Below are positions 1 through 38,583 of a stretch of DNA of 38,583 bases, piece by piece. Where the stretch lies: contig NC_068983.1 in the NCBI RefSeq assembly GCF_001194135.2, forward strand, positions 150,645,414 through 150,683,996, in the 5' to 3' direction. A program made the position numbers and the translations under genes. This stretch comes from Octopus bimaculoides (lineage: Eukaryota). Within the stretch, counting starts at the first letter, position 1. The number at the start of each line of letters is the position of its first letter. The notes under the pieces were generated by a model. The model was not told the origin of the DNA and did no database searches. It worked only from the letters and a program-made list of their open reading frames with translations.

Positions 1-14
1 GTAGCAAAATTATT

Positions 15-383
15 TGTTGTTGTTGGCACTCCGTCGCTTACGACGTCGAGGGTTCCAGTTGATCCGATCAACGGAACAGCCTGCTCGTGAAATTAACGTG
101 CAAGTGGCTGAGCACTCCACAGACACGTGTACCCTTAACGTAGTTCTCGGGGATATTCAGCGTGACACTGTGTGACAAGGCTGACCCTTTGAATTACAGG
201 CACCACAGAAACAGGAAGTAAGAGTGAGAGAAAGTTGTGGTAAAAGAGTACAGAAGGGTTCACCACCATCCCCTGCCGGAGCCTCGTGGAGCTTCAGGTG
301 TTTTCGTTCAATAAACACTCACAACGCCCGGTCTGGGAATCGAAACCGCGATCCTATGACCACGAGTCCGCTGCCCTAACCAC
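15..383 (-). mobile_element. tRNA-derived SINE (~370 bp) with (CAA)n tail and 7-bp TSD
   Basis: The minus strand reads GTGGTTAGGGCAGCGGACTCGTGGTCATAGGATCGCGGTTTCGATTCCCAGACC (tRNA-like head with B box) and ends ...GGAGTGCCAACAACAACAA. AATTATT flanks both sides (8-14 and 384-390). Confidence 0.85.
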
Positions 384-390
384 AATTATT

Positions 391-513
391 AGAGCTCGGA
401 TAAGATGTACTGTGGTATTTTATTTAGCTACGGCCCTTTATATTCTGAGTTTAAATTCCGCTAGGTTCCACTTTGCCTTTCATCCTTCATGTGACATTGA
501 AATAAATACCAAT
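391..513 (+). mobile_element. Decayed SINE, GTCGACTTTGCCTTTCATCC type (head split by the 15-383 SINE)
   Basis: TTCTGAGTTTAAATTCCGCTAGGTTCCACTTTGCCTTTCATCC matches the B box and central block of the 35589-35830 copy. Bases 1-14 joined to 391 onward rebuild its A-box region. Confidence 0.7.
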
Positions 514-1944
514 CTAATACTAGATGGTTGATATATTTGATTGCAGACAGATGCCACCTGGGAGTGACGGTCCGATTGGATTTTTAGGTACGGGAAGTTT
601 CGTTTATTGCAATGTAAACGCCTCTTGGTCCTTGGTTTTAGAAAAGAAAAAGCATGTGATTTTCTGAGTTGGATAGCAGTAATATTAGTACTGTTCGTTT
701 CAATGAAGGTCTTTATAATTGGGTAAATGTCACTTTGAAAGAATTTTTCATTTAAAGCCTTCCGTGTCTGTTGCTACAGCTTTGATGTTGCCTCTTATGG
801 CAGAAAGACACGGTTTGCAATGGCCGACATAAGCAGCATACGTGCTCGTTCTACCATGTTTTATAAGGTGTTTCACAGCGAAGATGTCTTGTATAGTAGC
901 TAGTCTGCTGCTACTGGTACACATGATACCGAAATATCTCAGCAGATTGACTCGTATGATGGAGATTTTATTGCCTGGTTACAGTTTGTGATATCACGAC
1001 CATAGCTTCTTGTTTGTTTTTCGAATTGTTCACTTAAGGTATCGTTTATTTAATTGTATATGAAAAGTGCCAAATCTGTGTTAATTCTCTACTGACCTGT
1101 TCATATGATCTTGTATCTGGCAGTATGAGGAAGCGCAGTGGTGTTGTATAAAGCTAGGTCGAAAGCTTTGGAAACAGCTATATTTTTTCAATTAAATTTC
1201 TTCTACTTCTTACTCAATTTTCCCTACATTCTTTATCTAGACAGAGGATTCTAGTCTTTGAGTGCCAGCTGTTGGCTCCAGCTTGTGTCTTGTACTGAAA
1301 TGCGTGATCTGTTAACTTTCGTGTGTCGATATTATCGTGTAACTCCAGATAAACTTTGATCTAATGGAGCTTTTATCAAAGATGTTCCAAGCTCAATCGT
1401 CCAATCTTTTATTCAGATGTCTTAGAAGACATTACATAATGCGTGAGTTTTCTTAGAGACACTTTTGTAGTCTTTTGGCTTGTTGTTGTCATTGTTGTTC
1501 TAGATTTTTTCATCAAAGCAAAGTCGATCTCGGATGTTGGTTAGAAAATTTGTCAGTATTTATGTATGAAGTTAGCTATATTATAACGAACAACAAAACT
1601 CCGACTATTTCGTTGTAAATAGACGAAGTGATAGTTGCATGTTGTTTCACTGGACAATTTTTATACTTGTTTCTTGGAAACATCTACCAGTACGTGTACA
1701 AATCAAGCCAAAGTGGGAAGCCCTTAAATAGCCTCTCGACCTGCGAACGACTAAATCGCCTCAAATGACATCCTATTATGTTAAGAGAATTGAAAGGACT
1801 TTGTCGATAATGAAGTGATAGATACAGAAAAGGTGGAACCGGCTCGGCTGTAACGTTTGCGATCATAAGTCAAGTAAGTTAGGGTCGACATGTGATTTAA
1901 GAACAACATACGTTGCAGCACCAATGTCACTTATAGTAATGATT

Positions 1945-2060
1945 AATAGAGTCATTAGAACGTCAGACAAATTCCATGCAGTAATTGTTCTGTCGTTCTG
2001 AGTTTGAGTCAAGCAGAGATCAAATTTACTTTTTCATTCTTTTGGGTTTCGATAATTAAA
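1945..2060 (+). mobile_element. Highly decayed copy of the same SINE type
   Basis: GTTCTGAGTTTGAGTC...TTTACTTTTTCATTCTTTTGGGTTTCGATAATTAAA aligns by eye to the family's B box and central block. Confidence 0.5.
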
Positions 2061-2709
2061 ACATCCATAAGATACAGGAGTAAATTTCTCTAGTCTTCTC
2101 TTTTATTCGCTGTTGCTGTGTGAGATGTTTGCCCGATATCATCATAGTGCCACATACCTCTAAGAAATGGAGAAAGATTGATCGGAAAGCTAACAACCTT
2201 TTCTAATCTAGCAAGCTTGAAAAAAAAAATGGATTCAAGAAAGCAGAGATACCAACAATGTTCTGGTATCGATGTATCGTATACTCTATTGCTAAAACGG
2301 TTAAAAAGAAAGGGAATCCTAGCATCCTCCCACATAGGGGAGGCTGGGTACCTATTTTTGAAACCAATGCTATAAAACGTTAACTTCGATGCTCTACCGA
2401 TTTTTGCTAACTCACATTTTTCGCAAGTTATAAAACATTTCCGCTACATATCAGTAATTGTAACTAATTACATATTTCTTTCAGTAATTAGTATGATTCA
2501 GTTGTATAATGCTTTCGTATGTCCTATTCTTGGCACCAATAGGAAGTATTTTCAATCCTCTCCGGTGGCTGTAAATCAATTTGATCTTACTTCGTTTACA
2601 GTGTGGTCCGCTGAGGTGATCGGAATTTTCCTAAGATTCATCAATAAACAAATAAGTCATACCCCTTAGTAACGTTAATGTATTTTGTTGAGTGGAAAAA
2701 TGAAATTCG

Positions 2710-2830
<121 letters not shown>

Positions 2831-2999
2831 ACTATCATGCACAACCTATTCACGTAATCACATATTTCTTCCTCTCTCTTTTACCAACAAACGTGTGTTC
2901 TTTCTCTGCAACACATCCTAATTTTTCTCTTTTTGTTTTACATACATGCAATCATACACTTGTTCTCTGTCTGTCTGTCTGCCTGCCCGCCGGTATACG

Positions 3000-3021
3000 C
3001 ACGCGTGTGTGTGTATGAGTC

Positions 3022-3072
<51 letters not shown>

Positions 3073-3415
3073 ATGGGTGTATGCGCGTGTCTGTCACTCC
3101 CTTTGCATATATTTATATATAGTTATATTAATACGTATCTATATTTCTGTACACATACATATATATATATATATACATATGTGTGTATATATGCATGTGT
3201 ATGTGTATATATATGTGTATATNNNNNNNNNNNNNNNNNNNNNNNNNNNNNNNNNNNNNNNNNNNNNNNNNNNNNNNNNNNNNNNNNNNNNNNNNNNNNN
3301 NNNNNNNNNNNNNNNNNNNNNNNNNNNNNNNNNNNNNNNNNNNNNNNNNNNNNNNNNNNNNNNNNNNNNNNNNNNNNNNNNNNNNNNNNNNNNNNNNNTA
3401 TATATATATATACAG

Positions 3416-3450
<35 letters not shown>

Positions 3451-3465
3451 TGTATATATATGTTC
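3000..3465. repeat. Compound (TG)n/(TA)n microsatellite around gap 3223-3398
   Basis: Direct read. Confidence 0.9.
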
Positions 3466-3944
3466 CTAATAAACACACTCTCATCCTTTTCTTATACATA
3501 CACACTCATCATCTCCCATCACTCACTCACTACTACGCATTGTCTTCGTAATTTACACACACGCGCACACATACACGCATACACACATACACACATACAC
3601 ACAGAGACACATGCATACGCACATCCATACACACAGAGTAAAATGGGTGCGTAACAACAAAGAAAAACAACAACATTAACAAATGAGCACTACTGGCATC
3701 ACCACCAACCACACCGCTACCGTAAAAGCAACAACACGACGACGACCTCGACGGCCACCATGACCAACAAGAAAAATCACAACAACAACTATAACAAAAC
3801 CACTGCCAACATTAACAAGAAAAAGAAATCAGTGCAACAATTGCGTCATCATCATCATCATCATCATCAGCGGCAGGATTAGCAGCAGCAGCAGCAGTCA
3901 GGAAAGCAAACAAAACAGAACAACCAATGTTACGAATATAACAA

Positions 3945-3969
3945 GATGATGATGATGGTGATGGTGATC

Positions 3970-4019
<50 letters not shown>

Positions 4020-4585
4020 AATGACGATGATGATGATGATGATGATGACGTTGATGATGATGATGATGGTGATGATGACGATGATGATGATGACGATGAT
4101 GATGATGGTGATGATGATGATGATAATGATGATGATGATGATGATGGTGATGATGAATATGAGGATGACGGCTGTCATTATCATCATCATTGACATCAGC
4201 ACCACCGCCAGCTTCATCATCATTATCCTCCTCCTCNNNNNNNNNNNNNNNNNNNNNNNNNNNNNNNNNNNNNNNNNNNNNNNNNNNNNNNNNNNNNNNN
4301 NNNNNNNNNNNNNNNNNNNNNNNNNNNNNNNNNNNNNNNNNNNNNNNNNNNNNNNNNNNNNNNNNNNNNNNNNNNNNNNNNNNNNNNNNNNNNNNNNNNN
4401 NTCCTCCTCCTCCTCCTCCTCCTCCTCCTCCTCATCACAACCACCATCATTGCTACCAGCGCTAGCACCAGCACCAGCAGCACCGCCGCCACCATGATAA
4501 TGATGATGATGATGATGATGATGATGATTATGATGATGATGATGATGATGATGATCATCATCATCATCATCATCATTATCATCAC
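3945..4585. repeat. Imperfect (GAT)n, (CCT)n and (GAT/CAT)n trinucleotide arrays around gap 4237-4401
   Basis: Direct read. Confidence 0.92.
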
Positions 4586-4734
4586 CCAATACAAATACCA
4601 ATAACATACAATAACAAGTAAATCATGATAAAAACATATAGTTTGAAAATTGATCTTAAAGTTTGACCTGGGGATGTTGTCATATAGCCTTTGATGTTTC
4701 CAATACACATCTCTCTGCACTTTCTTCCCACCTC

Positions 4735-4863
4735 TCTGTCTCTGTCTGTCTCTTTCTATCTGTCTGTCTCTGTCTATCTGTCTCTGTCTATCTGTCTCTC
4801 TCTCACACGCATACACACACTCTTTCTCTTTCTCATTGTCTCTGATAATATATACATACACTC

Positions 4864-4894
<31 letters not shown>

Positions 4895-4952
4895 TGTATG
4901 TATGTATGTATGTATGTATGTATGTGTGTGTGTGTATATATATATATATATG
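4735..4952. repeat. Compound (TCTG/TC), (TATG)n and (TA)n microsatellite
   Basis: Direct read; pure (TATG)n at ~4866-4924. Confidence 0.9.
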
Positions 4953-5174
4953 TAAGTATATTATTTAATGTACACAGTATACAGTCACGAGCTATTAATA
5001 ATTTCATGCTTTGGAGATGTTGTCTAGGCAAGTTTCCATAACATGTCTTGTGTCTCCAGGAGATACAAGACGTGTTATCAAAACTGTATACTGTATACAT
5101 TAAATGATATTTATCTCTCACCGGATGGAGTGCTTTTTTGGTTGACCTTACCTTAACGGAAGAGTAAATTATAT

Positions 5175-5310
5175 GCAGGCATGACTGTGTGTGAAGGTTC
5201 TGGGTTTAGTGCTTTGCGCCACCTTGGGCAAATATCTTCTACTATAGCCTCGGGCCGACTAAAGTTTTGTGAGTGGATTTGGTAGACGGAAACTGAAAGA
5301 AGCTCGTCAT
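5175..5310 (+). mobile_element. CORE-type tRNA-derived SINE, 5' part (octopus OR-like), internally deleted head
   Basis: GCAGGCATGACTGTGTG...CCACCTTGGGCAAATATCTTCTACTATAGCCTCGGGCCGAC...GGAAACTGAAAGAAGC. CCTTGGGCAA is the CORE-domain start; homologous to 7399, 17296 and 26136 copies. Confidence 0.8.
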
Positions 5311-5414
5311 GTCTCGCACATATGGTTGTGATGCATGTACCTGCTGTAGCCTTATGAGACGGGTAGTCATGATGGGTATACTGGACTTCGTATATTTGTA
5401 CCCCAGCGTTACGT
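5311..5414 (+). mobile_element. Retroelement 3'-end module ending in (TAA)n, copy 1
   Basis: Homologous to 12030-12160, sharing the exact 24-mer AGACGGGTAGTCATGATGGGTATA. Followed directly by (TAA)n. Confidence 0.75.
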
Positions 5415-5428
5415 TAATAATAATAATG

Positions 5429-5490
<62 letters not shown>

Positions 5491-5501
5491 TAATAATAAT
5501 A
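5415..5501. repeat. (TAA)n array
   Basis: Direct read. Confidence 0.98.
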
Positions 5502-6000
5502 ATGCAGTTGGAGAAATGTAAGATTTTGTGGGACTTACCTACTCAACCGCACAAGCAGTTAGAATATAATAGATCAGACATAACAGTTATAGATAAGGAA
5601 AAGCGAAGTTGCTTACTTGTTAACCCATCATGCCCTTTTGATTCCAGGATCGTGAAGAAAGAGGAAGAAAAAACAAAACAAAACAAAACAAAAAATACAA
5701 TCCCTTAAAATTTTAAATAGGAAGAATTTGGAGCATGGAAACAGTAAAGCTCATGCCTATAATAATTGGTGCGCTGGGAACAGTAAGTAAAGATGCAAAC
5801 ACATGGCTGAAAGGGATTGATATAGATTGCCTGGTAGAGCTCCTACAGAAAGTTTGTCCCTTAAGGACAGCAAGGATTATCAGGTGGGTTTTAAGCACTT
5901 AAAAGACTACTGGAAACTTGTGGATACCTAAGATTATAGGTAGTAACCCATTACCCACATAAATCCTACCAGGAATAAGACCGAATCTGAACCAAACCAA
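5502..6000 (+). mobile_element. R4/Dong-type non-LTR retrotransposon fragment E1 (RLE endonuclease + 3' UTR), pseudogenised
   Basis: Translates KILWDLPTQPHKQLEYNRSDITVIDKEKRSCLLVNPSCPFD...KEEEK, frameshift, then KYNPLKF*IGRIWSME...PIIIGALGTV...LLQKVCPLRTARIIRWVLST* (stop 5900-5902). This matches the R4/Dong RLE pattern. (TAA)n on both sides. Confidence 0.92.
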
Positions 6001-6053
6001 AATAATAATAATAATAATGATGATGATAATAATAATAATAATAAAAATAATAA
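6001..6053. repeat. (TAA)n/(TGA)n array between E1 and E2
   Basis: Direct read. Confidence 0.95.
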
Positions 6054-6312
6054 ATAAAAGCTAATAAACCGGATATTATTATTAAAGATCAGACAAAGAA
6101 GACGTGTTTATTAATTGACATGAGTATTCCCTCTGATCATAATATAGCGACGAAAGAATTTGACAAGATCAGTAAATATAAAGACTTGCTAATAGAAATT
6201 GGAAAAATGTGGCATCTCAAGGCGACTACCGTACCAGTGATTGTAGGATCTCTAGGAATGATAAAAAAAAAGGTACTGAAACCTATTTGAAAATGATACC
6301 AGGCCTATCATC
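6054..6312 (+). mobile_element. R4/Dong-type fragment E2 (RLE catalytic core), 3' end lost in gap
   Basis: IKANKPDIIIKDQTKKTCLLIDMSIPSDHNIATKEFDKISKYKDLLIEIGKMWHLKATTVPVIVGSLGMIKK, with intact PD..D..K..KY residues. The 5' end blends into the TAA array. Confidence 0.93.
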
Positions 6313-7306
6313 NNNNNNNNNNNNNNNNNNNNNNNNNNNNNNNNNNNNNNNNNNNNNNNNNNNNNNNNNNNNNNNNNNNNNNNNNNNNNNNNNNNNNNNN
6401 NNNNNNNNNNNNNNNNNNNNNNNNNNNNNNNNNNNNNNNNNNNNNNNNNNNNNNNNNNNNNNNNNNNNNNNNNNNNNNNNNNNNNNNNNNNNNNNNNNNN
6501 NNNNNNNNNNNNNNNNNNNNNNNNNNNNNNNNNNNNNNNNNNNNNNNNNNNNNNNNNNNNNNNNNNNNNNNNNNNNNNNNNNNNNNNNNNNNNNNNNNNN
6601 NNNNNNNNNNNNNNNNNNNNNNNNNNNNNNNNNNNNNNNNNNNNNNNNNNNNNNNNNNNNNNNNNNNNNNNNNNNNNNNNNNNNNNNNNNNNNNNNNNNN
6701 NNNNNNNNNNNNNNNNNNNNNNNNNNNNNNNNNNNNNNNNNNNNNNNNNNNNNNNNNNNNNNNNNNNNNNNNNNNNNNNNNNNNNNNNNNNNNNNNNNNN
6801 NNNNNNNNNNNNNNNNNNNNNNNNNNNNNNNNNNNNNNNNNNNNNNNNNNNNNNNNNNNNNNNNNNNNNNNNNNNNNNNNNNNNNNNNNNNNNNNNNNNN
6901 NNNNNNNNNNNNNNNNNNNNNNNNNNNNNNNNNNNNNNNNNNNNNNNNNNNNNNNNNNNNNNNNNNNNNNNNNNNNNNNNNNNNNNNNNNNNNNNNNNNN
7001 NNNNNNNNNNNNNNNNNNNNNNNNNNNNNNNNNNNNNNNNNNNNNNNNNNNNNNNNNNNNNNNNNNNNNNNNNNNNNNNNNNNNNNNNNNNNNNNNNNNN
7101 NNNNNNNNNNNNNNNNNNNNNNNNNNNNNNNNNNNNNNNNNNNNNNNNNNNNNNNNNNNNNNNNNNNNNNNNNNNNNNNNNNNNNNNNNNNNNNNNNNNN
7201 NNNNNNNNNNNNNNNNNNNNNNNNNNNNNNNNNNNNNNNNNNNNNNNNNNNNNNNNNNNNNNNNNNNNNNNNNNNNNNNNNNNNNNNNNNNNNNNNNNNN
7301 NNNNNN

Positions 7307-7307
<1 letters not shown>

Positions 7308-7398
<91 letters not shown>
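7308..7398. repeat. (TAA)n array after gap 6313-7307
   Basis: Direct read. Confidence 0.97.
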
Positions 7399-7399
<1 letters not shown>

Positions 7400-7580
7400 C
7401 GCATGGTTCCGGGTTCAGTCCCACTACGTGGCACCTTGGGCAAGAGTCTTCTGCTATAGCCTCGGCCGACCAAAGCCTTGTAAGTGGATTTGGTAGACGG
7501 AAACTGAAAGAAGCCCATCATATGTATATATATATGTATATGTGTGTATATGTTTCTGTGTTTGTGTTTGACCCCACCTC
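7399..7580 (+). mobile_element. CORE-type SINE lacking the first part of the head, with TA/TG linker
   Basis: CATGGTTCCGGGTTCAGTCCCACTACGTGGCACCTTGGGCAAG...GGAAACTGAAAGAAGCCC. Confidence 0.85.
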
Positions 7581-7590
7581 CTGTGTTTGT

Positions 7591-7744
7591 GAGAGGGAGG
7601 TAGTCGACTACATCGACTTCAGTACTTAACTGGTACTTATTTTATCGACCTCGAAAGGATGAAAGGCAAAGTCGACCTCAGAACATAGCGACGGGCAAAA
7701 TACCGTTAAGCATTTCGTCCAACGATTCTACCAGCTCGTGCCTT
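7591..7744 (-). mobile_element. SINE of GTCGACTTTGCCTTTCATCC type with 16-nt B-box deletion
   Basis: Collinear with 35589-35830 but lacks GGCGGA...GAACTC at 7679/7680; CTC microhomology at the join. Confidence 0.8.
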
Positions 7745-7967
7745 AACAACAACAACACCACCACNNNNNNNNNNNNNNNNNNNNNNNNNNNNNNNNNNNN
7801 NNNNNNNNNNNNNNNNNNNNNNNNNNNNNNNNNNNNNNNNNNNNNNNNNNNNNNNNNNNNNNNNNNNNNNNNNNNNNNNNNNNNNNNNNNNNNNNNNNNN
7901 NNNNNNNNNNNNNNNNNNNNNNNNNNNNNNNNNNNNNNNNNNNNNNNNNNNNNNNNNNNNNNNNNNN

Positions 7968-8009
<42 letters not shown>

Positions 8010-8224
8010 GAAACAAAGCAAAACGGAAAAGGAAACCAACAAGATAACAAAATAATAGAGACAAAGAAATAAAAACAATTATAGAAACAAGGAATTGTAT
8101 GTTGCACCTCTATTGTGTAACTCATTATTTAGCCCTCGGCTAGACGCCTCTAAATCCTTGATCTTTCCATATACCAAAGGAAGACTATCTGTTGCAAGAA
8201 CAAGTAAGACATGAAACGACAAGC

Positions 8225-8392
8225 ACATACATACATACATACATACATACATGTATATATATACATGCATACATACATGCATAGATACACACATATATGT
8301 ATACATACATGCATACTTGCGTACATACATGCAGCTATACATACATACATACATACTTATATACATACATAAATGCATACATATACGCATAC

Positions 8393-8460
<68 letters not shown>
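8225..8460. repeat. (CATA)n/(TA)n compound microsatellite
   Basis: Direct read. Confidence 0.9.
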
Positions 8461-8461
<1 letters not shown>

Positions 8462-8683
8462 AATCCCTACAAGTTGTCTGTAGGGGAGTCTGTGGAGGAA
8501 AAGATTAAGAGCAGCGCCAGTAGTAACAACAACAACATGACTGAAAATCCCAAAGGAAATAGCCAGCAACACATAACTACGAACAACAACAACAAGCAAC
8601 ATCAACAAAATCTATCGAACTTTTACCATCGATAATCTTTTCAGCCTCTGCGTTTGATAATAGTCAACAACAACAGCCACAGC

Positions 8684-8809
8684 AAGAAGAAGAAGAAGAA
8701 GAAGAAGAAGAAGAAGAAGAAGAAGAAGAAGAAGAAGAAGAAGAAGAAGAAGAAAAAGAAGAAGAAGAAGAAGAAGAAGACGAAGAAGAAGAAGAAGAAG
8801 AAGAAGAAG
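8684..8809. repeat. (GAA)n array, ~42 units with two interruptions
   Basis: Direct read; followed by degenerate (AAC/AGC)n to ~9030. Confidence 0.97.
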
Positions 8810-9045
8810 CAAACAACAAGAACAACAACAACATCAACAGTAACAACAACAACAGCAACAACACCAACTGTATGAACAGCAACAACAAATTTAACAGCGA
8901 CAGCAGCAAGAAGAATAACATCTGCAAAAGCAGCAAGCATGGTAAAAAAAGAATAAGAGTAACAACAACAACAACAACAGCAGCAGCAGCAACAATAACA
9001 ACAATAACAACAACAACAACACGAACAACAACGTCACGATCATTT

Positions 9046-9288
9046 TCCTTTCTTTTATAGGCACAAAGGCGGCAATCTGAGGGGTGGGGCGGTGCGGTGG
9101 TGCGGCGTTGGGGAGCTGGTCGATTACATCGACTCCCAGCGTTTACATAGTATTTGTTTCATTGACCTCCAAAAAAAGGGTGAAAGGCATATATCGATCT
9201 TGGTGGAATTTGAAGTCAGAACGTAAAAACGGACGAAATGTCGTTAAGTATTTTGTCCAGCATGGCAACGATTCTATCTCACCGTCTT
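9046..9288 (-). mobile_element. Decayed SINE, GTCGACTTTGCCTTTCATCC type, with tail type A (...GGCCTTGTGCCTATA)
   Basis: TCGATTACATCGAC...GAAAGGC...GGAATTTGAAGTCAGAACGT matches the family. TTTTATAGGCACAA is the reverse complement of the 17151 tail. Confidence 0.7.
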
Positions 9289-9323
9289 CAGCATCACTCT
9301 CATTAACACCCAAAATTAATAAA

Positions 9324-9338
9324 AATAATAATAATAAC

Positions 9339-9388
<50 letters not shown>

Positions 9389-9396
9389 TAATAATA
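9324..9396. repeat. (TAA)n array
   Basis: Direct read. Confidence 0.96.
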
Positions 9397-9406
9397 AAAA
9401 AAAAAA

Positions 9407-9583
9407 CAAATATATATAACATACAGAAAATTGCACTACTGGGCACTGCACACATCCTACGCAAAATACTTTCAATACAATAAAAATAAGAGCATCACAG
9501 CAAACCACAGCACATACCCAAGGCGCACAGAGCTGCGCTCGGTAGTGAAGTGAAAGCACGTTATAAAAATAAAACTACTGAAC
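9407..9583 (+). mobile_element. R4/Dong-type fragment E3 (last ~23 codons + 3' UTR)
   Basis: IYNIQKIALLGTAHILRKILSIQ* (stop 9481-9483) is homologous to the C-terminus of E4 (LLGTAHILRKTLSIQ*). ~100-nt UTR; (TAA)n on both sides. Confidence 0.9.
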
Positions 9584-9638
<55 letters not shown>

Positions 9639-9665
9639 GTAATAATAACGATAACAATAATAATA
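9584..9665. repeat. (TAA)n array between E3 and E4
   Basis: Direct read. Confidence 0.97.
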
Positions 9666-11206
9666 AGAGAGTATTACAGAAGAGTTAGACTAATATTAAA
9701 CACAGAACTTAATGTTAAAATTAAGATAATAGGGAAAAACACGCTATCCATACCACTTATAAATTACAGCTTCAACATGATAAACTGGAAGATCAGTGAA
9801 TTGCAAAACCTAGATAGAAAAACCAGAAAACTATTAACAACGTACCGAAGTCACCACCCCAAAGCAGACACAGACAGAATATATCTACCCCACTCAGAAG
9901 GAGGCCGTGGCCTGATACATAAAGAACTATCATAAAATAACAACAGTTGGACTAGGGATGTACTTAGAAACAAAAAGTGCAAGACTATTGTATGTAATAA
10001 AGCAGCACTAGAAAAAGAAAACGCGTTTCTCTGTACACAAGGAGGTGACAAATACAAAACAGAAACAAACTACACAGATAAAATGACCTCAGGTGACAAC
10101 ATAACAGAGACAAAAACAACATGAAAACAAGATTACAAAAGATACTGTAGAAAAAATAGAGAGAAAAATCACTCCATGGTCAATATCCTGCAAGGCTTGA
10201 CAGAGAGGAAGTGAAGTTAAGTAAAAGCCAACAGTTGCTCAAAAGCTCTGGACTAAAAGCTGAAACAGAAGGACTGATTCTCGCTGCATAAGACTAATTC
10301 TCGACTATAAACAATTATAATGGCAAAATAATGAAAACAGGCCCTAACACCAAATGCAGAATGTGCAACATCATCTCTGGCTGCCCAGTCCTTGCCAAAT
10401 CTGAATATATATACTTACACGACCGAGTAGGTAGTTATATCCATTGGACAATATGCCAACATTACAAAATCAAAACTGATAATAGGTGTGTCAAACAAGA
10501 TACAAGAAAACGACCAGGCCACAATCATCTAGGATGTGCTGGTTCAAACCGACAAAGAAATAAAAGCCAATCGCCTGGACATAATAACCAAGGATTGAAA
10601 AATAAAACCCACCTGCTTACTGATAGACATTGCAGTCCCCTCTGCTCAAATTATTGTCCAAAAAGAACTGGAGAAATTATCAAAGTACAAAGACCTCAAA
10701 ATTGAAGTATTTAAGATGTGGAGCATGAAGGTAAATATAATAGCAATTATAATTCGAGCATTGGGTGTGATAAAAAAACATATGAACAGAAATGTAGAAG
10801 CTATACCTGAATCCTCAACACTACACACTATCTAAAAATAACCCTGCTAGGAACAGCCCATATCCTACGCAAGACATTATCAATCCAATAATGCAACCTA
10901 AACTAAACAGCCCACAAATACAAGACACACTCTATACAGCATTTACGCAGTGAAATAAACTCCCACCATTAAGCCATGAAGACCAAAGCATTATACACTC
11001 AACACACAATACAAGAACACAACAAAAGACAGCACCACACCCCAAGAAAATAAAACAAAAACTAACACATTACAGTACCAGGAAGAGTTCGCACACTCCC
11101 AACAACAGGAAAGAACACACAATGCTGCACACACCCTAACAGCACGGAGGTGTAGCAGGCGATGCAGTAGAAATTTACCTGAAACAACTAAATGATGAAC
11201 AATTAT

Positions 11207-11210
<4 letters not shown>
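9666..11210 (+). mobile_element. R4/Dong-type fragment E4 (RT thumb/linker, CCHC knuckle remnant, RLE, ~320-nt 3' UTR), pseudogenised
   Basis: REYYRRVRLILNTELN...NWKISELQNLDRKTRKLLTTYRSHHPKADTDRIYLPHSEGGRGL; GLKAETEGLILAA; KCRMC-(His deleted)-IISGCPVLAKSEY..HDRV; KANRLDII..CLLIDIAVP..KELEKLSKYKDLKIEV. Multiple stops and frameshifts; ORF end 10889-10891. Confidence 0.95.

Positions 11211-11274
<64 letters not shown>
11211..11274. repeat. Pure (TAA)n array between E4 and E5
   Basis: Direct read. Confidence 0.98.
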
Positions 11275-12029
11275 TTGGTACCACCTAAAGGAAAAATCCC
11301 AAACAATGAACTACCTCCTCTTCATGGATGATTTGAAAATGCATGACAAGGATGAGACACAAGTGAGTTCCTTGGTGAACACGGTCTACTGTTTTAGTAC
11401 TGATATTAGAATGGAATTTGGACTCAAGAAGTGCGGAATAATCTACCTAAAAAGGGACAAGATACAGTCCCTAGCAGGGATATAATTACCGAATAGAGAC
11501 TTGATTAAGCAAACTGAAACGGAAGGATACAAATGCCATGGTATTCAACGAAATAATGGAGCAACTGAGGATGCAGTATTTCCGAAGACTGTGGTTAGTG
11601 TTGTGCTCAAAATTGACTGAATGGAATAAAACCCAAGCAGTTAATACGTAGGCGATAGCATCGCTTCGGTATGGAGCGGGAATTATAAAATGCCAAAAGA
11701 GAGTGGTGAAGAAAATGGATACTAAGAACAGAAAAATTTTGACAGTAGACGGAGCCTTCCACCTTAAAATATCAGAACCTTGCCATTGAGTTACAGAGAC
11801 TGTGGAAGGTGCGAGGAAGATATATCCCTGTAGTTATAGGTGCATTAGAAACTATCCTTAAAGATTTGAACAGGTGGGTAAAGGAAATAGGCATAAAGAC
11901 CAGTTTAGTACAGCTCCAGAAAACAGTGTTATTAGGGACAACTAGGATACTTAGGATGGTTCTTGGCATCTAAGGTTACTTGTTGTAGCTCGACGTTAGG
12001 ATATTTTCTTTTCCAACAGTCTAATCACC
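11275..12029 (+). mobile_element. R4/Dong-type fragment E5 (RT catalytic region fused to RLE C-terminus by internal deletion)
   Basis: MNYLLFMDDLKMH...VYCFSTDIRMEFGLKKC (FMDD at 11321-11332), ...MDTKNRKILTVDGAFH | KYQNLAIELQRLWKV..IPVVIGAL...LQKTVLLGTTRILRMVLGI* (stop 11971-11973). Confidence 0.93.
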
Positions 12030-12160
12030 GTGTCGCGTACATATGGCTGTGATTCATGTGCCTGGTGTACCCTTATCAGACGGGTAGTCATGATGGGTAT
12101 ATTGGGCTTCGTATATTTTACCCCAGTGTTAGTTTGATGGCATGCGCTGCGCTCTCACCC
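12030..12160 (+). mobile_element. Retroelement 3'-end module ending in (TAA)n, copy 2
   Basis: Homologous to 5311-5414 and ~28 nt longer at the 3' end. Abuts the E5 UTR with no TAA array between. Confidence 0.75.
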
Positions 12161-12188
12161 AATAATATTAATATTCATAATAATGATG

Positions 12189-12234
<46 letters not shown>

Positions 12235-12305
12235 TAATAATAATAATAATAATAATGATAATAATAATGATAATAATAATAATATTGATAATAATAATAA
12301 TAATA
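12161..12305. repeat. Imperfect (TAA)n array
   Basis: Direct read. Confidence 0.93.
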
Positions 12306-12395
12306 AAAAATTGAATGCTTGATTGTATCCCAACATGCCCACAGCCTTCTGTTCGGTAACAAGTAAAATTACAAAGAATATACATGTACAAATGT

Positions 12396-12396
12396 C

Positions 12397-12428
<32 letters not shown>

Positions 12429-12429
12429 C

Positions 12430-12461
<32 letters not shown>

Positions 12462-12727
12462 CGACGATGATGATGATGATGATAACGATGACGACGACGA
12501 CGATGATGATTATGATGATGATGATGATGATGATGACGATGATGACGACGGTGATGATGACGATGATGATGATGATAACGATGACGACGACGACAATGAT
12601 GATGATGATGATGATGATGATGATAACGATGACGACGTCGACGATGATGATTACGATGATGATGATGATGATGATGATGATGAAGATGATGATGATGATG
12701 ATGATGATAACGATGACGACGACGACA

Positions 12728-12767
<40 letters not shown>

Positions 12768-12770
12768 CGA
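12396..12770. repeat. (GAT/GAC)n array with higher-order periodicity
   Basis: GATAACGATGACGAC variants start at 12481, 12574, 12622 and 12706. Confidence 0.92.
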
Positions 12771-13702
12771 GTACGAACGAAAACGACGGAGATAAAATTC
12801 CTTTATTTGCAACGAGGGGGTCTCGACAACATTTACAAAGACAAAAAACAAAGACAAACAAAAGAAAAAAAAAAAAGCTTCCGCGACAAACATACAATAA
12901 CAAAACAAATGAAATAAAAAAAAAAGAGTCAAGTAAAACAAACAACCCATACTCCATCACATCATTTCTGTCAACCCCATCCCCACCCCGCGAAAAAACA
13001 ATAACAAAAACAAAAGCAAAGACAAAGCAAAAAAAAAACAACCAAAAACCAATAAACAAATATAATAAGTAAATGGCAAAATAAAATTTAAAATAAAGAT
13101 ACGGCAACAATCAAGAAGGCAATTTGAAAAAATATAACCACCGACAGAACGCGTTTTCTTTCGTCTCGTTTTCGTTTAAATTATTTTGTACCTGAGGGTA
13201 ATAAACAACAGTTGGCTGTATCGAGAAGGTTCTTTCAGTTTTGGTAAATACTGTCTGTATGTCCCTATATGATGTAGATGGTGGCGTTGTCATAGTCGTC
13301 GTCGTCATCGTCGGCGGTGGTGGTAGTGGTGGTAGTTGTAGTACTAGTAGCAATTGTTGTTGTTGTTGTTGCTATTGTTGTTGTTGTTGATCTTTCCAGA
13401 TTCGGCGCTAAATAAGTTTGCAAAGAAGCGAAGGCTCATGGGATACCTTTCTTATATTGAAAGCAATGTTTTCCATTTCAGTTAATAGTGCATACTTTCG
13501 CATACATACATACATACATACATACACACACACACACTCACACACACATACACGTACCATACATTCACACATGCATGTAACTGGCGCACACATATACACA
13601 TATGCACGCAGACCCAAACGCATATTGAAATATTCTACGCATATTCAACATAAGATATTTGAACGACAAAACGCACATATACATATATCATAATTTGAAG
13701 TA

Positions 13703-13704
<2 letters not shown>

Positions 13705-13778
<74 letters not shown>

Positions 13779-13933
13779 NNNNNNNNNNNNNNNNNNNNNN
13801 NNNNNNNNNNNNNNNNNNNNNNNNNNNNNNNNNNNNNNNNNNNNNNNNNNNNNNNNNNNNNNNNNNNNNNNNNNNNNNNNNNNNNNNNNNNNNNNNNNNN
13901 NNNNNNNNNNNNNNNNNNNNNNNNNNNNNNNNN

Positions 13934-13986
<53 letters not shown>
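13705..13986. repeat. (CA)n spanning gap 13779-13933
   Basis: Direct read. Confidence 0.96.
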
Positions 13987-13987
<1 letters not shown>

Positions 13988-14522
13988 TTTCAAAATGGCT
14001 TAAATGAACATAAAGAACACACACGCATGCATTTATAGAATTATGCACTTAGATAGATATATAACCGCAAAAAACTTCCGGACGCATTACGCATGACCGG
14101 AACACAAAATACTTCACTTTCTGCTGTGTGTCATTCGAACAATCACACACTCGCTCACATACATACACTCACACATATGGCACACATACACGCACATATA
14201 TGCACACACATATACATATAGAAACACACACATATATGCACACACATACATTCCTACTTATACATTGCATCATGTATGCAACCATATGTTCTCACACAAA
14301 CAAATAGAGAAATGTATACAGAAGCACACACTCCTTCCTCCGCACTCATATCCACACATACACACGCATGCATTCACAAGCCCCCTTATACCCTAATACA
14401 ATCACGTGCATGCATTTACACATACATGCTTAAATATATACACACACTGAAAGACAGTGTATCAAGACAATAGCACACATTATTCTTTCACAAATTTTAT
14501 GGCTAAGCTTCTCCTAGTGTGT

Positions 14523-14559
<37 letters not shown>

Positions 14560-14864
14560 TGTGCATGCGTACGTATGTGTGTATGTACGTTCGTGTGTAT
14601 GTTCATTAAAGAGGGGGCGACAGAGAGGAACAGATTGACGTATAGCGAGGGTAAGAAAACTAAATGTCGAAGTTCGCGAATGTTTATCAGTCTCACAGAT
14701 GCACACAAACGCACAAACCACACATCTATGCATACATGTACACACACACACAGGTACACACAAACATATACACACATACACACACTTCTCACATAGTCAC
14801 ATACATTCACCCTGTTTCGTTGGCTTTCTCTTCCGTCTGTCTACGCACACTTTTCAGTTGTATT

Positions 14865-14914
<50 letters not shown>

Positions 14915-15094
14915 AGACACACACACACACATACTACGCAGCTCTTTATAGTCACCTTATCTTTATATATAGCCTCTTGATCATTAATCTGAGTTACTGT
15001 TCAAACTGAATGGACACAACTTTAGAAATAACTACATAAAGCAAAATGTCCACCGCTATTTTAGCGTCATGCAAGTATGTGTGGTGTATTTCAG

Positions 15095-15213
<119 letters not shown>

Positions 15214-16234
15214 NNNNNNNNNNNNNNNNNNNNNNNNNNNNNNNNNNNNNNNNNNNNNNNNNNNNNNNNNNNNNNNNNNNNNNNNNNNNNNNNNNNNNNN
15301 NNNNNNNNNNNNNNNNNNNNNNNNNNNNNNNNNNNNNNNNNNNNNNNNNNNNNNNNNNNNNNNNNNNNNNNNNNNNNNNNNNNNNNNNNNNNNNNNNNNN
15401 NNNNNNNNNNNNNNNNNNNNNNNNNNNNNNNNNNNNNNNNNNNNNNNNNNNNNNNNNNNNNNNNNNNNNNNNNNNNNNNNNNNNNTATATATATTTATGT
15501 CTTTTAATGTTACCTAAAATGGACACATTTCTTCTCTGTCCCCGTCTCCTCACGTATTATTTCCAGCTGTCTCTATCATATAACCACTTCTAATTGAAAG
15601 AGCTGCTCTCAAGGCACAAGTGCTCGTTAAGTGGTCAACGCTTATAGCTAAATCGTTACTCTTTCCCAGAACAGTTACATAGAAAAACCTTTCTCTATTG
15701 CATTTACTGACACGAACAAGATGATATATACGTAAAATAGAGAGGAAAAAAAAGTCATAAAAATCCTCTGCCCATTATGTCGCTGATAAATACTAGCCCA
15801 AAGCGAGTATATTAATAAGTCATATCTTATATCGTAGCTAAACATAATCTAAAAGTTTTAGCATGATAAAAAAAAAGCCATCCATCTACTTCTCAACCTT
15901 TACAGCTAGTGTTTTTTCTTTTGAAATAGGCTCCTTAGATCATACCACCAGTGTCGTGATGTTCACGACATAGATTTTAGTGTCATAAGTGAAATTGGTT
16001 TCTATCTGAAATGAAGTTGGATGTATGAACTTGTTTATCTGGCACCTCACTTTACAGTAGCTGTCTTTCTTATAGTTAAGCCTGAATGGCTATTCTCGTG
16101 TATCATAGGTATGTACGAAGTGGAACTACTACCAAGACAAATGGTGTTGTCATGGATTGAGATGTGTAACTTAATGTACCAGTGTGAGTGAGATACTCCT
16201 GTGATATCATAACAGCTAAATATTCACTCGCGTT

Positions 16235-16327
16235 GGCATAGACATAGCTGTGTGGTTAAAAGACTTGCTTAGCAACTGCGTGCTTCGGGATCAGTTCCAG
16301 TGTGCGGCATCTTGAGCAAGAGACTTA
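16235..16327 (+). mobile_element. Decayed CORE-type SINE head
   Basis: ACATAGCTGTGTGGTTAAAAGACTTGCTT...TCAGTTCCAGTGTGCGGCATCTTGAGCAAG aligns to the head and CORE start. Confidence 0.65.
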
Positions 16328-16334
16328 TGCCACA

Positions 16335-16800
16335 GATCGTCTGTTAAAAATCCTCTTGTATTTATGGTTTACTGGGAAATATCGGAAGAGTTTTAATAGA
16401 CGATCGATTAAAATATTTGCTGCCTCAGTACGAACATTTTCATTTGCAAACATTGCCAAGAGCCCACTCACAGTTGTAACTATCAAAACCATGAATCTTG
16501 CCCACTTGATCAGGCGTGTATGATAAAGGTGATTTCAGAAGACGTTATGAAAACCACCTATCTTGGTTCCGGCACATCGACAAAAGTAAAAACCACTAAG
16601 TTGGCTAGCTACATATGGGACTTGAAAACCAATGTTACATCACAAAAAATCAAGTGGAGAATCGTAGAGAAGTCCGTGTCATATGCTAATGGATCTAAGA
16701 TATGCAACTTATGCGTAGCTGAAAGATTGTGTATTCTTTTTTAGATTTAAGAATTCCACAGTACCCAATAGAAAGGAATAAAGGAAAAACATTATGCCGA
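16335..16800 (+). mobile_element. Penelope-like element relic (end of RT linker + GIY-YIG domain, catalytic motif deleted)
   Basis: Across frameshifts: KYRKSFNRRSIKI...; SCNYQNHESCPLDQACMIK; DFRRRYENHLSWFRH..TKLASYIWDLK..IKWRIVEKSVSYANGSKICNLCVAERLCIL. This matches the PLE pattern CNC..CPL..C / F..RY..H / LS.YIW.LK / W.I / C.LC..EK. Confidence 0.8.
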
Positions 16801-17150
16801 GGCTAAAAAAATGGCAAAGATGTATTTAAACAACACAATATAGCAACATCGCCTTCAATAAACAACACTAACGTTATCGACACCATCACGACGACGACGA
16901 CCACCACCTAATTTATCCTCATACCAACAGGCAGCACACCTCCGCTTACATCTGTAACAAAGTCAGTAACTACACTAGCCATAGACACAAGCAATAAAAA
17001 TTAATGTTTCACATATATATTTGCATGCAGACATTACAAACGATGACTACAGTACACCACTGAATAGCATACTTATACACATTAAAAATCACCAGAACAA
17101 CACAAAACGCATACAACCTTTTAAAGACCAAATCGCCGGAAAGAATAAGA

Positions 17151-17297
17151 CTTTTCTGAGTTCAAATGAAGCTGGGGTCGACTTTGACTTTCATCCTTTC
17201 GGGGTCCATAAATTAAGTACCAGTTTCGTACTGGGGTCAATGTAATCAACTGGTTCCCTCCCCAAAAATGTTAGGCCTTGTGCCTATATTAGAAAGG
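17151..17297 (+). mobile_element. SINE, GTCGACTTTGCCTTTCATCC type, 5'-truncated, tail type A
   Basis: CTGAGTTCAAAT...GGTCGACTTTGACTTTCATCCTTTCGGGGTCCATAAATTAAGTACCAG...CCCCAAAAATGTTAGGCCTTGTGCCTATATTAGAAAGG. Confidence 0.85.
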
Positions 17298-17410
17298 GCT
17301 TCTTTCAGTTTCTGTCTATCAAATCCACCTACAAGGCTTTGGTTGGCCCGAAGCTATAGTAGAAGACACTTGAACCCGGAACCATGTGGCTGGGAACAAC
17401 ACTTGCGCTT
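17296..17410 (-). mobile_element. CORE-type SINE with ~25-nt deletion, abutting the previous SINE
   Basis: GCTTCTTTCAGTTTCTGTCTATCAAATCCAC...GCTATAGTAGAAGACACTTG|AACCCGGAACCATGTGG; the CCCAAGGTGCC..GGGACTG segment is missing. Confidence 0.8.
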
Positions 17411-17418
17411 ATACATAT

Positions 17419-17466
<48 letters not shown>

Positions 17467-17856
17467 CTGACTACATACACACATGTATATATATAAATGA
17501 ATTGTATATAATTAAGCCTACCGACGGATATAAAGATTTATGTAAGTGTATATTTACATACACACACACACACATACGCACCCACACCCACACATATATA
17601 AGATCATCACTCCCAAAACCCTCTCTTACATGTAAATTAAAATATATAATTATAATATCTAGTGGAGTCAAAAAATAATGCTGACAATCCAATTTAGGAA
17701 AATTTTATGAAAATGTTAAAACGGCTCTCGATAATATATCATAGTCATCACACGCCATTATCTTCTCTCTTCATCTTCGTGTTTCTCAATCACCTCTCAA
17801 ACCTTACCTTTTCTCTGATAAAGCAGTAAGTTCAATCACATAAGCGTATTGAATTG

Positions 17857-17858
<2 letters not shown>

Positions 17859-17903
<45 letters not shown>
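17859..17903. repeat. (ACT)n microsatellite
   Basis: Direct read. Confidence 0.95.
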
Positions 17904-18029
17904 ACGTCATTAACATTAAATAATGATATAAAGTTTTTATGGTTTTCTATATACATTTCTCAACTCTCCCTTTTCACCTTTCTCCCTCGCTCTTCTCTTC
18001 TCTCGTTGTGTACTTGTGCGCGCGTTTAT

Positions 18030-18069
18030 GTGTACGTATACACACACACACACATACACATATATGTAT

Positions 18070-18144
<75 letters not shown>

Positions 18145-19547
18145 TATATACATATATGTATAGCACATATACACGCGCATATCAATAAATATGTGAGTTT
18201 TTAAGTGTGTATGTGTATACATATGTATANNNNNNNNNNNNNNNNNNNNNNNNNNNNNNNNNNNNNNNNNNNNNNNNNNNNNNNNNNNNNNNNNNNNNNN
18301 NNNNNNNNNNNNNNNNNNNNNNNNNNNNNNNNNNNNNNNNNNNNNNNNNNNNNNNNNNNNNNNNNNNNNNNNNNNNNNNNNNNNNNNNNNNNNNNNNNNN
18401 NNNNNNNNNNNNNNNNNNNNNNNNNNNNNNNNNNNNNNNNNNNNNNNNNNNNNNNNNNNNNNNNNNNNNNNNNNNNNNNNNNNNNNNNNNNNNNNNNNNN
18501 NNNNNNNNNNNNNNNNNNNNNNNNNNNNNNNNNNNNNNNNNNNNNNNNNNNNNNNNNNNNNNNNNNNNNNNNNNNNNNNNNNNNNNNNNNNNNNNNNNNN
18601 NNNNNNNNNNNNNNNNNNNNNNNNNNNNNNNNNNNNNNNNNNNNNNNNNNNNNNNNNNNNNNNNNNNNNNNNNNNNNNNNNNNNNNNNNNNNNNNNNNNN
18701 NNNNNNNNNNNNNNNNNNNNNNNNNNATATATATATATATAAAATCATTCATAGACACACATAAGTACACATACACATGAATTTATTAATAAATTCACTT
18801 ACTTATATCTCTTTTCTTCTTTCTTATCCCACCGCCCACTCATCTTTATCATCAACCTTAGCTACTCGGCTTCTCCTCTCTACTGCGACATCATCCGTTT
18901 TGCGCTCTCTTCATCTGAAGCATTTAAAGTGTTATGTTTTTATTAGAAATTACATACATACTCCATAAAGCCATGGAGTATTAAGAAATAGAGAGGCGAA
19001 TAGTGATAAATAAGAAGGAATAGTGATGAATATCTGATAATAAACTTCAGCAATGTTGTCATTTATATCAAATTATCATTGCAGAACAAACGATTTCCTG
19101 TTCCGTAAAAACGAAAAAAAACAAAACAAAGCAAAACAAAACTAAACAAAACAAACAAACAAACAAACAAACAAACAAACAAAAAAAAAACGCGTTTCTT
19201 TCTATTTATGCACGCTGTCAACACATATACACACGCGCAAGAGCATACGCACATACACATGCACAGACACACATGTGCCGACACACACACATGCACACAC
19301 GCACACATGCACACATGCACACGCATGTTTATATATGTACATAATTGTACTAATGTAAAAATGTGCGTATATGTATACACACACATACACTCGCACATGT
19401 GTATATATAGAAACACACAAACATGCATATATATGTATTTATATACATATATACATGTATATATATATATATATACACACGCATATATATATACATATAT
19501 ACATATGTATATGTATATGTACATATCTATCTATCTACACACACATA

Positions 19548-19607
<60 letters not shown>

Positions 19608-19635
19608 ATAGACACAAACACACACACACACACTC

Positions 19636-19674
<39 letters not shown>

Positions 19675-19761
19675 CACATATATATATATATATACATACA
19701 CATATGTATCTATATATCTATACGTATATATATATATGTATATGCAGACACACACATACAC

Positions 19762-19798
<37 letters not shown>

Positions 19799-20133
19799 TA
19801 TTTATATATACAAACAGGCGCATTCACACTACCAAAATGGCGGATTGATAAGTCGTGCGATATTAGACACAATAAACAGAACGACCAAGTGACAGTTGTT
19901 ATTATTTCTCGGGCGATCTACTGTTTGTTAACTAAATCACCCATTAATAGAATTCGCGTTCGTTAACCGAATAGTTTGTGGCCAGATTTCTTTGCTAGCT
20001 GGCAGCTTATATTTGTGTTTATATGAAGAGCGATAAGACGAAACGGATAAGTAAATGAATTTGTATGGAATATATTTTGTCTCTTGATTTCATATACAGA
20101 ACACGCTAGGCTATGTAATTGAGGGGATGATCG

Positions 20134-20204
<71 letters not shown>

Positions 20205-20309
20205 GAGTGAGAGAGAAGAGAGAGATGTATAGAGATATTTAGCGATAAGGAGAGAAATGTATGTATATATATGCATATATACATATATATATATATACAT
20301 ACATATATA

Positions 20310-20342
<33 letters not shown>

Positions 20343-20400
20343 GAAGAATCAAGATGTATTATAAACGTGTATATGTATGTGTATACATACATACATACAT

Positions 20401-20439
<39 letters not shown>

Positions 20440-21034
20440 NNNNNNNNNNNNNNNNNNNNNNNNNNNNNNNNNNNNNNNNNNNNNNNNNNNNNNNNNNNNN
20501 NNNNNNNNNNNNNNNNNNNNNNNNNNNNNNNNNNNNNNNNNNNNNNNNNNNNNNNNNNNNNNNNNNNNNNNNNNNNNNNNNNNNNNNNNNNNNNNNNNNN
20601 NNNNNNNNNNNNNNNNNNNNNNNNNNNNNNNNNNNNNNNNNNNNNNNNNNNNNNNNNNNNNNNNNNNNNNNNNNNNNNNNNNNNNNNNNNNNNNNNNNNN
20701 NNNNNNNNNNNNNNNNNNNNNNNNNNNNNNNNNNNNNNNNNNNNNNNNNNNNNNNNNNNNNNNNNNNNNNNNNNNNNNNNNNNNNNNNNNNNNNNNNNNN
20801 NNNNNNNNNNNNNNNNNNNNNNNNNNNNNNNNNNNNNNNNNNNNNNNNNNNNNNNNNNNNNNNNNNNNNNNNNNNNNNNNNNNNNNNNNNNNNNNNNNNN
20901 NNNNNNNNNNNNNNNNNNNNNNNNNNNNNNNNNNNNNNNNNNNNNNNNNNNNNNNNNNNNNNNNNNNNNNNNNNNNNNNNNNNNNNNNNNNNNNNNNNNN
21001 NNNNNNNNNNNNNNNNNNNNNNNNNNNNNNNNNN

Positions 21035-21075
<41 letters not shown>

Positions 21076-21212
21076 GTACACATGCATATTTGTTTGTGTA
21101 TGTATATATATATATGTATATATATACATATATATATAATGCTATGCATACGTATGATTGTATGTATATCTGTGTGTGTGTTTGTTCAACACAGACACAC
21201 ACAGACACACAG

Positions 21213-21253
<41 letters not shown>

Positions 21254-21256
21254 CAA

Positions 21257-21302
<46 letters not shown>

Positions 21303-21727
21303 ATATATATATAATGGTAGAAGTGTAGTGAACAAACGAGAGAGAAAGAGAGAAAGAGAGATAGAGAAGGTAAGTGTGGTGTGAGAGGGGTGGAGTGAGA
21401 CGGAATATCAAATGGTGAACTCGGATTTAACTTCGAGATATCTCGGTTCGAGACACTAGTGAGGCAAAAAGCCGCCTCATTTTTGTTAAACAGAGATTGA
21501 TTTGATGAAAACTGAGGCAGTAGCAGCAGTAGCAGCCGCAGCAGCAGCAACAACAACAACAACAACAACACCACATACATTAGCTACAGCAACTGTAGAT
21601 TCTCTAGAGCATTGAAGACGAAGACGATGCTTCCACCATCATGCACACACGCACATATATTTGTTTGTGTATATGTGTGTATGTCTGCGAATGGGTGTGC
21701 ATATATGCAAAACACACGTGTACATAC

Positions 21728-21759
<32 letters not shown>

Positions 21760-22441
21760 NNNNNNNNNNNNNNNNNNNNNNNNNNNNNNNNNNNNNNNNN
21801 NNNNNNNNNNNNNNNNNNNNNNNNNNNNNNNNNNNNNNNNNNNNNNNNNNNNNNNNNNNNNNNNNNNNNNNNNNNNNNNNNNNNNNNNNNNNNNNNNNNN
21901 NNNNNNNNNNNNNNNNNNNNNNNNNNNNNNNNNNNNNNNNNNNNNNNNNNNNNNNNNNNNNNNNNNNNNNNNNNNNNNNNNNNNNNNNNNNNNNNNNNNN
22001 NNNNNNNNNNNNNNNNNNNNNNNNNNNNNNNNNNNNNNNNNNNNNNNNNNNNNNNNNNNNNNNNNNNNNNNNNNNNNNNNNNNNNNNNNNNNNNNNNNNN
22101 NNNNNNNNNNNNNNNNNNNNNNNNNNNNNNNNNNNNNNNNNNNNNNNNNNNNNNNNNNNNNNNNNNNNNNNNNNNNNNNNNNNNNNNNNNNNNNNNNNNN
22201 NNNNNNNNNNNNNNNNNNNNNNNNNNNNNNNNNNNNNNNNNNNNNNNNNNNNNNNNNNNNNNNNNNNNNNNNNNNNNNNNNNNNNNNNNNNNNNNNNNNN
22301 NNNNNNNNNNNNNNNNNNNNNNNNNNNNNNNNNNNNNNNNNNNNNNNNNNNNNNNNNNNNNNNNNNNNNNNNNNNNNNNNNNNNNNNNNNNNNNNNNNNN
22401 NNNNNNNNNNNNNNNNNNNNNNNNNNNNNNNNNNNNNNNNN

Positions 22442-22478
<37 letters not shown>

Positions 22479-22756
22479 ATATATATATATATATATATAT
22501 CTATATATCTATATATATATATATATCTATCTATCTATATATATATATATATCTATATATATACACATAAATACATATATGTATATATGCATATATATAT
22601 CTATTTACACACACGCTCATACACACACCCGAACACGCATACACACACGCATACACACACTTACACAGGATTTGTAGACCAGATTTCAGACAGATCAACG
22701 TATCAGAATCAATGAAAATTTGAAACAAGAGAGAGAGAGAGAAAGATAGATAAAAT

Positions 22757-22796
<40 letters not shown>

Positions 22797-23596
22797 ATCG
22801 ATAGAGAAGATAGATAGAGAGAAATAGAGAGAGTGTGGAGAGAGAGAGAGAGAAATAGGGGGAGTGTGGAGAGGAACATTGAAGAGAGATAGGTGGAGAA
22901 AGGGAGATAAAAAAGCAAAAAGAGACGTTAACGAAGTAAAGTGAAAGATTGACCCTACCCCAGAAAGAGAAGGGCAGAAAAATGCATGGATATACTGGGA
23001 GATCGATTGAGTGAAAGACCCAATAACAGTTAGAGAGAAAGAGAGAGGGGAGAGACAAGGAGAGGGGGGGGAAGAGAATGGAAGAAAGAGAACGTGAGGA
23101 GAAGAATGTTATTGGATAACAGGAAAAAGAAACGGTAAAAACAGAATCGGGGAATAGATTTAATCGTATGATTTTTCAAACCTGAAGGTGAATTTAACGT
23201 TTTTTTGGATGTTTCCCAGATTGTGTGGTGGGAAGGTTGGTGGTGGTGGTGGTGGTGGTGGTGTGTGTGTGTGTGAGGTTGGGGAGGAGGCGGTGTGTGT
23301 ACGTGTGTGTGTGAGTGTGTGTGGGAATAAACAACAGCCAACAAATGCAAATGCTATAACAATTACAACAGTCTCGACGTCTTCGTCGTCATGGTCGTCA
23401 TGGCCGTGGTCGCCATCATCATCATCATCATGAATAACAGTAACGACAGTAAAAAATACGTATATATGTGTATATATGTGTGTGTGTATATGTATGAATA
23501 TGCATAAATACTTGCATACACACACACACACACACATATACACATATTTATAAATATATATATACATATATATACATATGTATATATACCCCCTCC

Positions 23597-23645
<49 letters not shown>
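18030..23645. repeat. Microsatellite-dominated block: (CA), (TA), (GA), (AGAT), (CAG/CAA), with gaps at 18230-18726, 20440-21034 and 21760-22441
   Basis: Direct read; short unique islands at ~18780-19130, 19810-20110, 21390-21500 and 23040-23230. Confidence 0.85.
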
Positions 23646-24089
23646 NNNNNNNNNNNNNNNNNNNNNNNNNNNNNNNNNNNNNNNNNNNNNNNNNNNNNNN
23701 NNNNNNNNNNNNNNNNNNNNNNNNNNNNNNNNNNNNNNNNNNNNNNNNNNNNNNNNNNNNNNNNNNNNNNNNNNNNNNNNNNNNNNNNNNNNNNNNNNNN
23801 NNNNNNNNNNNNNNNNNNNNNNNNNNNNNNNNNNNNNNNNNNNNNNNNNNNNNNNNNNNNNNNNNNNNNNNNNNNNNNNNNNNNNNNNNNNNNNNNNNNN
23901 NNNNNNNNNNNNNNNNNNNNNNNNNCCAATGAATAAAGTAATCGAGCCAAACAATTTATTAACAAAAATAAAAATAGTTAAACCACCAATATCAACTGTT
24001 ACGGCTGTAGCCGAGACATCGCCTTTGCTTTTAAATACAACAACAACAACATAACAATAGCATCAAAAACAAAAGTCAATACTGAAGAC

Positions 24090-24114
24090 ATTATTGTTGT
24101 TGTTGCTGTTGTTG

Positions 24115-24157
<43 letters not shown>

Positions 24158-24228
24158 TGTTGTATAATATTATTATTATTATTACTATTATCTTGTTGTT
24201 GTTGCTGTTGTTTTTGTTGTTGTTGTTT
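24090..24228. repeat. (TTG)n/(TTA)n compound array
   Basis: Direct read. Confidence 0.92.
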
Positions 24229-24275
24229 ATACGTAAACTGAAAGTCCGTTTTGTTCTGTTGCCCTTTCTGCCAAG

Positions 24276-24317
24276 GAAAGGAAAAAGCCCGCGATAGATC
24301 TTTGTTCGGGTGAACAG
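24276..24317 (+). CDS. Candidate 42-nt internal exon of unknown host gene (ERKKPAIDLCSGEQ)
   Basis: Acceptor TTTTGTTCTGTTGCCCTTTCTGCCAAG|, donor CAG|GTATCT, only phase 0 open. No homology recognised. Confidence 0.3.
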
Positions 24318-24414
24318 GTATCTCTCTCCGAACCTCTTTCCCCCTCAACCGTTTCTGCCCTCACCTCGTTGTTTCAGAACTTGTTTATGATGTTTATCGC
24401 ACGGCAAGATAAAC

Positions 24415-24484
<70 letters not shown>

Positions 24485-24847
24485 ACACATGCACGCATAT
24501 ATGCATGAACACACATCAAGCATAAACATTTGGTAACAAAGAGAAGAAAAACACAACAGGAACATTGGTGACAGCAGCCTCAAATGAAGGGAGATAATCG
24601 CCTGAAGCTTTTAAAATAAGTTAGTTTGATGTAAATAAGTCCAGTGCTGGATAAGAAACTAGAAAAGGAAAAAAAAAAAAATAAAATGAAATGAAATGAA
24701 AATAAAATGAAAACCAAGAACAAGGAAAACAACAATAAGTATGTTTAAAACGCCTTTCGGAAGATGAGTAAATATTAACACAATATTGGAGATTTAGGGA
24801 TTGCTGAAATGAAATTCGCTTCAGTGTGTATGTATGCATTGCATACA

Positions 24848-24878
<31 letters not shown>

Positions 24879-25301
24879 ATGTGTGTATGTGTGTATGTAT
24901 GTGTGTGTGTATGTGTGTGTGTGTGTATATGTACATATGCATATACGTCCATTCATGCATGCACACATATGTATATTCAACGATACATACGTACATACGT
25001 GAATACGTAAATACATACACACATATGCATGCATCTGCGTGTGTATATGTGTGTATGTGTGTGTGTGTATGTGTGTGTGTATGTGTGTGTTTGTGTGTTT
25101 GTGTGTGTGTGTGTATTAACTTTGAAAACAATCTGAAAGATAAAGTAGAGAAGATACCTTCTTTTGCACATATGTATATATGTATGCATTGACATACACA
25201 TATACATACATACAAAGATAAATATATATGTATATATATACACACAAACAAACATTCATTCATACATCTATGTATATATGCAAATATATATNNNNNNNNN
25301 N

Positions 25302-25335
<34 letters not shown>

Positions 25336-25745
25336 ATATATATATATAGATATACATACATATACATACATACATACAGTTTCTGAATATATCGTGCGTA
25401 TGAAACTCACAAGGGATATGTATCTATTCGTGGATCTGTGTACGTGTGTATATAATGTATGTACCTGTGTGTGTGTATCCATAGTGGGTTCGTCATTGAT
25501 TGCACATTCGCACAATCGCTTAATATATGCATTAGAACAGAGATAAAATACCCCAAAGTACACATGTACACACAAACTAGAAGCTTTTTACAAGGTTCAG
25601 TTTGCTCCATCACCTAAGTTTTCCTCAAGATATTATTACTTCAGGAACAAAGACCCATTTTCAAACTGGGCATGTTCTGTCCCTCTAGGATCTACAACCG
25701 TTTATATTTAATCTAACTCTTTCCTCTTCTTTCACTTTCTGACAG

Positions 25746-25760
25746 ACACCTACTAACGAG
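25746..25760 (+). CDS. Candidate 15-nt microexon (ACACCTACTAACGAG)
   Basis: Branch-like CTAAC at 25713-25717, ~25-nt pyrimidine tract, CAG| acceptor, GAG|GTAATC donor; frame-preserving length. Confidence 0.42.
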
Positions 25761-25992
25761 GTAATCTTTTTTGTCGCTCGACCTACTGAAAATAACAGCT
25801 AAACTTGCATCAATTGATATCTTATTGTCTTGAAAATAGACATATTGGGCAATGTAGTCCTAGACATATTGTGCCTAAAAAGACAAGTTTTGCTGCTGAT
25901 GAAATACTTTTGATCAAACATGCAGACCTGGAGCTAAACAACAATATTGATAGCACTATCCATCCTATCACATTTCACTACACCATATATAT

Positions 25993-26125
25993 CAGGGATT
26001 CTCAGCCTTTTTTTTTTTTTACCTACGGACTTCTTTGGTTCCTATTTTATTCGGGTGGACCCCCATAGCCTTCCGATGTTTTAAAAAATCCTCTTACATT
26101 TTTATAATTAAATATTATTAGGATT
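25993..26125 (+). mobile_element. hAT/Charlie-like MITE left end, truncated
   Basis: Starts CAGGGATTCTCAGCCTTTTT, resembling the CAGGGGTTCTCAACC hAT terminus. No right TIR found. Confidence 0.5.
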
Positions 26126-26135
26126 TTATTTTTTT

Positions 26136-26320
26136 ATTCTTTTACTCGTTTCAGTCATTTGACTGGGACCATGCTGGAGCACCGCCTTTAGTCGAACAAA
26201 TCGTCCCTAATTCTATCGGTCTCTTTTGCCGAAGCGGTAAGTTACGGGGATGTAAACACACCAGCATCGGTTGTCACATACGACGAGCTTCTTTCAGTTT
26301 CCGTCTACCAAATCCACTCA
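26136..26320 (-). mobile_element. CORE-type SINE 3' half with tail type C (...CCAGCATGG..CAGTCAAATGACTGAAAC), linker deleted
   Basis: GACGAGCTTCTTTCAGTTTCCGTCTACCAAATCCACTCA is the CORE-family body. It is joined to TTTACTCGTTTCAGTCATTTGACTG...CACACCAGCATCGGTTGTCA. Confidence 0.8.
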
Positions 26321-26670
26321 GAAATACGTGGAGTTATGCTGCAGTTGTCTTGCTTTTATTGAGAGAACATGGCTCAAATTAGTCTCTGTTTTCGAAACGT
26401 TTTGATTAGCCGAGGATTATCACGTGATCAAATTTAGAAAATTTTTTAAAAGTTTCCCGCTACGTCCGTTCTTTAACGTCATGTAACAATATGTTTGGCG
26501 CCGTAAGTTAAAGCTGGTTAAGTCTTTAAAAGTCGTTAAGTCTTTAAGTTAAAGTCGGTTAAGTCTTTAAAAATGTAACAATAAAAAGAACTAAACGAAT
26601 CCCAGTGCATGTTCAACTTCTTTGTTTATATTTCTGCTCGTGTGGAATAAAATAACTTTGTTTTCTGTAT

Positions 26671-26722
<52 letters not shown>

Positions 26723-27416
26723 CTGGATGACATGACTAACAATTTTGCAATAGATTTCCTGTTGTTATTCTTAAACCCACTTTAAAATAGAAAACTGAAA
26801 TTAAAATACACTCACATACACTGATACACACATTTCAAAAGATGTGATGGACGTTATACATTGCTCAATATACATATTTTACTTACTGCTTATGGTTGCT
26901 TATCATATACAGGGATGACTATTTTCGCTTTTATTCGTATATCCCTTGACGAATGTACATCTCAATCTGTGATGTGCAGCTAGGTATTTAGAAGGGACAT
27001 GCTTTCTTCGCGTCACAAATACACAAAGAGATGGAGATTGCCCTGAAGTGTGTCATGGCTTATTGGTCATTTCTCAAACAACAAGGGTCTCTCATCCTTC
27101 TGTTTACGAAGCAATCGCTCTTTGATTCAATTATAAAATATTACTTTGCTGAAATGAGTAGATCAATTTGCATATCGTACTTTAGTTGGCGGCGTGATTA
27201 GATACTCAATATATATATATATATATAATACAATGTCTGCAAGTTGATGAGTACCACATATTCCCCTTCATTTTGTTATTGCTATATATATATATATAAA
27301 TATATATATATAAATATATATAAAGAATATACATACACACACATATATATATATGGAATATACATAAGTATATTTACACAGGTATGTATATATATATATA
27401 TATGTATGTATGTATG

Positions 27417-27475
<59 letters not shown>

Positions 27476-28395
27476 NNNNNNNNNNNNNNNNNNNNNNNNN
27501 NNNNNNNNNNNNNNNNNNNNNNNNNNNNNNNNNNNNNNNNNNNNNNNNNNNNNNNNNNNNNNNNNNNNNNNNNNNNNNNNNNNNNNNNNNNNNNNNNNNN
27601 NNNNNNNNNNNNNNNNNNNNNNNNNNNNNNNNNNNNNNNNNNNNNNNNNNNNNNNNNNNNNNNNNNNNNNNNNNNNNNNNNNNNNNNNNNNNNNNNNNNN
27701 NNNNNNNNNNNNNNNNNNNNNNNNNNNNNNNNNNNNNNNNNNNNNNNNNNNNNNNNNNNNNNNNNNNNNNNNNNNNNNNNNNNNNNNNNNNNNNNNNNNN
27801 NNNNNNNNNNNNNNNNNNNNNNNNNNNNNNNNNNNNNNNNNNNNNNNNNNNNNNNNNNNNNNNNNNNNNNNNNNNNNNNNNNNNNNNNNNNNNNNNNNNN
27901 NNNNNNNNNNNNNNNNNNNNNNNNNNNNNNNNNNNNNNNNNNNNNNNNNNNNNNNNNNNNNNNNNNNNNNNNNNNNNNNNNNNNNNNNNNNNNNNNNNNN
28001 NNNNNNNNNNNNNNNNNNNNNNNNNNNNNNNNNNNNNNNNNNNNNNNNNNNNNNNNNNNNNNNNNNNNNNNNNNNNNNNNNNNNNNNNNNNNNNNNNNNN
28101 NNNNNNNNNNNNNNNNNNNNNNNNNNNNNNNNNNNNNNNNNNNNNNNNNNNNNNNNNNNNNNNNNNNNNNNNNNNNNNNNNNNNNNNNNNNNNNNNNNNN
28201 NNNNNNNNNNNNNNNNNNNNNNNNNNNNNNNNNNNNNNNNNNNNNNNNNNNNNNNNNNNNNNNNNNNNNNNNNNNNNNNNNNNNNNNNNNNNNNNNNNNN
28301 NNNNNNNNNNNNNNNNNNNNNNNNNNNNNNNNNNNNNNNNNNNNNNNNNNNNNNNNNNNNNNNNNNNNNNNNNNNNNNNNNNNNNNNNNNNNNNN

Positions 28396-28434
28396 ATGCT
28401 GATGATGATGATGATAATAATAATAATAATAATA

Positions 28435-28472
<38 letters not shown>

Positions 28473-28482
28473 AATGATGATG

Positions 28483-28546
<64 letters not shown>

Positions 28547-28588
28547 CAACAACAACAGCAACAATAATAATAATAATAATACTAATAC

Positions 28589-28633
<45 letters not shown>

Positions 28634-28650
28634 TAATAATAATAATAATG
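28396..28650. repeat. (ATT/ATC)n array on minus strand, tail of the adjacent LINE-like end
   Basis: Direct read; begins immediately after AATAAAGAAAT on the minus strand. Confidence 0.93.
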
Positions 28651-28893
28651 ATTTCTTTATTAACCACGTGGGTTTACATTAAGAAAAACATTATGGACAG
28701 TACAGGACAAAACAAAGAATGTGTGTGTGTATGTGTGTGAGTGTGTGTTGTGAGGGTTTTGTGTGTAAACAAAACCAACAAAATTTAAAAGAATCAACAA
28801 TGTGTGATCCTCAATAGGGAGGAGACGATCGAGAGCTGCTCATGGAAAAATCCCATAACAAAAATCCATGGGTACCCTGACTTTTGGGGCAGG
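28651..28893 (-). mobile_element. LINE-like 3' UTR with AATAAA (possibly L1/Tx1 group)
   Basis: Minus strand ends TGTAAACCCACGTGGTTAATAAAGAAAT+(ATT)n, homologous to the 30725 and 35589 tails. The family label comes from recall only; no ORF is visible. Confidence 0.55.
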
Positions 28894-29404
28894 TACTTTC
28901 TTTCCTTTCCTTTTTTTATTTTTCAACTACAGGCGTATGCTCAGAGCAGGCCCATTCACCCGCGCCATTATCGTCACTTTCATGCCCCTTTCAGCAATTT
29001 GGTTAGAAGACCCTTATTTTTTTTTCAAGTGAAACTTGAAGTAATAAATGTTTCTCTTTATTTGTCACAAGGGCCCACCTATTCACTTCAAAATGTTTTT
29101 GCAGAAAGGGGTTAGAAGTGAGAGTATGTACATATATGTAGGTGTATCTCTTCTACTTTTAATCATTATAAATCTTCCACTGAGGAGAGAGCCGGTTTCG
29201 AAGCAAGATACAACTGAAGTGCTGTTGCATCTCTCTATCCCTTCAAGCGTCACATCCTTGATGTCCTGTTAGACCAATGGTTGAAAGACTGAGATGGTAT
29301 TTATGTTGGCTCGCGACCACTACATTGGTACTGAAAACAATTAGTGAAAGTATGCTACCAAGTCCAGTTCTCTTGTAAGTGATGGCTATTGTCTTTTTAT
29401 CACT

Positions 29405-29534
29405 CGTGGCTCGTAAGAATGTCGGAAAAATGTCTCCCGATATTTATTATGTATCTTTGCGCTCTGAGTTCAAATCACTCCGAGGACAACTTCACCTTTC
29501 GTCCCTCTGAAATCGATGAAATAAAGCACAAGTC
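29405..29534 (+). mobile_element. Highly decayed SINE, GTCGACTTTGCCTTTCATCC type
   Basis: CTCTGAGTTCAAATCACTCCGAGGACAACTTCACCTTTCGTCCCTCTGAAATCGATGAAATAAAGCAC. Confidence 0.6.
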
Positions 29535-30704
29535 TTGTTACGGACGTAAATTCTTCCACTCAGTTTCTGTGACAATTAGATACCCAGAATATTCCTCTGT
29601 CTCAAGACAATTACTTAACTTCTTTTGTATAGAAAGAATATAGTCGCAAAGACTGAAGTAGACATGAAGAAGACATGAAGTCACATGAAGCTTAATAAAA
29701 ATCAACGGCAATAACAAAAAGAACAAGAGACTCTAGTTTTCAGAGTACCACCAGCCAAAAATCTGGAGAGAGCAAAAGAAATATTATCCAGTATCATAAG
29801 AAGATGAGCAAATACCGCGTCTCTTGAGGGTACGAACCTGTAGTACTAAAACATTCATAATGCGATGAGGAAGAAATGATCACGGATGAAAATTCGAAAG
29901 AAAAATAGAGGAAAAAATTCACAGAATAAAGTTTTAATATCAACAAAACAGGTGAAAAGAAACAATTTCATCAAATCGACAACAAAATCATTCTTCAGGA
30001 AAATATCGAATAGAGTGAAGCGAATGAAGATGAACTAAAATTTACGATTCTTCCCAAATCAATAAAACAGCCAATAGACAAATTTACGCATCTCTGGTGC
30101 CACAAACACTTCGAAATTGTAATGTCAAAAATACATTTAGGTTCAGAATAACAGCATCGTGCAAAAACTACAATAGATTGCTTGTAAAATCAAAGCCAAT
30201 ATATTGTATCGAACTTTAAAAGAAATGTCTTCAGTATGTCGGTATCTTGCAGTACCGCATGTCACAAAAAATGCTTACTAGTGCATTCAGTTACACTTGA
30301 ACATAATTTGAAAAAAGGTCAAGTGAGCGGGTCGTATAGTATGCAACACAACCTTGTCAAATAATCTTTCATGTTCTAGTTTTCAAATCATATCCTGTTT
30401 TAATTATTTTGTTTTATTGTACTTCTTATTTATTTCCGTGAAAATGTGTATATGTATGAATATTTATTTCTGTGTATGAAACTATGTACATGTCTATCTA
30501 TCNNNNNNNNNNCTATCTATCTATCTATCTACATATACAAACACGCATATACGTGCAACATATATGTACATGTGTGCACCATTAAATATTGTTAGTACCT
30601 CATTCCATATATCGTAATACATGTCTTAACCACTTTTCATAATTTGAAAGTGAATCTTTTGCAGACTCCACGTTAACCTTTCTTTGAAATCCCTTATGAT
30701 ACTT

Positions 30705-30753
30705 TCGTACTTTTTATACCGCTTCTAGCCCTTGTGGCCAATAAAGAAACGAA

Positions 30754-30812
<59 letters not shown>

Positions 30813-30835
30813 CATTATTATTATCATTATTATCA
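30705..30835 (+). mobile_element. Very short LINE-like 3' end plus (ATT)n tail
   Basis: TAGCCCTTGTGGCCAATAAAGAAACGAA followed by (ATT)n at ~30754-30835. Confidence 0.65.
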
Positions 30836-31398
30836 TCCTCCTCCTCCTCCCCCTCCTCCTCCTCCTCCTCCGCCTCATNNNNNNNNNNNNNNNNNNNNNN
30901 NNNNNNNNNNNNNNNNNNNNNNNNNNNNNNNNNNNNNNNNNNNNNNNNNNNNNNNNNNNNNNNNNNNNNNNNNNNNNNNNNNNNNNNNNNNNNNNNNNNN
31001 NNNNNNNNNNNNNNNNNNNNNNNNNNNNNNNNNNNNNNNNNNNNNNNNNNNNNNNNNNNNNNNNNNNNNNNNNNNNNNNNNNNNNNNNNNNNNNNNNNNN
31101 NNNNNNNNNNNNNNNNNNNNNNNNNNNNNNNNNNNNNNNNNNNNNNNNNNNNNNNAAGTATTTACCTTCCCAAAAATAAAGAACAACAAGGAAAAAGTAA
31201 GAAACATAACAAGCACTCAAAGTAGACACAACATGCTATAAAGCTCGATCAAGTATCTCATATAAAGATTCTTTGCACAGCAAATATTATTGCTATTTGT
31301 CGAAAGATGATAGCCAGTTTGTTTACGTTTTACACGATTTCTTAACAGGCTGGTTTGTTCTTAATGTTGGCTGGTTGGTTGATTCTGCCAGGTAGCTA

Positions 31399-32655
<1,257 letters not shown>

Positions 32656-32739
32656 AGATTCTTATAAGTTGACGCTGTTATTGTAAGTCAGAGAAGGATG
32701 GTAATCCCATGACCTTTGCAAACTCTTCAAGATTAGAGA

Positions 32740-32990
32740 GAGAGATTGATGTGGTTGACATCAACTTTGAATTTTTTTGTAGGTATATGTATTAGCAATA
32801 AGCGTAGGCGGAATGCTGGAAAGTATTAATTTACAGTGAGACGTAATTCTGGGGAGGAATAATTGGAAAAGTGTTTAGTGTGAGATACGAGGCAGAGGTG
32901 AGACACAGCAAAGGTTTTCAAATGAAGAGACGAATTGTTTGGGTGCTCCCAAGAAAACTGTAATCAACAAGTTAGTAGAGAGAGGATCAA
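32740..32990 (-). mobile_element. Decayed CR1/L2/Jockey-type LINE 3' end
   Basis: Minus strand HTKHFSN-(frameshift)-FLPRITSH at 32816-32883 resembles the C-terminal SFFPRT..WN.LP motif of these LINEs. Confidence 0.45.
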
Positions 32991-33046
32991 TAACCAAATG
33001 CTATAGCAGTAGTAAAATCAGAGAAATGAAACATGTATTCCTCGAT

Positions 33047-33165
33047 TTTTATTTAGTTTAAGTCATTTGATTGGAGTTACGCTGCTGTAGCTCTTTAAAG
33101 GGTACAACAGATCATATCGAGCCCCGGAATTGACAGGTATTATTTTATCGAACCCCTTGGAGTGA
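33047..33165 (-). mobile_element. Decayed hybrid SINE: central block of the GTCGACTTTG type with tail type C
   Basis: AGTCATTTGA (tail C) followed by ATCGAGCCCC..GACAGGTATTATTTTATCGAACCCC (central block). Confidence 0.45.
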
Positions 33166-33363
33166 TAATTACTTTATCAATTTTAGAAGAATAAAAATAT
33201 AATTAAAATTCATGAGATTTTTTTTTATTAGTAATAAGCAAAGATGAAATAATATCGGATACAGACAGATGTTCTAAATTTCACTCGAAATAGACTTCTC
33301 TATTGGTGGTTCCCAATCTTCTACATGTAGATGTTATTTAACTAATTCTGAAGCATCTATGTA

Positions 33364-33540
33364 ATGTATGTATGTATGTATGTATGTATGTATGTATGTA
33401 TGTATGTATGTATCTGTCTGTCTGTCTGTCTGCCTGCCTGCCCGCCCGTCTGTCTGCCTGTCAATGCATATAAGATCATTCAGCAAAACCTGAACCTTTA
33501 TATGTCGTCTTCGACGGGAGATTCATCACACACACGCAAA

Positions 33541-33625
<85 letters not shown>
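33364..33625. repeat. (TATG)n, (TCTG)n and (CA)n arrays before gap 33626-34438
   Basis: Direct read. Confidence 0.92.
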
Positions 33626-34438
33626 NNNNNNNNNNNNNNNNNNNNNNNNNNNNNNNNNNNNNNNNNNNNNNNNNNNNNNNNNNNNNNNNNNNNNNNNNNN
33701 NNNNNNNNNNNNNNNNNNNNNNNNNNNNNNNNNNNNNNNNNNNNNNNNNNNNNNNNNNNNNNNNNNNNNNNNNNNNNNNNNNNNNNNNNNNNNNNNNNNN
33801 NNNNNNNNNNNNNNNNNNNNNNNNNNNNNNNNNNNNNNNNNNNNNNNNNNNNNNNNNNNNNNNNNNNNNNNNNNNNNNNNNNNNNNNNNNNNNNNNNNNN
33901 NNNNNNNNNNNNNNNNNNNNNNNNNNNNNNNNNNNNNNNNNNNNNNNNNNNNNNNNNNNNNNNNNNNNNNNNNNNNNNNNNNNNNNNNNNNNNNNNNNNN
34001 NNNNNNNNNNNNNNNNNNNNNNNNNNNNNNNNNNNNNNNNNNNNNNNNNNNNNNNNNNNNNNNNNNNNNNNNNNNNNNNNNNNNNNNNNNNNNNNNNNNN
34101 NNNNNNNNNNNNNNNNNNNNNNNNNNNNNNNNNNNNNNNNNNNNNNNNNNNNNNNNNNNNNNNNNNNNNNNNNNNNNNNNNNNNNNNNNNNNNNNNNNNN
34201 NNNNNNNNNNNNNNNNNNNNNNNNNNNNNNNNNNNNNNNNNNNNNNNNNNNNNNNNNNNNNNNNNNNNNNNNNNNNNNNNNNNNNNNNNNNNNNNNNNNN
34301 NNNNNNNNNNNNNNNNNNNNNNNNNNNNNNNNNNNNNNNNNNNNNNNNNNNNNNNNNNNNNNNNNNNNNNNNNNNNNNNNNNNNNNNNNNNNNNNNNNNN
34401 NNNNNNNNNNNNNNNNNNNNNNNNNNNNNNNNNNNNNN

Positions 34439-34792
34439 GTGTGTGTGTGCGTGTGTATGTGTGTGAGACAGAGTGAGAGAGCGGTGTGTATGTAGTATTT
34501 ACTCTCTCTCTCTCATACACACTCTCACACACATTCACACACAAAATAGAGAGTGAAGCTTTTTGCCGTTGTTACGTCAATACCGGAAGTTGACATTGAG
34601 GAACCTTTTTAAAGAAGTGAATCCTAAATATAAAGCAATATTATTTATTTTTAATTAAAAAAATCAAATGAAGAGCTTAAGATTTATCCGATGTCAAATT
34701 ATTCATGCATCACAAGTATGGAAGCATTTGGTGAAGTCGATTTCACGTGGAAAGCGATTACACACACATCTCTGTTTTATATATAGTATAGA
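34439..34792 (-). mobile_element. Possible non-autonomous Helitron 5' end
   Basis: Minus strand A|TCTATACTATATATAAAACAGAGATGTGTGTGT resembles the TC(T/C)ATACTA..ATAAA..GTGTG starts of invertebrate Helitron-N families. No CTAG 3' end is visible; it may lie in the gap. Confidence 0.45.
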
Positions 34793-35186
34793 TATATATA
34801 TAAATCTTAAAAAAAAAACAGATTAACGTAGACCTGGTGTGTTCGAAAAACTGAAGATAGTGAAAGTGTTTACGTAAAAGTTTCCTCCCATCAGATCCAT
34901 GTTAATCTGCTTTCTAAAAAGATTTTTGATATAGTTAGTAATATTTTTATTTAGTAAGTAATAGTACACGCTCACACGCACACACACGGGCGCTCACACA
35001 AAGCACACTCATACGCACACAGAGGCATACACACATATCATATGTATATACGCCTGTATGCATGCAGTGAATCCAAGCAAGTTTTATGAGAATCTATGCC
35101 TGATAATGGCCGATTGAACCGTTTGAACCGATCGTTTTCAATGTTATTTAACAAGTCACAAGAACCTATTTACGTCTCTTTTGTAG

Positions 35187-35232
35187 GATGACGAGCACAC
35201 GTAACGAAGGCTACTTATTAGAATATACAGAA
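35187..35232 (+). CDS. Candidate 46-nt exon (G+MTSTRNEGYLLEYTE, or DDEHT* if phase 0)
   Basis: Acceptor TTTACGTCTCTTTTGTAG|, donor GAA|GTATGT, in unique CpG-retaining sequence. No homology recognised. Confidence 0.35.
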
Positions 35233-35588
35233 GTATGTTCTTAGATGCATCATTTAAATAATAGTTTAAATGATGGCGTAAGGTTGGCGGCTGAACAAAG
35301 ACAACGAGTACCAATATAATACCTGATGAATTAAGTAAGAATGAAATTTTTAGCTTCGACTCCCATTGCATGTAAGCGAAACGGTCCCCATTGGGTCTAA
35401 TTTCACAGCGAGACTAAATACATATAAGTATTAACCAATTCATTTTATTTTATATCTATAATCCTCGCTGTATTGATACACTGGTAATAAGTAAACATTT
35501 AATGCAACGTCATCTCAATTTAATGAAAAAAAAGCTACAAAAAATAAAAACAATCCTGCCTTTCATCACTTTTCCTCATTCTAAACAC

Positions 35589-35830
35589 TATTTCTTATTT
35601 CTTTATTGCCCACAAGGGGCTAAACATAGAGGGGACAAATAAGGACAGACAAAGGGGTTAAGTCGATTACATCAACCCCAGTGCGAAACTGGTACTTAAT
35701 TTATCGACCCCCGAAAGGATAAAAGGCAAAGTCGACCTAGGCGGATTTTGAACTCAGAACGTAACGGCAGACGAAATACCGCTAAGCATTTCGCCCGGCG
35801 TACTAACGTTTCTTCCAGCTCGCCGCCTTG
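35589..35830 (-). mobile_element. Full-length tRNA-derived SINE (MetaSINE-like central block) with LINE-like tail type B and TSD
   Basis: Head GGCGGCGAGCTGGAAGAAACGTTAG, B box GAGTTCAAAATCC, block GTCGACTTTGCCTTTTATCCTTTCGGGGGTCGATAAATTAAGTACCAG, tail TAGCCCCTTGTGGGCAATAAAGAAATAAGAAATA. Flanked by TAAACAC(T/A)ATTTC at 35582-35594 and 35831-35843. Confidence 0.92.
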
Positions 35831-37737
35831 TAAACACAATTTCTATCAACCGTTCTTTCTTGGCGGTGTGCCGAGCATATGTGTTACCTCCCTTTACGTT
35901 TTGAGTTGAAATTTTGTCGCGGTTGACAGTATATTTCATTTTAACTGTAGCATGAAATATGTTCCAGTCAAATAATACCGGCTTCGATAAAATCAATTGT
36001 CACTCACCCGAGTTTTGTGGTTTTATTTTTTTTTAATGGCTTAGTCAGAGAAGGAAGAAGACATGCAAGACCATTTTCAAATACATCGTTAATGATAAGA
36101 GAAGAGAGGAAGTCACTAACCCAGTCATAATAGAGAAGCTTACCAACTGCTAACTTCCAAACATAAAGTCAAAACCGTGTATCGATTGCCCTTTTCTTTC
36201 GTTTATGCACTTAGACATACACGTTCCAATCTTGTTGAGCCCTATCTAAAAAAACCAAAAAACAAGTTATTGAAGATGAAGAATTATTCATCATTTAATC
36301 ATTGAAGAATATACATATACACCCAGTCAGATATTTATCATACATCTTATCGAAAAATGACTAGAAATGTAATTAAGTATACGTGTTGGAAAGCTTTCGT
36401 GCAAGAAAAAGTAATTATCGTGATATCTGAGGACAATTAAGGGATTAAAGGGCTTAATTGCCCCTTTTCTACTAAAATATTACCTACTTTGAACATTTTG
36501 AAACCAACTTTCTTCATCATCCTGATGAAAAAAAGATTCAATACAATACCGCTTCATTCTAAAACAGTTTTAATTTTAAAACAGGCAAACATTACTCTTA
36601 CATAAAGCCACATACACATCCTACACACACTTTATAAACATCCCCAAATTTTGAAATCACTCCTCAGTAATTTAGGGACGTTGTACTTTATAGGGTAGAA
36701 AAGGTTTCAATCTATCTTGGGACAAATATACATTCGACACCTCTATTTTATCAACGTAGTATATTCAGTTAGAAATGGGTTTTTATGAAGAGCAGCCCAT
36801 CAAACCTTGACAGAAGAGAACCAAGACAAGGAATATCATCCGGCTTAATTAATCTTAGGTGAACGTTGCCACGAACATACCCAGTGATTGTCTAGCTGCT
36901 ATAAAACAAAGCTTCCCACTGATACAGACATCAACCAACAAGCAACTTCAACTGTCGAAATCCAATTACCTGTTCACTTGGGAAAATCTGTCATTTCAAA
37001 AGGGTTGTATATCGAGTATTCGCAACACCCCTGCAGGGTTTGAACTCACTAAGAGCATTTTCAAGGCTCGTTATCGTCAGTATCTATACCCATTTACTTC
37101 AAAGCACATAGAAAATTCTAATTCCTTGTTCTAATTTATCTGAAAATCAGATATCAAAGATCTAAACGCTCTCCAATAACATAGAGTATTGTCGATAATG
37201 CTGTTCCCAATTTTAGCAGCTTACAAACCTGTAGGCATTGTCTAAGTGACAAACTCCAGATATGAAGTAGCTACCGTTATCTCTCAATCGGAGGTTCGAA
37301 ATATCTAACATATCGGAAGATGTTGCTCCTGAACAATTTCCAGATGCCTGATTACCTTAGTACAAACGATAAACATTCATAGACATCGGCTCAGACAAGC
37401 TTTACTGAGTGTACCCCTAGCGGCCATAGATTAGACTCAGTAGCCTTCCATGCATCAAAATAGTCAATTCATTTTTGACCAGCAATGACTTGACTAGACT
37501 TAGAATCTAATCTAATGGCAAAAATAGTGATTTATGGTGACATCATCCATGATTTTTTTTGCATGTGTGAAACCCCGAGTAACAATAGAATGAACCACAA
37601 CTGTAAGCTTATACATATAAACTCTACATCACGTATTGAGTGTTCTTTTCTATCGTTTCTATACATAAAACTGTATATATGTACATATATGTGTGTGTGT
37701 ATGTGTATGTGTGTGCGTGTGAATACATACACGCACG

Positions 37738-37879
<142 letters not shown>

Positions 37880-38289
37880 GTATTCTTGTACATGTATACA
37901 CGCATCTAAGATTGTTTATTTTGCGGATGGGCTTTATAGCAGGGGAGACGGCAAAAAAATTCGCCTCTGTTACGGTCGACTGACCTATCCAAGAATATAA
38001 CAGAAATTAAATGGAATTACAAAGAATCGCTTACCATTTAGGCCATGCTTGAGAACGAAATGGGTAAAACCATCTTCAAATGGCTTCATATGGAAGAATA
38101 ATTGTCTCGTTTGTTTATTTTCGGAGTTTTTGTTGTTTTTTAGTTCTTCTTTTCTGATCTATTTTGTTATTGTTTTTTAATTTGTTGTTTTTTGGTGTTG
38201 GGGTGAATGTTGACGAGATTTTATTATTCCTTTTTTATATTTTTCTACCAATACACAAACATTATATTTATTCGCTTAGTTATTTTGTT

Positions 38290-38318
38290 AAACACACAAA
38301 TACACACACACACACACG

Positions 38319-38358
<40 letters not shown>

Positions 38359-38541
38359 ACACGCATAAACACATAAATACACAAACACATACAAATACAT
38401 ACATACAAATACACACATACAAATTCGCACACACATATATAGATATACGTATGTGTGTGTATATGTGCATATATATATATACGCAGACACACACATACAT
38501 ATATATACATATTTATAAGCATATATGTATATATACATATA

Positions 38542-38583
<42 letters not shown>
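38290..38583. repeat. (CA)/(TA) compound microsatellite to window end
   Basis: Direct read. Confidence 0.9.

What the first reader, a model, noticed from the sequence alone, without database searches (positions are those of the whole stretch)
5415..12305. Stack of five different R4/Dong-type retrotransposons using (TAA)n arrays as a shared landing pad
Seen: E1-E5 all lie on +, each starts directly from a (TAA)n array, and E1, E3 and E4 end in one (E2's end is in a gap, E5 ends via the 12030 module). The four visible 3' UTRs differ and the RLE peptides are divergent, so these are separate families rather than tandem copies. No RLE fragment was noticed outside TAA context. Established: R4-clade Dong elements target TAA repeats. 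Inference: each insertion splits and regenerates same-orientation arrays, so several families keep re-targeting one locus, which could drive the genome's TAA abundance.
Basis: partly seen in the sequence, partly recalled or inferred. Interest (0 to 1): 0.72.

Follow-up and report, generated by a model that had tools for sequence, protein, structure and literature searches.

The report
Dong-like retrotransposons stacked in TAA repeats
Five dead, front-truncated copies of TAA-repeat-targeting "Dong-type" jumping genes from at least four families sit head-to-tail between (TAA)n microsatellites; this is the expected footprint of a known kind of site-specific retrotransposon, not a new mechanism.

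Summary
Seven + strand (TAA)n arrays (5415-12306) bracket five + strand fragments. Each encodes part of a reverse transcriptase / CCHC / restriction-like endonuclease (RLE) protein. Homology-defined 5' starts lie 0-24 bp from an array end, and the four visible 3' ends run into an array. No other RLE fragment exists in the window.

The fragments are not duplicates. They share 33-51% amino-acid identity and no DNA similarity, except a 57-nt E3/E4 match. This gives at least four families; E3 is too short to call.

The RLE profile matches the RLE of solved R2 proteins. Relatives in other genomes form 20-kb same-strand stacks, including intact elements, with precise 5' ends directly after TAA repeats. 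The literature already states that Dong elements target (TAA)n in insects, molluscs and cnidarians.

Caveats:
- The "stack" is 2 + 3 copies on two contigs joined only by scaffolding.
- E2's 3' end lies in a gap.
- Assignment to the R4/Dong clade rests on target and domain order, not an RT phylogeny.
- The claim about genome-wide TAA abundance is untested.

Side finding: a SINE-like unit (5196-5414) carries E5's 3' UTR module and ends in the first TAA array.

Ordinary biology, low novelty.

The parts
5196..5414 (+). SINE-like unit upstream of the first array. The head (5196-5310) is shared with copies at 7405-7521, 17372-17298(-) and 26324-26282(-). The tail (5310-5411) is 88% identical to E5's 3' UTR module. 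The unit runs straight into the (TAA)n array.
   Evidence: blastn self-comparison; alignment A1
5415..5503 (+). (TAA)29 array, 95% pure. It is the tail of the SINE-like unit and the 5' flank of E1.
   Evidence: TRF
5504..6000 (+). E1: a 5'-truncated copy holding the whole RLE domain (reference aa 1000-1127). It has one frameshift, one stop and degenerate catalytic residues (NRSD, VNPSCP). Stop codon at 5900-5902; 3' UTR 5903-6000.
   Evidence: translations; tblastn to the intact relative L2A; alignment
6001..6053 (+). (TAA)n array interrupted by GAT units, lying between E1 and E2.
   Evidence: TRF; sequence
6054..6312 (+). E2: a 5'-truncated copy starting at the IKANKPD motif of the RLE (reference aa 1020 to about 1100). 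It has one frameshift. The 3' end is lost in the gap.
6313..7306 (.). Assembly gap (994 N, estimated length). It must hold E2's last ~28 codons and its 3' UTR. Any further content is unknown.
7307..7398 (+). Pure (TAA)30 array on a 458-bp contig. It is followed at 7399 by a 5'-truncated SINE head (7405-7521).
9317..9397 (+). (TAA)27 array forming the 5' flank of E3. Upstream lies the 5' end of a minus-strand copy of a second SINE-like family, so this array is not the tail of a + strand element.
9398..9583 (+). E3: an extreme 5' truncation. About 24 nt of A-rich filler comes first, then the last 25 codons (9406-9480), a stop at 9481-9483 and a 100-nt 3' UTR.
9584..9666 (+). (TAA)28 array between E3 and E4.
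9667..11210 (+). E4: a 5'-truncated copy running from just after the RT domain (reference aa 736) through the linker, a CCHC knuckle with an 8-residue deletion (about 10355-10400) and the RLE, to the stop at 10889-10891. It carries several frameshifts and at least 3 stops. 3' UTR 10892-11210.
11211..11274 (+). Pure (TAA)21 array between E4 and E5.
11275..12160 (+). E5: a 5'-truncated copy starting in the RT just before the FMDD box (reference aa 630). An internal deletion of ~255 residues near 11760-11767 removes the linker, the CCHC and the catalytic half of the RLE. The RLE C-half follows at 11767-11970, with the stop at 11971-11973. The 3' UTR (11974-12160) contains the 12031-12131 module shared with the SINE-like unit.
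12161..12306 (+). (TAA)49 array, 87% pure, forming the 3' end of the stack.

Best explanation
The region holds remnants of TAA-microsatellite-specific non-LTR retrotransposons. They are of the type with a restriction-like endonuclease (RLE), most likely the R4/Dong clade.

**Proposed mechanism.**
1. The element's protein nicks a (TAA)n/(TTA)n array in one strand-specific orientation.
2. The (UAA)n at the 3' end of the element RNA pairs with the nicked repeat, and reverse transcription is primed from the target (TPRT).
3. Synthesis often stops early, giving 5'-truncated copies.
4. The new copy ends up flanked by TAA repeats on both sides and brings its own (TAA)n tail.

Every insertion therefore splits one array into two same-orientation arrays that remain targets. 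Different co-resident families using the same target pile up head-to-tail.

**Shown:**
- the anatomy: arrays, strand, junctions and truncation points;
- that at least four families are involved;
- RT/CCHC/RLE homology;
- the same architecture, with intact elements and precise 5' ends, in other genomes.

**Inferred from established R2 and Dong biology:**
- the nick-and-prime mechanism;
- tail annealing;
- that the copies arrived one after another.

All five copies here are dead, through truncation, frameshifts, stops or an internal deletion.
For: **In the window.**
- 5 of 5 homology-defined 5' starts lie 0-24 bp after a + strand TAA array. 4 of 4 visible 3' ends run into an array, and all are on the TAA strand.
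- Random placement never gave more than 1 of 5.
- E3's upstream array is not the tail of any + strand element.
- The truncation points all differ: reference aa 630, 736, 1000, 1020 and 1110.
- Identities are 33-51% with no DNA similarity, so these are neither duplicates nor one family.

**Protein identity.**
- The RLE profile matches the RLE domain of solved R2 proteins 9nl3_A and 9dou_A (E = 1.2e-3 and 1.6e-3) across the catalytic motifs.
- An intact relative hits R2 proteins best (E = 3e-24, against 2e-12 for L1) and carries RVT_1.

**Relatives in other genomes.**
- All 16 protein C-termini in L001-L004 are on one strand.
- 11 of them have (TAA)>=3 starting 77-218 bp after the end of the protein match, which lies within a few codons of the stop. 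3 more have (TAA)2.
- Full-length 5' ends TGTCCTGGG..., GGTTCTAAAG... and AGGTG... recur directly after TAA.

**Literature.**
- Dong targets (TAA)n in Bombyx, Anopheles and Biomphalaria (PMC3812793).
Against: - No RT phylogeny with Dong, R4, Rex6 or HERO references could be run, so the clade name is not proven.
- All window copies lack the N-terminus and 5' end, where R4/Dong hallmarks lie (a Myb/SANT-like domain and an HDV-like ribozyme).
- In relatives, Rfam found no ribozyme, and the N-terminal profile gave no significant PDB match.
- The order and independence of the insertions cannot be read from one locus.
- Junctions run through 53-146 bp microsatellites in a gap-rich scaffold, so some adjacencies could be assembly joins.
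- Three other TAA/TTA arrays in the window (24118, 28414, 30754) have no detectable element, though two of them abut gaps.
Confidence: 0.85

Rival explanations
1. One-shot concatenation. Some or all neighbouring fragments were joined in a single TPRT event. The reverse transcriptase reached the broken 5' end of one RNA and jumped to the (UAA)n 3' end of another family's RNA. This would give same-orientation chains separated by TAA repeats without repeated targeting of the locus.
For: - Template jumping between RNAs is documented for R2 reverse transcriptase in vitro (my own knowledge, not checked here).
- It predicts exactly the head-to-tail, same-strand layout with TAA between members.
- Nothing in the window dates the members separately.
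Against: - Array purities differ along the stack, from 87% to 100%. Decay also differs between members: E4 has at least 3 stops and several frameshifts, E2 has one frameshift. This hints at different ages, but only weakly.
- In L002 and L003 long full-length elements with complete 5' UTRs are stacked. That would need many successive full-length jumps.
- The first member of each chain would still have needed TAA targeting.
Confidence: 0.1
2. Assembly artefact. Contigs were joined falsely through (TAA)n repeats, because many copies genome-wide end in identical microsatellite. Under this reading the adjacency of E3-E4-E5 or of E1-E2 is not real.
For: - The window has 16 N gaps, and many contig ends lie in microsatellites.
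- The arrays between elements are 53-83 bp, which is within the range where short-read graphs tangle.
- The two sub-stacks are linked only by scaffolding.
Against: - The same architecture is present on multi-megabase contigs of other genomes (L001-L003).
- Even if neighbours were mis-joined, each fragment would still begin and end in TAA repeats, so TAA targeting would stand.
Confidence: 0.08
3. Tails only. The elements merely carry (TAA)n 3' tails, as some non-specific LINEs do, and insert without sequence specificity. The clustering would then be passive accumulation in AT-rich junk DNA.
For: - Each upstream array of E2, E4 and E5 could be read as the tail of the upstream neighbour.
- The window is generally repeat-dense.
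Against: - Five of five 5' ends fall exactly at arrays, against a chance of about 0.1-0.6% per end.
- E3's upstream array is not a + strand element's tail.
- Strand agreement is complete in the window and in 16 of 16 relatives.
- Precise full-length 5' ends recur right after TAA in relatives.
- Published target specificity of Dong.
Confidence: 0.03
4. Same mechanism, different clade. The fragments belong to HERO or another RLE-bearing clade with microsatellite specificity, rather than to R4/Dong.
For: - HERO contains microsatellite-specific families (PMC4640811).
- Both Hero and Dong-R4 are annotated in Octopus vulgaris, a mollusc (PMC13282606).
- No reference sequences were available for a tree.
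- Pfam has no model for this RLE.
Against: - (TAA)n is the published target of Dong in molluscs, insects, cnidarians and an ostracod.
- Full-length relatives have a conserved N-terminal domain without zinc fingers, as described for R4/Dong (PMC7998251).
Confidence: 0.12
5. Segmental duplication, or one family in tandem copies.
For: Only the repeated layout of array, element, array.
Against: - There is no DNA similarity among E1-E5 apart from 57 nt at 75% between E3 and E4.
- Peptide identity is 33-51%.
- The truncation points and 3' UTRs all differ.
Confidence: 0.01

Closest known systems
Dong (Bombyx mori) and Dong-like elements DongAg (Anopheles) and DongBg (Biomphalaria), R4 clade
   Same: Both have an RT followed by a C-terminal restriction-like endonuclease. 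Both insert into (TAA)n microsatellites in a fixed orientation, with TAA repeats at both junctions. Both occur in molluscs, arthropods and cnidarians.
   Different: The window copies are truncated, decayed and unnamed, and their clade position was not tested by phylogeny. At least four divergent lineages share one locus. Multi-family stacking did not appear in the papers I could read, though it follows directly from a shared target.
R4 (Ascaris) and R2 (insects, birds): rDNA-specific RLE LINEs
   Same: The domain order is the same. The RLE catalytic motifs align with solved R2 proteins, and the RT is closest to R2 among solved structures. TPRT at a repeated, dispensable target is the shared strategy.
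   Different: The target here is a microsatellite, not the 28S gene. Relatives have no N-terminal zinc fingers. RT identity to R2 is only about 25%.
HERO clade
   Same: It is an RLE-bearing LINE clade in which some families are microsatellite-specific.
   Different: Most HERO families are not target-specific. No reference was available to compare.
Telomere-repeat-specific LINE arrays (TRAS/SART in Bombyx) and R1/R2 in rDNA (from my own knowledge)
   Same: Several unrelated families share one repeated target and accumulate head-to-tail in a fixed orientation.
   Different: Those elements mostly use an AP-type endonuclease (TRAS, SART, R1). Their targets are telomeric or rDNA repeats that the cell itself regenerates. 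Here the element's own tail regenerates the target.

Membership tests
RLE-bearing non-LTR retrotransposons (R2/R4/HERO/NeSL/CRE group) | Reverse-transcriptase domain | tested here: met
   E5 keeps the C-terminal part of the RT with the FMDD box. It matches reference aa 630-718 of an intact relative by tblastn at E = 1.7e-21. That relative has RVT_1 at E = 2.5e-27. The E5 fragment alone is below Pfam's threshold (E = 0.097).
RLE-bearing non-LTR retrotransposons (R2/R4/HERO/NeSL/CRE group) | PD-(D/E)XK restriction-like endonuclease C-terminal to the RT | tested here: met
   A profile of 32 relatives hits the RLE domain of solved R2 proteins 9nl3_A and 9dou_A at E = 1.2e-3 and 1.6e-3. The alignment covers (K/R)PD ... 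D ... E.K..KY. E2 and E4 keep these motifs, E1 has them degenerate, and E5 has lost the catalytic half.
RLE-bearing non-LTR retrotransposons (R2/R4/HERO/NeSL/CRE group) | CCHC zinc knuckle between the RT and the RLE | tested here: met
   E4 has C-R-M-C ... S-G-C with an 8-residue deletion at about 10355-10400. Relatives have CRLC....H.VSGC. There is a weak zf-RVT hit in an intact relative (E = 0.0012).
R4/Dong clade | Insertion into (TAA)n in one fixed orientation, with TAA at both junctions | tested here: met
   5 of 5 5' junctions and 4 of 4 visible 3' junctions meet this, all on the TAA strand. The same holds in relatives, including full-length copies.
R4/Dong clade | RT-domain phylogeny grouping with Dong, R4 and Rex6 | not tested
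   No reference sequences could be reached: protein database names are uninformative; paper supplements hold none; and the window copies lack most of the RT.
R4/Dong clade | N-terminal Myb/SANT-like domain without zinc fingers (PMC7998251) | tested here: inconclusive
   This is not testable in the window, because all copies are 5'-truncated. Full-length relatives share a conserved Trp-rich domain of about 80 residues with no Cys/His fingers. Its profile gave no significant PDB match and no Pfam match.
R4/Dong clade | HDV-like self-cleaving ribozyme at the 5' end (PMC3774820) | tested here: inconclusive
   The window copies lack 5' ends. Rfam found nothing in L002 or L003 at gathering thresholds. 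Over L002 1-4450 it found nothing relevant at E <= 5. Such ribozymes are easily missed by these models.
HERO clade | RT-domain phylogeny grouping with HERO | not tested
   No references were available.
SINE mobilised by a partner LINE (for the unit at 5196-5414) | 3' tail derived from the partner LINE's 3' end | tested here: met
   5310-5411 is 88% identical to 12031-12131 in E5's 3' UTR, and both are followed by (TAA)n. The last ~43 nt of E5's UTR are absent from the SINE-like copy.
SINE mobilised by a partner LINE (for the unit at 5196-5414) | Many copies sharing the same head-tail join; pol III (tRNA-like) head | tested here: not met
   Only one copy with this join exists in the window. Three other head copies continue into different sequence. 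ARAGORN and Rfam do not call the head a tRNA. Two exact-match scans of the metagenome collection found no further copies.

The most novel reading that the evidence does not exclude
(TAA)n arrays and their Dong-type residents form a self-propagating niche. Each insertion regenerates the target, so several anciently diverged lineages coexist in the same arrays across phyla. The KYKDL/IKANRPD and KYQDL/ARRPD types are found together both here and in crustacean-like genomes. A SINE has also captured one lineage's 3' UTR module (5310-5411 matching 12031-12131) to ride the TAA-targeting machinery. If that were general, a measurable share of this genome's TAA microsatellites, and part of its SINE load, would be products of RLE-type LINEs.
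Probability: 0.25. Interest if true: 0.45.

Novelty: new member of a known kind. Interest (0 to 1): 0.2.

Why it matters
It matters mainly for annotation. The region is dead repeat DNA whose layout is fully explained by a known class of site-specific LINE. It is not evidence of a gene, a regulatory module or a new mobile-element type.

It is a clean small example of how a target-specific retrotransposon regenerates its own target. It also shows how several families can share one 'safe harbour'.

If the SINE-like unit with E5's tail proves to be a real family, it would be an example of a SINE parasitising an RLE-type, microsatellite-targeting LINE. That would be of modest interest to transposon specialists.

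The relatives found in passing are intact 1128-1302-aa elements stacked over 20 kb. They would be better material than this window for studying how (TAA)n is recognised.

Tried and rejected
- **Pfam on the RLE peptides:** no family.
- **Naming the clade through the protein database:** hits are unnamed metagenome ORFs or 'uncharacterized protein' from Penaeus.
- **Reference Dong/R4/Rex6/HERO sequences:** none in the supplements of PMC5035012 or PMC4640811. The original Dong paper is not held.
- **Rfam and ARAGORN on the window, L002 and L003:** no tRNA-like SINE head and no HDV-like ribozyme.
- **PDB profile search with the conserved N-terminal domain of relatives:** nothing significant.
- **Exact-match scans of the metagenome collection** for the E5/SINE module and for the SINE head: 0 hits each.
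- **Text search for the SINE head sequence in papers:** 0 hits.
- **Consensus fold of the two copies of the 3' module:** two sequences are too few and nothing decisive came out.
- **ORF scan of the whole window for a host gene to identify the organism:** nothing usable. The source organism therefore stays unidentified. From memory, the SINE head resembles an abundant octopus repeat. That is a lead only, not a result.
- **Rejected readings:** segmental duplication or a single family, and tails-only random insertion.

Full report
**What is there.**

The window is a gap-rich (16 runs of N), microsatellite- and SINE-dense eukaryotic scaffold. Between 5415 and 12306, TRF finds seven + strand TAA-type arrays:
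- 5415-5503
- 6001-6053
- 7307-7398
- 9317-9397
- 9584-9666
- 11211-11274
- 12161-12306

Five segments between them translate, always in + frames, into pieces of one protein type. That type has the end of a reverse transcriptase, a linker with the motif YLP..EGGRGL, a CCHC knuckle and a C-terminal domain. The C-terminal domain carries ILWD ... (N/R)(K/R)PD ... D..(V/I)P ... E.K..KY..L ... GALG ... LLGTA.ILRK.

The table maps each fragment onto an intact 1128-residue relative, L002:299-3682.

| Fragment | Reference residues covered | Note |
|---|---|---|
| E1 | 1000-1127 | whole RLE domain |
| E2 | 1020 to about 1100 | then the gap |
| E3 | 1110-1127 | C-terminus only |
| E4 | 736-1127 | linker, CCHC and RLE |
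| E5 | 630 to about 805, then 1060-1127 | internal deletion of ~255 residues |

All five are 5'-truncated at different points. All are inactivated by frameshifts, stops or deletion.

**Is the association with TAA real?**

- Homology-defined 5' starts lie 0-24 bp after the end of a + strand array in 5 of 5 cases.
- E1, E3, E4 and E5 reach the next array after 3' UTRs of 98, 100, 319 and 187 nt.
- About 0.13% of positions lie within 5 bp after an array. In 200,000 random placements no trial had more than one of five ends abutting an array.
- tblastn with all five peptides finds no other copy on either strand.
- Three further TAA/TTA arrays (24118-24191, 28414-28649, 30754-30833) have no recognisable element. 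Two of them abut gaps.

**The gaps.**

- E2 runs into gap 6313-7306 while still about 28 codons short of its stop.
- The far side of that gap is pure (TAA)30 from its first base. There is nothing there to be in frame with, and continuity cannot be shown.
- At least about 170 bp are truly missing. The rest of the estimated 994 N is unknown.
- Gap 7765-7967 lies between (CAA/CAC)n and (AT)n and touches no element.
- E1/E2 are on contig 4402-6312 and E3-E5 on contig 7968-13778. The 'stack of five' is therefore two sub-stacks joined by scaffolding. About 1.9 kb of SINE copies and other microsatellites lie between them.

**Are they different families?**

Yes for E1, E2, E4 and E5.
- blastn with 9-nt words finds no similarity among them.
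- RLE identities are 33-51%.
- E2 and E4 fall in an 'IKANRPD / KYKDLEIE' lineage. E5 falls nearer a 'KYQDL' lineage. E1 is a deep branch.
- Both main lineages also occur side by side in the relatives' stacks.

E3 matches E4 at 75% over 57 nt of coding sequence but has an unrelated 3' UTR. It is too short to assign. Segmental duplication and tandem copies of one family are excluded.

**What the protein is.**

- Pfam has no model for the C-terminal domain.
- A profile of 32 relatives hits the restriction-like endonuclease domain of solved R2 proteins first: 9nl3_A at E = 1.2e-3 and 9dou_A at E = 1.6e-3. The alignment covers the catalytic KPD ... D ... E.K..KY motifs.
- An intact relative hits R2 proteins best overall (E = 3e-24, against 2e-12 for L1 ORF2p). 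It carries RVT_1 at E = 2.5e-27.
- The elements are therefore RLE-type LINEs of the R2 group.

**Relatives elsewhere.**

The window's own genome is not in the protein collection; the best hit is 60% identical. Contigs carrying relatives were nonetheless informative.

- **L001** shows an RLE fragment, then (TAA)8, then RT...RLE, then (TAA)23, then another RLE fragment. It also shows a 3' UTR, then (TAA)28, then a 5'-truncated RT.
- **L002 and L003** come from one ENA sample. Their nearest named proteins are from Penaeus shrimps. They are 20-kb runs of 6 and about 9 elements, all on one strand, including intact 1128- and 1302-residue ORFs.
- **Junctions.** Every junction in those runs is (TAA)2-19. 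Three distinct full-length 5' ends recur immediately after TAA: TGTCCTGGGTATGAC..., GGTTCTAAAG... and AGGTG....
- **C-termini.** Of 16 C-termini, all share one strand. 11 have (TAA)>=3 starting 77-218 bp after the end of the protein match, which lies within a few codons of the stop, and 3 more have (TAA)2.

The 5' junctions, not only the tails, are TAA, and stacking of several families is the normal habit of these elements.

**Comparison with what is known.**

- TAA microsatellites are the published target of Dong in Bombyx, Anopheles and the snail Biomphalaria (PMC3812793).
- R4/Dong elements have an RT plus an RLE and no N-terminal zinc fingers, and Dong has a 5' ribozyme.
- Dong-R4 LINEs are abundant and recently active in Octopus vulgaris, with several families (PMC13282606).
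- Target, orientation and domain order therefore fit R4/Dong.
- Not tested: an RT phylogeny, for lack of references.
- Inconclusive: the N-terminal domain and the ribozyme.
- HERO, which has some microsatellite-specific families, remains a minor alternative for the clade name. It is not an alternative for the mechanism.

**Mechanism.**

The most likely sequence of events is as follows.
1. The endonuclease nicks the repeat in a strand-specific way.
2. The (UAA)n 3' end of the RNA pairs with the nicked repeat, and target-primed reverse transcription follows.
3. Reverse transcription often stops early, leaving a 5'-truncated copy.
4. The new copy lies between two same-orientation TAA arrays, which remain targets.
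5. Co-resident families therefore accumulate head-to-tail.

The anatomy is shown. The biochemical steps are inferred from R2 and Dong.

Rivals:
- A single event with template jumps between RNAs (about 0.1). This is not excluded, because the members cannot be dated here.
- False assembly joins through TAA repeats (about 0.08). This would not remove the TAA association of each fragment.
- Tails-only random insertion (about 0.03). This is contradicted by the 5' junctions.

The suggestion that these elements drive the genome's TAA abundance is untested. In this window 608 of 998 bp of TAA/TTA array lie in the stack.

**Side finding.**

- The 102-nt '12030 module' of E5's 3' UTR (12031-12131) is 88% identical to 5310-5411.
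- That stretch is the tail of a SINE-like unit. Its head (5196-5310) recurs at 7405-7521, 17372-17298(-) and 26324-26282(-). In those copies the head continues into different sequence.
- The unit runs straight into the first TAA array, in the same orientation as the LINEs.
- It may be a SINE subfamily that borrowed a Dong-type tail, or a one-off chimera. One copy cannot decide, and no further copies were found.

**Verdict.**

It describes known behaviour of a known class of element, so novelty and interest are low.

Noticed in passing
window 5196-5414 and 12031-12131: A SINE-like head (5196-5310) is joined to a 102-nt tail that is 88% identical to E5's 3' UTR module, and it ends in the first (TAA)n array. 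It could be a SINE using a Dong-type LINE tail, or a single chimera.
   Followed up: partly
window 7405-7521(+), 17298-17372(-), 26282-26324(-): Further copies of the same SINE-like head, each continuing into a (TATG/TA)n microsatellite or other sequence. The copy at 7399 is 5'-truncated and starts directly after the pure (TAA)30 array. ARAGORN and Rfam do not call the head a tRNA.
   Followed up: partly
window 7595-7740(+), 9111-9290(+), 35661-35822(+): A second repeat family, about 70-73% alike. By eye its tRNA-like end faces left-to-right on the minus strand. The 9111-9290 copy is followed upstream by long (AAC)n/(AAG)n arrays at 8684-9032.
   Followed up: no
window 4958-5110: A MITE-like unit: 28-nt terminal inverted repeats (4958-4985 and 5083-5110, 93% complementary) enclosing 97 nt, lying just upstream of the SINE-like unit.
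   Followed up: no
window 11760-11767: E5 has an internal deletion of ~255 codons that joins the post-RT linker directly to the second half of the endonuclease domain. It is unknown whether this marks a non-autonomous subfamily or a deletion after insertion.
   Followed up: partly
window 9398-9420: About 24 nt of A-rich sequence (AAAAAAAAAAACAAATATATATAAC...) lie between the TAA array and the first recognisable codon of E3. They could be untemplated 5'-junction filler or decayed coding sequence.
   Followed up: no
L002 1-20393 and L003 1-20573 (ENA ERZ25067903; nearest named proteins from Penaeus): 20-kb same-strand stacks of 6 and about 9 Dong-like elements, some with intact 1128- and 1302-aa ORFs. 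They are separated by (TAA)2-19, and three recurrent precise 5' ends follow TAA directly. These look like recently active elements.
   Followed up: partly
L001 5356-7378 (-): A different RLE-type LINE (CPFC...H..NGC knuckle, HRKPDIILID motif, RVT_1) lies on the opposite strand inside the Dong-like cluster and is not flanked by TAA. It is probably another clade.
   Followed up: no
relatives P0062-P0181, N-terminal residues ~40-125: A conserved Trp-rich domain of about 80 residues (KW.KE.N..VMECYY ... GYR.RM..IW ... TEQRL.DQAR.I.KNGWLS..ELEEI) with no zinc-finger cysteines or histidines. It fits the Myb/SANT-like domain reported for R4/Dong, but the profile search gave no significant match.
   Followed up: partly
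window 12397-12767, 3945-4168 and 28396-28484: Long (GAT)n/(ATG)n arrays, up to 124 units. Some sit directly next to or interleaved with TAA arrays, and GAT units also interrupt the arrays at 6001-6053 and 12161-12306.
   Followed up: no
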